From a virus (Duplodnaviria; Caudoviricetes), in IMG/VR virus record IMGVR_UViG_3300023082_000015, positions 1 to 47,345 of that record: a stretch of 47,345 bases of DNA. One strand, given 5' to 3'. Below the pieces are notes generated by a model, which saw only the letters and a list, made by a program, of their open reading frames with translations, was not told where the DNA came from and searched no databases. The number at the start of each line of letters is the position of its first letter. Within the stretch, counting starts at the first letter, position 1. Shown here in pieces: positions 1 through 47,345 of this stretch. Both the position numbers and the translations under genes were made by a program.

Positions 1-126
1 GTGGCGAGATGCTCTGATAGACGGGTCTTCCTGGTTTGAATGCCCGCTCGAAACGCCATTGGGGTACCAGTTATACACTTGCAGATTTACTGACGTATAT
101 TCGGGGCCGTCTCGGGTGGGACCCGA
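1..126. repeat. Terminal overlap, copy 1 (circular assembly)
   Basis: nt 1-126 are identical to 47213-47338, and an ORF reads through the junction. Confidence 0.95.
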
Positions 127-265
127 CCTGTGGTCGTACAGTGGCGAACTGGAACTTCGCGAGCGAGCGGTTACGCCGGTAGGTACCGGAGAATTTCCGC
201 AGTACCTCCTGGAAGCGTCCATATTCGACATCGCGGTGAACAGCTACTGGCCTGCCTACCCGTAA
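1..265 (+). CDS. C-terminal part of lambda gpM-like/distal tail protein (starts at 47019)
   Basis: In-frame continuation of the ORF from 47019 (..WWRDALIDGSSWFECPLETPLGYQLYTCRF..) to TAA at 265. Confidence 0.75.
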   Translation, partial: WRDALIDGSSWFECPLETPLGYQLYTCRFTDVYSGPSRVGPDLWSYSGELELRERAVTPVGTGEFPQYLLEASIFDIAVNSYWPAYP

Positions 266-293
266 GGCTTTCGACAACCTAGAGGGAAAATAA

Positions 294-2288
294 ATGAGCT
301 TTAATACCGGAAACCCTCTTGGGTCTAATGAATTCAAGGACCTCAGCGATAACGCCCAAAATTTTGATAGCGCGCTGAACGCATTTGTTGCGTCTTGGGT
401 TGACCGGTTCGGGCGCGACCGCAAGACCTGGTATGGATTCGAGCAAGACTTTAACGCCTTCCTGGTCAACAATGGCTACGAGGCGGTACACCTCGTTTAC
501 ACACCCGGTTCACCGTTGACCGTGCTACGCGCTACCCAGTTAATCGACTATAACGGTTCTGTCTATCGTGTGAAGATGCCTGCAACGTTGCCGGTGAACC
601 TCACAGGAACATGGGCTACTGATTCCGCCAGGCTTGTGGATATCGGCGATCAGTCGCTGCGGCAGGCCTTGGCAGCACCTGGTGGCGCGGCACTTATCGG
701 CGATACCGTATCGGGTAACGTGGCTGCTGCCCTGGCCGCCCTGAGAGCAGCAGACGCGGACCTATACAAAAAGGTTAACGGCTACGCTTCCGCACCCGTG
801 ACCTCGGGAACGGTAACGCTGAACCCTTCGACGGCCTCGACATTCGGTACGGTGTTGTCGGCTAACGTCACGACGCTTAACCTCAACGGTGCGGCTTCCG
901 GGGTAAAAGTCGAGGTCGACTGGATTTTGAGCCAGCCGACCACGGGCATTTACACCGTCGCTACCCCGTCTAACGTCATGCTGCCGAATGGCGTAACTTC
1001 CATGGTTTCAACCGCGCGCCGTGGTGATATCACTTTGTGCCGTTTGACTACTGTCGATGGCGGCGTCACCTGGCTTTACGAACGCCGTGCAGTTTATAGC
1101 GTAGTGTTGCCGTCGCTGTTGCCGCCTATTGCTGACGACAACGCCACATTCAACGACAACGCCACCGCTACTACGGGCTGGACGAATACAAACTCCACCC
1201 TGACTGTCGGTTCGGGATTTCTGAAGCATTCTAAAACGGCCGGCGGTACGAGTAGTTCAAGTGTGAAAGCGGTTACATTGCCCACGGCTAACCGAGATTT
1301 CATAATTTATATAAAAGCTCGGGCAAGTAACGCAGCCAGCAGAACTAGTGTTATTTGGCTCACCGACGGCACTCGTGAACTCGGCGTGTGGTTTAGCTCC
1401 GCCAACGGCGGTGACAGCAGCGCGGCTAACGCTATGAGCATTACCGGATACACGACTGCTCGTCAGGTTGCGGCGATCAGCCTTGGTTCGGTTGACTACG
1501 AAGCCGCTTTCGTGGAAATGGCGCTCCAGTATGACAGCACCTTCGGGACCGCAACTCTATACTTCAAAAAGTCCGACGGAACCTGGGAGTATAAGGCACG
1601 CGTACTGCACACCTGGTTCGCCCCGCCGAACATTGCTATACAAACCCCCAGCGCCTCCTTGGCCGGGACTTATATCGACCTTGGTTACCTGACAGTAGCA
1701 AGGCCCAACATTATTGCCCTGGGCGATTCGATTGTTGCCGGATCTACCGGGTTTAACCCTAACCCGTCGCTATCTCTGACCGACGGCACCAGCCGGTGGA
1801 TGCAGTACACCCGGATTTACGCCGGCTTGCGAAATAACCTAGTTGTCAACAAGGGTCGAGGCGGCAATACCAGTGCACAGATGCTGGCGCGAATGTCAGA
1901 GGTCACTGATCAGGGCGGTCGTGTTCTTTTGCTTCAGGCTAGCTCAAACGACAATTTCCAAGGTGTTTCGCAGTCGACGCGTACAACCACAATTCAGAAC
2001 ATCATAAATGCGGCAACTGCTGCAGGCATGACCACTGCTTTGATGAATGGTCTTTACGGTGTTGCCGGTTCCGTAGACAACACAGCGCCTTACGATTTGC
2101 GCAACTACAATAAAACCTGGTGGGAAACTTCGCGGCCGACTTTGACCGGCGTCTATGTTGCTTTCGATGTGGCTTCCGCGATTAACCTCAGCACCGGCTA
2201 CCAAGATCCTGCTTTGACACAGGCCGATAAACTTCACCCTAACCCCGCCGGGTACGCAGCTATCGGGGCCGCAATCTCCGAAGGATGA
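294..2288 (+). CDS. Tailspike/receptor-binding protein with C-terminal SGNH/GDSL esterase
   Basis: N-terminal virion-attachment region (FNTGNPLGS..DLSDNAQNFD), beta-rich middle, SGNH blocks GDSIVAG, NKGRGG, SSND, DKLHPN. Confidence 0.85.
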   Translation: MSFNTGNPLGSNEFKDLSDNAQNFDSALNAFVASWVDRFGRDRKTWYGFEQDFNAFLVNNGYEAVHLVYTPGSPLTVLRATQLIDYNGSVYRVKMPATLPVNLTGTWATDSARLVDIGDQSLRQALAAPGGAALIGDTVSGNVAAALAALRAADADLYKKVNGYASAPVTSGTVTLNPSTASTFGTVLSANVTTLNLNGAASGVKVEVDWILSQPTTGIYTVATPSNVMLPNGVTSMVSTARRGDITLCRLTTVDGGVTWLYERRAVYSVVLPSLLPPIADDNATFNDNATATTGWTNTNSTLTVGSGFLKHSKTAGGTSSSSVKAVTLPTANRDFIIYIKARASNAASRTSVIWLTDGTRELGVWFSSANGGDSSAANAMSITGYTTARQVAAISLGSVDYEAAFVEMALQYDSTFGTATLYFKKSDGTWEYKARVLHTWFAPPNIAIQTPSASLAGTYIDLGYLTVARPNIIALGDSIVAGSTGFNPNPSLSLTDGTSRWMQYTRIYAGLRNNLVVNKGRGGNTSAQMLARMSEVTDQGGRVLLLQASSNDNFQGVSQSTRTTTIQNIINAATAAGMTTALMNGLYGVAGSVDNTAPYDLRNYNKTWWETSRPTLTGVYVAFDVASAINLSTGYQDPALTQADKLHPNPAGYAAIGAAISEG

Positions 2289-2310
2289 CGGCGCGGATCT
2301 TTCCGTGACC

Positions 2311-2320
2311 GTGGTACACT
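2311..2320 (+). promoter_or_regulatory. Extended -10 type late promoter candidate (GTGGTACACT)
   Basis: Lies upstream of the lysis cassette; similar motifs at 26050, 33316 and 36681. Confidence 0.45.
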
Positions 2321-2356
2321 GGCGACCATCTTTGACCGACCTCCAGGGGCGCCGCG

Positions 2357-2746
2357 ATGTTCGACCAGTGTACCCGAGAAGCTGCCGCCCTATTCTGCAT
2401 GGTCGCCATGGCCGTACATCCTTGGGCGGCTACCGGCGCAGCCGTTGGTTGCTGCTTCCTGCTATTTGCGCCCATGGCGACCGCAGGGTGGCAGCGGCTT
2501 AAGCTCATCCCATTCTCGTTCGGCACCGGTTACGCCGGCGCGGTGTTCTTCTATGGCCGGGTGCCGGGGGAGCCCTGGAGCGAGAAAGCCATGCTGGTAG
2601 CCGTGGCACTTTCGGCTCTTTCCGCTGTCCTATTTACTGCCTTCTACTACGTGATCGACAAGAGTGGCCCCTTGCCAGCTTGGCTCGAATCTATTCTTGA
2701 TCGCATCCCTCTTTTCAAGCGGCGGAGCGACAGCGATGGAGTTTGA
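2357..2746 (+). CDS. Putative holin/antiholin membrane protein
   Basis: Several hydrophobic segments; first gene of the lysis cassette. Confidence 0.65.
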   Translation: MFDQCTREAAALFCMVAMAVHPWAATGAAVGCCFLLFAPMATAGWQRLKLIPFSFGTGYAGAVFFYGRVPGEPWSEKAMLVAVALSALSAVLFTAFYYVIDKSGPLPAWLESILDRIPLFKRRSDSDGV

Positions 2747-3032
2747 CAGCCTACTCACCGGCATCCGCATTTTCTTTCACCTGGGTATTGCCGCCCTCCT
2801 GCTCTCCTATCACCCGCGTGGCGCCCGCTACCGATTCTTCGTCTCAGCTCTTGCGGCAGTCCTGGCCATGTCCAACGCGGGCCTGGGCGTTGCTCTGTGG
2901 AGCGGCGCGATTGAGCCCAAGACGATGGGCGGCCAGTGGCTCAACGCCGGCGGGTGGGGTGCGGTATTTGGTGTTGTTATCATGTGCCGTGGTAACCTCG
3001 CGAAAATCGTTCCCAAAAGGGTCCACGCATGA
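2736..3032 (+). CDS. Putative holin (3 TM)
   Basis: Three hydrophobic helices and a basic C-terminus; GGAG RBS before ATG 2736; precedes the endolysin. Confidence 0.7.
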   Translation: MEFDSLLTGIRIFFHLGIAALLLSYHPRGARYRFFVSALAAVLAMSNAGLGVALWSGAIEPKTMGGQWLNAGGWGAVFGVVIMCRGNLAKIVPKRVHA

Positions 3033-3517
3033 ACCAGCTGCAACTCGATATCGAAGCAGGCCTCGCACTACTCCCTGTCACTCTGCGCACCGCTCACGCT
3101 AAAGTGCTGCTCTATGCAACCTCGCGCCAAGAGAATCCCAAGCGCCTGCCGAAGCAAGTCGGCGGCCCGGCCGTGGGCGACTACCAGTTCGAGTCCGGCG
3201 GAGGCGTAAAAGGCGTACTTGAGCATCCGTCGACCGCAGCGATGGCCGCGTCGGTGTGCAAGGCCCGAGGCATCGCGGCATCGCGGCTTACCGTTTACGA
3301 AGCATTGCAGCACGACCCGATCCTAGCCGCCGCGTTTGCCCGGTTACTCTACTACACCGATTCGGGCCGCATTCCGGCCGTAGGCAAAGAGCAAGAAGCG
3401 TGGGACATGTATCTGCGCACATGGCGCCCGGGCGCGTTCAAGCGTCAACCCGAGCAACTGCGAGCCAAATGGTCGAAGTCCTACAACGATGCGATGGTGG
3501 CGTATGGTCTGGCTTGA
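3029..3517 (+). CDS. Putative endolysin (lysozyme-like fold)
   Basis: Lies between holins and spanins; QE..R..Q.GGPA.G.YQFE.GGGV.GVL pattern. Confidence 0.7.
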   Translation: MNQLQLDIEAGLALLPVTLRTAHAKVLLYATSRQENPKRLPKQVGGPAVGDYQFESGGGVKGVLEHPSTAAMAASVCKARGIAASRLTVYEALQHDPILAAAFARLLYYTDSGRIPAVGKEQEAWDMYLRTWRPGAFKRQPEQLRAKWSKSYNDAMVAYGLA

Positions 3518-4028
3518 GCTGGCGAGACGCTGGTGGCCGGCCGTAGCCGTGGTAGCAGTACTCGGCATGTCACACTGGTTCACGTATCAACACGGCGTGA
3601 CGGTCACAGACGACACCTGGTCTGCGAGGTGGGAGAAGCGCAACACCGACGACGCGACGGCTCAGGTTGCCGCAGAGTCGACTGCCCGCGCCAAAGAACA
3701 AGCCCTGCAACAGCAAGCCGAAAAGGTACAACGTGATGCGACTCAAGCCCTCGAAACTGCCCGCACTGACGCTGCTGGTGAGCGTGCTGCTACTGAGCGG
3801 CTGCGCGGTGAACTCGCCAAGCTGCAAACCCGGCTCCGTGGAACCGGCGCGAGTGCCTCAGCTGGCACCAGCAGCGCGTCAGCAACCCGCGCCGCAATGG
3901 TGCTCTCCGAACTGTACGGAAGCTGTCAAAGCCGACTCGGAGAAGTCAGCAGCGCGTTTGACCGAGCTAGAATAGCCGGGCTGGCGTGCGAGGCGAGTTA
4001 CGAGGGGTTACGTAACGCGACCCATTGA
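3504..4028 (+). CDS. Rz-like inner-membrane spanin (DUF2514-like)
   Basis: N-terminal TM, coiled coil, C-terminal DRARIAGLACEASY. Confidence 0.85.
   Translation: MVWLELARRWWPAVAVVAVLGMSHWFTYQHGVTVTDDTWSARWEKRNTDDATAQVAAESTARAKEQALQQQAEKVQRDATQALETARTDAAGERAATERLRGELAKLQTRLRGTGASASAGTSSASATRAAMVLSELYGSCQSRLGEVSSAFDRARIAGLACEASYEGLRNATH
3736..3975 (+). CDS. Rz1-like outer-membrane spanin lipoprotein, nested in Rz
   Basis: +1 frame inside Rz; signal peptide with lipobox LLLSG-C; Pro-rich with extra Cys. Confidence 0.85.
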   Translation: MRLKPSKLPALTLLVSVLLLSGCAVNSPSCKPGSVEPARVPQLAPAARQQPAPQWCSPNCTEAVKADSEKSAARLTELE

Positions 4029-4489
4029 GGCCACAGGTTATCAACGGGGCGCTGCCATTCGCCTTTGTAATTCAGGCAGTTACCGGTTCCGCCGGGCGAG
4101 CCGTCCCACAGCGCACAGACTCTCACGGCCCGGTCGACCATCCACTCGTTGCGGATCTGCATTTTGTCAGCGGCGTACAGGCCCTCGCAGACTACAGTCA
4201 CGCTGGAGCACCGTTTGAGAATTCGGTGAAAATTGTTCTTGGACTCATTGGGCCATTGTGATTCCTGGCCTTCGAAAGGTATTGCAGCGTGAACCGGGAT
4301 ATTGAGCAACAGTGCCGCGTCGGCCCAGGCTTGGTCCCACCCAAGTGCCATGCCGGAGATAACGCCGTCGGGCTGCATGCGTTGCAAATAATCGTAGGCG
4401 AGTTTTAGCAGGAGTAATCGCACGTCGGCGCCGTAACCGCCGAGTTTGTTCGGCCGGTGACCCGTGGCAGCAATCAGCCCTTCCATCAC
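3998..4489 (-). CDS. SLOG family (YspA/DUF1273-like) protein
   Basis: TGHRP, ISGMALGWDQ, RNEWMVD and WDGSPGGT motifs. Confidence 0.85.
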   Translation of the reverse strand: MMEGLIAATGHRPNKLGGYGADVRLLLLKLAYDYLQRMQPDGVISGMALGWDQAWADAALLLNIPVHAAIPFEGQESQWPNESKNNFHRILKRCSSVTVVCEGLYAADKMQIRNEWMVDRAVRVCALWDGSPGGTGNCLNYKGEWQRPVDNLWPQWVALRNPS

Positions 4490-4728
4490 AGCACCTTCCC
4501 CGGCTCAGGCACTTCTGCCTTTGCCTTCTCGCCCATGAGCACCAGGAACCGCTCCTGTGACACGCAGTTGTAGCGCGGCGTCTGGCCTGTGTCGATGTTG
4601 TGCTGGTTGGCGGTGAGCGCCACTTGGTAGCAGCCGGCGTCGGAAGTCACCTCCATGTGTTTCGTGACGTCCAAGTAGGTGCAGATGTCGTCTGAGCACA
4701 GCCCTACGACGAGCAGTAGTGATAGCAT
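4486..4728 (-). CDS. Hypothetical exported Cys-containing protein
   Basis: Hydrophobic N-terminus, 4 Cys, overlap-coupled to the next gene. Confidence 0.6.
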   Translation of the reverse strand: MLSLLLVVGLCSDDICTYLDVTKHMEVTSDAGCYQVALTANQHNIDTGQTPRYNCVSQERFLVLMGEKAKAEVPEPGKVL

Positions 4729-4743
4729 TGCAGTAGTCTCCGA

Positions 4744-5160
4744 TCAGTAGTTGACCTTGGCCGGCGCCAGAAGGTCGAACTGTTTCCCAGTGAAGCCCAA
4801 ATCTTGGTAGCCGGCTTCGATTAATTTGGCTGGGTCAATTGCACCCCAGGCGGCCAGGACGTGCTCGCATTTAGCCAATGCCGATTTCAAGTGACGACGC
4901 TGCGCCTGTTTCCGGATGTTGAAAGAACGCAACGCCGCTTCCATAGTCGATTGAGCGTAGCGCGAGCCCTCTTTCGGCGCCCACCGTTTATGCTCGCCTT
5001 CCCATTCGGGGAAAGTACCCAGGTGCGAATAGTGGTACTCGTCAAGTAACCAGTAACCCGCGGGAGTTTCGCGCAAAACCACCAGTTTCTCGACCGATAG
5101 GTGAACCGCGCCATTCTCCGACCACAAGTCGTGGATGCGGTAGTGCACAGGCCCGTTCAT
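4744..5160 (-). CDS. Hypothetical protein
   Basis: GGAGG RBS; tightly packed operon. Confidence 0.65.
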   Translation of the reverse strand: MNGPVHYRIHDLWSENGAVHLSVEKLVVLRETPAGYWLLDEYHYSHLGTFPEWEGEHKRWAPKEGSRYAQSTMEAALRSFNIRKQAQRRHLKSALAKCEHVLAAWGAIDPAKLIEAGYQDLGFTGKQFDLLAPAKVNY

Positions 5161-5516
5161 TTGAGCCTCCCGCATTGCACGTAGTGGAGGACCTGGCGGA
5201 CGAGTTCGCGATCGAGGCCAAGGGCGGCCACGGGTTCGTGTTGCGACATGAGTTCCGCGCAGCGCTCACGCATCAAACGCAGCTCTACGTTAATAGAAGC
5301 AGCGTTCGCTTCGGCCCGAGCCAAGCGGGTTTCGGTCTGTGCGGCCATGTACGCGGGGAAGTCGCGCGAGGCAGGCTCGCTCAGCACTCGAAGCGCCGCG
5401 TTAGCATCCATGAGCAGGGCTAAGTGGCCGCGGGTGGGCGCGCACAATTCGCCTGGCACTGGCGCCCGCGTAAACTCGTAAATCTCGTCGATCAACTTGC
5501 GGTAGGTATCGGTCAC
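5157..5516 (-). CDS. Hypothetical protein
   Basis: Overlap-coupled in the leftward operon. Confidence 0.6.
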   Translation of the reverse strand: MTDTYRKLIDEIYEFTRAPVPGELCAPTRGHLALLMDANAALRVLSEPASRDFPAYMAAQTETRLARAEANAASINVELRLMRERCAELMSQHEPVAALGLDRELVRQVLHYVQCGRLK

Positions 5517-5616
5517 TCTACAACTCCCTGCGGCCAGATGCCGCGTACGTGTTCAATTGCTTCGGCCCGCGACATCGGCGCGCCCACCATCGAGAACGAT
5601 GGGCGCCCGGGCAGCG

Positions 5617-5835
5617 TCACGAGCCAGTGTGCTTTGGCAGACGATCGGCTACGAAGTGGCGGACCATCTCGCCGGTGATCGTCGTGTCGAGGCCCTCGTC
5701 TGAGCCGTCGAGTTTAATGTCGATCAAACCGAGCCCTTGGGCCATCCAGGCGCCGGCCTTGACGCCAACCCGCTCGCACGCTTCCAACGACTCGGCCAAG
5801 GTCAACAGTGCTTCAGCCTGTGCGCGGGTGATCAT
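5617..5835 (-). CDS. Hypothetical protein (MITRAQAEALL..)
   Basis: ATGA coupling to the upstream ORF; resembles the N-terminus of 15672..16091. Confidence 0.6.
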   Translation of the reverse strand: MITRAQAEALLTLAESLEACERVGVKAGAWMAQGLGLIDIKLDGSDEGLDTTITGEMVRHFVADRLPKHTGS

Positions 5836-5996
5836 GGCTGCATCATCCGTTTGATCGCGGCGGTGGTAGCCGAGACTGCGTCGTTCTGTGCGACGGTGCA
5901 GACCTTCGCCACGTGTTGCGGGCAGAGAACAATGCCGCTGACGGTGATCCAGGTGCCGGGCTGCCAGGCGCGGGTGTTGAGTGCTGATGGTTTCAT
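5832..5996 (-). CDS. Hypothetical 54-aa protein (not in ORF track)
   Basis: MKPSALNTRAWQPG..; ATGA overlaps at both ends; GGAG RBS. Confidence 0.55.
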   Translation of the reverse strand: MKPSALNTRAWQPGTWITVSGIVLCPQHVAKVCTVAQNDAVSATTAAIKRMMQP

Positions 5997-6163
5997 GGCT
6001 TGCGTACTCCAAGGAGTTGATCCGGGTTGACGCGCATCCGCAGTGTGCCGACTGTCACGTCGTAAGTGTCCGTGCCCACCGCGACCACTTTGGCGAGCGA
6101 CTTGTGATAGTCGCTGCTGGGGTCGTTGATACGTACGGTCTGTTTCGGTTTGAAACGGTTCAT
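5993..6163 (-). CDS. Hypothetical 56-aa protein, KOW/SH3-like pattern (not in ORF track)
   Basis: MNRFKPKQTVRINDPSSDYHKSLAKVVAVG..; AGGA RBS. Confidence 0.55.
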   Translation of the reverse strand: MNRFKPKQTVRINDPSSDYHKSLAKVVAVGTDTYDVTVGTLRMRVNPDQLLGVRKP

Positions 6164-6231
6164 GGCGTAAGTCGTCCTATAGCTGTTACTGGCAAAGCCC
6201 CAGTTAAGGGGCTTGAGGTGGGCGTGGCTGG

Positions 6232-6444
6232 TTATTGGATTGGCGGGGCTTTGCTACAGACCGGCCCCAAACCTACCCAGTGGACAGAGTCCGATTCTTC
6301 GTCGTAAAACCACTTTCTAAGCCTTAAACTCTCAACAGCCTCCGAAAGGGATGAACAAATCCCGCAATCTTGTAAGGCCTTGGCTAAGCCTTCGCCCCAA
6401 AAATACATATGGGCACAAACGCATTTCACCTCACCGTCCGTCAT
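6232..6444 (-). CDS. Hypothetical protein
   Basis: Packed leftward ORF followed by hairpin AAGCCCC-N5-GGGGCTT near 6195-6213. Confidence 0.45.
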   Translation of the reverse strand: MTDGEVKCVCAHMYFWGEGLAKALQDCGICSSLSEAVESLRLRKWFYDEESDSVHWVGLGPVCSKAPPIQ

Positions 6445-6637
6445 TCTTTCGGTCTCCGATATCCAGAAGCCCTAAGTCCCGCAATTCTTTAGCTGCGGGG
6501 ACCAGCCCCATGCTCCCCGCGCAGTCTTTTAAAGTCCTCTCTATCTCCTCGTCGCTAGTATCTAGCGCCCCCTGGTTTCGCATGCACCCGATTATTTGGA
6601 AGCGGTACTTCTCAGCGTATAGAGAAGCCCTGGTCAT
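6431..6637 (-). CDS. Hypothetical protein
   Basis: ATGA overlap with the upstream ORF. Confidence 0.55.
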   Translation of the reverse strand: MTRASLYAEKYRFQIIGCMRNQGALDTSDEEIERTLKDCAGSMGLVPAAKELRDLGLLDIGDRKNDGR

Positions 6638-6798
6638 TTCAGCATGCCTTCCAAGTTAGCCTTGTGGCTGCGGTAGAAACCCAATAATTCAGCGGTTTCA
6701 GCAGGACGCAATGCAGGATTACGGATCTGTTCTTTAGCGATGAAGCGGGAGCACTCGGCGATAGCATCTTGAATTCTGCGGATTTGGTCGGCGGTCAT
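6634..6798 (-). CDS. Small early hypothetical protein
   Basis: First gene after the GTGACA-N17-GATACT promoter; GGAGCA RBS. Confidence 0.65.
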   Translation of the reverse strand: MTADQIRRIQDAIAECSRFIAKEQIRNPALRPAETAELLGFYRSHKANLEGMLK

Positions 6799-6832
6799 TT
6801 TGTCTTGCTCCGTTGTTCGTTTCGATGTGCCC

Positions 6833-6862
6833 AGTATCCCTAAAGTTGACACGACTGTCACC
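6833..6862 (-). promoter_or_regulatory. Sigma70-like promoter with palindromic operator
   Basis: Minus strand GTGACA-N17-GATACT; GTTGAC-acgact-GTCACC at 6845-6862. Confidence 0.65.
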
Positions 6863-6876
6863 TACCGTCCGTCGGA

Positions 6877-9414
6877 TCATTTCTTGTACCGTTTCGCTCT
6901 ATAAGTCCCACCGCATCGAACGGGCCAGCCTGCCGCCCACTCGGGTAACTGGGCCATGAGCGCCTCGAATTCTGCCTCGCTGCCGTAGCCTTCGGGCACC
7001 TCAGATACGATTTCGTCGTGGACACGCATTACCACGGGGTAGCCTGCGCGCTCCAGGCGCACCACGGCGGCAGACATGAGGTCGCGGGCCGTAGCCTGGA
7101 CAATGTTTTCCACCAGTCGGCCGGCGTATGTGTCCATGCGGTTCCATCCCAACGGCCCCATACCCGGGTTGCTGTTCCACGTCATATACGACAGCGACCA
7201 GGTTTGAATACCGGTAAACCGCTCTGTGCGGTCCGCGCGCGGCGAGTGGTAGGTCAGGCGTCGGCCGCTCAGCAGCGTGACGAACATCGTGTTGTCGAGC
7301 ACCTGGAACTTGATGCCGCGGTACTCGAACGTTTCGCCTGGGCACTGAACGGCATTGAGAAACATGCCCTCATAACCGTAGTTCTCAAACTTGGTAGGCT
7401 TCCAGGGTTTGCCGCGCGTCTGGCCGCCGGCGCACTCCTTGAGCATTGGCGACGCTTCCTGCCACTTGATGATCAGCGCCTTCACTTCGTCGTCGGTAAA
7501 GTTGTCCGTTTTGTCGAAGTTGCGCCACGCCCCGACCCAGCCCATGAACCCCAGGGCCAGCTCGGCAACCTTGCCGATTTTGTTCCGGTCCGGGTGATGG
7601 GTACCGTGCTCCTTGCGGTACGCCTCGTACCACTCGTAAGTCTTGCCTGTCACGCCCGCAGCACCGTGGTAGTAGATCGACTCGCCGCGGTGGAAAGCGT
7701 CAATGCGCCACTGTTCGCCAGCGAGCACCGCCAGGACCACGGCTTCGATGGCGCTGTAGTCGGAGCAGAGTAGCTCCTTGCCGGGCTCGGCCACCAGTAG
7801 CGACCGGACGCAACCGGAGATTGTCAGGACAGCGTCGCCGAAGAAATACTCGACCAGCTCTAGGTTACCGTGGCGCATGATCGCCAGTGCGTCCTCGACG
7901 GCCTCCCAGGTCCAACCCTTCTCCCCTTCCGGGCTGCGATCAGTGCTGAATGCGGAGTCAGCGCCACACCACGGGCAGCCGTGCGCCTTGAAAGCATATG
8001 GCTTGCCGCAGCCGGCGTTCTCGCACCAGCGGATGTTGGGCCCCGACTTCGGCAGGTTGCCCGGCTGCACATCCGCGTGAGTGTCGCGGCCGGTGCGGGC
8101 ACCGTGGTAGATAAACAGGTCGCAGAGCCGAGCGTCGCGCGTGGCCATGCGCGCCATGGCGTAGACTTTCTTGACCGCTGCGGAGCCGATCAGGTTGCGG
8201 ATTTCCAGTGCGCGGATGACCCCGTCGATGTTGTCCCACTTTTTCAGTACCGCAATAGCTTCCTCGATCGCCTCACTGTCGCCCGACTTCATACGGTAGC
8301 CGGTGCAGTCGGCGACCCACTCCTGCAATTTGGAAATTTCCGAAGCGCGTGCCACGGTGCCGCCAGTGATCTGGTACAGCTCGGCGTTGTACTTGCGGTG
8401 CGCCTGGTCGAGCACGCTGATACAAGCGTTCACCGACTCCAGGTCGACGCCCACGCCGCGCCAGTTGCACGCCTGATCGGCTAGCCAGTAGTCCAGCTCC
8501 TGCGGGATCAGGTCGGGCATACGAGCGCTGGCGCCAGCTTCGGCCACGATGTCCTGGTCACAGTAGCTGTACAGCTTCTGTGCGTTGTCGGGATCATCGG
8601 CGCAGTTGATGCGCGTGCGGCGGTCGGCTTTCGTTGGATTGCGCGGCCAGCTGAAGCGTTCGAGCTGCTTCTTGCCGTCCTTGTCCTTGCCGATCGGCAC
8701 CCGCAGCACCTCTGCCAGGTTGCCCAGCGCGCCCGGCAGCGAGTATGCGCGTGCTTTCGCCATGCTGCAGCGCATCTGCCGCAGGTCGATGGCGGGCCAT
8801 CCCCAGCGCTCGTGCAGCACACGCGTTGCAACACGGAATTCAAACATGCTGTTGTGGGTTTCGATGAGGCCACGCTGCTCGTAGCTCGGCGGCGCACTGG
8901 CGTCGAACTGGGCCAGGTGCTGAATCAAGTCCAGCGGCAGCGACATGCCGGGTAGCCACATATGCCGGCCGGTGCCGTCTTTCAAGTCGTATGCCAGGCA
9001 CAGCACCTCGGTAGAGGGGTCGTCGGCGTATTTGGCAGCGCCGATGGCAGGCAAGCCTTTCTTCGTGGCACCGGCCGGGGGCTTGAACTTCTGCGACAGC
9101 TCGTCCCACTCGAACCCAGCGGCGCTGAACGTCTCAAAGTCCATGTCGGGTAACACGGTGGAATAGCCCCACGCAACCGGCAGGCGCTGCCCGGCGCGCA
9201 AAAGGTTCAGGGGCGGCAGCGGGGCCGATGCGATAGGTGGCGGGGGTGCGGGGGCCAGGCCAGGCGGTGGAGGCGCAGGTTTTACAACGCCCCACTGAAT
9301 AGCTCTTTGCTCGTGGAACGCTTCCCCCGTCACGTCTTCAACCAAACCGTCGCCGGGCTCAAAGGTCGGCCCCCAAAAGTAACAGCTTGACTCGGGGTGG
9401 TAGTGCAAGAACAT
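6877..9414 (-). CDS. Family A DNA polymerase with 3'-5' exonuclease
   Basis: Exo I DMDFET; motif A SDYSAIE; motif B GKVAELALGF; motif C RVHDEIV. Confidence 0.93.
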   Translation of the reverse strand: MFLHYHPESSCYFWGPTFEPGDGLVEDVTGEAFHEQRAIQWGVVKPAPPPPGLAPAPPPPIASAPLPPLNLLRAGQRLPVAWGYSTVLPDMDFETFSAAGFEWDELSQKFKPPAGATKKGLPAIGAAKYADDPSTEVLCLAYDLKDGTGRHMWLPGMSLPLDLIQHLAQFDASAPPSYEQRGLIETHNSMFEFRVATRVLHERWGWPAIDLRQMRCSMAKARAYSLPGALGNLAEVLRVPIGKDKDGKKQLERFSWPRNPTKADRRTRINCADDPDNAQKLYSYCDQDIVAEAGASARMPDLIPQELDYWLADQACNWRGVGVDLESVNACISVLDQAHRKYNAELYQITGGTVARASEISKLQEWVADCTGYRMKSGDSEAIEEAIAVLKKWDNIDGVIRALEIRNLIGSAAVKKVYAMARMATRDARLCDLFIYHGARTGRDTHADVQPGNLPKSGPNIRWCENAGCGKPYAFKAHGCPWCGADSAFSTDRSPEGEKGWTWEAVEDALAIMRHGNLELVEYFFGDAVLTISGCVRSLLVAEPGKELLCSDYSAIEAVVLAVLAGEQWRIDAFHRGESIYYHGAAGVTGKTYEWYEAYRKEHGTHHPDRNKIGKVAELALGFMGWVGAWRNFDKTDNFTDDEVKALIIKWQEASPMLKECAGGQTRGKPWKPTKFENYGYEGMFLNAVQCPGETFEYRGIKFQVLDNTMFVTLLSGRRLTYHSPRADRTERFTGIQTWSLSYMTWNSNPGMGPLGWNRMDTYAGRLVENIVQATARDLMSAAVVRLERAGYPVVMRVHDEIVSEVPEGYGSEAEFEALMAQLPEWAAGWPVRCGGTYRAKRYKK

Positions 9415-9423
9415 AACCTGCTC

Positions 9424-9466
9424 CAAATAAAAACGGCCCCGGCCGACGTGTACCGGGCGGAGCCGC
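9424..9466 (-). terminator. Intrinsic terminator/attenuator between SSB and polymerase
   Basis: Minus-strand GC hairpin cggctccg..cggggccg followed by TTTTTATTT. Confidence 0.6.
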
Positions 9467-9483
9467 TGTGACAGTGGGTTAAG

Positions 9484-10401
9484 TTACGCGATGTAGCCGG
9501 ATTCGCGCAGGTTCTGTTCGGTCCAGCCAGCGGCCAGGAACGCAGCGTACGTCACGCCCGGTTTCTCAGCGGCAGCTTTCGGCGTCAGCGTCGGGCCAGC
9601 GGCAACCAGGTCGCGCGCCGGGGCTACGGGTGCTGGTGCTGGTGCTGGTGCTGGTGCTGGTGCTGGTGCTGGTGATGGTGCTGCCTGGGGCGCGGGGGCC
9701 GGCGGCGTAGCGCCAGTTGCAGCGGGCGGCACAGTGGTGGCGCCTTCCGGCAGAGCGATACCGACACCGAAACCGGCTTTCGATACGTCCACTTCGCCCC
9801 CACCTTTCATCACCGGGCCGTAGGCAATCAGCGCTACTGCCTGGTGGTTGGCGAACAGGCCCGGGCTTGCGGCCGGGGCGTTGCTCTTGAACTCGGCCAT
9901 CACCTGGACGAAGTAGCCGCGTTTAACGGCGTCCGGCTCGGTCAGCAACGTGCCTTTGGCGTTCAAGTAGTCGAGCACCTTTGGCGCCTGCATGCTGCTG
10001 AAATGGATAATCCAGTGGCCAGGCCAGCCGTCTTTGTCACAGTTCTTGTTGCCCTTCTTGTTCGGAACGGTATCGTCGCCGTCGGCGATTTTCCAGCTGA
10101 AATCCGAACGCTGTGCCTGAGCAGGGAACTCAGCGTGCCCCAGCGCCCAAATAGGCGGGAACATCGCGGAGGCCACGCCGTTGACCAGGCCTTGCAACTG
10201 CTCGCTGGCCCAGTGGGTAACGCCGGGAGTCTTCTTGAAAGCGACACTGAAATCGTAGGTCGCCATAGGTTGGCCGGCATTCGGGCCGGACTTGATCACG
10301 CGCGGGTTGCCCTCGTAATCGGTGGTGTTCGGGACGTACAGCGATCCGCTGACCAGTCGGCCAACTGCTGTGGTGAGCCCGAGGACGGTTACTTCTGCCA
10401 T
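9484..10401 (-). CDS. Single-stranded DNA-binding protein (DUF2815/gp2.5-like)
   Basis: IADGDD, WPGHWII, VKRGYFVQV OB-fold pattern; located between Cas4-like nuclease and Pol. Confidence 0.75.
   Translation of the reverse strand: MAEVTVLGLTTAVGRLVSGSLYVPNTTDYEGNPRVIKSGPNAGQPMATYDFSVAFKKTPGVTHWASEQLQGLVNGVASAMFPPIWALGHAEFPAQAQRSDFSWKIADGDDTVPNKKGNKNCDKDGWPGHWIIHFSSMQAPKVLDYLNAKGTLLTEPDAVKRGYFVQVMAEFKSNAPAASPGLFANHQAVALIAYGPVMKGGGEVDVSKAGFGVGIALPEGATTVPPAATGATPPAPAPQAAPSPAPAPAPAPAPAPAPVAPARDLVAAGPTLTPKAAAEKPGVTYAAFLAAGWTEQNLRESGYIA
9629..9682. repeat. (GGTGCT)n tandem repeat encoding a Pro-Ala linker
   Basis: 7 perfect units, then GGTGAT, then 1 more unit. Confidence 0.9.
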
Positions 10402-10405
10402 GGTG

Positions 10406-11572
10406 TCATTGCTCCAGATTTACGCCGAACCCAGCACGGGCACGGTTGAGTAGGTTGGTGTCGCGGGCCAGTTTTACGCCGGTCCTTGGGGTGTGACTGT
10501 ATTCGTAGATGACACTCGCGTCAACTCCTTTTTTCGCTGCAAGTTTCACAGCCTGCAAAGGAGTCACCGCAGCTTCCGGTTTGCGCAGATCAACGCCGCA
10601 CATATCGCCAACGGCGATAACCTGGGCCTCGTCGCCTTCCTTCCAGGATTGCCGGCCATACGTTGGTTCTAGGCACCAATCGGCAACCACTTCGCCACGC
10701 TTGAGCCTCGCGGTAACGTCAGCCTCGCGACCTTGCAGCCTGGCTTTGACGAGCACCTGCACGTGTTCCAGCAACCCCAGCTCATACGCGGCGCTATCCG
10801 CGTCGAGAGACTCCGGCGCCGATCCGCCCACAAAGTCCACGGCTGCCCAGGTCGCCCGCTTGAGCGTCGGGCAATGCGCCGCCGCCTTGCAGTGGAGGCA
10901 GTGCGGGCCGCTCAGTGTGTGCGGATGCGGGCCCATTGCCTCGTGCGCGGCATCGCGCAGCTTGTTGAAGTAGCCGCGCAAGTCACTGGCCCGCACGCGC
11001 CACGACCGAACCCGGCCATCACGGTGGTAGGCCCGCGGCTGCACGACGCGCATGTCGACCCACAGTTCCTGGTCGTTGCGCCCGTCGATGCCGAGCAAGT
11101 CCAGAATGCCGCAGGTGTAGGCGATCAGCTGCCAGTTCTCGACGTGCTCGACGATACCGTGGCCGAATTTGTAGTCCCACACGTACAGGGTGCCGATTGA
11201 CGGAACGTACAACCAGGTGTCGGGCGTGCCGAAGGCTTCCTCGTGAATCCGTGGCATCGCAACACGCTGCTCGACCTGCAGTTCCTCCAATGGCGTGCCC
11301 GTGGTGATACAGACCGTCAGCACGTCCGTGGTCCACATCGATGCGCCTTCGAGCATCTCGTCGGTCAGCACGACACCGTTGGGCGCCTTGTCGCCAGTGG
11401 CAACCGGACGGCCCAAGAGTTCCTCGGAGCCAGCGTGGTGCGACGCGGTGCCCTCGGCTGCGGCTTCGTCTTCCTCTTGCTCAGGGTAGCGCGCCTCAAG
11501 CGGCACCGAACCGGGGCACGGCTGCCACCGATAGGCGCTCGACGGCGCGAGGGGAGAGTGGGCGCTGATCAT
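10406..11572 (-). CDS. Cas4-like/DUF2800 PD-(D/E)XK exonuclease
   Basis: HSPLAPSS..CPGS, EGTASH, GTPD, WDYKFG, Q..Y, C-terminal CxxC..C cluster. Confidence 0.88.
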   Translation of the reverse strand: MISAHSPLAPSSAYRWQPCPGSVPLEARYPEQEEDEAAAEGTASHHAGSEELLGRPVATGDKAPNGVVLTDEMLEGASMWTTDVLTVCITTGTPLEELQVEQRVAMPRIHEEAFGTPDTWLYVPSIGTLYVWDYKFGHGIVEHVENWQLIAYTCGILDLLGIDGRNDQELWVDMRVVQPRAYHRDGRVRSWRVRASDLRGYFNKLRDAAHEAMGPHPHTLSGPHCLHCKAAAHCPTLKRATWAAVDFVGGSAPESLDADSAAYELGLLEHVQVLVKARLQGREADVTARLKRGEVVADWCLEPTYGRQSWKEGDEAQVIAVGDMCGVDLRKPEAAVTPLQAVKLAAKKGVDASVIYEYSHTPRTGVKLARDTNLLNRARAGFGVNLEQ

Positions 11573-11772
11573 GGCTCAAACCCTGGCTGCAACTGATAGT
11601 CGTCAGGCACCACCTTGTAATACCGAGGCGCGGTAAAGCCCGGGCCGTTGATAGAGTTGTTGATGACGTTGCAGATTTGCTTCAGCGTCGCTTCCGGCAG
11701 AATCGGCAACCCTGTTACGAATTTCTCGTCGGGGTAATCGCCGCCAAGGTTATCAGTGTGGATAATTTTCAT
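11569..11772 (-). CDS. Hypothetical protein
   Basis: GGAGG RBS; ATGA coupling. Confidence 0.6.
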   Translation of the reverse strand: MKIIHTDNLGGDYPDEKFVTGLPILPEATLKQICNVINNSINGPGFTAPRYYKVVPDDYQLQPGFEP

Positions 11773-11822
11773 CTGCTGCACCTCCGGGCAAATGGGGCAG
11801 CTCGCGCCACCCCGTATTATTT

Positions 11823-12776
11823 TTAGCACTTGAGACCTTCAACAACTGCCGGGATCAGGTCCGGGCGTTTCGCCAGGTCCGGGATCGACGTCAGGCCGAC
11901 TTTCTGCACCTGGACCATGACTTTGCCCTGGTCGATTTTGTTGCTCACCAGGTAACGGGTAAAGTCAGCAAACGTCATAGCACCAGGAGCCGCAGGCGCA
12001 GCAGCGGTCGCCGAAGGCGGTGTCGGTGCAGCGGGAGCAGACGGCGCGGCTGGGGCTGGCGCCGGGGCGGACACGCTCCCCGTAGTAGCCGTAGGTGCAC
12101 CCATCACTGCCCGCAGTTCGGCTTCGATCTGCTCTTTGTATCCGGCGGCTAAGTTCTTGCGGGTCTTCCACTTTCCCGTTGCGGCCTTGCGCACGGTAGC
12201 GTCGGAGTGGATACGGCTATCCCACGGCAGGCCGTCCGCGTCCAGCTCTACGCTCGAGCCATTCGCGGCGGGCGGAACAGGCGCAGGGGCTGGGGCCGGA
12301 CTGGAGGCACCAGGAGCAGCGGCCAAAGGGCGTTGTTCGGTCACCGGGATCAGGTAGCCGTCTTGCACGAGTAGGTCAATGGTCCAGCCAGCGGCTTCGA
12401 GGGCAGCTTGCTCGAACGCGGCGTTGGCGCCGGCGTAGTCCGGGTTGCGTTCGTGGCCGGTAACCACGGTTTCGTACTGGACCGGGTTGAGGTCGGCTTG
12501 TGTGATTACAGCAGCTTCGGCGGTTTCTACGTCCTGTTCGAGCGTGGTATCAACCGTGACGTTACCGTTCACGGCCTCGACAACCGACTTTGCGGTGACG
12601 TCTTCCGGCAAATTCACCGTAACGACCGGTTCACCGACGTAGGCTTCGAGCATAGGTCCGCGCACTTCAGCGTGGATTACCTCGGACTGCGCGGCCAGGT
12701 CGGACAAGAAAGCGGAACCCAAGCGCAGGGCGGTGGCGGACAACGGGAGGGACAGATTGATCATGTTGGTACTCAC
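11823..12776 (-). CDS. Pro/Ala-rich conserved replication-module protein
   Basis: DADGLPWDSRIHS motif and PAPA linkers. Confidence 0.75.
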   Translation of the reverse strand: MSTNMINLSLPLSATALRLGSAFLSDLAAQSEVIHAEVRGPMLEAYVGEPVVTVNLPEDVTAKSVVEAVNGNVTVDTTLEQDVETAEAAVITQADLNPVQYETVVTGHERNPDYAGANAAFEQAALEAAGWTIDLLVQDGYLIPVTEQRPLAAAPGASSPAPAPAPVPPAANGSSVELDADGLPWDSRIHSDATVRKAATGKWKTRKNLAAGYKEQIEAELRAVMGAPTATTGSVSAPAPAPAAPSAPAAPTPPSATAAAPAAPGAMTFADFTRYLVSNKIDQGKVMVQVQKVGLTSIPDLAKRPDLIPAVVEGLKC

Positions 12777-13033
12777 TTGATTTGGATGTGGGAAAGGCTG
12801 TAGTTCTGGCTGCCGGAGTACCGAGCATCGCGGTACAGCTTCTCGGCCTTGCGGGCACGTTTGACCGCAGCGGCTTCAATACGTGCCGCCTGGATCGGGT
12901 CGGCAATACCGGCGTGCCAGTAACGTGGATTTTCTGGCGGGTGACCGGAACGGGCAAATGGGTTAACGCGGCTTCGGCGCAGGACGCTTTGTGTAGCCAG
13001 CCCCCAGGCTGAGTTGAGCCAAGATCGAATCAT
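12773..13033 (-). CDS. Hypothetical basic protein
   Basis: First ORF after the leftward promoter; GGAG RBS. Confidence 0.6.
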   Translation of the reverse strand: MIRSWLNSAWGLATQSVLRRSRVNPFARSGHPPENPRYWHAGIADPIQAARIEAAAVKRARKAEKLYRDARYSGSQNYSLSHIQIK

Positions 13034-13070
13034 GGTGTTTCTCCGTGGGTTTGTGTTGCGATGTGCTGGG

Positions 13071-13100
13071 ATTGTGGTTACAGTTGACGCCTATGTCAAC
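13071..13100 (-). promoter_or_regulatory. Leftward promoter with perfect operator palindrome
   Basis: Minus strand TTGACA-N17-CACAAT; GTTGAC-gcctat-GTCAAC at 13083-13100, at the divergence point of the two early arms. Confidence 0.75.
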
Positions 13101-13120
13101 CCCTACGGAAATAGAAAGAC

Positions 13121-13468
13121 ATGAACGATCGTGAATTACTGGAGCTAGCAGCAAAAGCTTGCGGGTTTACAATTAACCATCCGTGGAACAAGAGCCGCCT
13201 TTTAATGGACCCCCCGGTTATCGCCTTGGTAGTACACAAAGGTGGGGAAGTAGTGCATACCGCTTGGAACCCGCTGACTGATAACAGCGCTGCCTTATCT
13301 CTAGCCAACAGGCTGTGCTTAGATATTCTTTTTTACCCCGGTGACGAAGTGGTAGCAGCGACCGAGGCAGGTTACGAATCCGGTGAACAATTTTCGCGGG
13401 GCGACGACTGCTCAGCATTGCGTCGTGCAATCACCCGTACTGCCGCAGCTATCGGTGCTGCCCTGTGA
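13121..13468 (+). CDS. Conserved phage hypothetical protein
   Basis: DRELLELAAKA..WNPLTD..A..LA..RRAITR.AA pattern common in phages. Confidence 0.75.
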   Translation: MNDRELLELAAKACGFTINHPWNKSRLLMDPPVIALVVHKGGEVVHTAWNPLTDNSAALSLANRLCLDILFYPGDEVVAATEAGYESGEQFSRGDDCSALRRAITRTAAAIGAAL

Positions 13469-15300
13469 CAGCGTTTCCCTCAGCCGCCACCGGTGCCGCC
13501 GCAGCCGTACGGCGCGTGTACGCGCCAAAGCTCCGCTGGTATCAGCAAGAGCTTAAGCAAGCCGCCAACGACGCGTGGGCCGCATTGGGACCAAAATCTA
13601 ACGTGCTTGCTGTGCTGCCTTGCGGCGGGGGCAAAACCGTCCTGTTCGGCTCGATCGTGGCCGAGCACACGGGCAGCGCTTGCCTCATCGCGCACCGGGC
13701 CGAGCTAGTGCAACAAATCAGCCTGACCCTGGCGCGGTTCGGGATTCGCCATCGATTGCTCGCCCCCGACGAAACGGTTCGCTATATCTGCAAACTCCAC
13801 CTTGAAAAGCTCGGTATGTGCTTTTTCGATCCGTCCGCACGAGTCGGGGTTGCATCGGTTCAGTCCTTGACGCCGAGCCGGGTCGCGCGTGAATCAAAAT
13901 TCATTCACCAGTGCTCGCTGTGGGTAACCGACGAAGCGCATCACTGCCAGAAAGACAACACCTGGGGTAAAGCCGCCCTGTTGTTCACCAACGCAAAAGG
14001 ACTGGGGGTAACAGCTACACCTATCCGGGCAGATGGCGGTGGCCTGGGCCGGCACGCCTCGGGCATTTTCGACAAGATGGTGGTTGGCCCCACAATGCGC
14101 GAATTGATAGATTGGGGATACCTGGTCGATTACCGTGTGATCGTAGCGGAAACGCACATTGACCTTGCTGGCGTTTCTGTGGGCAAGGAGGGCGACTACG
14201 TCCTCGACCGCGGCAAAGGCAAAGCGGCTGTACGCAAATCGTCTCTCGTGGGTGACGTGGTGAACACCTACCAGAAGCACGCCGACGGCAAACAGTTCAT
14301 CTGCTTTACCAGTGATTTAGAGACTGCCGAGGACATCGCCGAGAAATTCCGCGCAGCCGGCATCTCAGCCAAAGCGGTCGACGGCAACACGCCCGCAACT
14401 GAGCGTGACCAGGCAATGCGCGAGTTCGAGTCCCGGCAGATCCGCGGACTGGTGAATATGGGACTGTTCGGGGAGGGCGTCGACGTTGCGGGTTGCGAGC
14501 TTGTAATCGGCGCCCGAAAAACCATGAGCTTCAACGTCCATGCGCAGCAGTTTTCCCGCATGGGGCGACTCGACATCCTGAACGAGCTGATGGCCGAGTG
14601 GGACAGCTTCAGCGTTTACGAGCGTTTGCAGCACATCGCCGTCAGCCGCAAGCCTATTGGCATGTTCATCGACCATGTAGGCAACTGCCTTGACCCGCGC
14701 CTCGGGCTGCCCGATGCGAAATCGGATTGGACACTCGACGACCAGGAGCGCAAGTCGAGCAGCGGCCCAACCGACGTCATTCCAAACCGCGCCTGCCTCA
14801 ACCCAGTCTGCCTGTCGCCGTACTCTCGCGCGCTGCCGGCGTGCCCGTACTGCGGAACGAAACCGGTACCGACACCTGGCCGCACGGGCGCCGAAGCCGT
14901 GGACGGCGATATGACTGAGCTGGAACCGGCGCTGCTGGCCGCCATGCGTAACGCCGTGGCCGCCGTGGCCATGCCGAACGATGTGTATCGGGAACAACAG
15001 CACATACGCAGCCTGCCCGCCGCCTGGGCCGGGAGCAACGTCAAGAAACACGACGCGCACCGCACCGCCCAGGTTGAGCTGCAGTCGGCTATGGCGTGGT
15101 GGGCCGGCGAGCACCGAGCGCTCGGGCGCAGTGACTCGGAGATTTTCCGCCGGTTCTACCTAACGTTCGGCGTCGACTGGCTCACGTGCCAGGCGCAGGA
15201 CCGCGAGGCCATGAACAAGCTGTACGGTTGGATCGTCGAGCGCCTGTCGGAAACTTCGGTGGCGATGATGTGGCAAGAGTTGACACAAGCGTCAGCGTGA
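13465..15300 (+). CDS. SF2 (DEAH) helicase with C-terminal Zn ribbon
   Basis: PCGGGKT, DEAHH, TATP, FGEGVDV, CLNPVC..CPYCG. Confidence 0.92.
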   Translation: MTAFPSAATGAAAAVRRVYAPKLRWYQQELKQAANDAWAALGPKSNVLAVLPCGGGKTVLFGSIVAEHTGSACLIAHRAELVQQISLTLARFGIRHRLLAPDETVRYICKLHLEKLGMCFFDPSARVGVASVQSLTPSRVARESKFIHQCSLWVTDEAHHCQKDNTWGKAALLFTNAKGLGVTATPIRADGGGLGRHASGIFDKMVVGPTMRELIDWGYLVDYRVIVAETHIDLAGVSVGKEGDYVLDRGKGKAAVRKSSLVGDVVNTYQKHADGKQFICFTSDLETAEDIAEKFRAAGISAKAVDGNTPATERDQAMREFESRQIRGLVNMGLFGEGVDVAGCELVIGARKTMSFNVHAQQFSRMGRLDILNELMAEWDSFSVYERLQHIAVSRKPIGMFIDHVGNCLDPRLGLPDAKSDWTLDDQERKSSSGPTDVIPNRACLNPVCLSPYSRALPACPYCGTKPVPTPGRTGAEAVDGDMTELEPALLAAMRNAVAAVAMPNDVYREQQHIRSLPAAWAGSNVKKHDAHRTAQVELQSAMAWWAGEHRALGRSDSEIFRRFYLTFGVDWLTCQAQDREAMNKLYGWIVERLSETSVAMMWQELTQASA

Positions 15301-15308
15301 CTAATACT
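15279..15308 (+). promoter_or_regulatory. Promoter with operator
   Basis: TTGACA-N17-AATACT; GTTGAC-acaagc-GTCAGC. Confidence 0.65.
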
Positions 15309-15351
15309 GACCACATCGCCGGATAAACCGGCTGAACTGGAGCACATACGC

Positions 15352-15675
15352 ATGAAAACGCAATACGGACGGGGCCCGTGGGCATCTGACGAGGCCGAAC
15401 ACGATTGCCCCTTGCAAAACATCACAATCCGAGACGCACTCGGTTCAAGTATTTGCCGGGTGTTCATAGACGACGCGCCGGTGCTTGACTACAACTCTCG
15501 CCAAATGGCGAACAAAAAACTGATCCTGGCAGCACCAGCCATGGCCGAGCTTTTGAATTCTATTAGCAACTGGCTCGTTTGCTCGGCGATTGCTACTCCT
15601 GAAGATATGGCGCAGAGCTTTGCCCCTTTCCAACAAGAAATAGACCGTTTGTTGGTCAAGGCGGGATGCCAATGA
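15352..15675 (+). CDS. Hypothetical protein
   Basis: GPW..N..LI.AAP..ELL pattern common in phages; GGAG RBS. Confidence 0.7.
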   Translation: MKTQYGRGPWASDEAEHDCPLQNITIRDALGSSICRVFIDDAPVLDYNSRQMANKKLILAAPAMAELLNSISNWLVCSAIATPEDMAQSFAPFQQEIDRLLVKAGCQ

Positions 15676-16091
15676 TCACCGAAGCCCAACGACGCGCCCT
15701 GTTCGCACTGCGTGAAGCTCTGCACCTGTGTGATGCCGCGCGGGTTACTGTTTCCGCGTCCGCCGACTTGGTAGTACAAGTTTGCCTGTGGGACGAAAAA
15801 TTCGACTTGATAGCCGACGAGAGCAGCAATTCGGAAGACCTGATGTCAAAGGACGTCGACCGGCTTCTCGGACAGCAGCCCGAGTCTATCGAACACAATT
15901 TCCAGGTCGGCCAAAACCTTATCTGCCGTCGAGTGCCGGATCGCCATGAGGGCTACTTTACTCCGGGCAAAAATTACCGGGTTTCGGCACTCGACGGCAG
16001 CGATACCGGCTTACCACTCCTGATGACTTGTAACTCAAAAATCACATTGTGGTGTGAGTCTTCTGCTTTCGAGGCGCACCCCGATGCCTAA
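15672..16091 (+). CDS. Hypothetical protein
   Basis: ATGA coupling. Confidence 0.65.
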   Translation: MITEAQRRALFALREALHLCDAARVTVSASADLVVQVCLWDEKFDLIADESSNSEDLMSKDVDRLLGQQPESIEHNFQVGQNLICRRVPDRHEGYFTPGKNYRVSALDGSDTGLPLLMTCNSKITLWCESSAFEAHPDA

Positions 16092-16479
16092 CCCTGTCAA
16101 ATACCCCGACGAAACAGTCGAAGCGGCATATGCCCTGCGTCGCACCGGCGCGAAGTGGTCAGTGGTTCACGCCACGTTCGGCCCGGGCATCGAAACGGCA
16201 GTGCGGCGCCTGATGGCCCGTGACCGCAAGCGCGCCAGTCGTGCCGCCATCGGCTCACGTATCGAGCTGCCGTTGCCCGAGGGCACCGCTGCGGCTCTTG
16301 AGCGTATCTGTGCGGCCGCTGGCGACGAAGCCGTGGCGCTGCTGTCGCAACAGATCCACAAACTCGACCAGTTGCTGGCCGGCGACCGTGCCGCGTTTGA
16401 TGCGTGGGTGCGGTACGGCACGCAGGTGGGCGACCTGTCGAAATACATTGAACGCATTGGGGCGGATAGTGATGAATGA
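16084..16479 (+). CDS. Hypothetical protein (possible DNA-binding)
   Basis: GAGG RBS; basic helical N-terminus. Confidence 0.6.
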   Translation: MPNPVKYPDETVEAAYALRRTGAKWSVVHATFGPGIETAVRRLMARDRKRASRAAIGSRIELPLPEGTAAALERICAAAGDEAVALLSQQIHKLDQLLAGDRAAFDAWVRYGTQVGDLSKYIERIGADSDE

Positions 16480-16738
16480 TATTTTAAAAGAAATACCGGC
16501 AAGCCTGCGAGACGAAACCGGCATGGGTGGAGGCGTTTGCATCTGGCGAAAGGACCGATCCGAAGAGTACTTCCACCCGGGTACGGTCGGTGATTTTCTG
16601 CTCGACAAGGCTCACCAAAGTGACGAATGGCGCATCGACGGTGGGTGGGGAGGACCACCGGGGCCTATCGTGGTCAGGTGGAACCCAGACGGGTACTGGC
16701 AAAACGGTGGTTTGTGCGGACGCCTACTGAATGACTGA
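16472..16738 (+). CDS. Hypothetical protein
   Basis: Overlaps the stop of the previous gene. Confidence 0.5.
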   Translation: MNDILKEIPASLRDETGMGGGVCIWRKDRSEEYFHPGTVGDFLLDKAHQSDEWRIDGGWGGPPGPIVVRWNPDGYWQNGGLCGRLLND

Positions 16739-16888
16739 CGCAGCCGGCAAACCGTGCCCGTTGTGCCGCGAGCCTATGTCGAACCTGACGTCGCAATATC
16801 GGCGCGTGTGCACCAACGGCAAATGTGGCCACGTTGAGCACTGGCCGCTGAATCCGGGGCAGAAGCCCCTCTACGGGAATAATCGAGC

Positions 16889-17215
16889 ATGAACAGTCGA
16901 GAGCAGTTTGATAAATTTGTCGAAGAAAAGGGCTTGGCGCGTTGCGTCTCCGGTAAAAGCGACGAGGACCGCGGCCTGGTGGCTTTCTGGCTGTTCTGGC
17001 AAGCCTCCCGCGCCTGTGCAACCCCTGAGTGGGAACACGCTCCGGACTGGGCCAACTGGCTCGCCATGGACGTCGAGGGCCGCTGGTACTGGTTCGCGGA
17101 GAAGCCCGAGCAGCGTTCCGCCACCTGGGCCAACGGTTGGGCAACTCGTGTAAGTGAAGCCGGTCTCACACCTGGCCGCAGCGGCTGGGCCGAAACACTG
17201 GAGCCGCGCCCATGA
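16889..17215 (+). CDS. Hypothetical Trp-rich protein
   Basis: W..APDWANWLAMD..G.WYWF..KP..W.ETLEPRP phage motif. Confidence 0.7.
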   Translation: MNSREQFDKFVEEKGLARCVSGKSDEDRGLVAFWLFWQASRACATPEWEHAPDWANWLAMDVEGRWYWFAEKPEQRSATWANGWATRVSEAGLTPGRSGWAETLEPRP

Positions 17216-17700
17216 TCGAATTGATGCAGTGGGCCGCTCAGTGGGGCGTGTCGATCGATGCAGTGCGCGACCTGGAACGCCGGTTCGGCGTGGCGCCGGA
17301 GTTGCACCAGCTGCCCGACCCGCAACCGGGGCGCAGCGAGGCCGCCGTCTCCGCTGATGCGGTGCGCCAGGCGCGCGAGTTGCACGGGGCGTATTGCTGG
17401 CGCAACAACTCCGGGGCGTACACCGACGACAAGGGCAACCACGTACGGTACGGCCTGGGCAACATCAGCAAGCAGGTCAACGACGTGATGAAAACGTCCG
17501 ACTACATCGGCATATGGCCGTTCCACATCCGCCCCGAACACGTCGGGCAAACCGTGGGCCAGTTCTACGCCCGTGAGGACAAGCCCGAGGGCTGGGTGTT
17601 TACCGGGCAGGGCCGCGAGCGGGGCCAGATGACGTTCGGTGAGCTGGTGGTGCGTTTGGGCGGCCGGTTCCACTTCCACGCGGGAGGGCCGCTCGTATGA
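17212..17700 (+). CDS. VRR-NUC-like nuclease / resolvase
   Basis: SEAAV, WRNNSGA, VRYGL, SDYIG, REDK, Q..F..V..LGG. Confidence 0.75.
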   Translation: MIELMQWAAQWGVSIDAVRDLERRFGVAPELHQLPDPQPGRSEAAVSADAVRQARELHGAYCWRNNSGAYTDDKGNHVRYGLGNISKQVNDVMKTSDYIGIWPFHIRPEHVGQTVGQFYAREDKPEGWVFTGQGRERGQMTFGELVVRLGGRFHFHAGGPLV

Positions 17701-17930
17701 TCTACTTAACGGATTACAACCCCAACACCCTGGCCTGCACGGGCGCCTCGGCCGACTCAGGCTTCAGCACGTTCGACGAGGTGCGCCAGCTGATGGGCGA
17801 GCCGCAGATGTCGCACGCGCGCATGCTGACGTACCCGGGCGGGGTGTGCTTTACCGACTTTGCCCTGTCCTTGACGCCCGTGTCACCTCTGTGCAACACT
17901 GCGCCAAATACCGTACAGAGTAACGAATGA
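17697..17930 (+). CDS. Hypothetical protein
   Basis: ATGA overlaps at both ends. Confidence 0.5.
   Translation: MIYLTDYNPNTLACTGASADSGFSTFDEVRQLMGEPQMSHARMLTYPGGVCFTDFALSLTPVSPLCNTAPNTVQSNE
17870..17900 (+). promoter_or_regulatory. Operator/promoter upstream of TetR-like gene
   Basis: CTTGAC-gcccgt-GTCACC; TTGACG-N18-AACACT. Confidence 0.55.
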
Positions 17931-18163
17931 TGGCCTATAACCCTTCGAGCGACACCCTGCGCAAACACCGCGAGCGCCTCCTGGGCATTGCGATGCAGCA
18001 CGCTATAGCCACCGGCCTGCGCAGCCTCAACCGTGCCAAGATCGCAGCCGAAGCCGGCGTAAGCCTTGGCGTGGTCAGCTGCGCACTGGGCAAGCGCGAC
18101 GAGATGACCCAGCTGGTGATGGACACCGCACGGTCGCAAGGCGTCGAACTGAAATACGCGTAA
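17927..18163 (+). CDS. TetR-like HTH transcriptional regulator (DNA-binding domain only)
   Basis: RERLLGIA..G.RSLNRAKIAAEAGVSLGVV matches the TetR N-terminal HTH. Confidence 0.75.
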   Translation: MMAYNPSSDTLRKHRERLLGIAMQHAIATGLRSLNRAKIAAEAGVSLGVVSCALGKRDEMTQLVMDTARSQGVELKYA

Positions 18164-18166
18164 CGA

Positions 18167-18195
18167 CCTGGCCGACGTACGGCCGGGTTTATTTT
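18167..18195 (+). terminator. Intrinsic terminator
   Basis: cctggccg-acgta-cggccggg followed by TTTATTTT. Confidence 0.7.
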
Positions 18196-18204
18196 CGTGG
18201 GTAA

Positions 18205-18234
18205 GTTGACACAAGCGGCAACCGAGTAGAGACT
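18205..18234 (+). promoter_or_regulatory. Promoter with operator
   Basis: TTGACA-N17-GAGACT; GTTGAC-acaagc-GGCAAC. Confidence 0.65.
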
Positions 18235-18266
18235 GGGCTTACCGAAACGAACTGGAGCAGCAGAGC

Positions 18267-18458
18267 ATGAAATACCAAGTCAGCGACGCACTGAAAGTCC
18301 TCAGTATCTGGTTTCAACGTGAGGCAAAACACGGGTGCAGACTGTCCCGTAAAAGCGTACTTCGTTGCAGGGCCGTCGGCCTAGTCAATCATGATCGGAT
18401 GTTGACGGGATCTCGTGAGGTATTCAGCGGCATTTTTACTAAACGCGTCGATCAGTGA
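18267..18458 (+). CDS. Small early hypothetical protein
   Basis: GAACTGGAGCA leader/RBS. Confidence 0.6.
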   Translation: MKYQVSDALKVLSIWFQREAKHGCRLSRKSVLRCRAVGLVNHDRMLTGSREVFSGIFTKRVDQ

Positions 18459-18488
18459 CCGTCACAATTAATTACTGGAGTTAAACCT

Positions 18489-18650
18489 ATGTCACGCGCT
18501 GAACTGGCCCGACTGGCCGACGATGTTTACGGCTACTGCTACTGTCACTTCTCGCTGCGCACGTACGACCGTGACATGCGACAGGTGACTTTCGTGTTCG
18601 ACGACGAGTCGAGCATCACGCTGAATATTCGCTACGAGGTGGCATTGTGA
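18489..18650 (+). CDS. Hypothetical 53-aa protein (not in ORF track)
   Basis: GGAG RBS; MSRAELARLADDVYG..; GTGA coupling. Confidence 0.55.
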   Translation: MSRAELARLADDVYGYCYCHFSLRTYDRDMRQVTFVFDDESSITLNIRYEVAL

Positions 18651-19213
18651 GTGAAATTGAGAAGTTCAAGTGCATCGGCTACATGGTCGGTCGTTCACGC
18701 GTTGGCGGGGCTGAATACGTACGCCTTTCAGACTTCGACCGGGTAACCGCCGATCGTGACGCGGCGCTGGTGGATGTCGAGCGGCTTGATAGCGCGCTGA
18801 ATGTCACCGACGCCGCAGCAACAAAATGGCTCTCAGATCTGACCAGGGCGCGCGAGTTGTTCGAATTAATTTTAGATGATCCGAGACTGGTAGTTGCCAT
18901 GTCCTCCGATATTTTGGCTCCGATCAAATCTCTACTTTCCGGCAAACCAGAAACTTTTGAATCCAAGGTGAGTGCCCTGCAACAGCGCCTGACCGCAGCG
19001 GATGAGCGGGCGGATGTGCTGGAGGGGCAGTTGGCAGCGCGTGAATCAGAGCTAGAAGAATTTGCGACAGAAATGACGTTGGCGATCACCGATTCGCAAA
19101 TTCGGTCGGCCATGACGGTTATCGGAAGATCGAGGTTTCTACAGCTTCTGCAAGCGTACAACGCGCGTATAGACGCCGAACTCAAGCCAGCAGAGGGTGG
19201 TAGTGATGCGTAA
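18647..19213 (+). CDS. Coiled-coil phage protein
   Basis: DFDRVTA.RDA and LQQRLTAADERAD motifs recalled from Pseudomonas phages. Confidence 0.7.
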   Translation: MSEIEKFKCIGYMVGRSRVGGAEYVRLSDFDRVTADRDAALVDVERLDSALNVTDAAATKWLSDLTRARELFELILDDPRLVVAMSSDILAPIKSLLSGKPETFESKVSALQQRLTAADERADVLEGQLAARESELEEFATEMTLAITDSQIRSAMTVIGRSRFLQLLQAYNARIDAELKPAEGGSDA

Positions 19214-19385
19214 GTTCTTCCGCCGGAAGGTCGAATCCTGGCTGATCCTGCTGGCAGCAAAGATCCTGCTCAACCGAAATGTTCAGCGCGCTGCCGTCGT
19301 TTCCAGGCGTGACAACAACGACATGTGGAGCATGTCCGAGAAGCTGGAAGCAATCGCCGAACGCATAAGCAAGGGCTACCCATGA
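19206..19385 (+). CDS. Hypothetical protein
   Basis: Packed ORF. Confidence 0.6.
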   Translation: MRKFFRRKVESWLILLAAKILLNRNVQRAAVVSRRDNNDMWSMSEKLEAIAERISKGYP

Positions 19386-19445
19386 AAGCCCAACTCCACG
19401 CCTACTGCTGGTGCCTGCTGGCACTGGCACAACTGATTTGCTGAG

Positions 19446-19673
19446 GTGTTTATGCACTACAACCCAGCGAGAAAGCAGCGCGCCGCAGATCTACTACAAA
19501 CGGCGACGGAAGGGCCTAGCTACGATATGACCTTCAGCAGCGCCGGCCTTACAGAAGAGCAAAAGAAAGCTGTGGAGGCCGAACTAATCGAGCGCTACAA
19601 GCTGTGGTCTGGTTCCTGGGTTATTCCGAAGCTCAAGAGGCTCGTGCCTGAATTGAAGGAGCCAAAGCCATGA
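19446..19673 (+). CDS. Hypothetical protein (start 19446 or 19452)
   Basis: GAGGT RBS; ATGA coupling. Confidence 0.6.
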   Translation: MFMHYNPARKQRAADLLQTATEGPSYDMTFSSAGLTEEQKKAVEAELIERYKLWSGSWVIPKLKRLVPELKEPKP

Positions 19674-20389
19674 CCACCAACCAAACGATTGACGGCGTGC
19701 CGCGGGCGTATGCGGATCTTGAGCGAATCAATATCCACGGTGAGCCCGATCGTAAGGGCGAAGATGGGGCATGGATAAAAACCTGGAAAGAGCGCCAGCC
19801 AGGGAAAACTATCTCCCATCACTCCAGAGCATCAGGCCTATGGAATAAGATCTCTGCCAGGTGCTTGGCCGGAGGCCAGTATCAGCGAGGGAATCCTGCA
19901 TACGTCGGAACGACCAACGGATTTGGTGACTTTCAACAGTTTGCCGAGTGGTGTAACACCCAGCCAGGTTATTCGTCGTTCGATGCCGAAGGCTTTCGAT
20001 TCGAAATCGACAAAGACATCCTCGTCCCGGGCAACAAGGTCTATTCGCCCGACACCTGCTGCTTTGTTCCTAAGCGCATAAATTCGCTTCTTACGTCGTC
20101 CACCGCTGCACGAGGTGAGTGCCCGATTGGAGTTTCCTATGTGAAGCGACGTGGCGTGTTCATGGCGTACTGCAAGAACGGCGGCAAGATGAAGCATCTT
20201 GGCCATCACGCCAGCGCTGCTCAAGCACATGCTGCCTGGCAAGCCATGAAGGTCGCCATCATCGCCGATGCAGCCATGGATTATCGCGCGATGTATGGCT
20301 CATCGATACGCGTCTATGAGGCTCTGATATATCGAGCAGCCATGATATACCTGGCCCACAAGAACGGAACGGAGACTTTGCAACCATGA
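19670..20389 (+). CDS. HNH-like homing endonuclease with AP2-like C-terminus
   Basis: W..I..RC, FQQFAEW, IDKDIL..GNKVYSPDTCCFVP..IN, PIGVSY..F.AYC..KHLG. Confidence 0.75.
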   Translation: MTTNQTIDGVPRAYADLERINIHGEPDRKGEDGAWIKTWKERQPGKTISHHSRASGLWNKISARCLAGGQYQRGNPAYVGTTNGFGDFQQFAEWCNTQPGYSSFDAEGFRFEIDKDILVPGNKVYSPDTCCFVPKRINSLLTSSTAARGECPIGVSYVKRRGVFMAYCKNGGKMKHLGHHASAAQAHAAWQAMKVAIIADAAMDYRAMYGSSIRVYEALIYRAAMIYLAHKNGTETLQP

Positions 20390-20859
20390 ACGATCAAAAA
20401 ACTTCGGGCGAGCCGGCGGCGTGGCTTGCGCAGGCTGTCGGAAAAGGTGGCGAGGTTTACCGCAACAAAGCCTCGACCATTGAGCCAACCATGCGCGATA
20501 TAGAAATAGCATGGGGCCAGGGCGTAATTGATCGCTTCACGATTGTGATCAAGCCGCTGTACGCCGGGCAGCCCGCGCCGGTAGCGCTGACTCAGGACGC
20601 CATAGACCGCATTGTTCCAAGTCTTAACCCCGAGCCTGACCGTGATGAATTCCATTGTGAGTGGGCACTATGGAGCGACCGAGAAAGGATCAGAAACAAG
20701 CTTTCCACGCTGCTGACAGCAAACCGCGCTCCGGTAGCGGTGGTTATGCCTGAGCGGAAGCGAGCCCATTGCACCGGTGCAATTTCCGACTTCCGCACAT
20801 GGGAAGAAGCGCAAGGCTGGAACGCCTGCCTCGACGAAGTTAAGAGGTTGAACCGATGA
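20386..20859 (+). CDS. Ead/Eaa-like mosaic phage protein
   Basis: GEPAAW, PLYA.QPAPVA, VVMPERK, GWNACLDEV.RLN motifs. Confidence 0.7.
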   Translation: MNDQKTSGEPAAWLAQAVGKGGEVYRNKASTIEPTMRDIEIAWGQGVIDRFTIVIKPLYAGQPAPVALTQDAIDRIVPSLNPEPDRDEFHCEWALWSDRERIRNKLSTLLTANRAPVAVVMPERKRAHCTGAISDFRTWEEAQGWNACLDEVKRLNR

Positions 20860-21224
20860 CCCGGCCGGCAGAGGTGGAGCAAGCTTATGGCATGCCGTTG
20901 TGGGGCGTAATCGAGTACCTGGCCGCCGAAGGGTGCAACCGCGCGGAGGTCGCCCGGCGAATAGGCTATCGCGCGGACAGCTTCTCGCAGTTGCTCAAAC
21001 GCAATCCTGATAAGGATCCGTTCGACTCGACGTGCATACCGGCAAATTACGTGTCTGAGACAGGTGAGTCTTTCGGTGACGCTTTGCGCCGTATGGCCGC
21101 CGAAGGTATGTCGAAGAATGACGCGGCGATCGCCATAGGCTACTCGGGGAAATTTGCACTCAGCCGGGCGATGAAAGCACGCGGTATTGAAGTGCAATTC
21201 AGGGGGCGCCGTGCGAAATCATAG
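20856..21224 (+). CDS. Tandem HTH DNA-binding protein
   Basis: Two repeats of LAAEG.(N/S)...A..IGY. Confidence 0.6.
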   Translation: MTRPAEVEQAYGMPLWGVIEYLAAEGCNRAEVARRIGYRADSFSQLLKRNPDKDPFDSTCIPANYVSETGESFGDALRRMAAEGMSKNDAAIAIGYSGKFALSRAMKARGIEVQFRGRRAKS

Positions 21225-21381
21225 AGCAATCCCACTGGAGGACCTGGCCTTCGCGTATGAGCTGTATTGCCAAGGACTCTCATGGAAGTGGATAACGCGG
21301 CACGTCGCCTGGGAACGTACCGCGCTGATTAAAGCTATTGCGCGACGACTAAAACCTGGGCCGGGGCCGCGGCAACGTTAG
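21211..21381 (+). CDS. Small hypothetical (HTH-like) protein
   Basis: GTG start overlapping the previous gene; LAFAYEL..G.SWK.I. Confidence 0.5.
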   Translation: MRNHRAIPLEDLAFAYELYCQGLSWKWITRHVAWERTALIKAIARRLKPGPGPRQR

Positions 21382-22246
21382 AAACTACCCCCGCCAGTAC
21401 CTGCAAAGACAGGACCGTCAGCACGCCCCGCTGCACCAGACGCACGCTAAATCCAGTCGTCGTACTCGTCACCAATACCCAGCTCTGCGTTGAGTCACTC
21501 GGCGGCCCAGGTTGTACACTGGGCACCGCCGGGAACGCAGTCGGGTATGTCACCGTGAACAATCCGTTCACATCCGTCACCCCCACATAACTCTCGGTAC
21601 GCTTGGCCGCGGGCAATGTCGCCAATGAACCGTCACCCCGAACATATTGCGCCGTCGTGCCTGCCGGGATTGTCAACTTGGTCGCCAACTGGGCACTTGT
21701 TGCTGCATCCGTGATCCCGTAACCCCCAAGTGTCGTCGGCGTCGCCGTGATCGTGCTCCAGGCTTGCGTGTGCGCAGCAGGGGCGAACGTGGACGGGATA
21801 CCGGTCAACGAGGCATATGCGCCGTTGAACAGCGCCGGAAAAGTGGCCAGGGTGCCGTCACCGCGCAGATACTGGGCGGCCGAGCCCGCAGGTGTCGCCA
21901 GTTTGCCGTCGATTGCCGCTTGCAGCCCAGTAACCTGGCTGATCGGGTGAACGTGGGCTGCGGGAGCGAACACGGTCGGCGTGCCGGTCAGGTCGCCGTA
22001 TGCCCCACTGAAACCAGTGAGCAGACCGGACGACAACGACAGGCCGGGGCCGATGCTGAAGAACGCCGGCAGGTTGGACGCGCCGTTGTAGCCCATGACC
22101 GCATTGACGCCCCCGCCGCCTGGTGGGCTCACGCCTCGGGTGAGGGTAGCGGCGTCGTCGGCGCGGCGCTGGTTGATCAACAGGTCATTGCCTGCGGCGT
22201 GGGCGAGCACAGGGAGTAACAGCAGCACAGCAAGTAATTTTCTCAT
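21335..22246 (-). CDS. Fibre-repeat protein with apparent signal peptide
   Basis: MRKLLAVLLLLPVLAHA; repeats AY..LTG.P..FAPAAH and G..AQY.RGDG.LAT; PTTLGGYGITDA; H-lectin/gp53-like tip (VTYPTAF..P.V..TTTGFSV). Confidence 0.75.
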   Translation of the reverse strand: MRKLLAVLLLLPVLAHAAGNDLLINQRRADDAATLTRGVSPPGGGGVNAVMGYNGASNLPAFFSIGPGLSLSSGLLTGFSGAYGDLTGTPTVFAPAAHVHPISQVTGLQAAIDGKLATPAGSAAQYLRGDGTLATFPALFNGAYASLTGIPSTFAPAAHTQAWSTITATPTTLGGYGITDAATSAQLATKLTIPAGTTAQYVRGDGSLATLPAAKRTESYVGVTDVNGLFTVTYPTAFPAVPSVQPGPPSDSTQSWVLVTSTTTGFSVRLVQRGVLTVLSLQVLAGVVSNVAAAPAQVLVVAQ

Positions 22247-22614
22247 ACGGTCCTCGACCAGGTGTTGGGGGCGAATTTAAAGAACACAGTCACGCCGTTG
22301 GCGCTCAGCATCACTTCAGCGTTGTCGATCGTCGTGGCGCCGGTGATGAGCAGGGACGCGATGTTGCGCGTGCTGCGGATGCGCAAGGCCTGGTTCTCGC
22401 GCCCTGCCGATTCCGGGGGCAGCACCAGGGTCAGCGAGGCGAGGTCAGTCGCGGGGGTGAGGGTCACGAACAGGTCATTGGGGACGGCGGGCAGCGTCAC
22501 GGTAGCACCGTTGGCCGGGGAGTAACTGACGCTCACCGGTGCCAGTGCGGGGCCCATTGCTGCTGCGATCATGGCCTCAGTTGCAGCGGCTGTCATACCT
22601 GGGTCGCGGATCAT
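22243..22614 (-). CDS. Putative structural/fibre-associated protein
   Basis: Beta-rich; ATGA coupling on both sides. Confidence 0.65.
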   Translation of the reverse strand: MIRDPGMTAAATEAMIAAAMGPALAPVSVSYSPANGATVTLPAVPNDLFVTLTPATDLASLTLVLPPESAGRENQALRIRSTRNIASLLITGATTIDNAEVMLSANGVTVFFKFAPNTWSRTV

Positions 22615-22877
22615 GACATGGCCCCCTGGACGTAAGCTGTGATCCCGTTCGGGCTGCAGCGAATCCACAATCCCGCTGCACCTGCGTCGACTACGGCTTC
22701 CAGGCCAGATTGCAGCCAGCGGCCGGTGTTATCGGTGGCTTGAGGTGCTGTGGCGCCGATTTGCAACAGCGCGACGTTGCCGGCCTGGTTCTGTATGAGC
22801 AGGGCGGTGCCCGGAGCGATACCGGACAGGGCGTAAACGTCGGCCCAAGCGGATGTGGTAGTTTTAATTTGCGGCAT
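22611..22877 (-). CDS. Putative head decoration/fibre anchor protein
   Basis: W.DVYALSGIA.GTALLIQNQ pattern; AGGAG RBS. Confidence 0.6.
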   Translation of the reverse strand: MPQIKTTTSAWADVYALSGIAPGTALLIQNQAGNVALLQIGATAPQATDNTGRWLQSGLEAVVDAGAAGLWIRCSPNGITAYVQGAMS

Positions 22878-22894
22878 GGGTGCGGCTCCTTGAA

Positions 22895-22923
22895 TTGACG
22901 AGTCGGTCGGTGCGGAGTACCCT
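22895..22923 (+). promoter_or_regulatory. Promoter for HTH/Lar genes
   Basis: TTGACG-N17-TACCCT. Confidence 0.5.
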
Positions 22924-22954
22924 TGCGCTTTGACAAGCCTGGAGTAGCCCCGAC

Positions 22955-23164
22955 ATGCACCAACCTATGCAAGGCGCAAAAGCGCCTGAACCCGTGACCG
23001 AGCAACGTATGCTAAGTTCCGCAGAGCTGGCCGATTACCTGCAGCTGACCGAGGAAACAGTGCGCCGCCTGGCACGCCGTGGCACCATCCCGTCCGTTAC
23101 CGTGGCACGCCGGATTCGTTACGACTTGGCGGCTGTGCTCAAGAGCCTGGAGGGCGAACAGTGA
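22955..23164 (+). CDS. Excisionase-like HTH_17 DNA-binding protein
   Basis: LSSAELADYLQLTEETVRRLARRGTIP..V.RRIRY. Confidence 0.8.
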   Translation: MHQPMQGAKAPEPVTEQRMLSSAELADYLQLTEETVRRLARRGTIPSVTVARRIRYDLAAVLKSLEGEQ

Positions 23165-23352
23165 TTACCTGGCGTGAGAAACATCTGCTCAAACCGTGTC
23201 CCTTCTGTGGCAGTACCAACCTGGATGTTACGCAATGGGTTGAATGCAACGGGTGCGGCGCGTTTGGGCCCACCCCGGCTGACTCGGGTGACTTGTCCAA
23301 CTGGAACACGCGGGCATCTGATCAGGAACAAGAAAAAGCCCGCACTGTGTAG
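23161..23352 (+). CDS. Lar-like (restriction alleviation) Zn-finger protein
   Basis: LKPCPFCG..VEC..CGA.GP..WNTR. Confidence 0.75.
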   Translation: MITWREKHLLKPCPFCGSTNLDVTQWVECNGCGAFGPTPADSGDLSNWNTRASDQEQEKARTV

Positions 23353-23410
23353 GCAGGCGGGCTAAATATTTCATATCGCAGGGTCGCGCGATTATCGCAA
23401 GGTGTAATAA

Positions 23411-25723
23411 ATGAGTCAAGACCTCTATAAAGGGTGGGCGTTGTACTACGCATCACTCGGGTGGCACGTTTTCCCCCTCAAACCCGGAACCAAATACCCC
23501 GGCTGTGAACACGGCAGCAGCGAAGCAACGACCGACGTCGAGCAGATCGAACGGTGGTGGACAGCGTCCCCTAACTCCGGCATCGGCATGCGGCCGGCAA
23601 CCTCCGGCCTCTACGTGCTCGATATGGACCCCCGCAACGGCGGCGAGGCCAGCTTCGCAGCTCTGCAGGCCGAACACGGGCTGCTCCTGTCGCCAGTGAT
23701 GGCGCAGTCGGGCCGGGGTACGGGGTTTCACATGTACTTCGCGGCACCGCTGGCCGGCACACGCTACAAGGGGCAGCCGGGGGCAGGTCTGGACGGCAAA
23801 CACAACGGATTTGTGGTGTTGCCCCCGTCTATCCACCCCGACACGCAACAGCCCTACACCTGGATGACCGGAACACCTGGTGCCGGTGAGGACCTGCCGG
23901 CTGCGCCTGCGTTCCTTGAGAAACAGATCATCGAACGTCCGGACCGTGTACCACGCGCCGTTGATCCTGCGGAACTGCCGTCGATCAAAGCCGCGCTCGC
24001 CTATCTGGACGCCGAAGACAACGAGACCTGGCAGAACACCATGGCCTCAATGAAGCACTGGGGCGATCACGCTGAAGCCGAGGCGGAAGCACTGGAGGCG
24101 TTCTGTGAGTGGTCGGCCACCAGCGGCAAGCCGGAGCACAGCGGCAACGAACACGAAATCGAGAAACGTTGGGACAGCTGGTCCAGCGATGCACCCGGAG
24201 CCCGCACCATCGCTTCGGTGTTTCACGATGCCAAAGCGAAAGGGTTCCGCATGGGGCCGGACGCCAAAGCAGCGTTCGACAAGATGCAAGAGCTGCTCGG
24301 CATGCAGGTTGCGGCACCGGTGGCCGAAGCACTCAACACGCCGGAACCGGTCACGGTAGTCGCCGGTGAGTTCGAACCCTTGGCCGCGCTGAAAGTCACC
24401 CAGGTGCATACGTTCAACGATCACCTGATGGACGCAGCGGTGCTGCGTGACTCCGAGGGCGTTTTCCGTGCACGCCTGGGCTCGTTCGAAGGCGCGTCAC
24501 ACTGGTGGAACGGTCGCTGCTGGGAATACGCGCCTGACGACGAGCTGCGCCGGCTGATCGGCATCTCAATGATCAGCGCCACGATCAAAACCTCGTCCGG
24601 CCGCATCAAAGGCACGCTTGAGGTGCTGCGCGACCAGTTGCCGCGCTACGGGCAGTCGGACCCACCGTCGTCGTTCACCTTCTTTGCCAACGGCGTGCTG
24701 GACACCGGCAGCGGTCAGCTTCGAGCGCACGGGCCTGAGTACCGCAACAGCCGCACCCTGGCCGTCGACTACGATCCCACGGCGCAGTGCGTCCAATGGC
24801 TGGCGTGGCTGGGCGACATCTTCCGCAGCGACCTGGAACGTATCTCGCTCCTACAGGAGATGCTCGGGTGGTGCCTCTGCCGCGATCACCTGGGCATCGA
24901 GAAGTCGATGATCTTTATCGGTCCACCACGGTCAGGTAAGGGCACTATCATCAAAGTGCTGCGCGCCCTGCTCGGCGACGGCGCTGGAGCTTTCGCGCTG
25001 CCGACACTAGATGACAACAAAATCCTCTCCGGCATGCGTGGCCAAAACGTCAGCATCGACAGCGATACTGCAAGCCCTGGGCGCAACAACGCGCGGCAGG
25101 TGGGCGGTCTGTTCAAAACGATCAGCTCCAACGAACCGGTGTCACTGGCGCTGCTCTATACGCAGACCCCGTGGCAGGGTTCGCTCAACTGCAAGTTGCT
25201 CCTGGCTTCCAACAGCATACCGACGCTGTTCGACGATTCGGGCGCCAGCGCCAACCGCTGGATACCGCTGGCCTTCGACCGGTCGTTCCTCGATCACGAA
25301 CAGGTCGACCTTGCTGACCGGTTGCTGACCGAGCTGCCTGGGATCGCTGCCTGGGCCGTGCAAGGGCTTCAGCGACTGATGCGTAACGGGCGGTTCACAT
25401 TGCCGCAGTCGAGCCGTGACGAGCTTGGCAACATGCTTTCCAGTAGCTCGCCCACCGAGAGTTACATCAATGACCGACTGGTGGTGGCTGCTGGGCAACG
25501 TGTGAGCGAGGCGGACCTTTGGGACGACTACCTCAAGTGGTACGTGTCGGAGGGCCTGGAGCAGATGAAACGACGTGATTTTATCCGGGCTATTGCTGAC
25601 GCGCTGCGCGGTCGTGGCGCTGTCCACAAACAGTCCATCCGGTTCGGAATGAACGTTTTGAGGGGGTTTGAGGGGGTTTCACTAGCGCAAGGCAACGTGG
25701 TTCCTATACGCTCAGGAAATTGA
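23411..25723 (+). CDS. Prim-pol primase + PriCT-2 + SF3 (D5/P4-like) helicase
   Basis: GWHVFPL..KYP, VLDMDPRNGG, GFHMYF, VVLPPSIHP; Walker A GPPRSGKGT; LLLASN. Confidence 0.92.
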   Translation: MSQDLYKGWALYYASLGWHVFPLKPGTKYPGCEHGSSEATTDVEQIERWWTASPNSGIGMRPATSGLYVLDMDPRNGGEASFAALQAEHGLLLSPVMAQSGRGTGFHMYFAAPLAGTRYKGQPGAGLDGKHNGFVVLPPSIHPDTQQPYTWMTGTPGAGEDLPAAPAFLEKQIIERPDRVPRAVDPAELPSIKAALAYLDAEDNETWQNTMASMKHWGDHAEAEAEALEAFCEWSATSGKPEHSGNEHEIEKRWDSWSSDAPGARTIASVFHDAKAKGFRMGPDAKAAFDKMQELLGMQVAAPVAEALNTPEPVTVVAGEFEPLAALKVTQVHTFNDHLMDAAVLRDSEGVFRARLGSFEGASHWWNGRCWEYAPDDELRRLIGISMISATIKTSSGRIKGTLEVLRDQLPRYGQSDPPSSFTFFANGVLDTGSGQLRAHGPEYRNSRTLAVDYDPTAQCVQWLAWLGDIFRSDLERISLLQEMLGWCLCRDHLGIEKSMIFIGPPRSGKGTIIKVLRALLGDGAGAFALPTLDDNKILSGMRGQNVSIDSDTASPGRNNARQVGGLFKTISSNEPVSLALLYTQTPWQGSLNCKLLLASNSIPTLFDDSGASANRWIPLAFDRSFLDHEQVDLADRLLTELPGIAAWAVQGLQRLMRNGRFTLPQSSRDELGNMLSSSSPTESYINDRLVVAAGQRVSEADLWDDYLKWYVSEGLEQMKRRDFIRAIADALRGRGAVHKQSIRFGMNVLRGFEGVSLAQGNVVPIRSGN

Positions 25724-25730
25724 GAATTTG

Positions 25731-25757
25731 GCCCAGCTTTCACGCTGGGCTTTTTAT
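25731..25757 (+). terminator. Intrinsic terminator
   Basis: gcccagc-tttcac-gctgggc followed by TTTTT. Confidence 0.8.
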
Positions 25758-25764
25758 TGCCTGT

Positions 25765-26045
25765 GTTGTAGGCGGTTCTGGTGGACTGTAGGCAAGAAGT
25801 AGGCAATTCCGTACTACGCTGAAACCCACGGCCCGCTTGGCTCTTAGCTCTTTGTATTCAATGTAGTCAATTTTTTATAAAAGTAATGTAGAAATAAATA
25901 AAGGTAATAATATAACAAGGGTAAAAATGTAAAATAAGCAACAAATAGGGCCGAATTGCCTACACTGCATACAAATTTGCTATTTCTTCAATGAATACAG
26001 GTACTTAAGCGTAGTCAGGCGTCGTATACGCTTTTGCCTACACGA
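25765..26045. other. Putative replication origin
   Basis: Very AT-rich core flanked by TGTAGGCAA-type repeats on the left and inverted TTGCCTACA copies on the right. Confidence 0.6.
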
Positions 26046-26084
26046 AACCGTGGTAGCATTGGCGTCAACTTGGGAGGGTGTAGC

Positions 26085-26453
26085 ATGTCGGTACTCGATT
26101 ACTTTGGCGTTGACTGGGTGTGCGACCGGATTACGGATGGCCGCACGTTGACCGCCATTGCGGAGGAAGCCACGGTCAACGTGTCGGTGCTGGTGCGCTG
26201 GATCGGTGCCGATGAGCAGCGTTCCGCGCGCGTAAATACCGCACGGAAACAGGCGGGGGCAACGTGGGACGCCATGGCAGAGGACGCAATCAGCAGGGCC
26301 ACCACGCCCCACCAACTGGCAGTAGCGCGGGAACTGGCGCACCATTGGCGCTGGCGTGCCAGCAAGATCGACCCGAACTACAAGGACAAGGTGACCCAGG
26401 AACACACCGGCGACCTGCAGGTAACTCAAATCGTGCGCAAGGTGATCGACTGA
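26085..26453 (+). CDS. terS: Terminase small subunit (Sf6-like)
   Basis: CDRI.DG.TL..IA, RELAHHWRWRASKI.P.Y.DKV..EHTG; GGAGG RBS; directly before terL. Confidence 0.85.
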   Translation: MSVLDYFGVDWVCDRITDGRTLTAIAEEATVNVSVLVRWIGADEQRSARVNTARKQAGATWDAMAEDAISRATTPHQLAVARELAHHWRWRASKIDPNYKDKVTQEHTGDLQVTQIVRKVID

Positions 26454-27694
26454 TGCAGCTTGAGATAGCCACACCGCGTTGGGCGCTACCCCTGTTGCCC
26501 CCATGTCGCTACAAGGGCGTGAAGGGCGGCCGTGGGTCCGGGAAGAGCCACTTTCTTGCCGAACTCCTGGTTGAGGAACACGTGGCGAACCCGAATCAGC
26601 AGTCTGTGTGCATCCGGGAGATTCAAAAATCGCTCAAGTTCTCGGCCAAAAAGCTGATCGAGGGCAAGATTCGCGCCCTGGGCGTCTCGCACCTGTTCGA
26701 CATCACGCTCACAGAGATACGCCGCATCGGCCACGAAGGCCTTATCATTTTCCAGGGGATGCAGGACCACACCGCCGACTCGATCAAATCCCTGGAAGGC
26801 TTCGACAGGGCCTGGGTGGAGGAAGCGCAGAGCCTGTCCCACCGATCGCTTGAACTGCTACGCCCGACCATCCGTAACCCCGGGTCGCAGATCTGGTTTA
26901 GCTGGAACCCGGATCAGCGCACCGACGCCGTGGATCAGTTCATGTGCAGCGAGGAAGCTGCGAACGATCCCAACTTCTGCTTGATCCACGTCAACCTATT
27001 CGACAACCCGTTCCGTCCGCAGGTGCTCGTCGACGAGATGGAACGCGATCGCACCGCAGCACTCGACACGTTCGGCCACGTGTGGCTGGGTGAATACCGT
27101 GACCGCACCGACGCGCAGATATTCGCCGGCAAGTACCGCATTGGCGCTCTGGATTGGGCAGCAGATTGGGACGGCCCGTACCACGGTCTCGACTGGGGCT
27201 TCAGCCAGGACCCAACCGCCGCAACACGCTGCTGGATCGCACCGGGCAACGTGCTTTACATCGACGCCGAGTGCGGCAAGGTGGGCCTCGAACTTGACGA
27301 CACGCCGGCGTACCTGCAGAACGCACTGCCGGGCATCGCCGATTACGAGGTGATCGCCGACAGCGCGCGCCCTGAGTCCATCAGCTACGTGAAGCGCAAG
27401 GGCATACCGCGCTGCGTCGGTGCCGTGAAGGGCAAAGGCAGCGTCGAGGATGGTATCGATCACCTGAAATCGTTCAGCCAGATAGTGATCCACCCCGACT
27501 GCGTTGAGACGGCCGAGGAATTCAGGCTCTACTCGTACAAGATCGACAAGAAGTCCGGCCAGGTGCTGCGCGACATCGTCGACAAGTTCAATCACTACGT
27601 GGACAGCCTGCGCTACGGTCTCGAAAAGGTGATGATCGCCAAGCAACCAGGCGTCGGGCTGATGATGCCGGCGAGATTACGTCGCAGGGGTTGA
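26453..27694 (+). CDS. terL: Terminase large subunit (PBSX-like)
   Basis: GGRGSGKSH, WVEEAQ, WFSWNP, GLDWGF, NHYVDSLRY. Confidence 0.95.
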   Translation: MQLEIATPRWALPLLPPCRYKGVKGGRGSGKSHFLAELLVEEHVANPNQQSVCIREIQKSLKFSAKKLIEGKIRALGVSHLFDITLTEIRRIGHEGLIIFQGMQDHTADSIKSLEGFDRAWVEEAQSLSHRSLELLRPTIRNPGSQIWFSWNPDQRTDAVDQFMCSEEAANDPNFCLIHVNLFDNPFRPQVLVDEMERDRTAALDTFGHVWLGEYRDRTDAQIFAGKYRIGALDWAADWDGPYHGLDWGFSQDPTAATRCWIAPGNVLYIDAECGKVGLELDDTPAYLQNALPGIADYEVIADSARPESISYVKRKGIPRCVGAVKGKGSVEDGIDHLKSFSQIVIHPDCVETAEEFRLYSYKIDKKSGQVLRDIVDKFNHYVDSLRYGLEKVMIAKQPGVGLMMPARLRRRG

Positions 27695-27719
27695 CAGGTG
27701 CGGCGACCTGTGGGAATCT
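27690..27719 (+). promoter_or_regulatory. Promoter of the ncRNA cluster with degenerate operator
   Basis: TTGACA-N17-GAATCT overlapping the terL stop; GTTGAC-aggtgc-GGCGAC. Confidence 0.6.
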
Positions 27720-27745
27720 GGCCACCTCACCCGCCGCAGAGTCAT

Positions 27746-27889
27746 GAAGGGTTTCAGGTGCAAAGGCGGAACGCACCGGCTGTCCTAGGCACGTAGCAGC
27801 GCCGTTATCGTCTGGCGCGGTAGGCCCCTAGGAGGTAAACGATACGAGATGTCGGGTACAGCGGGAACTCGTTAACAATCCATCCACCA
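27746..27889 (+). ncRNA. Three-armed structured RNA unit ending in ACCA
   Basis: Closing stem GAAGGGTT/AATCCATC then CACCA; arms GGTGC/GCACC, TCCTAGG/CCTAGGA, ACGAG/CTCGT. Confidence 0.5.
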
Positions 27890-27896
27890 ATTTTGA

Positions 27897-28018
27897 CCCT
27901 GCGGGCCGGTAGGACCGGAGCGCCTGGGTAGCCCCTGTCATAGCGGAGTAATTACCCGCCTTGGGCAGATAAGCTCCAGGAGTGCAAACAGAGTTCGATA
28001 CTCTGCGCGGGGAGCACC
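27897..28018 (+). ncRNA. tRNA-like RNA with extended anticodon arm
   Basis: Acceptor CCCTGCG/CGCGGGG; D-like arm CCGGT-agg-ACCGG; ~65-nt middle arm; T arm CAGAG-TTCGATA-CTCTG. Confidence 0.65.
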
Positions 28019-28170
28019 GAAGAAGGCCGAAAGGCAGAACTAAAACGGGGCGACTCAGCGCGCCCACCTTGAACACGACCGACCTGACGCGCAGGGTAAT
28101 CAGGCTCAAGGGGACTTCGGTGGCAGCCAAACAACCAGCGCCAAGGACCAGGGGCCGCACATGCGGCGAG

Positions 28171-28291
28171 TTGCACCAGATGTACCTGCTCAGTACCTCA
28201 GACGGTCAGAGGGCCTGCTCGTATCGTGATGACGTTACGTCCGGGAAGTCGGTGGTTCGAGTCCATCCACGAGCAGGTACATCTGGTGCAA
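28171..28291 (+). ncRNA. tRNA-like RNA enclosed by a 21-bp perfect inverted repeat
   Basis: IR 28171-28191/28271-28291; TA then CCTC-agacggtca-GAGG D arm; GGTGG-TTCGAGT-CCATC T arm; enlarged anticodon arm. Confidence 0.7.
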
Positions 28292-28389
28292 TTGGATTTC
28301 TCCGGTAGGTGGGACTCCTAGATAATCGCGGACCTTCGCGGCAAGGCATGAGCCAATTGCACCAACCCACACCCTGCTGCTCCAGACCT

Positions 28390-28414
28390 TGACCCGCTTC
28401 GGCGGGTTCTTTTT
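28390..28414 (+). terminator. Intrinsic terminator closing the ncRNA cluster
   Basis: gacccgc-ttcg-gcgggtt followed by CTTTTT. Confidence 0.85.
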
Positions 28415-28422
28415 GAAGCACA

Positions 28423-28452
28423 GTTGACACACGCGACATCTTGCACCACACT
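28423..28452 (+). promoter_or_regulatory. Promoter with operator
   Basis: TTGACA-N17-CACACT; GTTGAC-acacgc-GACATC. Confidence 0.6.
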
Positions 28453-28484
28453 GCGACCACAACCACGAACTGGAGCAACAGCAG

Positions 28485-28958
28485 ATGAAAGTTACCCGTG
28501 AACAACTCCTGGCATCAGGTTACACCGAAGAACAGGTGCGAGTGGCCCAAGGCGTACCGTCCGAGCCCGGCATCGCCGAAGGCCATAGCTACTGGGCGCA
28601 GTCTGCCGTAGCCAAGGGCAAACAAGTCGAACGCCTTGAGGACACCCTGGCCACCGCACACCGCCACCTCAGCATTTACCGTTGGGTCGCTATCGTCGGC
28701 TGGCTCATCGTTATCTGCCTGCTCACCCTGCAGCCGACATACGCCAGCGCCGCAACGCTCCCGGTGGGCAGCCTCGCCTGTGATAACGCCTTGGCATACG
28801 AGGCGCAGATGCTCACGTTCAGCGATGCCACGCTGATCGCCGATCCAGGCTGCGTATTCACCGACCGCGACCTGGTGGTGCATCCGGTCCAGGGCAACGA
28901 GGTGTTCGTCGAGGAACTCGGGTTCAGCGTTTGGGCTGACGTGGAGGTGCTGCAATGA
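28485..28958 (+). CDS. Membrane-anchored hypothetical protein
   Basis: Central TM (WVAIVGWLIVICLLTL) followed by ASA and a 2-Cys domain. Confidence 0.7.
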   Translation: MKVTREQLLASGYTEEQVRVAQGVPSEPGIAEGHSYWAQSAVAKGKQVERLEDTLATAHRHLSIYRWVAIVGWLIVICLLTLQPTYASAATLPVGSLACDNALAYEAQMLTFSDATLIADPGCVFTDRDLVVHPVQGNEVFVEELGFSVWADVEVLQ

Positions 28959-29491
28959 AAGTTCTGACCCACAACGAGGCCCAGGCACGTGCGTTAGTCA
29001 AAGCGTTTCATGCCCGCGAGCAGTTCACGCTCATTGGCGCGGGTATGACAGCGTTTTTCGTAGCGGAGACTTTGAACAACGAACCGTGTGCTTTCGGGTC
29101 GGATGCACGGGAGTTAAGCCTGGAGCTGACGCAAATCAGCTATCCGAGTGACAGCACAAAATGGGACGGCGAAGGGCTGCCACCTGTTGGCCTTGAAGTC
29201 TTTCTGCGCGGAACTAACGGCCATAAGCGATTCAAAAAGCATCTGAATAAAAACGTTCGTATTGTCGCGCATTCAACCGGTTCAGATGGAGCCGCGACCG
29301 CGGTTTATCAGGTCGGTGAAGGGGTGAAAGCGGAGTACCACGCATTGATCGCGGGGTGGTTTGGGCCTAAGCGTACGCCAGAAGAACTTGCGGTTGAAAC
29401 GACCCTTGCTGATATCGAAGAACTTTACACAGAAGGCGGGCCAGCTGCCGTATTCGACGCCGGCTACCGCAAATTCGAAGGTGAAGCATGA
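28955..29491 (+). CDS. Hypothetical protein
   Basis: WDGEGLPPVG..RTPE..DAGYRK phage motif. Confidence 0.7.
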   Translation: MKVLTHNEAQARALVKAFHAREQFTLIGAGMTAFFVAETLNNEPCAFGSDARELSLELTQISYPSDSTKWDGEGLPPVGLEVFLRGTNGHKRFKKHLNKNVRIVAHSTGSDGAATAVYQVGEGVKAEYHALIAGWFGPKRTPEELAVETTLADIEELYTEGGPAAVFDAGYRKFEGEA

Positions 29492-29706
29492 GCACCAAAC
29501 AGATCTACCTCCTGGTGCAGCTGGCCAACCTGCACGGTACGGAACGCATGGTAGTCCGCGCAGCCTGCGAGACGTGCGCCCGATCAGTGGCAGCCGGTGA
29601 GGCTGGAGCAGAGGGCCCCGCAGTGTGGCGTGACCCCGAGCGGTCCACCTGCAAGCGGGTAAACGAAGATGGCAAAAGCGGCGTTGTGCTGCGTAGTGAG
29701 GGTTGA
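29488..29706 (+). CDS. Hypothetical protein
   Basis: ATGA coupling. Confidence 0.6.
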   Translation: MSTKQIYLLVQLANLHGTERMVVRAACETCARSVAAGEAGAEGPAVWRDPERSTCKRVNEDGKSGVVLRSEG

Positions 29707-29710
29707 ACGG

Positions 29711-29878
29711 ATGGACTATCGAGCACTGCTGATTAAATTCCTGGCGCACGTAACGGACTGTGAGGGCATCGACTTCACCGACCGGCTCAACGACTACGCC
29801 AGCGACCAGAAATTCACGGAATACGAGACTTCAGAACTGCAGCGTCTGTCGCAATTGGCGCAGGAGCTACGCGGATGA
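29711..29878 (+). CDS. Hypothetical protein
   Basis: GAGG RBS. Confidence 0.55.
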   Translation: MDYRALLIKFLAHVTDCEGIDFTDRLNDYASDQKFTEYETSELQRLSQLAQELRG

Positions 29879-30093
29879 CCAGCAAACGCGACCCCAACAA
29901 GATTTACCTCAGCTTCGTGCGCGAGGGCGACGCCTTCAGCATTCAGGACCAGGACGGCCGTAAGGTTGCCGGGTTGAAGGGTGCGGAGTTGAAGTTTCAG
30001 CACGACGAACTGGCCGAGATTCACATGCGGGTGCTCGATTGCACCGTGGCGCATGACGAAAAAACTTGGCACCTCGGGCGGGCCCGGCCATGA
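29875..30093 (+). CDS. Hypothetical protein
   Basis: ATGA coupling. Confidence 0.6.
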   Translation: MTSKRDPNKIYLSFVREGDAFSIQDQDGRKVAGLKGAELKFQHDELAEIHMRVLDCTVAHDEKTWHLGRARP

Positions 30094-30617
30094 AAACCAA
30101 CGACGAATACACCGGCGGCAGCACCACGTACTACCAGGTCGACATCACGCACCCGATCAACGAGCAGGCGCAGCCGTACACCGCCGAGTGCCAGGACATC
30201 ATCGACGCCCTGGGTATGACGTTCAACGAGGGCAACGCGTTTAAAGCATTGTGGCGCCGTTGCGCAGCCCGCACGCTCGGCAAGTCGAAGCGCGGCTACA
30301 CCGACGGCATGTACGACGCTGAGAAAGTGGTGTTCTACGGGGATCGCCTGGTGCAGCTGGAGCAGTTGCAGCGTAAGGCGGACGGGGTAGAGCAAGCCAC
30401 ATTGCCGCTGAAAGGTCAGGTCCCGGCCTGGACCAATCATTCCGGATCGTGGAGAACAACTCGGGAAATGCCAGCAGTCGGAGCCGTAGTTGAGATACAG
30501 CACCGCGATGGGACTATTTCAGGACCCGAGCAAATCACACCGGACGGAGATTTCTGGCTATGGGCTGACCAGACGGAGGTCCTGCCCACAGATATCGTGG
30601 CATACCGCATTCTGTGA
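30090..30617 (+). CDS. DUF3310-like (T7 gp1.7-type nucleotide kinase family) protein
   Basis: GGSTTYY..ECQDIIDALGMTFNEGNAFKALWR..DAEK..FY. Confidence 0.6.
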   Translation: MKTNDEYTGGSTTYYQVDITHPINEQAQPYTAECQDIIDALGMTFNEGNAFKALWRRCAARTLGKSKRGYTDGMYDAEKVVFYGDRLVQLEQLQRKADGVEQATLPLKGQVPAWTNHSGSWRTTREMPAVGAVVEIQHRDGTISGPEQITPDGDFWLWADQTEVLPTDIVAYRIL

Positions 30618-30698
30618 CCGTCACATCAACACATCGCAACACAGAAACCCGGTCACGCTTTCTCTGGTGCCGGGTTTCTTCCTTTCGTCGGATTTATA

Positions 30699-30728
30699 GT
30701 TGACACGAATGTCACCTACTCGCATAAT
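30699..30728 (+). promoter_or_regulatory. Strong promoter with operator
   Basis: TTGACA-N17-CATAAT; GTTGAC-acgaat-GTCACC; preceded by a terminator-like hairpin at 30645-30680. Confidence 0.75.
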
Positions 30729-30755
30729 TAATTCACCAACCAAGGAATCGCAGAC

Positions 30756-30929
30756 ATGAAATATCTTGCCCAAGTCAACATCCAGAACAAAGGCGGGTGC
30801 TACCGTTTTAATTCGGACAGCCTTGACGAAATTCGTAACTGGGCAAAACACGTGGGCAAACCAGGCGACGTCTTGCTTATTCAGCCAAACGGCAAAAACG
30901 GTACCTACTCTCGTTCTTTCACCCTTTAG
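30756..30929 (+). CDS. Solitary 57-aa orphan protein (not in ORF track)
   Basis: AAGGA RBS; MKYLAQVNIQNKGGCYRFNSDSLDEIRNWAKHVGKPGDVLLIQPNGKNGTYSRSFTL. Confidence 0.7.
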   Translation: MKYLAQVNIQNKGGCYRFNSDSLDEIRNWAKHVGKPGDVLLIQPNGKNGTYSRSFTL

Positions 30930-31840
30930 ACTTTTTGAGCAGGTGGGGGATTTTTGGCAAGCATCGCTTTAGCCCGATCGATGATGCCCGGGGTCAGAGG
31001 GTTACCCTTTTCGTCAACCAAAATAGAAACCGTGGAACATTTGCAATTGTACCGGTTTCCCCCGCTGTCCCACCATTCTCGCTGTTCTTGAGTCGTGTAA
31101 AGGTGTGCATGTCGGGCTCGATGATGGGGGCGAGTAACTGGGCTGAGTGCGGACATATGCATCTCTTTAGTGAGAATCCCCAGATCGGTTTTAGCTTGAT
31201 CAGCCTCTGCCATTCGTGCAGCTCTGAGGGCACCGGGAATCTCGGTCCGGGCGATACGTAAAGCTTTTCGAGACTCAATACCTGTTTGCTCAGTCAGCTG
31301 CCGGGCAACGTCCCTAACCCCTTTGCCGGCTGCAAGACCGTCTGAAAGAATTTGGCTCATATTTGTACGGACGCCGGCAGTGAAACCCTGCAAAGAACCC
31401 TGCAATCTGAGTTTCAAGAAAGCCAAACGAGTCTGATACGGTCGAGACGTTAACAGTGCGTCTAAGGTCGGCCGGGAGGCTGCGTACGCGGTAGACTGCA
31501 CCGAAAGATTAGCCAGTTGTTGAGCCGTCCCCTGCTGGTATGCAGGTTGCACGTAAGCCTCTGTGAACCACAGGTCACGGCCGTCGTACTCCAGCAGGAT
31601 GCGGTCCACCTGCGCACCCACGTCGTCGAGCTGCATCTGCAGCATCTCGGGCGTGAGCTGATACTGGTAGACCTCGGCGTTGACCGTTACCACGTTGTAC
31701 GGGATGCGCCCCAAGAGGCCGATGTACAGCGCCCGGACCTTGGCGAGCCGCCGATCGAAGTCGTTGATGGCGCCACGTTCCCGCCGGTCCTGGCCCGTCG
31801 GGTCGTGCGGGTTGCTCGGCAGAATCGCTTGAGCGGCCAT
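30926..31840 (-). CDS. Head morphogenesis protein (Mu gpF/SPP1 gp7-like)
   Basis: RIARTE, TRPHH..RH, NCKCS; follows portal. Confidence 0.85.
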   Translation of the reverse strand: MAAQAILPSNPHDPTGQDRRERGAINDFDRRLAKVRALYIGLLGRIPYNVVTVNAEVYQYQLTPEMLQMQLDDVGAQVDRILLEYDGRDLWFTEAYVQPAYQQGTAQQLANLSVQSTAYAASRPTLDALLTSRPYQTRLAFLKLRLQGSLQGFTAGVRTNMSQILSDGLAAGKGVRDVARQLTEQTGIESRKALRIARTEIPGALRAARMAEADQAKTDLGILTKEMHMSALSPVTRPHHRARHAHLYTTQEQREWWDSGGNRYNCKCSTVSILVDEKGNPLTPGIIDRAKAMLAKNPPPAQKV

Positions 31841-33231
31841 TACTCGGTCACCTGCGGCGGTTGTTGCGCCAGCAGTTCCTCGTCAGTCGGTGCAACGTCC
31901 GGCAGCGGCTCGGGCATGTCTTCCACCTCAAAACCGGCAGTCGTGACGATCTGCTCAGGGCTGAAGTACTTGTCGCCGGTGGAGTTGCCCAGGTTGTTCG
32001 TCTCGGCCATCAGTTTCGCGTTGGCCAGCCGTTCGCTGAGGGTAGCCTCGCCCAGGTCATCCCACACGCAAGTGATTTCCGGGTCGGTGCCGCTGAGCGG
32101 AGTGTCGAGCAGGCGGTACTTCGACAGGTGGGCCACGAAGCCCTCGATGTCATCGCTCAGCTCGTTGACGCGGCGCCCCTGGCCCCGTTTGTTGAAGTCC
32201 TTGATGTCTTCCGTGGAAGCACGTTCACCGGTCTGCATGCCGACCACGATTTTCACCGGAATCTGCACGCTGGCACAGGCGGACTGGAGCGCCACATTGA
32301 ACGGCTTCTCGGGATCGGGAACCGTGGCTACCAGTGGCGTAACCGTGGCGCCCTGCATGCCGAGAACGGTGTCCTGGCCGCGGTTCATGCCCTTGGCGAT
32401 GTCGTCGAACGCCGTGTGCAACTCGCTGAGCGGCACGCCATACATCCGGGCTACCTGGTCCATCTGCGTATCTTTCTCGAAGTTGATCGCCAGTTGACGG
32501 GAGGCGTTTTTGAGGAACGATTCACCGGCGCCGCCGACCACCTTCTCGATCGTCACGAAGTCGTTGTACCCGGCCTTCAGTAGAGGTACGCCGGTACGGT
32601 AGTCGCCCACGATGAACACGCGTGACGGGTGAATCTGCATGGCGCGGCCAGGGTCTAGGCTGTCGTTCTCCTTGACCTGCGCCTCATTGAACGACCACAT
32701 GGATGGTTCGCCATACGTCGGGCTCGTGGGCTCAGTGTCCCATGCGGCAGGTTCGAGCTGGCCTTCCCACGCTGGAATCAGCTTCACCAGCACGCCAACC
32801 TTGGCTTTCAGCGGCTGGTCCCAGGCGAGCCCGTCCGCCACTTGCAATAGGATGCCGGAGTAGTGGCCCACCAGGCGCATGCGGTCCGCTTCTTTGAAGT
32901 GCTTCCACGCTTTCAGCTTCTTGAACTGCTTAGCGATCGACTTTTCCCACGGCGTCTGCGTGGTGTTCTCGTCGGCCTTGTCGCCCTGGATAACCTCGGG
33001 CATGGTCTCCCAGCACTTGTCGAGCAGGCGGTGCACGACACCGTGGGCCACACCGTGACGCTCGTACATGCGGTACAGGTCGTTGAACACCAGGTCATTA
33101 GGGAACCCGTACTCGCACCAGGCACCCGGGCGTTTGGCGTCGTTGCCACCCAGGGACAGGGCGTTACGTGAAGCGATGATTTGCCGCTGCGTCAGTTCGT
33201 TGACGGCCAGCTCAAGGGGCGTAGGCTGCAT
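31840..33231 (-). CDS. Portal protein (DUF1073-like)
   Basis: W.EYGFP, IHPSRV, GAGESFLKNASRQL, G.QTGERASTED; GGAG RBS before ATG 33231. Confidence 0.88.
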   Translation of the reverse strand: MQPTPLELAVNELTQRQIIASRNALSLGGNDAKRPGAWCEYGFPNDLVFNDLYRMYERHGVAHGVVHRLLDKCWETMPEVIQGDKADENTTQTPWEKSIAKQFKKLKAWKHFKEADRMRLVGHYSGILLQVADGLAWDQPLKAKVGVLVKLIPAWEGQLEPAAWDTEPTSPTYGEPSMWSFNEAQVKENDSLDPGRAMQIHPSRVFIVGDYRTGVPLLKAGYNDFVTIEKVVGGAGESFLKNASRQLAINFEKDTQMDQVARMYGVPLSELHTAFDDIAKGMNRGQDTVLGMQGATVTPLVATVPDPEKPFNVALQSACASVQIPVKIVVGMQTGERASTEDIKDFNKRGQGRRVNELSDDIEGFVAHLSKYRLLDTPLSGTDPEITCVWDDLGEATLSERLANAKLMAETNNLGNSTGDKYFSPEQIVTTAGFEVEDMPEPLPDVAPTDEELLAQQPPQVTE

Positions 33232-33326
33232 GTGAGTCGCTCCGGGGCGATTGGGTAATGCTGGACAGGATACACGCACGGTTGACACAGTGGGTAGTTA
33301 CGGGAGTTGACACAAGTGATACACTA

Positions 33327-33530
33327 GCGGGGCAAGCTGCGGCAGATGGCTTAATGATGCGCCCATCCGGGCTGCGGCCACTGTTCTGCGAAACCGAGTC
33401 TGGCCCCGGGTGCCGGGACAAGTCCTCCGTAAGTCGATACCTGTGCGGCAAGGTTGACCGAAAGGTGATAACACCGGGCAGGGGCGCGCAGCAGAAGGGG
33501 AAAACCGGCCAGCTTGCAACACCCGCACCA
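33327..33530 (+). ncRNA. Structured RNA / leader ending in ACCA
   Basis: GCGGG/CCCGC and GCAAGCTG/CAGCTTGC closing stem; inner stems GATGG/CCATC and GCTGC/GCAGC; ACC-GAAA-GGT tetraloop. Confidence 0.55.
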
Positions 33531-33570
33531 TCTGGCGCATCCTATGCCCTATTTCCACGAGGGCTTAGGC

Positions 33571-34851
33571 ATGCGCCGCACATCTCGCACTCTGCAGGTT
33601 AACCACGCACCCGGCGCAGAGCCGATCCGCGTGAACCTGCGCACTATCGTCAACAATGCCGACATCCGCACCGTCAACGAAGACGGCCGCGAGTACCTGG
33701 TGATCCCGTCGTACACGCTGCCCGATAACGTGGTGATGAACGGCGGCCTGTACCCGAAAGCCGAGATTGACGCCAGTTACCTCAGCCTTGAGGACACCCC
33801 GGCGCCCGTGGGCCACCCGATGGCGAACGGCAAGTATATTTCCGCATTCCACCCCAAGGCCACGAACGCCTACTACGCCGGTGCCTACAACCGCAACGTG
33901 CGGCGCGAGGGTAACCGGGTGTACCTGGAGAAGTGGGTGGACACCGAGTTCGCCAAGAACAGCATTCGCGGCCGTGAGCTGCTCGACGCCGTGGCAGCCA
34001 AGCAACCGATCCACACCAGTACCGGCATCATGCTGGAGCGTGAGCCCGCCACCAACGGCGACGGTTACGACTGGATCGCGCGCAACATGAAGTTCGACCA
34101 CGACGCCATCCTGATCAACGAGACCGGCGCGGCCACCCCGGAGCAGGGCGTGGGCCTGATGGTCAACGTTGCCGACGCCAAGCCGATCACCGTGAACGAC
34201 GATGTGCTCAGTGACGACAGCTACGAGGCCAAACGCGACGCACTGAGCCAGGCGCTGCAAACGAAGTATGGCACCGTCGACAAGTGGGCCTACGCGGAGG
34301 ACTTCGACGCGGTCAACGTGGTGTACTGCGTCGAGGGCGACTACTTCAGCACCGGCTACAGCTACATCGACGGCAAGGTGACGCTGTCGGAACAGTCGGC
34401 ACCGGTGGAACGCAAGGTTGAATTCAGTTTGAAGGCCACTGTCAATAAGATTTTGACGATGTTCCGCAGTGGTGTAACATCCAAACCCGTTAACACACTA
34501 AATACTGAGGCGCTCGATATGACACCCGAAGAACTGAAGGCGGCACTCGACGCCCAGTTGGCAGCACTGAACGCGGCTAACACCGCTGCCCTGGCTCCGT
34601 TGACCGAACAAATCACCGCGCTCCAGGCGGCCAATGCCGAACTGAAAACCGCGCTGACTGCGAACACCAACGCTCAAGAAACTGAGATGCGCGGTGTTGT
34701 TACCGAGCACCTGGGCGAAGTGGTTGCCAACGCACTGAGCGGCGATGCGCTGAAAGCTGCGTTCGTGAAGTTCCAGCCGGCGGCCCCGATCCTGGGTGGC
34801 TTGCCTGTCATCAACAAGCAAGACAACCTTGCTGACACCCTGCCGGAGTAA
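33571..34851 (+). CDS. Prohead protease/scaffold (DUF2213-like)
   Basis: TLPDNVVMNGGLYP, APVGHP, IHTSTG, FDHDAIL..GAATPEQGVG; helical C-terminus. Confidence 0.85.
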   Translation: MRRTSRTLQVNHAPGAEPIRVNLRTIVNNADIRTVNEDGREYLVIPSYTLPDNVVMNGGLYPKAEIDASYLSLEDTPAPVGHPMANGKYISAFHPKATNAYYAGAYNRNVRREGNRVYLEKWVDTEFAKNSIRGRELLDAVAAKQPIHTSTGIMLEREPATNGDGYDWIARNMKFDHDAILINETGAATPEQGVGLMVNVADAKPITVNDDVLSDDSYEAKRDALSQALQTKYGTVDKWAYAEDFDAVNVVYCVEGDYFSTGYSYIDGKVTLSEQSAPVERKVEFSLKATVNKILTMFRSGVTSKPVNTLNTEALDMTPEELKAALDAQLAALNAANTAALAPLTEQITALQAANAELKTALTANTNAQETEMRGVVTEHLGEVVANALSGDALKAAFVKFQPAAPILGGLPVINKQDNLADTLPE

Positions 34852-34857
34852 CCGACC

Positions 34858-35292
34858 ATGTCTGCGCACAACAAAATTTACCTCGGCCCTGTTCAGCACA
34901 TTAACCCTGTGCAGTCCGAGCGCCTGTCGTCCGTTGCTGTCAAGTCGGGTTTCCTGGCTCTGATCACCGGCGCAGCACCTGGCAAGTTCAAGCCGCACGA
35001 TGCGGCCGGCGGCGCCGTCGGTTTCGCCTACGTGATCAAGGAGCCGATCCTGGGCCCGGTGGACTACACGTACCTGCTGACCGAAACCGCTTTCGGGTAC
35101 CAGCCGCACTCCGGCGAGTACTACCAAATGCGCGCGGTGGCCGGCACCTACGCTTTCGATTCGGCCCTCACCTCGAACGGTGACGGTCAACTGAAAGCCG
35201 CCAACGGCACCACCGACATCGTGGTCTGCTACTCCGATGAAACCGTTACAACCACTGCGGGTGCTCCATTTATCCGCGTCAAGTTCAAGTAA
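34858..35292 (+). CDS. Capsid decoration/cement protein
   Basis: Between scaffold and MCP; LTSNGDGQLKAA motif. Confidence 0.7.
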   Translation: MSAHNKIYLGPVQHINPVQSERLSSVAVKSGFLALITGAAPGKFKPHDAAGGAVGFAYVIKEPILGPVDYTYLLTETAFGYQPHSGEYYQMRAVAGTYAFDSALTSNGDGQLKAANGTTDIVVCYSDETVTTTAGAPFIRVKFK

Positions 35293-35304
35293 GGAGCGCC
35301 GAAA

Positions 35305-36360
35305 ATGGCTTTCTACCTCGACAAAAAGATCCTGGCCGCCAATGGCCGCCCGGCTCGCGAGCAATACGAGCACATCACCCTGCGTCGTCGCTCCGAACGC
35401 TACATGGACCTGCAACTGGCTGCACACGAAGGCGTGCAACTGGAAGCGAACGTCGGCCGTGTACCCCAGGACGTGTATCGCGACTTCGACAACACCACCA
35501 AGTCGTTGCTGACCGGTGATGAGGGCAACGTGATCCTGGACGATCTGCTGCCGCTGGCCCGCTCGCTGCCTATTGGCAAAATCACCAGCGAATACCGCAA
35601 AGTAAACGACGGTTTCGTGGCCCGCAGCTCGATCAGCGGCCAGCACGCCAAGCCCGTCGACCACGTTGCGTACGACTACGAAGGCACCCTGGTGCTGATC
35701 CACGACAACGCGTTCGGTCGCGAATGGCGTGAGATGGAAGCCATGCGCTCGGAAGGTTTCGACGCGATCGTCGACGACCAGGCTGCTTCGGTTCGTTCCG
35801 TTCGTCGCAAAGTGCTCGATAACTTCCTGAACGGCGACGCGAATGCCGTGTTCAAGGGTGTCAGCTCTTTCGGCCTCAAGAACTCCCCAGGTACCCAGCT
35901 GGTGAACCTCGGCGCCGGTGGCTTGAATACCGACATGACCGCAGCTGCCACCACCTACGCACAGCGTCAGACGGTGTTCACCACCATCCTGTCGATCCTG
36001 CAAGGTCGTGCCAACAACGTCGACGGCGACATCATGTTCTACGTGTCGCCTGAAGTCTGGTTCAACCAACTGGGCACTGGCACCAACGACACCCGCTTCC
36101 AGACCTTCCTGCAAGGCCTGCTGAACACCCCGGGCGTCGCGGGTATCAAGAAAACCAACGTGCTGACCGGCAACCAGATCCTGGCCGTCCGCCTGTCGCG
36201 TGAGTTCATCCAGCCTGCCGTTGGCATGGCCATGACCACCACGCCGATCATGCGTAACATGCCTTTCAGCGACTACCACTGGTTGACCTGGATGGCGGCA
36301 GGCATCATGGTTAAACGTGACGCACTGGGCCGCTCCGGCGTCCTGTTTGCATCGAGCTAA
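35305..36360 (+). CDS. Major capsid protein
   Basis: 351 aa, strong codon bias, AAGGAG RBS, position in the head module. Confidence 0.85.
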   Translation: MAFYLDKKILAANGRPAREQYEHITLRRRSERYMDLQLAAHEGVQLEANVGRVPQDVYRDFDNTTKSLLTGDEGNVILDDLLPLARSLPIGKITSEYRKVNDGFVARSSISGQHAKPVDHVAYDYEGTLVLIHDNAFGREWREMEAMRSEGFDAIVDDQAASVRSVRRKVLDNFLNGDANAVFKGVSSFGLKNSPGTQLVNLGAGGLNTDMTAAATTYAQRQTVFTTILSILQGRANNVDGDIMFYVSPEVWFNQLGTGTNDTRFQTFLQGLLNTPGVAGIKKTNVLTGNQILAVRLSREFIQPAVGMAMTTTPIMRNMPFSDYHWLTWMAAGIMVKRDALGRSGVLFASS

Positions 36361-36369
36361 GGAGCCATC

Positions 36370-36621
36370 ATGGCCAAGAAAAAGTTTGAACTGACCTCGC
36401 CCGTGTGGCAGAACGCCGCCGAGCAGATCCCGGCCGGCACCGTCGTGACGTTTGACGACAACGAGCCGGCCGGTATTTTCATCGGCCGCGTGCGTGAGCT
36501 GAACAGCGCCGGTGAAGCCCTGGAAGTTGCCAGCCCGGCTAAAGCTGAAACCGCGAAAGAGCTGAATGCTCAGACCGGTGAAGCCGCACCGGTGCCAGCG
36601 CCGCCTGCCGCCAAGAAGTAA
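36370..36621 (+). CDS. Small head-associated hypothetical protein
   Basis: AAGGAG RBS; follows MCP. Confidence 0.7.
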   Translation: MAKKKFELTSPVWQNAAEQIPAGTVVTFDDNEPAGIFIGRVRELNSAGEALEVASPAKAETAKELNAQTGEAAPVPAPPAAKK

Positions 36622-36637
36622 CACCTGCTGCACACTG

Positions 36638-36668
36638 AGCCCGCCCGTCACACGGTGGGCTTTTTGTT
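36638..36668 (+). terminator. Intrinsic terminator after capsid operon
   Basis: gcccgcccgt-cac-acggtgggc followed by TTTTT. Confidence 0.8.
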
Positions 36669-36717
36669 GCCTGCGCCATAGTGGTATGCTGCCTGCATTA
36701 CCGACCCAGGTGCCGAC

Positions 36718-37104
36718 ATGATCACCCTCGACCAAGCCAAGCAGTATCTCGCCAGTATCGGCGTGTCGATCCCGGACTTTGTGCTGCAGCTCATCCTCGA
36801 TCGATTCGCTATCGCGCTGCCTTGCCTGGAAGAACACTACGACCCCGCCACCATCTCGCTGATCCTGCTGAACCTGATCGGCGTGTACGGCGTGGTGCAA
36901 GGGGACCGCCTGGTGACCAGTCAAACAGCACCATCCGGCGCGTCACAGTCCTACCGGTTCGGCACAGTGACAGAGCGCTATCGCGGACAGACGGGGCCAC
37001 TGGCGGGGCTCGACACTTTCGGCTGCGTTGACGGGTTGATTCCACCGCTACCTGGCCCGAATGCCGGTATGTGGCTCGGCCGCGGGGGTTGCGAATGTCC
37101 TTAA
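36718..37104 (+). CDS. Head-tail adaptor
   Basis: SQTAPSGASQSY, LDTFGC motif; position. Confidence 0.7.
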   Translation: MITLDQAKQYLASIGVSIPDFVLQLILDRFAIALPCLEEHYDPATISLILLNLIGVYGVVQGDRLVTSQTAPSGASQSYRFGTVTERYRGQTGPLAGLDTFGCVDGLIPPLPGPNAGMWLGRGGCECP

Positions 37105-37421
37105 TCGCCCGCTGGTCGTATAAGAACACTGCCACGATCCGGCCCTACGTCGAGGAAGACTTAGAGGCTGGGGGCACCACCTACGGCCCCGAGTACACCA
37201 TTCTGTGCACCTGGGCCGCCGAGTCGAAGCAGATGCGCGATGCCAACGGCGCCGAGTTCGTCAGCAACTACATTATCTGGTCTGAGGACGCCCGGCCCAA
37301 GTACCGCGACCTCATCCTACTGAACACCGACGCCCCGACTGACTGGCAGGAGATTCGCAGTCATATGGAATGGGACATGTTGATGTTCGATGACGTGCCT
37401 GACTACCGTACGGTGACCTGA
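37095..37421 (+). CDS. Head closure/head-tail joining protein
   Basis: MSLIARWSY.NTATI..G.EFVS; position. Confidence 0.7.
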   Translation: MSLIARWSYKNTATIRPYVEEDLEAGGTTYGPEYTILCTWAAESKQMRDANGAEFVSNYIIWSEDARPKYRDLILLNTDAPTDWQEIRSHMEWDMLMFDDVPDYRTVT

Positions 37422-37422
37422 T

Positions 37423-37845
37423 ATGCCATTGAAAGGTGTGAAAGAGGCGAAAGCAGCCACGGCGAAGCTGGTGGGGCGTATTTCCGGCGACTTGAGCGAA
37501 CGCACGGTTACTGAAATTTGCATCATAGGCCAGGGGTACGCATCCGTGCGTACCCCTGTAGACACTTCTCTCTTGATCAATAGCCAATATCGCAAAGTTA
37601 CGCATGATTCTAATGGATATAAAGGCCGTGTCGGTTACACCGCTGAATACGCCGCAGCGGTTCATGACGCCAAAGGTACCTTCAAGGACAAGGACGTTTG
37701 GCGCGACCCCTGGGACCATTCCCGGGGATATTTTTGGGACCCTAAAGGTAGCCCGGGCGGCAGCCCCAGGTTCCTGCAGGTTGCGTTCGAAGTTGACGCC
37801 GGCGCGGATATAAGAGCCGCAATCAAGAGAGGCATGGCCCTGTGA
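37423..37845 (+). CDS. Neck/tail completion protein (HK97 gp10-like)
   Basis: TPVDTSLLINSQ, GRVGYTAEYAAAVH. Confidence 0.8.
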   Translation: MPLKGVKEAKAATAKLVGRISGDLSERTVTEICIIGQGYASVRTPVDTSLLINSQYRKVTHDSNGYKGRVGYTAEYAAAVHDAKGTFKDKDVWRDPWDHSRGYFWDPKGSPGGSPRFLQVAFEVDAGADIRAAIKRGMAL

Positions 37846-38240
37846 GCAACCCCTACGACGACTTTGTCACCTGGTTCAATGAGACGCCCGGAGCCTCGGC
37901 ATATACGCGCGCCCGAGGCAGCTGGGTCGACAGCCCGACCAATGACGCCAAGCGTTTCGCGGTCTTCGAGTTCATGGGCGGCCCGAAACCCGATGTTGAT
38001 CGGTTCAGCGCCGCTATCGACGTGCTGCTGCTAGGCAAGAAGGGCGAGCGTAACGTGGCCGGGGCGCTACCTGACCTTGAGGAATTCGCTTACTCCTTGG
38101 TGCGTAGGTCAATGTCGGCGAGTTGTAGCGGAAATATCACGTCGATTCGGGCGCAGGCGATGCCAACCGGGCCGGGATACACCACCGAGGACCGCCCTTG
38201 GTACCGCGTGAGTTTCTTGCTAATGGGTGTTGAGCTATGA
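37842..38240 (+). CDS. Tail terminator protein
   Basis: Position; P..TEDRP.YRVSF C-terminus. Confidence 0.65.
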   Translation: MSNPYDDFVTWFNETPGASAYTRARGSWVDSPTNDAKRFAVFEFMGGPKPDVDRFSAAIDVLLLGKKGERNVAGALPDLEEFAYSLVRRSMSASCSGNITSIRAQAMPTGPGYTTEDRPWYRVSFLLMGVEL

Positions 38241-38797
38241 AGGCGTACCTGGTAGGGGTCTACCGCATCAGGAATCTGGTAAACGGGAATCTCTACGTCG
38301 GAAGTTCTCTACATTTGCAAAAACGTAAGTCCGTACATTTTCGTGATTTACGCAAAGGTACTCACCATTCGCAACACCTTCAGAGGGCTTGGCAAAAATA
38401 CGGAGAGTCGAATTTTGTTTTTGAAGTGATGTTTCACTGCGCTAAAGAAACCGCCCGTTGGTACGAACAGAAAGCTTTAGACGTACTGCAGCCCGCTTAC
38501 AACGTTCTAAAGATAGCTGGATCGCCTTACGGTAGAAAGCATACGGAAGACGCCAAGGAAAAGATGAGGATAGCTAAAGTAGGGAAGGTTCAAACCCCTG
38601 AGCACAAAGCTGCTGTTTTAGCTGCGGCTGCGGCTCGCCGAGTTAAGAAGGGGCTATCCCCGGAACAAGTCCGCGATATCCGTATTCGTTTATCCTCGGG
38701 AGAAAATCGAAAAGACGTGAGGGCAACCTATGGTATCTCAAGACACATCATAGATGGTATTCTGCGAAAGAAGTCTTACGCATACGTAACTGACTAG
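38237..38797 (+). mobile_element. Free-standing GIY-YIG homing endonuclease gene with NUMOD3-like motifs
   Basis: GVYRIRN..NG..YVGSS..L.KR..H, LQRAWQKYG..F.FEV, PAYN, GRKHTEDAKEKM; AT-richer than its flanks. Confidence 0.88.
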
Positions 38798-38833
38798 CCC
38801 TCTTGGGCAAACTTTTAACTTGAGGGTATCAAC

Positions 38834-39319
38834 ATGGCAGGTTGCGAATCTTCGGCCTTTGTGGGCCGCGAAACATCGCTCGAATTCTCCATTGGCTGCG
38901 GTGACGCGCTGCCGCAAGAAGCCGACTGGAAGTTCATCGGCGCGCTGCGCAGTAACTCCCTGAGCACCGAGTACGACACCGTTGACGCTACCGCCGACGA
39001 CTCGATTAACAGCATCCGCGAGATGTTGGCGACCTACAAAACCGTCACCATCAGCACTGACGGTGTGGCGCGCCGCACTGACACGGCCACTGTTCACCAG
39101 ACAGAGCTGCTGCTGCACTACCTGAACCCGACGGCCACCAATGGCCAGCCGGTTGTGTGGCTGCGCCGTACTGACCCGCGTATCACCGTGGTCGGATACT
39201 TCCTGCTGTCGACCTATGACCTGGAAGCCCCGTACGACGAAATCAGCACCTTCAGCATCGAAGCGTCGTCCACCGCATCGGACTTCGGTCTGATCGTCAC
39301 CCCAACTCCAGTGGTATAA
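38834..39319 (+). CDS. Major tail (tube) protein
   Basis: W..IGALRS..DTVDATADDS..EAPYDEISTFSIEA. Confidence 0.85.
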   Translation: MAGCESSAFVGRETSLEFSIGCGDALPQEADWKFIGALRSNSLSTEYDTVDATADDSINSIREMLATYKTVTISTDGVARRTDTATVHQTELLLHYLNPTATNGQPVVWLRRTDPRITVVGYFLLSTYDLEAPYDEISTFSIEASSTASDFGLIVTPTPVV

Positions 39320-39322
39320 ATC

Positions 39323-39676
39323 ATGGCCTTGATCAAATCGATTGCTCCATTCGCCACCAATGGCAAATTCGCCGTGGCGCCGACCGTACTCACTGGCGCG
39401 GATACCCTGGTGTACAGCCCCGGCAAGCTGCAGACCCTGTACCTGTCGAACAGCACCGCAGGCAGTGTTACCGTCGTGATTGACGGCGACGCAGGCACCA
39501 CCGTTGCGCCTCCGGGCCAGGGCGGCACTATCGACGTGAGCGGCGGCTACTCGATCGCCATCGCGGCCGGCACCGTGCAAGCCGTGGCGCTCTCCACCAT
39601 CCGCAACTTCCTGCAGGGCACCGTCAACGTTACAGGCGGTGTTGCAGGTGTGACTGCTTGGATTCAAGAGGGCTAG
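39323..39676 (+). CDS. Virion structural protein (beta-rich, tail-associated)
   Basis: Follows the tube gene; Thr/Gly/Val-rich; strong codon bias. Confidence 0.65.
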   Translation: MALIKSIAPFATNGKFAVAPTVLTGADTLVYSPGKLQTLYLSNSTAGSVTVVIDGDAGTTVAPPGQGGTIDVSGGYSIAIAAGTVQAVALSTIRNFLQGTVNVTGGVAGVTAWIQEG

Positions 39677-39696
39677 TAGGCCCTTGAGGCACTGAG

Positions 39697-40041
39697 TCAC
39701 AGGCCCGCTCTGTCGTCAGACTCGGCGGCCTTTTTCGTAAGTAGCGCGTCGTGAACTTTTCGGCCCAGGAGAGGTAAATCTGTTTTGCGGATCATTTCCG
39801 GGCAGACGTCGTCACCGTGAGTGAATATGACAGTGTAATTTTCCAAGCACGAAGCGATTTCAACACCGGATTTATGTCCCGCGGAAAAAGAAACGCACTC
39901 CTGCTCCGAAAGGTCCGGGGCTGTACAGAAAGTTACGAGGGTACGCGCCTGTGCCGGGGTAAGGCAAAAATGCCCATGTGACGTTAACCCTTTGAGGAAA
40001 ACCCCACCGAAATGTGCCTTAACATGTAGACGGCTTTCCAT
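39697..40041 (-). CDS. Antisense orphan gene within the tail operon
   Basis: Own promoter and GAGGT RBS; AT-richer than its flanks. Confidence 0.6.
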   Translation of the reverse strand: MESRLHVKAHFGGVFLKGLTSHGHFCLTPAQARTLVTFCTAPDLSEQECVSFSAGHKSGVEIASCLENYTVIFTHGDDVCPEMIRKTDLPLLGRKVHDALLTKKAAESDDRAGL

Positions 40042-40074
40042 GTCGCAACACCTCTTTTCGTTTAAGATGTCGTC

Positions 40075-40104
40075 AGTGTCTACCTAGTTGTCAGGAGTGT
40101 CAAC
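40075..40104 (-). promoter_or_regulatory. Promoter with operator
   Basis: Minus strand TTGACA-N17-GACACT; GTTGTC-aggagt-GTCAAC at 40087-40104. Confidence 0.7.
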
Positions 40105-40107
40105 CCC

Positions 40108-40746
40108 ATGCAAGTTTTAACCGACATCGGCGAGATGGGCGTACAGGTGGGCGAACGCTACGTTAAGTTCCGACCGTCGCTCGCGGCCATGGCGCGCCTG
40201 GGGACGCCAAAGGAGATTGTAGAGCTGTTCGTCACGGTCTGCGGCGCGCCGCCCCTGAGCGGAAACCCGGTGCTGGATGAACCGCGCCTCAAAACCTGGC
40301 GCCGAGACCAGTTCAGCCACGCTGTCAACGTCCTGTACGCGTGCACCGACGAGGCCATCGACTGGCTGGTAGGCTACGTCAACGAGCGCTACCGGTACGT
40401 GCGCGGCGCCCTGCCGTTGGCTGACATCGTTGGCTTGGCCGCCGGCCTGCTGAAACACGGCGTACTGGGCGACATCCCGCCCGAGGCAACACGCGGCGCC
40501 AAGAAAGAGGACTACCTCAGCGAGTTCAAGGCGCGGGACTTTGCAGCCGCAGCTATGGCACACTTGGGCGCAACTGAGGCCCAGGCATGGGACATGACCA
40601 TGACGTCGTATATAATTGCCATGCGCGCTAAATTCCCGCCCGCTAAAGATGCCAAGAAAGTTCCCACTGACGACGAATATTCCCACGTGAAAGGCTGGCT
40701 CGCACGGGTCAACAAAGCACGTTTAGAGGCTGCGAACCATGGCTGA
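40108..40746 (+). CDS. Tail assembly chaperone (DUF6246-like)
   Basis: LTDIGE..FRPSLAAM..LGTP.EIV..AHLG..EAW.MTMT; directly before TMP. Confidence 0.75.
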   Translation: MQVLTDIGEMGVQVGERYVKFRPSLAAMARLGTPKEIVELFVTVCGAPPLSGNPVLDEPRLKTWRRDQFSHAVNVLYACTDEAIDWLVGYVNERYRYVRGALPLADIVGLAAGLLKHGVLGDIPPEATRGAKKEDYLSEFKARDFAAAAMAHLGATEAQAWDMTMTSYIIAMRAKFPPAKDAKKVPTDDEYSHVKGWLARVNKARLEAANHG

Positions 40747-43501
40747 AGAAGTCGGCTCCATTTACTACGATGTGGACTTCGACACGTCCAAGTTGACCAC
40801 GGGCGCGAATCGGGTCAATGCTGCCCTGGACTCCGCGCAGAAGGGCGCGGACCGTACAGACGCTGCGTTCAGCAAAGCAGCCCGGTCCATCGACGGGGCT
40901 GCGAAAGCCACAGAGGGTGAAGCTGCTGCACTGCGCAAGCTCTTGGGGCAGATCGACCCAACAGTGGCTGCTACGGGGCGCCTGGAGGATTTACAGGACC
41001 AACTCAACGCTGCCTATAAACGCGGTCTGCTGTCTACCTCGGCATATGAGGCGAACCTGAAGAAACTGGATGCGCAGTTCGATAAACTCGAGGGTGGTAC
41101 CAAAAAAGCTCAAGTTACCTCCGACGGTTTCGGCGCGAAACTAAAGCCGCTTGCCGGGATAATCGCAGGCCTAATCACAGTTCAAACTCTGAAGCAGTGG
41201 GGCGAACTTGCTGAGCAATTCACCTTGCTGCAAAGCCGAATCAATCGGCTCAGCCCGGATCTAGTGACCGCAGGCAAGACCTACCAGGAACTGTTAACCA
41301 TCGCAGCGCAGACCGGCCAGACATTGCCCGCCACTGTGAAACTGTGGGAAACACTGAGCACCAGCTTGAAGTCACTGGGCGCCACCAATGCGGAGGTCCT
41401 AACTCTGACGGGAACTCTGCAGAAAATTGGCAAAATCGGCGGCAGCAGCGCAGAGGAAACGGCCAACGCTCTTCGCCAGTTGGGCCAGGCACTTGCCAGT
41501 GGCACTCTACGCGCCGAAGAATTCAACAGCATCTCCGAGCAAACCCCTGAACTTGTGCGCCAGCTGGCGGCAGCCTCCGGGAAGTCCATGGGCGAATTCC
41601 GCCAAGCTATGCTGGACGGTAAACTATCGTCCCAGCAACTGCTCGACTTGCTCTTGCAGCGCGTGCCTCAGGTAGACGAGGAATTCCAAAAACTGCCCCG
41701 TAGTGCAGCAGACGCAGGCAATGCCGTTACGGTGGCTTTCGGGGCGGCGCTGTCCAAACTGGACCAAGCACTGGGCGCGTCCTCCGCATTGGCCAAAGCC
41801 TTGGACGGTCTCGCAGGCAGCATTAACAACATCTCAGGCAACCTCACCGGTGTCGAAAAGCTCAACTCTTTGTTGGTCGACCAGGCTGATACCACTCGTT
41901 TGATCGCGTTCGAAAACGATCGGCTGTTCGGCCCGAACAAAAAACGCCTGGAACAGCTGACCACGCTGCAGCAGAACCTCAATGACCAGATTGAGTTTCA
42001 GCGTAAAACACTCGCACAGACGCCGACCCAAGGTAAGTCGACGCGGGTAGAGCCGACTACCTCGCCGGACGGCCAGAAAGAAATCAAGCGACTGCAGGAC
42101 GAAGCGGCAGCTCTTCGGGTTCAGGGGCTAGAACGTGCGCAAATCCTGGCGGTGCAAAAACTTGGGGCCAGTGCAACAGCTCAGGAAATCGCGCAGGCTA
42201 AACAACTTGCCGCCGAAATCTACAAGCAGAAAGAAGCAGAAAAACAGGCTAAAACTGACAAAACTAAGTCTGCGAGCGAAGCTGCAAAGGCTGAAACCGC
42301 CCGTGCCGCTGCAGCACGCAAAGCTGCGAACGAAGAAAAAACCGGTATCGAGCAGAACCAGAAGGCGTTTACTCAGCTCGGCAGCCAACTGGCAAAGGTA
42401 GGCCAGACCGCGCGAGAGGCCGCCCAGGACTCGGCACAGCTCAGTCTGAACAAGTACGCCACCCCGGAACAGATTCAGGCTGTGCGGGACATGGCGGGCG
42501 CGCTCTACGATTTGAAAACAGGCAAGGACCTGTTGGCAAAAGTTGATCCGATCGCCGCGGAGACCCAGGGCTACGAATTGCAGCTCCAGCAGTTGCAGGC
42601 GCTGAACGACCAGAAGCTACTCAGCGACCAACGTTACCTGGAGCTGAAGGGCCAGGCGGAACGCGCCCACCTGGAACAAATGCGCGTTTTGCAGGAGGAA
42701 AACTTCAAAGCGGCGTCCCTTGGCAATCAGTTACTGCTTAACAGCATCGACGCCTTGGGCCAGTCGGGAACGCAGGCAATCAGCGGTCTCCTGGCAGGTA
42801 CAACGTCGCTCAAGGACGCCATGGGCGGCATCGCTAACACGGTGCTCAACACCGTCGTGGGCGCTTTCGTACAGATGGGCGTCAACTGGGTCAAACAGCA
42901 GATTATGATGGCGGGCGCTGCGCAGGCAACGACAGCAGCGCAGGTAGCCGGTACGGCGGCAGTAACGACGGCGCAGGTGGGCGCTACAGCGACGATCGCG
43001 GCTACCACTACCACGGCGGCGGCTACCACGGGCACGGCGGTAGCGTCCTCTATGGCGCCCGCCGCAGGCCTGTCGTCTATCGCTTCGTTCGGCGGCGCGG
43101 CAGTGATCGGCGGCGCGGCGCTCCTGGCCACCATGCTCCTGGCCAAGTCCTTTGGCGGCGGCCGGCAGTACGGCGGTGGGGTATCCGGCAACAAAATGTA
43201 CCGGGTGAACGAGGGCGGCGCGCCGGAGATTTTCAACGCGGCCGGCGGTAAGCAGTACATGATGCCCAACACCCGCGGCGAGGTCGTGAGTAACAGAGAC
43301 GCCACCTCGGGCGGCGGTGACTCGGCAGCACCAATCATCAACATCAATAACTACGGAAGCGGGGCAGCGAGTGCTTCGAGCAAGTGGAGTGACGCGGACC
43401 GACGTTTCATCATCGACGTGACGGTCGCAGACGCGCAGAGCAACGGGCGACTGGGTCAAACCGTAAACCAAATTACCGGAACGCAGAGGCGTGGGGCATG
43501 A
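40739..43501 (+). CDS. Tape measure protein
   Basis: 920 aa, Ala-rich helical; QLGQALASGTLRAEEFNSI; C-terminal GGRQYGG..YRVNEGGAPE. Confidence 0.95.
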   Translation: MAEEVGSIYYDVDFDTSKLTTGANRVNAALDSAQKGADRTDAAFSKAARSIDGAAKATEGEAAALRKLLGQIDPTVAATGRLEDLQDQLNAAYKRGLLSTSAYEANLKKLDAQFDKLEGGTKKAQVTSDGFGAKLKPLAGIIAGLITVQTLKQWGELAEQFTLLQSRINRLSPDLVTAGKTYQELLTIAAQTGQTLPATVKLWETLSTSLKSLGATNAEVLTLTGTLQKIGKIGGSSAEETANALRQLGQALASGTLRAEEFNSISEQTPELVRQLAAASGKSMGEFRQAMLDGKLSSQQLLDLLLQRVPQVDEEFQKLPRSAADAGNAVTVAFGAALSKLDQALGASSALAKALDGLAGSINNISGNLTGVEKLNSLLVDQADTTRLIAFENDRLFGPNKKRLEQLTTLQQNLNDQIEFQRKTLAQTPTQGKSTRVEPTTSPDGQKEIKRLQDEAAALRVQGLERAQILAVQKLGASATAQEIAQAKQLAAEIYKQKEAEKQAKTDKTKSASEAAKAETARAAAARKAANEEKTGIEQNQKAFTQLGSQLAKVGQTAREAAQDSAQLSLNKYATPEQIQAVRDMAGALYDLKTGKDLLAKVDPIAAETQGYELQLQQLQALNDQKLLSDQRYLELKGQAERAHLEQMRVLQEENFKAASLGNQLLLNSIDALGQSGTQAISGLLAGTTSLKDAMGGIANTVLNTVVGAFVQMGVNWVKQQIMMAGAAQATTAAQVAGTAAVTTAQVGATATIAATTTTAAATTGTAVASSMAPAAGLSSIASFGGAAVIGGAALLATMLLAKSFGGGRQYGGGVSGNKMYRVNEGGAPEIFNAAGGKQYMMPNTRGEVVSNRDATSGGGDSAAPIININNYGSGAASASSKWSDADRRFIIDVTVADAQSNGRLGQTVNQITGTQRRGA

Positions 43502-43989
43502 GTACCATTTTAGATATCCTGCGATCGAGCGGTGGCAGTGACTGCGAGGTGCATTGCCTGGAGATCACATCTACGGCTTGGGCCGACCCTGTGCTCATCT
43601 GCGACCAGTTTTTCGACTTTACCGCTACGTCAGAAGATGGCCGCGTGCTGACCTACATCGCTACTGCGTTCGACCCCTCTTTGCCCAAGCGCGACAACTC
43701 AGGCGCACAGACTTTGGGTATCGCCATAGATAACGTGTCTGGCGAAGCACAGCGGCGCATAGACCAAGCAAACGAGGTCGCGGCGCCCATTCTCATGACG
43801 CTACGCACCTACTTGGAATCAGACCCCTCGGCGCCCGCAGAACCCCCGCTTTACCTTGATGCGCTGGCGGCAGAGATAGAGGGGCCAACCGTGCAATTTA
43901 CGGCGGGCTACTTCAACTTGATCGACACCGCCTGGCCCCGTTTCAGGTATACCCAAAAATTCTCACCGGGTGTGAAGTACATCACATGA
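43498..43989 (+). CDS. Minor tail protein (DUF1833, lambda L-like)
   Basis: SLPKRDNSGAQTL..AIDNVSG..WPR.RY..F.PG. Confidence 0.85.
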   Translation: MSTILDILRSSGGSDCEVHCLEITSTAWADPVLICDQFFDFTATSEDGRVLTYIATAFDPSLPKRDNSGAQTLGIAIDNVSGEAQRRIDQANEVAAPILMTLRTYLESDPSAPAEPPLYLDALAAEIEGPTVQFTAGYFNLIDTAWPRFRYTQKFSPGVKYIT

Positions 43990-44387
43990 ATAAGTTCATG
44001 CGCGTTCCCTACGTTGACGGTGGCCGCACTCTCGAAGGCTTGGACTGCTGGGGCCTTGTACTGGCAGTACGACAGGAACTTGGGCTACCGGGGCTTTCAG
44101 ACGACCCGCTGGCGATCAGAGGGAACGGCGCTGCAGTGCTTTGTCAGTTTCAGGGTGTGAGTTCGGGGCTAGTATCCGGCCAAAGTCCGCGCCCTGGTAC
44201 CCTGGCCGCAGTGTTTAAGGGTAGGCTGTTCGTCCACGTTGGCGTAGTAGTGGAGGCGGATGGTAGGCTGTGGGTAATTGAAACGAATCCTGGCGTCGGG
44301 GTGAGCATGCGCAGCATCCCTGACTTCGCCGCGGCTTACTACAGAGTGGTGTTCTACTGTGATCGAGATTTACCCGAATCGTCTTGA
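43986..44387 (+). CDS. NlpC/P60 tail tip assembly protein (lambda K-like)
   Basis: PY..GGR..GLDCWGLV..HVGVV. Confidence 0.85.
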   Translation: MNKFMRVPYVDGGRTLEGLDCWGLVLAVRQELGLPGLSDDPLAIRGNGAAVLCQFQGVSSGLVSGQSPRPGTLAAVFKGRLFVHVGVVVEADGRLWVIETNPGVGVSMRSIPDFAAAYYRVVFYCDRDLPESS

Positions 44388-47022
44388 GGCAACCCCTATT
44401 GAGACGCACGTTATCGAAACTCGAACCACTATTGCCGAGTTTCTCAACGGCATCATGGCCGGCGGGTACGTTGCCGGAGAGCCCCTTTCGCTTACTGCGT
44501 GGGTCAACGACGAGAAAGTGCCGCTCGACCAGTGGGGGGAATTCATATTCAAGCCGTGCGACAGAGTAAGGCTTCATATTGAGCCCAAGGGCACCGACCC
44601 GTTCAGTATTACGGTCGCCCTGTTTGCGGGTGTCAAAGCAGTATTCGGCATGCTGATGCCAAAGCTGCCGGGTACGCCGAATACTCCGGGCCAGGGCGAC
44701 TCCCTCAACCAAAATAGCGTTCGCGGAAACAAGATTAAGCTAGGGGACCCTGTTCGCGAGATAGCTGGCCGCATGAAAGTCTACCCGGACTACCTGTTGC
44801 CCCCACGCAAGTATTTTCAAAACTACCGGCAACAATGGACTGAGCTGGGTTTGTGTGTGGGCGTGGGGCGGATGGAGATCCTGGCGAGTAACGTGAAGAT
44901 TGGCGATACTGCGATCATTGCCCTGGGTGCCGACGGCACGTACCAGAAATTCGAGCCGGGTCAATCTGTTGCAGGCTACAGTGCCTTCGACTGGTGGCAT
45001 ACAGCAGCGGAGGTAGGCGCGAGTTCCACGGGCGCTGCGGGCCTTGAGCTAACCGCTTCGTCTTCCATTACGTCCGCGCCAAGTGCATCTAGTTTTACCT
45101 TTGGCGGGTACGTGATCAGCATCCCATCGGGTGCCGGAAGTTTTCCGAGCGACTGGTCGCCGGGGCTTATTATTCGCGTGATCGCCCCGTATACCTACAC
45201 TGTCACCGACGGGGGCGGCGCAGCTCGGGACATCATTAGCGGGCCTCTTGGCATGCTCAACCCTTCGCCTGGGGACACTATCGAGGTAACCGGCAATAAC
45301 GCAGGGCGATACATCGTCAACAGCTATAACAGCGGCTCCTTGCAGATGACCCTGAACACGATAGGGGGCTCTCCGGCGAATGCTCTAGTGCTCGGTACCG
45401 GGTCTGCGGCAATAGGCCCCGATGGATTACGTTTTCGCATACTTTCCAAGAGTGACAGCGCTATCACAGTGGAGCGGCTGAACTCGTCGGGTTCGAGTGA
45501 TACCTCGTTCCCCGGATTTGACGCCGGCACGCTCGCAGGAGCTTCGGTTCGGATCGATGACAGTAACTTTGAGAGCGGTTGGCGCGGACCGTTCCCGGGT
45601 TGCCCGGAAGGCGAAGTGACAGACCGATCCGAACTTGATTTCTTTTTCCCGGAAGGCCTATGCGGTGTGGGGAGAGAGGGCCAGGTCTACGAGAGGTACG
45701 TAAAATACGAAGTACAGTGGCGGCCGATGGGCACTTCGTCCTGGAACTCTTTGGTTTTCCAAAAGAATAATTCGACCCTTGACCAGGGCGGCTACACGGA
45801 CTTGATAACGTATGGCGCGTTCATAAGGCCTGAGCTACGCGTGCGTCGGGTGGAGCCCCTGGGCGAGAATTTGGAATATCACGATACCGTCCAGTGGTAC
45901 GCCCTGCGGTCAAAGCTCGTGGCCCCTACCAGCTATGCCGGGACGACAACCCTGGGTGTAAAAGTTCGTTCATCTGACCGGATCTCGGCACAAACTGAAT
46001 CGATGATTTCCGTAGTAGCTACTCGGATTCTGCCCAACTCAGAAGGTGTCGAGCAGCCGACTCGCTCCCTGCGCGACTTTGCTGCGTATATCCCACGTTC
46101 CTTGGGCTACCCCGATTCGCGGGTGAACTTTGACGAGTTGGACAGGCTGGGTGCAATTTGGGACGCTCGCGGAGATCACTTTGATAACTCATACGCGAGC
46201 GAAACTACCGCACAGCAGGCGCTAAACGATGTTTTTGGTGCCGGTTTTGCTGAGCTGACCATTGACCGCGGCCAAATAACTCCGGTGCGGGACGAACCGA
46301 GAACCGTTTTTGAGCGCATGTACTCGCCTCAAAACATGACGGGCCATCTGAGACGCACGCCTAGACTGACTGCAAACCCAGAAGAATTTGACGGCGTGGA
46401 GGTTACTTTCACAAATGCCTTCAACTGGACGGAAGACGTGGTCTCTTGCTTCCTACCGGGGGACGAGGGCAAAAAGATAGAGAAAATAACGGCTGTAGGG
46501 GTGACAGATCGCACCAAGGCCTACCAGATTGGGATGCGCAGGCGCAGAGTGCAACGGTACCGCCCGGATACGTTTAGCTGGGCAACCGAAGGTGACGCCC
46601 TGGTGAGCCGATACCTTAGCTATTGCGCAGTGGCCGACGACGTGTCCGGGTACCCCCAAAGCGCGCTATTACTAGGTTTTCAGCTGCTTGATTCAGGTCA
46701 GGTGCAGCTCACCTCGTCCGAGCCGCTATCCTGGGGCACGGGAGCCCACGGCGTGCTGATTCGGCGCCCGGACGGATCTGTGGCCGGCCGGTACCCCGCT
46801 ACCCGCCTGGACGACTATAGGCTGACGATTCCGATGATCGATTTCGTCCCCGACGTGACTTGGGAAATAGAACCGCCGCATCTGCTTTTCGGCAAACTTG
46901 AGGAGATATGCTACGCAGTATTGCTAACAAGCGTAGCGCCAAACGGAATGAGCAGTGCACAAGTTGAGGCTGTCGGATATGATGAGCGCGTCTACCTTTC
47001 TGACGACGCCGTGGCCCCATGA
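44359..47022 (+). CDS. Central tail tip / host specificity protein (I+J-like)
   Basis: N.IKLGDPVREIAG..VYPD; SVVATRILP; G.ITPVRDEPR; AV.YDERVY..DD. Confidence 0.85.
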   Translation: MIEIYPNRLEATPIETHVIETRTTIAEFLNGIMAGGYVAGEPLSLTAWVNDEKVPLDQWGEFIFKPCDRVRLHIEPKGTDPFSITVALFAGVKAVFGMLMPKLPGTPNTPGQGDSLNQNSVRGNKIKLGDPVREIAGRMKVYPDYLLPPRKYFQNYRQQWTELGLCVGVGRMEILASNVKIGDTAIIALGADGTYQKFEPGQSVAGYSAFDWWHTAAEVGASSTGAAGLELTASSSITSAPSASSFTFGGYVISIPSGAGSFPSDWSPGLIIRVIAPYTYTVTDGGGAARDIISGPLGMLNPSPGDTIEVTGNNAGRYIVNSYNSGSLQMTLNTIGGSPANALVLGTGSAAIGPDGLRFRILSKSDSAITVERLNSSGSSDTSFPGFDAGTLAGASVRIDDSNFESGWRGPFPGCPEGEVTDRSELDFFFPEGLCGVGREGQVYERYVKYEVQWRPMGTSSWNSLVFQKNNSTLDQGGYTDLITYGAFIRPELRVRRVEPLGENLEYHDTVQWYALRSKLVAPTSYAGTTTLGVKVRSSDRISAQTESMISVVATRILPNSEGVEQPTRSLRDFAAYIPRSLGYPDSRVNFDELDRLGAIWDARGDHFDNSYASETTAQQALNDVFGAGFAELTIDRGQITPVRDEPRTVFERMYSPQNMTGHLRRTPRLTANPEEFDGVEVTFTNAFNWTEDVVSCFLPGDEGKKIEKITAVGVTDRTKAYQIGMRRRRVQRYRPDTFSWATEGDALVSRYLSYCAVADDVSGYPQSALLLGFQLLDSGQVQLTSSEPLSWGTGAHGVLIRRPDGSVAGRYPATRLDDYRLTIPMIDFVPDVTWEIEPPHLLFGKLEEICYAVLLTSVAPNGMSSAQVEAVGYDERVYLSDDAVAP

Positions 47023-47338
47023 CTATTTACTACCCTGAAAACCTACCTCGTGGGCTTCACTCGGGGCGAAACTACCAGCTGGTTTCGCCTCTGATGCGCA
47101 CCGAGTTGGCCAGCGGCAGAGCGCGGCAACGCAGACGGTTTACGAGCGTGCCCGAGGGCGCATCCGTTCGCTGGCTTTTCTCTAGCGTCCAGGGTCGGGC
47201 CTTCGAGGCCTGGTGGCGAGATGCTCTGATAGACGGGTCTTCCTGGTTTGAATGCCCGCTCGAAACGCCATTGGGGTACCAGTTATACACTTGCAGATTT
47301 ACTGACGTATATTCGGGGCCGTCTCGGGTGGGACCCGA
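47019..47338 (+). CDS. Lambda gpM-like/distal tail protein, N-terminal part (continues across the junction to nt 265)
   Basis: ATGA overlap with the J-like stop; YP..LP..L..VSPLMRTELASGRARQRRRFTSVP..V.W..FEAWW. Confidence 0.8.
47213..47338. repeat. Terminal overlap, copy 2
   Basis: Identical to nt 1-126; the last 7 nt of the window diverge. Confidence 0.95.
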
Positions 47339-47345
47339 ACTTGGG

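What the first reader, a model, noticed from the sequence alone, without database searches (positions are those of the whole stretch)
27690..28414. Dedicated ~690-nt non-coding operon of atypical tRNA-like RNAs
Seen: there is no credible CDS between terL and 28485. The interval has a TTGACA-N17-GAATCT promoter, a strong UUCG terminator and dense helices with GAAA/UUCG loops. It resolves into tandem multi-arm units (27746-27889, 27897-28018, 28171-28291, 28284-28364). Two units have canonical TTCG T-loops and two end in ACCA, but none has a normal 7-nt anticodon loop. Known: phages carry tRNA arrays, and hosts use anticodon nucleases (e.g. PrrC, PARIS AriB). Inference: this is a processed array of non-decoding tRNA mimics, possibly decoys for tRNA-targeting defence, synthetases or the ribosome, or one large structured RNA. 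It is the best candidate here for an undescribed system.
Basis: partly seen in the sequence, partly recalled or inferred. Interest (0 to 1): 0.9.

Follow-up and report, generated by a model that had tools for sequence, protein, structure and literature searches.

The report
Phage operon of swappable structured RNAs
Right after its DNA-packaging gene this phage carries a protein-free stretch of several interchangeable, uncatalogued structured RNA modules, and the best conserved one recurs in many unrelated phages fused to a tRNA-shaped piece that likely serves as a cutting handle rather than for reading codons.

Summary
C co-varies strongly: 29 sequences, 98.5% of cells paired, 19 of 28 pairs compensated. 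In 27 of 30 cases it starts 7-10 nt behind a T-arm, almost always of a tRNA-like domain without a normal anticodon loop. The same fusion occurs in two circularly permuted forms, and C's core occurs in about 320 viral stretches. Close relatives swap modules at module borders. Nothing reaches an Rfam threshold. Best reading: the tRNA shapes are likely RNase P handles that release stable RNAs whose non-tRNA cores likely bind a conserved host factor; a new self-cleaving ribozyme is the main rival. Anticodon-nuclease decoy fits poorly. No transcript ends could be measured.

The parts
27691..27719 (+). Likely sigma-70 promoter: -35 TTGACA (overlapping the terL stop), 17 nt, weak -10 GAATCT with a TG extension
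   Evidence: Sequence. Not called by the scan. Same position and spacing with -10 variants such as TAGATT, TAGAGT, TATTAT, AATACT in 10 related loci.
27730..27878 (+). Module A: uncatalogued pseudoknotted RNA. Near-invariant 73-nt core 27776-27848 (7-bp helix enclosing a hairpin whose loop pairs downstream), variable 5' hairpins, and a 3' hairpin that in homologs forms a further pseudoknot (weak here). Not tRNA-shaped.
   Evidence: 11 sequences, 96.7% of cells paired, only 2 of 19 pairs compensated because the core hardly varies. Core found with 0, 0 and 1 differences in short contigs of RNA libraries from three studies, with other flanks.
27897..28013 (+). Module B: tRNA-shaped domain with 7-bp acceptor stem, short D-like hairpin, T-arm, and a long anticodon arm tipped by a conserved self-complementary loop (27945-27957). 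No CCA; runs straight into C.
   Evidence: Fold; 7 homologs aligned, acceptor and T stems change in step by eye; in phage TPWB-08 B+C fills the gap between tRNA-Asp and tRNA-Gln.
28014..28125 (+). Module C: 112-nt five-helix RNA (four-way junction P1-P4 plus P5) with invariant junction strands; first bases GC predicted to clamp onto GG(U/C) at its 3' end
   Evidence: 29 distinct sequences, 98.5% of cells paired, 19 of 28 pairs compensated; shuffles 73.1%, slid controls 31-45%. No Rfam match.
28130..28170 (+). Module D: conserved leader of the D-E-F cassette ending in a GCCGCA/UGCGGC hairpin; its 5' half can pair with the tail before the terminator
   Evidence: Homologs L004, L293, L091, L286/L288, L424, L533; long-range pairing only predicted.
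28171..28291 (+). Module E: perfect 21-bp carrier stem (28171-28191 / 28271-28291) holding a tRNA-like head (28188-28275) with an extended anticodon arm. Relatives keep the stem and carry unrelated payloads.
   Evidence: z -7.76. Different payloads in L004, L293, L424, L533, L439, L286/L288.
28284..28364 (+). Module F: small RNA closed by UGGUGCAA/UUGCACCA, interior variable; its 5' strand is hidden by the E stem in the precursor
   Evidence: The same three-word arrangement is seen in L293, L424, L439, L533 and, shortened, L004.
28391..28414 (+). Intrinsic terminator (7-bp stem, UUCG loop, U tract)
28424..28452 (+). Second likely promoter (TTGACA-N17-CACACT) for the downstream small ORFs, so the RNA operon is not their leader
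   Evidence: Sequence; kept in L004 and L293; not called by the scan.

Best explanation
The stretch is a non-coding operon of separately swappable, conserved structured RNA modules that is likely transcribed from one promoter and likely cut apart by the host's tRNA-maturation enzymes, with the tRNA-shaped parts likely acting as cutting and stability handles and the non-tRNA cores (C, A) likely binding a conserved host factor late in infection. Shown: the modules, their covariation, their swapping, the fixed fusion of C behind a non-decoding tRNA-like domain, and the persistence of that fusion in circularly permuted forms. Inferred: RNase P cuts at the 5' end of B. In the P4-open permuted genes the same cut would give a two-piece RNA with the same acceptor-to-P1 joint, as in permuted tmRNA. 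An RNase III-type cut in the E stem would free its payload and unmask F. Least certain: the mature B-C RNA, blocked at its acceptor end and without a readable anticodon, acts in trans as a ligand or sponge for a factor conserved across hosts (tRNA-processing or translation machinery, or a defence sensor of it).
For: Covariation of C. T-arm of at least 4 of 5 pairs 7-10 nt before C in 27 of 30. Anticodon arms free in length and sequence. Same T-arm-acceptor-GC-P1 joint in 7 P4-open forms among 103 cores examined and in 2 P2-open forms. Homologs sit inside tRNA arrays or between Q and holin. A relative keeps B-C-D with 5 differences in 288 nt against 95 in 1208 nt of terL, while replacing A and E/F; another swaps A-B-C and the E payload. 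An invariant P3 helix across phages of Pseudomonas, Vibrio, enterobacteria and Arthrobacter with no common neighbour gene seen points to a conserved host target or a self-contained activity. YrlA shows that bacterial tRNA mimics can be RNase P substrates (section heading of PMC4201824).
Against: No transcript ends, strand or level could be measured: all 8 runs laid were contigs. No binding partner is identified. Permutation and invariant junction bases fit a ribozyme equally well. 3 of 30 C modules fail the strict T-arm test (L101 and L102 at 3 of 5 pairs, L294 at 0 of 5). Many cores sit in other frames: only 18 of 103 passed the fusion test, one of them spuriously, so the handle reading does not cover the whole family. 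The promoter's -10 here is weak.
Confidence: 0.5

Rival explanations
1. Module C (and perhaps A) is a new class of self-cleaving or RNA-processing ribozyme that trims or joins the neighbouring RNAs.
For: Compact junction with invariant unpaired bases, optional P2, three circular permutations, variable peripheral inserts. It starts at a tRNA 3' end, as theta ribozymes do (PMC10879173 abstract).
Against: The upstream partner is almost never a usable tRNA (1 of 30 with a normal loop). No known ribozyme family matches (Rfam). No HDV-like topology on the + strand with a loose, unvalidated descriptor. An invariant 5-bp helix also fits protein binding.
Confidence: 0.27
2. The RNAs self-assemble into RNA-only multimers, as GOLLD and ROOL do.
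For: The B loop is an 8-nt palindrome in 6 of 7 homologs and stays self-complementary through G-U pairs in the seventh. The P5 loop holds CGCG in 28 of 29 and a 6-nt palindrome in the other. Palindromic kissing loops bridge GOLLD and OLE subunits, and GOLLD/ROOL lie near phage tRNAs (PMC12286853 passages).
Against: Most tRNA-like partners of C have no palindromic tip (by eye). P4-open forms lack P5. No chance test was run on the palindromes. These RNAs are far smaller than GOLLD/ROOL.
Confidence: 0.12
3. Decoys for anticodon nucleases (PrrC, AriB) or chargeable tRNA mimics.
For: tRNA-like elbows in B and E; D/E and F end in GCACCA, as T4 rnaD does; position in tRNA arrays.
Against: The anticodon arm is unconstrained, B and the E head have no CCA, and A and C are not tRNA-shaped. 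PrrC needs anticodon sequence, modifications and stem.
Confidence: 0.08
4. One large RNA, or decayed tRNA genes.
For: The whole region folds stably.
Against: Modules swap at their borders in relatives, B-C-D is better conserved than terL, and covariation is strong.
Confidence: 0.03

Closest known systems
Phage T4 RNAC and RNAD (species 1 and 2 RNAs)
   Same: Small stable RNAs of unknown function in a phage tRNA cluster. rnaC has a T-arm on a non-tRNA body and rnaD ends in GCACCA like D/E and F.
   Different: No match to the module C model (L303 had no hit at E<=1) and no shared motif by eye; no permuted forms reported in the passages I read.
GOLLD and ROOL RNAs
   Same: Phage-encoded, near tRNA islands, sometimes with linked tRNAs, function unknown (PMC12286853 passages).
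   Different: Many GOLLD RNAs exceed 800 nt as single RNAs; no Rfam match here; this operon is several small swappable modules.
Bacterial Y RNA (YrlA)
   Same: Non-decoding tRNA mimic with an extra domain; E is a long stem carrying a tRNA-like head.
   Different: YrlA runs T-AS-D with a closed acceptor stem and is encoded near Ro60 (PMC4201824 abstract and section 6). B and E run D-anticodon-T. No TROVE gene in this genome or five carrier phages.
Theta (HDV-like) ribozymes
   Same: Structured RNA starting at the 3' end of a phage tRNA.
   Different: C is a nested four-way junction, not HDV-like; its partner is a non-decoding tRNA-like domain.
Two-piece (permuted) tmRNA (recalled from my own knowledge)
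   Same: tRNA-like domain without a true anticodon joined to a larger body, found in standard and circularly permuted genes.
   Different: No tag reading frame or CCA end; ARAGORN finds no tmRNA; no Rfam tmRNA hit in the window.

Membership tests
tRNA | Cloverleaf scoring at the Rfam/ARAGORN threshold | tested here: not met
tRNA | 7-nt anticodon loop with U33 | tested here: not met
   B and E have long arms; 1 of 30 partners of C has one (by eye)
tRNA | Acceptor stem plus T-arm | tested here: met
   B and E head
tRNA | Aminoacylation | not testable with these tools
   Needs a bench assay
Y RNA (YrlA) | Ro60/Rsr gene nearby | tested here: not met
   PF05731 absent from the window genome and from 5 of 5 carrier phage records, 3 of them at least 90% complete
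Y RNA (YrlA) | T-AS-D order with closed acceptor stem | tested here: not met
   B and E run D-anticodon-T
GOLLD / ROOL | Match to the Rfam model | tested here: not met
   No hit at E<=10 or at gathering score
GOLLD / ROOL | RNA-only multimer | not testable with these tools
   Only palindromic loops as a hint
Theta / HDV-like ribozyme | HDV-like nested pseudoknot with catalytic C in J4/2 | tested here: not met
   C's covarying structure is a nested junction. A loose home-made descriptor, not checked on a positive, gave 0 hits on + and 7 overlapping hits on -.
Theta / HDV-like ribozyme | Self-cleavage at the tRNA 3' end | not testable with these tools
   Needs in vitro transcription
Group I intron | P, Q, R, S core elements in order | tested here: not met
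   C shares two short words with group I introns caught by the same pattern, but in those the first word belongs to P1 and the P and R elements follow; C lacks them. Model score of L138 is 14.4 bits, E 0.095. Element names are recalled.
T4 RNAC/RNAD | Sequence or structure homology | tested here: not met
   only the module C model was searched against the T4 region
PasD / STnc100 prophage sRNAs | Match to RF02076 or PasD | tested here: inconclusive
   No RF02076 hit in the window or in L295/L308; the PasD sequence itself was not compared

The most novel reading that the evidence does not exclude
Module C is the core of a new, widespread class of phage ribozyme (or RNP) that is built in three circular permutations and plugged into tRNA-shaped handles, and this operon is a plug-and-play rack of several such undescribed RNA classes (C, A, D-E-F).
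Probability: 0.3. Interest if true: 0.92.

Novelty: new variant of a known kind. Interest (0 to 1): 0.74.

Why it matters
Phage tRNA clusters have long held stable RNAs of unknown function (T4 RNAC/RNAD). This locus yields at least two well-defined, uncatalogued RNA families with a minimal conserved core, natural permutations and carriers among cultured phages, including E. coli phages. A short in vitro transcript can test self-cleavage and RNase P cutting, and a deletion can test function. It also suggests that many 'tRNA-OTHER' or odd-anticodon calls in phage annotations are handles of such RNAs rather than decoding tRNAs.

Tried and rejected
Model R1 and its pair count used a structure string typed off register; both were discarded and redone. 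The genome-contig scan gave 120 stretches; after filtering on a P5-like word, the two left were chance. Of 51 viral hits, several were chance and five were read as group I introns; homology was rejected. The F-stem scan was mostly chance: of 89 unique matches only L439 and L533 were new real cases, so I could not confirm that F is widespread. No match in plasmids, none for the A core among named phages beyond chance, and 0 of 401 cellular genomes of one class sample had the core pattern. The PHROG label '3'-phosphatase, 5'-polynucleotide kinase' on ORF 30066-30617 covers only a small shared domain, so it is not evidence of RNA repair. RNA-library contigs are homologs from other organisms and do not show transcription. 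My search for acceptor 5' strands often picked a wrong register and is not used. Nine literature searches ran besides the PasD one; none returned a description of these RNAs. In PMC10690425, contig ids were not found in the files searched and three motif words not in file 4, but two zip files and three large files, probably holding the alignments, could not be read, so a candidate there cannot be excluded.

Full report
Setting. The window is a 47-kb tailed-phage genome (virus record). Its closest named capsid relative is Pseudomonas phage MR14 at 60.6%, so the host is not established. The interval lies between terL (stop at 27694) and a group of small ORFs starting at 28485. ARAGORN finds nothing, Rfam nothing at gathering score, and at E<=10 only a sub-threshold tRNA hit at 28188-28275 and three weak ones. 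The overlapping ORFs have no Pfam family. A terminator is called at 28391. The promoter is not called here, but related loci carry the same -35 and spacing with mostly better -10 hexamers.

Modules. BLAST against named phages hit 27887-28125 in phage TPWB-08, exactly between tRNA-Asp and tRNA-Gln, and 28014-28116 inside the tRNA arrays of jumbo phages D6 and Psa21. Contigs of close relatives show swapping at module borders. One 38.7-kb contig keeps the promoter to 27707, has 103 other letters in place of A, keeps 27890-28177 with 5 differences in 288 nt (terL: 95 in 1208), and has 674 other letters in place of E/F. Another replaces A-B-C and the E payload but keeps D. This excludes both decay and a single large RNA.

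Module C (28014-28125). Pattern scans and named phages gave 29 distinct full-length sequences including the window (two from one locus), plus L371. The five-helix model has 98.5% of 811 cells paired and 19 of 28 pairs compensated, against 73.1% in shuffles and 31-45% in slid controls. The set was selected by patterns in the unpaired strands, so invariance of those strands is partly built in; the helix covariation is not. In 27 of 30 cases a T-arm with at least 4 of 5 pairs ends 7-10 nt before C's first base. By eye only L095 has a normal 7-nt anticodon loop; the others have loops of 3 to 14 nt or long inserts. C begins with GC where CCA would stand, and these two bases can pair with GG(U/C) at C's 3' end (29 and 28 of 29; little variation, so weak evidence).

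Permutations. In L142 and L119 the RNA opens in P2 and the tRNA-like domain lies between the two P1 strands (model scores 67.4 and 82.4 bits). In Erwinia phages Faunus and KEY, Serratia phages ChuuTotoro and 2050HW and three viral contigs it opens in P4, lacks P5, and again holds the tRNA-like domain inside P1 with the same acceptor-GC-P1 joint (7 of 103 cores examined; the test demanded the GG(U/C) word, so it does not prove the clamp). The minimal core, an A-rich strand plus the invariant P3 hairpin, is in about 320 IMG/VR stretches (estimate; 120 read, 96 unique, loop 8-9 nt in 107 of 120). Matching P4 and P1 partner strands around a short junction were found in 49 of 90 cores against 2-8 in shuffles (29 of the 49 are of the window's type). 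Many cores sit in other frames, for instance inside a tRNA-shaped RNA between Q and holin of CUS-3, present in 120 of 5426 E. coli genomes. The core was in 0 of 401 sampled cellular genomes. None of the homolog sets matched an Rfam family at the core.

Module B is one of several tRNA-like partners of C; 7 homologs share a long anticodon arm with a self-complementary tip. Module A is a second family: 8 of 10 viral hits were real and 4 new loci came from 8 metagenome hits (one was the window's own contig and three repeated known loci). Its 73-nt core is nearly invariant, with one compensated pair in the outer helix and one in the loop pseudoknot, register-shifted compensations in L285 and L287, and a further 3' pseudoknot in most homologs that is weak here (by eye). 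It has no T-arm or acceptor stem. Its core appears almost unchanged in 154-244 nt contigs of RNA libraries from three studies, a hint of expression in other phages and no more.

D-E-F. The 21-bp E stem is kept while the payload changes (L004, L293, L424, L533, L439, L286/L288), and it hides the 5' strand of F's closing stem. I read this as a processing stem, following the lead of note e1-5948039; my scan did not confirm that F is widespread. Folded alone with the downstream tail, F's closing stem had only 0.03 probability, so the F stem rests on its recurrence, not on energy.

Mechanism. Shown: modular operon, covarying structures, fixed fusion to non-decoding tRNA-like domains, permutation. 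From established knowledge: RNase P reads the acceptor stem and elbow rather than the anticodon, which explains why only those parts are kept; long perfect stems are RNase III substrates. Inferred: one transcript is cut into stable RNAs; in P4-open genes the RNase P cut would yield a two-piece RNA with the same joint. Least certain: what the cores do. Invariance across phages of distant hosts without a shared neighbour gene points to a conserved host target or to catalysis. I put 0.5 on the handle-plus-ligand reading, 0.27 on a new ribozyme, 0.12 on RNA-only multimers, 0.08 on anticodon-nuclease decoy or chargeable mimic.

Known and novel. It works most like T4 RNAC/RNAD and GOLLD/ROOL (phage tRNA-cluster RNAs of unknown function) but is a member of none, nor of Y RNA, theta ribozymes, tmRNA or group I introns. 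Papers seen: PMC10690425 passages and part of the supplements; PMC9697503 and PMC3014915 passages; bioRxiv 10.64898/2026.05.13.724894 passages; PMC10879173 abstract and passages; PMC12286853 passages; PMC4201824 abstract and section 6. Searches found no description; the library lacks most subscription journals.

Noticed in passing
L002 1493-1630, 1722-1830, 2110-2195; L003 1665-1800, 2095-2170: Further non-tRNA elements in the D6 and Psa21 tRNA arrays, two of them shared between the phages with compensating changes, with a recurring TAAAAC word; no Rfam match.
   Followed up: no
L295 450-672 (CUS-3), L308, L317 and many of L304-L423: The C core is inserted at the anticodon position of a tRNA-shaped frame whose D-like and T-like loops are complementary; it sits in the late leader between Q and holin.
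   Followed up: partly
L300, L301, L302: Arthrobacter, Acinetobacter and Pseudomonas phages carry the core around a shared insert of about 100-150 nt with its own conserved words; P2 appears absent.
   Followed up: no
L088 1179-1292 and 1770-1883: Two divergent copies of the tRNA-like + C unit in one jumbo-phage array.
   Followed up: partly
L124, L126, L128, L138, L139, L155: Probable group I introns; L138 interrupts what reads as a ribonucleotide reductase gene (motif recalled).
   Followed up: partly
window 30926-33288: Portal and head-morphogenesis genes lie on the minus strand, inverted against terL and the capsid genes, with the RNA operon and small ORFs in between; TPWB-08 has its tRNA/RNA cassette in a like position.
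   Followed up: no
window 27877-27885 and 28262-28270: A 9-nt direct repeat shared by the tail of A and the 3' side of the E head, possibly the remnant of a lost tRNA-like unit.
   Followed up: no
L089 1526-1608: A Proteo-phage-1 RNA (RF03044, 58.9 bits) lies in the same array as a C module.
   Followed up: no
window 19670-20389 and 38237-38797: An HNH endonuclease gene and a homing-endonuclease-like gene among the replication and tail genes.
   Followed up: no

Follow-up and report, generated by a model that had tools for sequence, protein, structure and literature searches.

The window analysed here, a stretch of 47,345 nucleotides that covers positions 1 to 47,345 of the virus record IMGVR_UViG_3300023082_000015, is a 47-kb tailed phage genome with genes for terminase, portal, capsid, tape measure and DNA polymerase. 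The closest cultured relative by capsid is Pseudomonas phage MR14 (61%), from which we guess that the host is Pseudomonas-like. The portal and Mu-F-like head genes at 30926-33288 are encoded by the minus strand, whereas the rest of the structural genes have the reverse orientation, and the head morphogenesis gene of phage TPWB-08 shows the same inversion. The element of interest sits in a non-coding gap of about 790 nt, 3' of the gene for the terminase large subunit, where the following features were identified:

27691-27719, plus strand: possible sigma70-type promoter, as read from the sequence (TTGACA, 17 nt, weak -10 box GAATCT)
27897-28013, plus strand: tRNA-like domain with a 7-bp acceptor stem, a D-like hairpin with GG, a bulged arm, a canonical T arm and a discriminator A, no CCA
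28014-28124, plus strand: conserved core with helices P1-P5, an A-rich strand and an 8x8 internal loop
28170-28292, plus strand: neighbouring separate module, a 22-bp stem (28170-91 / 28271-92) around a second pseudo-tRNA (28188-28275)
28391-28416, plus strand: intrinsic-terminator-like hairpin at the end of the non-coding cassette of about 0.7 kb, from a consensus scan only

The possible promoter is located directly past the stop codon of the terminase large-subunit gene. A strict promoter scan of the window returned none, and the related locus L004 has a better -10 box (TAGATT) at the equivalent position. The three open reading frames that overlap the element have no Pfam match, and no RNA-binding or Ro60 family was found among the 18 open reading frames around the cassette in the Pfam scan. 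Likewise, no Ro60/TROVE gene was identified within 4 kb, as judged from those 18 frames searched against Pfam and from 33 of the 282 listed frames of the window searched against PHROGs.

The second pseudo-tRNA scored 26.9 bits with the Rfam tRNA model, which is under the gathering score of 29. At 28130-28292, a conserved leader is followed by the 22-bp stem with the pseudo-tRNA inside; L004 has kept the leader and the stem with a different tRNA-like insert, and in an RNA-labelled contig from run X3 the segment 28188-28294 is present with different flanks. A third small module at 27775-27851, which has no Rfam match, is found unchanged, between unrelated flanks, in contigs from run X6 and from X18, a run recorded as RNA; in L103 its 3' part occurs again, upstream of the element.

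The tRNA-like domain consists of the following parts:

27897-27903 / 28006-28012, plus strand: acceptor stem CCCTGCG / CGCGGGG
27906-27918, plus strand: D-like hairpin
27920-27985, plus strand: 66-nt bulged arm at the anticodon position
27948-27955, plus strand: self-complementary 8-mer GTAATTAC at the tip of the arm, a candidate kissing or dimer site
27989-28005, plus strand: T arm
28013, plus strand: discriminator A

The original prediction for this locus had described a cloverleaf with intact acceptor and T arms, a long arm in place of the anticodon arm and no encoded CCA. All of these elements were found where it had placed them, with an arm of 66 nt, and the absence of CCA was confirmed from the window sequence. 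The cloverleaf is also the minimum free energy fold, with pair probabilities of 0.76-1.0 across the domain. The folding energy by itself is modest evidence (z -1.79, with 9 of 200 shuffles equally stable), and it is conservation that carries the case. Seven relatives have the same type of cloverleaf, giving a clade of eight sequences, in which 11 of 26 consensus pairs (alignment A3), including six of the seven acceptor columns, have double-sided changes, so the compensatory changes expected of a real structure are present. In a comparison of the window with TPWB-08, where the element is located directly between tRNA-Asp and tRNA-Gln, the arm helices CCTGG/CCAGG and CTGTC/GGCAG account for five double-sided changes, and AGC/GCT and GCGG/CCGC are unchanged. 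An RNAalifold consensus of all eight members did not recover the long middle arm helices because the two types of arm align poorly. In a related contig from run X1, 27890-28177 is kept with both flanks swapped, and three of the four listed substitutions convert a wobble or mismatch into a Watson-Crick pair. On this comparative evidence the cloverleaf is real, with acceptor, D, T and arm helices that co-vary in relatives.

The domain has the 7-bp acceptor and the 5-bp T stem with a T-psi-C loop of a canonical tRNA; the 5-bp anticodon stem with a 7-nt loop is absent, and the 66-nt bulged arm is found instead. ARAGORN called no genes in the window, and there were no Rfam matches at the gathering level, nor any on the cloverleaf element at E<=10. 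A tmRNA, with a CCA-bearing tRNA-like domain and a tag reading frame, was rejected since both ARAGORN and Rfam were negative. Group I introns in anticodon loops exceed 200 nt; an intron-containing tRNA of this kind was rejected since the arm spans only 66 nt and has no Rfam intron match.

The 3' boundary of the predicted unit, at 28018, proved to be wrong. Positions 28014-28022 form the 5' strand of a helix that closes at 28115-28124, and the RNA unit thus spans 27897-28124 (about 229 bases), of which the 111 nt at 28014-28124, directly 3' of the discriminator, constitute the core:

28014-22 / 28115-24, plus strand: P1, with a bulged G
28026-35, plus strand: P2, with a GNRA hairpin
28036-47, plus strand: A-rich strand AGAACTAAAACG
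28048-65, plus strand: P3 hairpin
28067-74 / 28104-11, plus strand: P4, from which the 8x8 internal loop leads to P5
28083-95, plus strand: P5 hairpin

BLAST matches in the Pseudomonas jumbo phages D6 and Psa21 lie entirely 3' of the cloverleaf, and in these phages the matched sequence follows a different pseudo-tRNA. Pattern scans recovered real cores in 16 of 17 matches, in 24 of 24 viral matches and in 19 of 50 metagenome matches, and when P3 was left out of the pattern in a viral scan, it was present in all 24. We examined 40 copies, which after removal of two duplicates, three permuted copies and one cut by a contig end left 34 distinct copies; L197, apparently the window itself, was excluded from all counts. 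Helices were counted in 31 of these (L114, L174 and L207 were dropped for spacing or an imperfect P1), and those without a role in selection pair in 93/93 (P2), 235/248 (P4) and 124/124 (P5) cells. In alignment A2, 97.1% of the cells are paired as compared to 76.5% after shuffling, with none of 500 shuffles as high, although relatedness among the sequences inflates such tests; 12 of 17 pairs have double-sided changes, slid controls reached 31-57%, and P4 has up to six pair types per column. The statistics for P1 and P3 arise partly by construction, since the P1 offset was chosen for best pairing and P3 was required by the search expression. The unpaired strand UAA(A/C)ACG and the loop C residues are invariant, and there is a bulged G. 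Overall, the core is 76% identical by column, whereas the tRNA-like domains in front of it are unrelated sequences. As read from these alignments, the core helices co-vary strongly and the structure is a nested four-way junction. No general pseudoknot of the P3 loop was seen by eye outside one subgroup. The A-rich strand is reminiscent of motifs in tracrRNA, hatchet, hairpin, TPP, RNase P and group I RNAs, but these likenesses were rejected, as the topology differs and Rfam gave no support.

The joint between the two modules reads N-G-C at the discriminator in all 34 copies, with CC there in none. The T stem has at least 4 bp in 33 copies, C56 is kept in 32 and A58 in 29, and the T stem ends 8 nt upstream of P1 in 29 of the 34. 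It had been predicted that the top half of a tRNA is retained, and these counts indicate that it is under selection; the kept T arm fits recognition by RNase P or by elbow-binding factors. The tRNA-like domains are 68-144 nt long and have unrelated arms at the anticodon position (a few acceptor starts were mis-assigned by the script), so that the long arm is a feature of the clade and not the purpose of the family. The arm, which had been proposed as the cargo, is therefore not the main conserved part, which is the core. With default settings ARAGORN called a tRNA in 10 of the 34 copies, and 24 have an ARAGORN tRNA within about 0.4-0.5 kb.

The predicted CCA addition and EF-Tu binding are likewise hard to reconcile with the joint. 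The G-C that follows the discriminator in 34 of 34 copies belongs to the 5' strand of a co-varying helix, so that a free 3' NCCA end is neither encoded nor available from the trailer paired in P1, and both activities are unlikely as long as the core stays attached. A free tRNA mimic of about 120 nt, cut by RNase P, CCA-tailed and bound by EF-Tu, with a functional or excisable anticodon arm, thus appears very improbable. The co-variation of the cloverleaf and arm helices within the clade agrees with such an RNA, and the domain might in principle be released by an RNase Z-type cut 3' of A28013, but all eight clade members are fused to the core, and a group I intron would need far more than the 66 nt of the arm. 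A pattern scan for the arm revealed no free-standing cloverleaf: 4 of its 11 matches were known fused copies and 7 were ordinary tRNAs or chance matches.

The arm may still have a secondary role, because its self-complementary tip is conserved within the clade. The tip is identical to GTAATTAC in six of the eight members and reads GTAATTGC in L110 and GTCATGAC in L187, both of which are self-complementary. Changes from one palindrome to another have been taken as support for intermolecular kissing in the RNAs OLE and GOLLD (accessible part of 10.1101/2024.12.08.627333), and the tip could add dimerisation in this clade, an argument that amounts to one double change and one wobble in eight related sequences. 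The ATTACCC of the tip is also complementary to GGGTAAT in the core; a switch of this kind was rejected, since the ensemble probability of the pairing is 0 and it is broken in L187.

Together, the palindromic tip and the retained elbow raise the alternative that the tRNA mimic is itself the effector. It would act as a decoy or tether towards host defence nucleases that target tRNA, or towards proteins that bind the elbow, and the core would provide a platform for stability or multimerisation, in the manner of Y RNAs. The T arm and C56, kept in 32-33 of 34 copies, would be expected of such an RNA, as would an elbow that persists even in a copy with the orientation of YrlA (L175). Anticodon arms that are not conserved would make poor decoys for anticodon nucleases, however, the core is without an internal tRNA mimic in many copies, and the palindrome argument has the small basis given above; we regard this explanation as quite unlikely.

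Cultured-phage copies, which were reached by BLAST with divergent core copies, revealed that the core is circularly permuted. In one layout, opened in P4, the order is the P4 3' strand, the P1 3' strand with GGU, a pseudo-tRNA, GC with the P1 5' strand, P2, the A-rich strand, P3 and the P4 5' strand, so that the tRNA mimic lies inside the P1 loop. This layout was found in Erwinia phages phiEa21-4, SNUABM_4 and Faunus, Pectobacterium phage CBB and Serratia phage Kashira; P1 is paired in 104/105 and P4 in 90/90 cells in 15 of the 16 copies tried, where the anchors were partly fitted and CBB had no anchor. It matches 64 phage records, 35 of them over most of its length. A second layout, opened in the P2 loop, occurs in L118, L107 and L175, and in a third, nested one (CUS-3, IME10, Huey) the core forms an arm of another cloverleaf, between genes Q and S; the CUS-3 type was found in 121 of 5,426 E. 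coli genomes. Permuted cores were thus recovered from cultured Erwinia, Serratia, Pectobacterium, Pseudomonas, Acinetobacter and lambdoid E. coli phages, and an Arthrobacter phage carries a variant. An exact 26-nt pattern (A-rich strand and P3) matches at least 120 viral loci, with an estimated total of about 190. A rough automatic assignment of topology, in which some partners were mis-assigned, divided 73 clusters from 120 loci into 13 closed downstream, 47 permuted and 13 unassigned. From these comparisons, the core is found in at least four circularly permuted layouts across many unrelated phages.

The P1 loop contains pseudo-tRNAs, a permuted tRNA in the orientation of YrlA (L175, about 90 nt downstream of the core) or one of two or three other conserved domains. 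L319 has kept the core with a short non-tRNA insert, so that there is almost nothing in its P1 loop. Since L319 has no tRNA domain and L175 a permuted one, the core appears to be the constant part and the handle exchangeable. A conserved P1-loop domain of about 140 nt, with a T-loop-like hairpin (CGG-UGAGA-CCG), lies upstream of the pattern match in L225, L226, L236, L240, L258, L299, L300, L302, L305, L331 and L341 and had no Rfam match where scanned. Another insert domain, with CCCUAAACG, is located upstream of the match in L222, L224, L235, L315, L334 and L342, and its first hairpin loop co-varies with the P3 loop. Complementarity between the P3 loop and the first insert hairpin loop, with co-variation, was observed in one subgroup of seven copies (ACCA/TGGT, TCCA/TGGA, TCTA/TAGA twice and GCT/GGC three times). 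Directly upstream of the match in L291 and L318 is a minimal layout without P1 or P2, in which the acceptor stem and two bases are followed by the A-rich strand. In L216 (696-768) and other phiEa21-4-like phages, GenBank labels the pseudo-tRNA within the permuted core as tRNA-OTHER, tRNA-Undet, tRNA-Gln or tRNA-Phe, and phage tRNA counts therefore include mimics.

These layouts bring in the strongest rival, in which the core would represent a new class of small ribozymes, self-cleaving or ligating, and would process transcripts of phage tRNA clusters from a theta-like position, with a cut at or near the joint between discriminator and G or inside the junction. The core is opened at three different helices, as are hammerhead and twister ribozymes (accessible part of PMC10085705), and starts one base past the tRNA-like 3' end, as theta ribozymes do (accessible part of PMC10879173). 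The invariant unpaired UAA(A/C)ACG, the invariant loop C residues and the bulged G would suit a catalytic RNA, the co-varying contact between P3 and insert loops in seven copies is like ribozyme loop-loop contacts, no partner gene was found around the window's cassette, and the hosts are as distant as Vibrio and Arthrobacter. However, no Rfam ribozyme matched at E<=10 (window) or E<=1 (permuted cores), and the attached tRNAs are mostly degenerate, which leaves little reason to mature them. Copies that lack a tRNA insert would have no such joint to cut, and the nesting of CUS-3-type cores in a protective cloverleaf suggests an RNA that is meant to persist. On balance we consider a ribozyme of this kind unlikely.

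We also compared the occurrence of the element across loci and runs. The core motif was absent from the fetched flanks of terminase relatives (0 of 80 loci); the closest of these by terminase, L004 (93%), has kept the promoter, the second module and the terminator and lacks the element. TPWB-08 is 84% identical to the window in DNA at the element versus 39% in the capsid. There was no match to the element in plasmids, and only 1 of 17 pattern matches in GTDB genomes was real, a duplicate of a jumbo-phage copy, while the other 16 look like chance. The phages that carry the core have hosts as distant as Vibrio and Arthrobacter. This pattern indicates that the element is accessory, mobile and patchily distributed. 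Among the contigs of 8 of the 24 listed runs, neither the cloverleaf nor the window core was found in runs on record as RNA, with X3 and X18 containing only the neighbouring modules. The runs with the element or with cores of relatives (X1, X2 and X4) are flagged as probably DNA, so that the depth of one short X4 contig, about 1,500, does not count as evidence of expression.

The reading that we prefer, and to which we give about an even chance, is a two-module phage RNA in which the tRNA mimic would be a handle for processing and stability and the core the working part, binding a conserved host RNA-handling factor in trans. Transcription of the unit would start from the cassette promoter, and host RNase P would set the 5' end by a cut at 27897, 5' of the acceptor stem. 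In a Y RNA with a tRNA mimic, RNase P needs no more than a 7-bp acceptor-like stem to cleave (accessible part of PMC4201824), and the acceptor and T arm geometry of the window (7+5 bp) is compatible with an RNase P substrate. Such cleavage is plausible but not certain, since the D arm is reduced, without U8/A14, and the first base is C. Host nucleases may set the 3' end just past P1, which would block trimming at the discriminator and leave the N73/G74 joint uncut. With the trailer locked in P1, neither CCA addition nor aminoacylation would be expected, and the tRNA mimic would stabilise the RNA. A permuted gene would have its circle opened by this RNase P cut at the position at which the gene in the window is open to begin with, and all tRNA-bearing layouts would thereby give one mature shape. 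The core, a compact junction with invariant unpaired bases, would bind a protein or RNA partner, predicted to be a conserved host factor because no partner gene was found beside the element here. The large non-tRNA inserts in many permuted copies count against the two-module reading, which accommodates but does not explain them, and circular permutation and a location at the 3' end of a tRNA would be no less expected of a ribozyme.

Among known systems, the YrlA Y RNAs (RF02553) similarly combine a tRNA-like domain with a second functional module, and one YrlA is cut by RNase P (accessible part of PMC4201824); L175 even has the YrlA orientation. Unlike in YrlA, the mimic in the window is not permuted, has open acceptor ends and is joined to the core through the acceptor end. 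There is no YrlA match on the element and no Ro60/TROVE among the 18 open reading frames, and the core has no counterpart in YrlA. The HDV-like theta ribozymes (accessible part of PMC10879173) are also structured RNAs with a G-start immediately 3' of a phage tRNA end, but the core has no nested double pseudoknot. Its first strand has the very 3' end as its pairing partner, within a multi-helix junction, its attached tRNAs are mostly pseudo-tRNAs, and it is permuted and without an Rfam match. The RNAC and RNAD (species 1 and 2) RNAs of phage T4 (NC_000866) are non-coding RNAs in a phage tRNA cluster, and the rnaC region, as we read its sequence, combines an odd arm with a T arm and an acceptor-like stem. 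The fetched T4 stretch (L101) lacks the core motif, however, and no sequence likeness was seen by eye; the accessible part of PMC3014915 states that the role of these RNAs remains unknown. GOLLD and ROOL (accessible part of 10.1101/2024.12.08.627333) are phage RNAs that lie close to tRNA islands and in some cases are covalently joined to a tRNA, and palindrome-to-palindrome changes in their loops mark intermolecular contacts. They are several hundred nt long, whereas the window family is about 100-230 nt, permuted and without a match to an Rfam model.

In the CUS-3-type copies, the outer cloverleaf resembles, by eye, the scaffolds of phage sRNAs of the C4/CI/isrK type. The CUS-3-type locus L215 has no Rfam match and L124 only a sub-threshold isrK match (22 bits versus 50), and the label is for this reason one of resemblance. 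Other odd cloverleaves are covered in the accessible part of PMC5389517. No family in Rfam 15 matches the window element or the permuted cores, and no description of the core was found in the literature within our reach, which left out most subscription papers. In the accessible part of a phage RNA catalogue (PMC10690425) there was no motif match in seven supplement files; files 1 and 2, beyond the search, may list an unnamed fragment. Within these sources, the core is an uncatalogued folded RNA with no Rfam family or published description found. We tentatively raise the possibility that it is an undescribed natural ribozyme or RNA-only docking module, spread over phages as different as lambdoid coliphages, jumbo phages and actinobacterial phages, with at least four permutations, exchangeable folded inserts and, in the window copy, a palindromic dimerisation arm.

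Compact functional RNAs, for example self-cleaving ribozymes, of which new classes are rare, have been marked by circular permutation together with an invariant unpaired core. The core family is large, and its copies in cultured phages bear the wrong label of tRNA-OTHER or tRNA-Undet or no annotation at all, and the size of the core suits direct tests by cleavage, probing, pull-down and cryo-EM. The family may thereby offer a testable handle on the role of non-tRNA RNAs and pseudo-tRNAs in phage tRNA clusters, such as RNAC and RNAD of T4.
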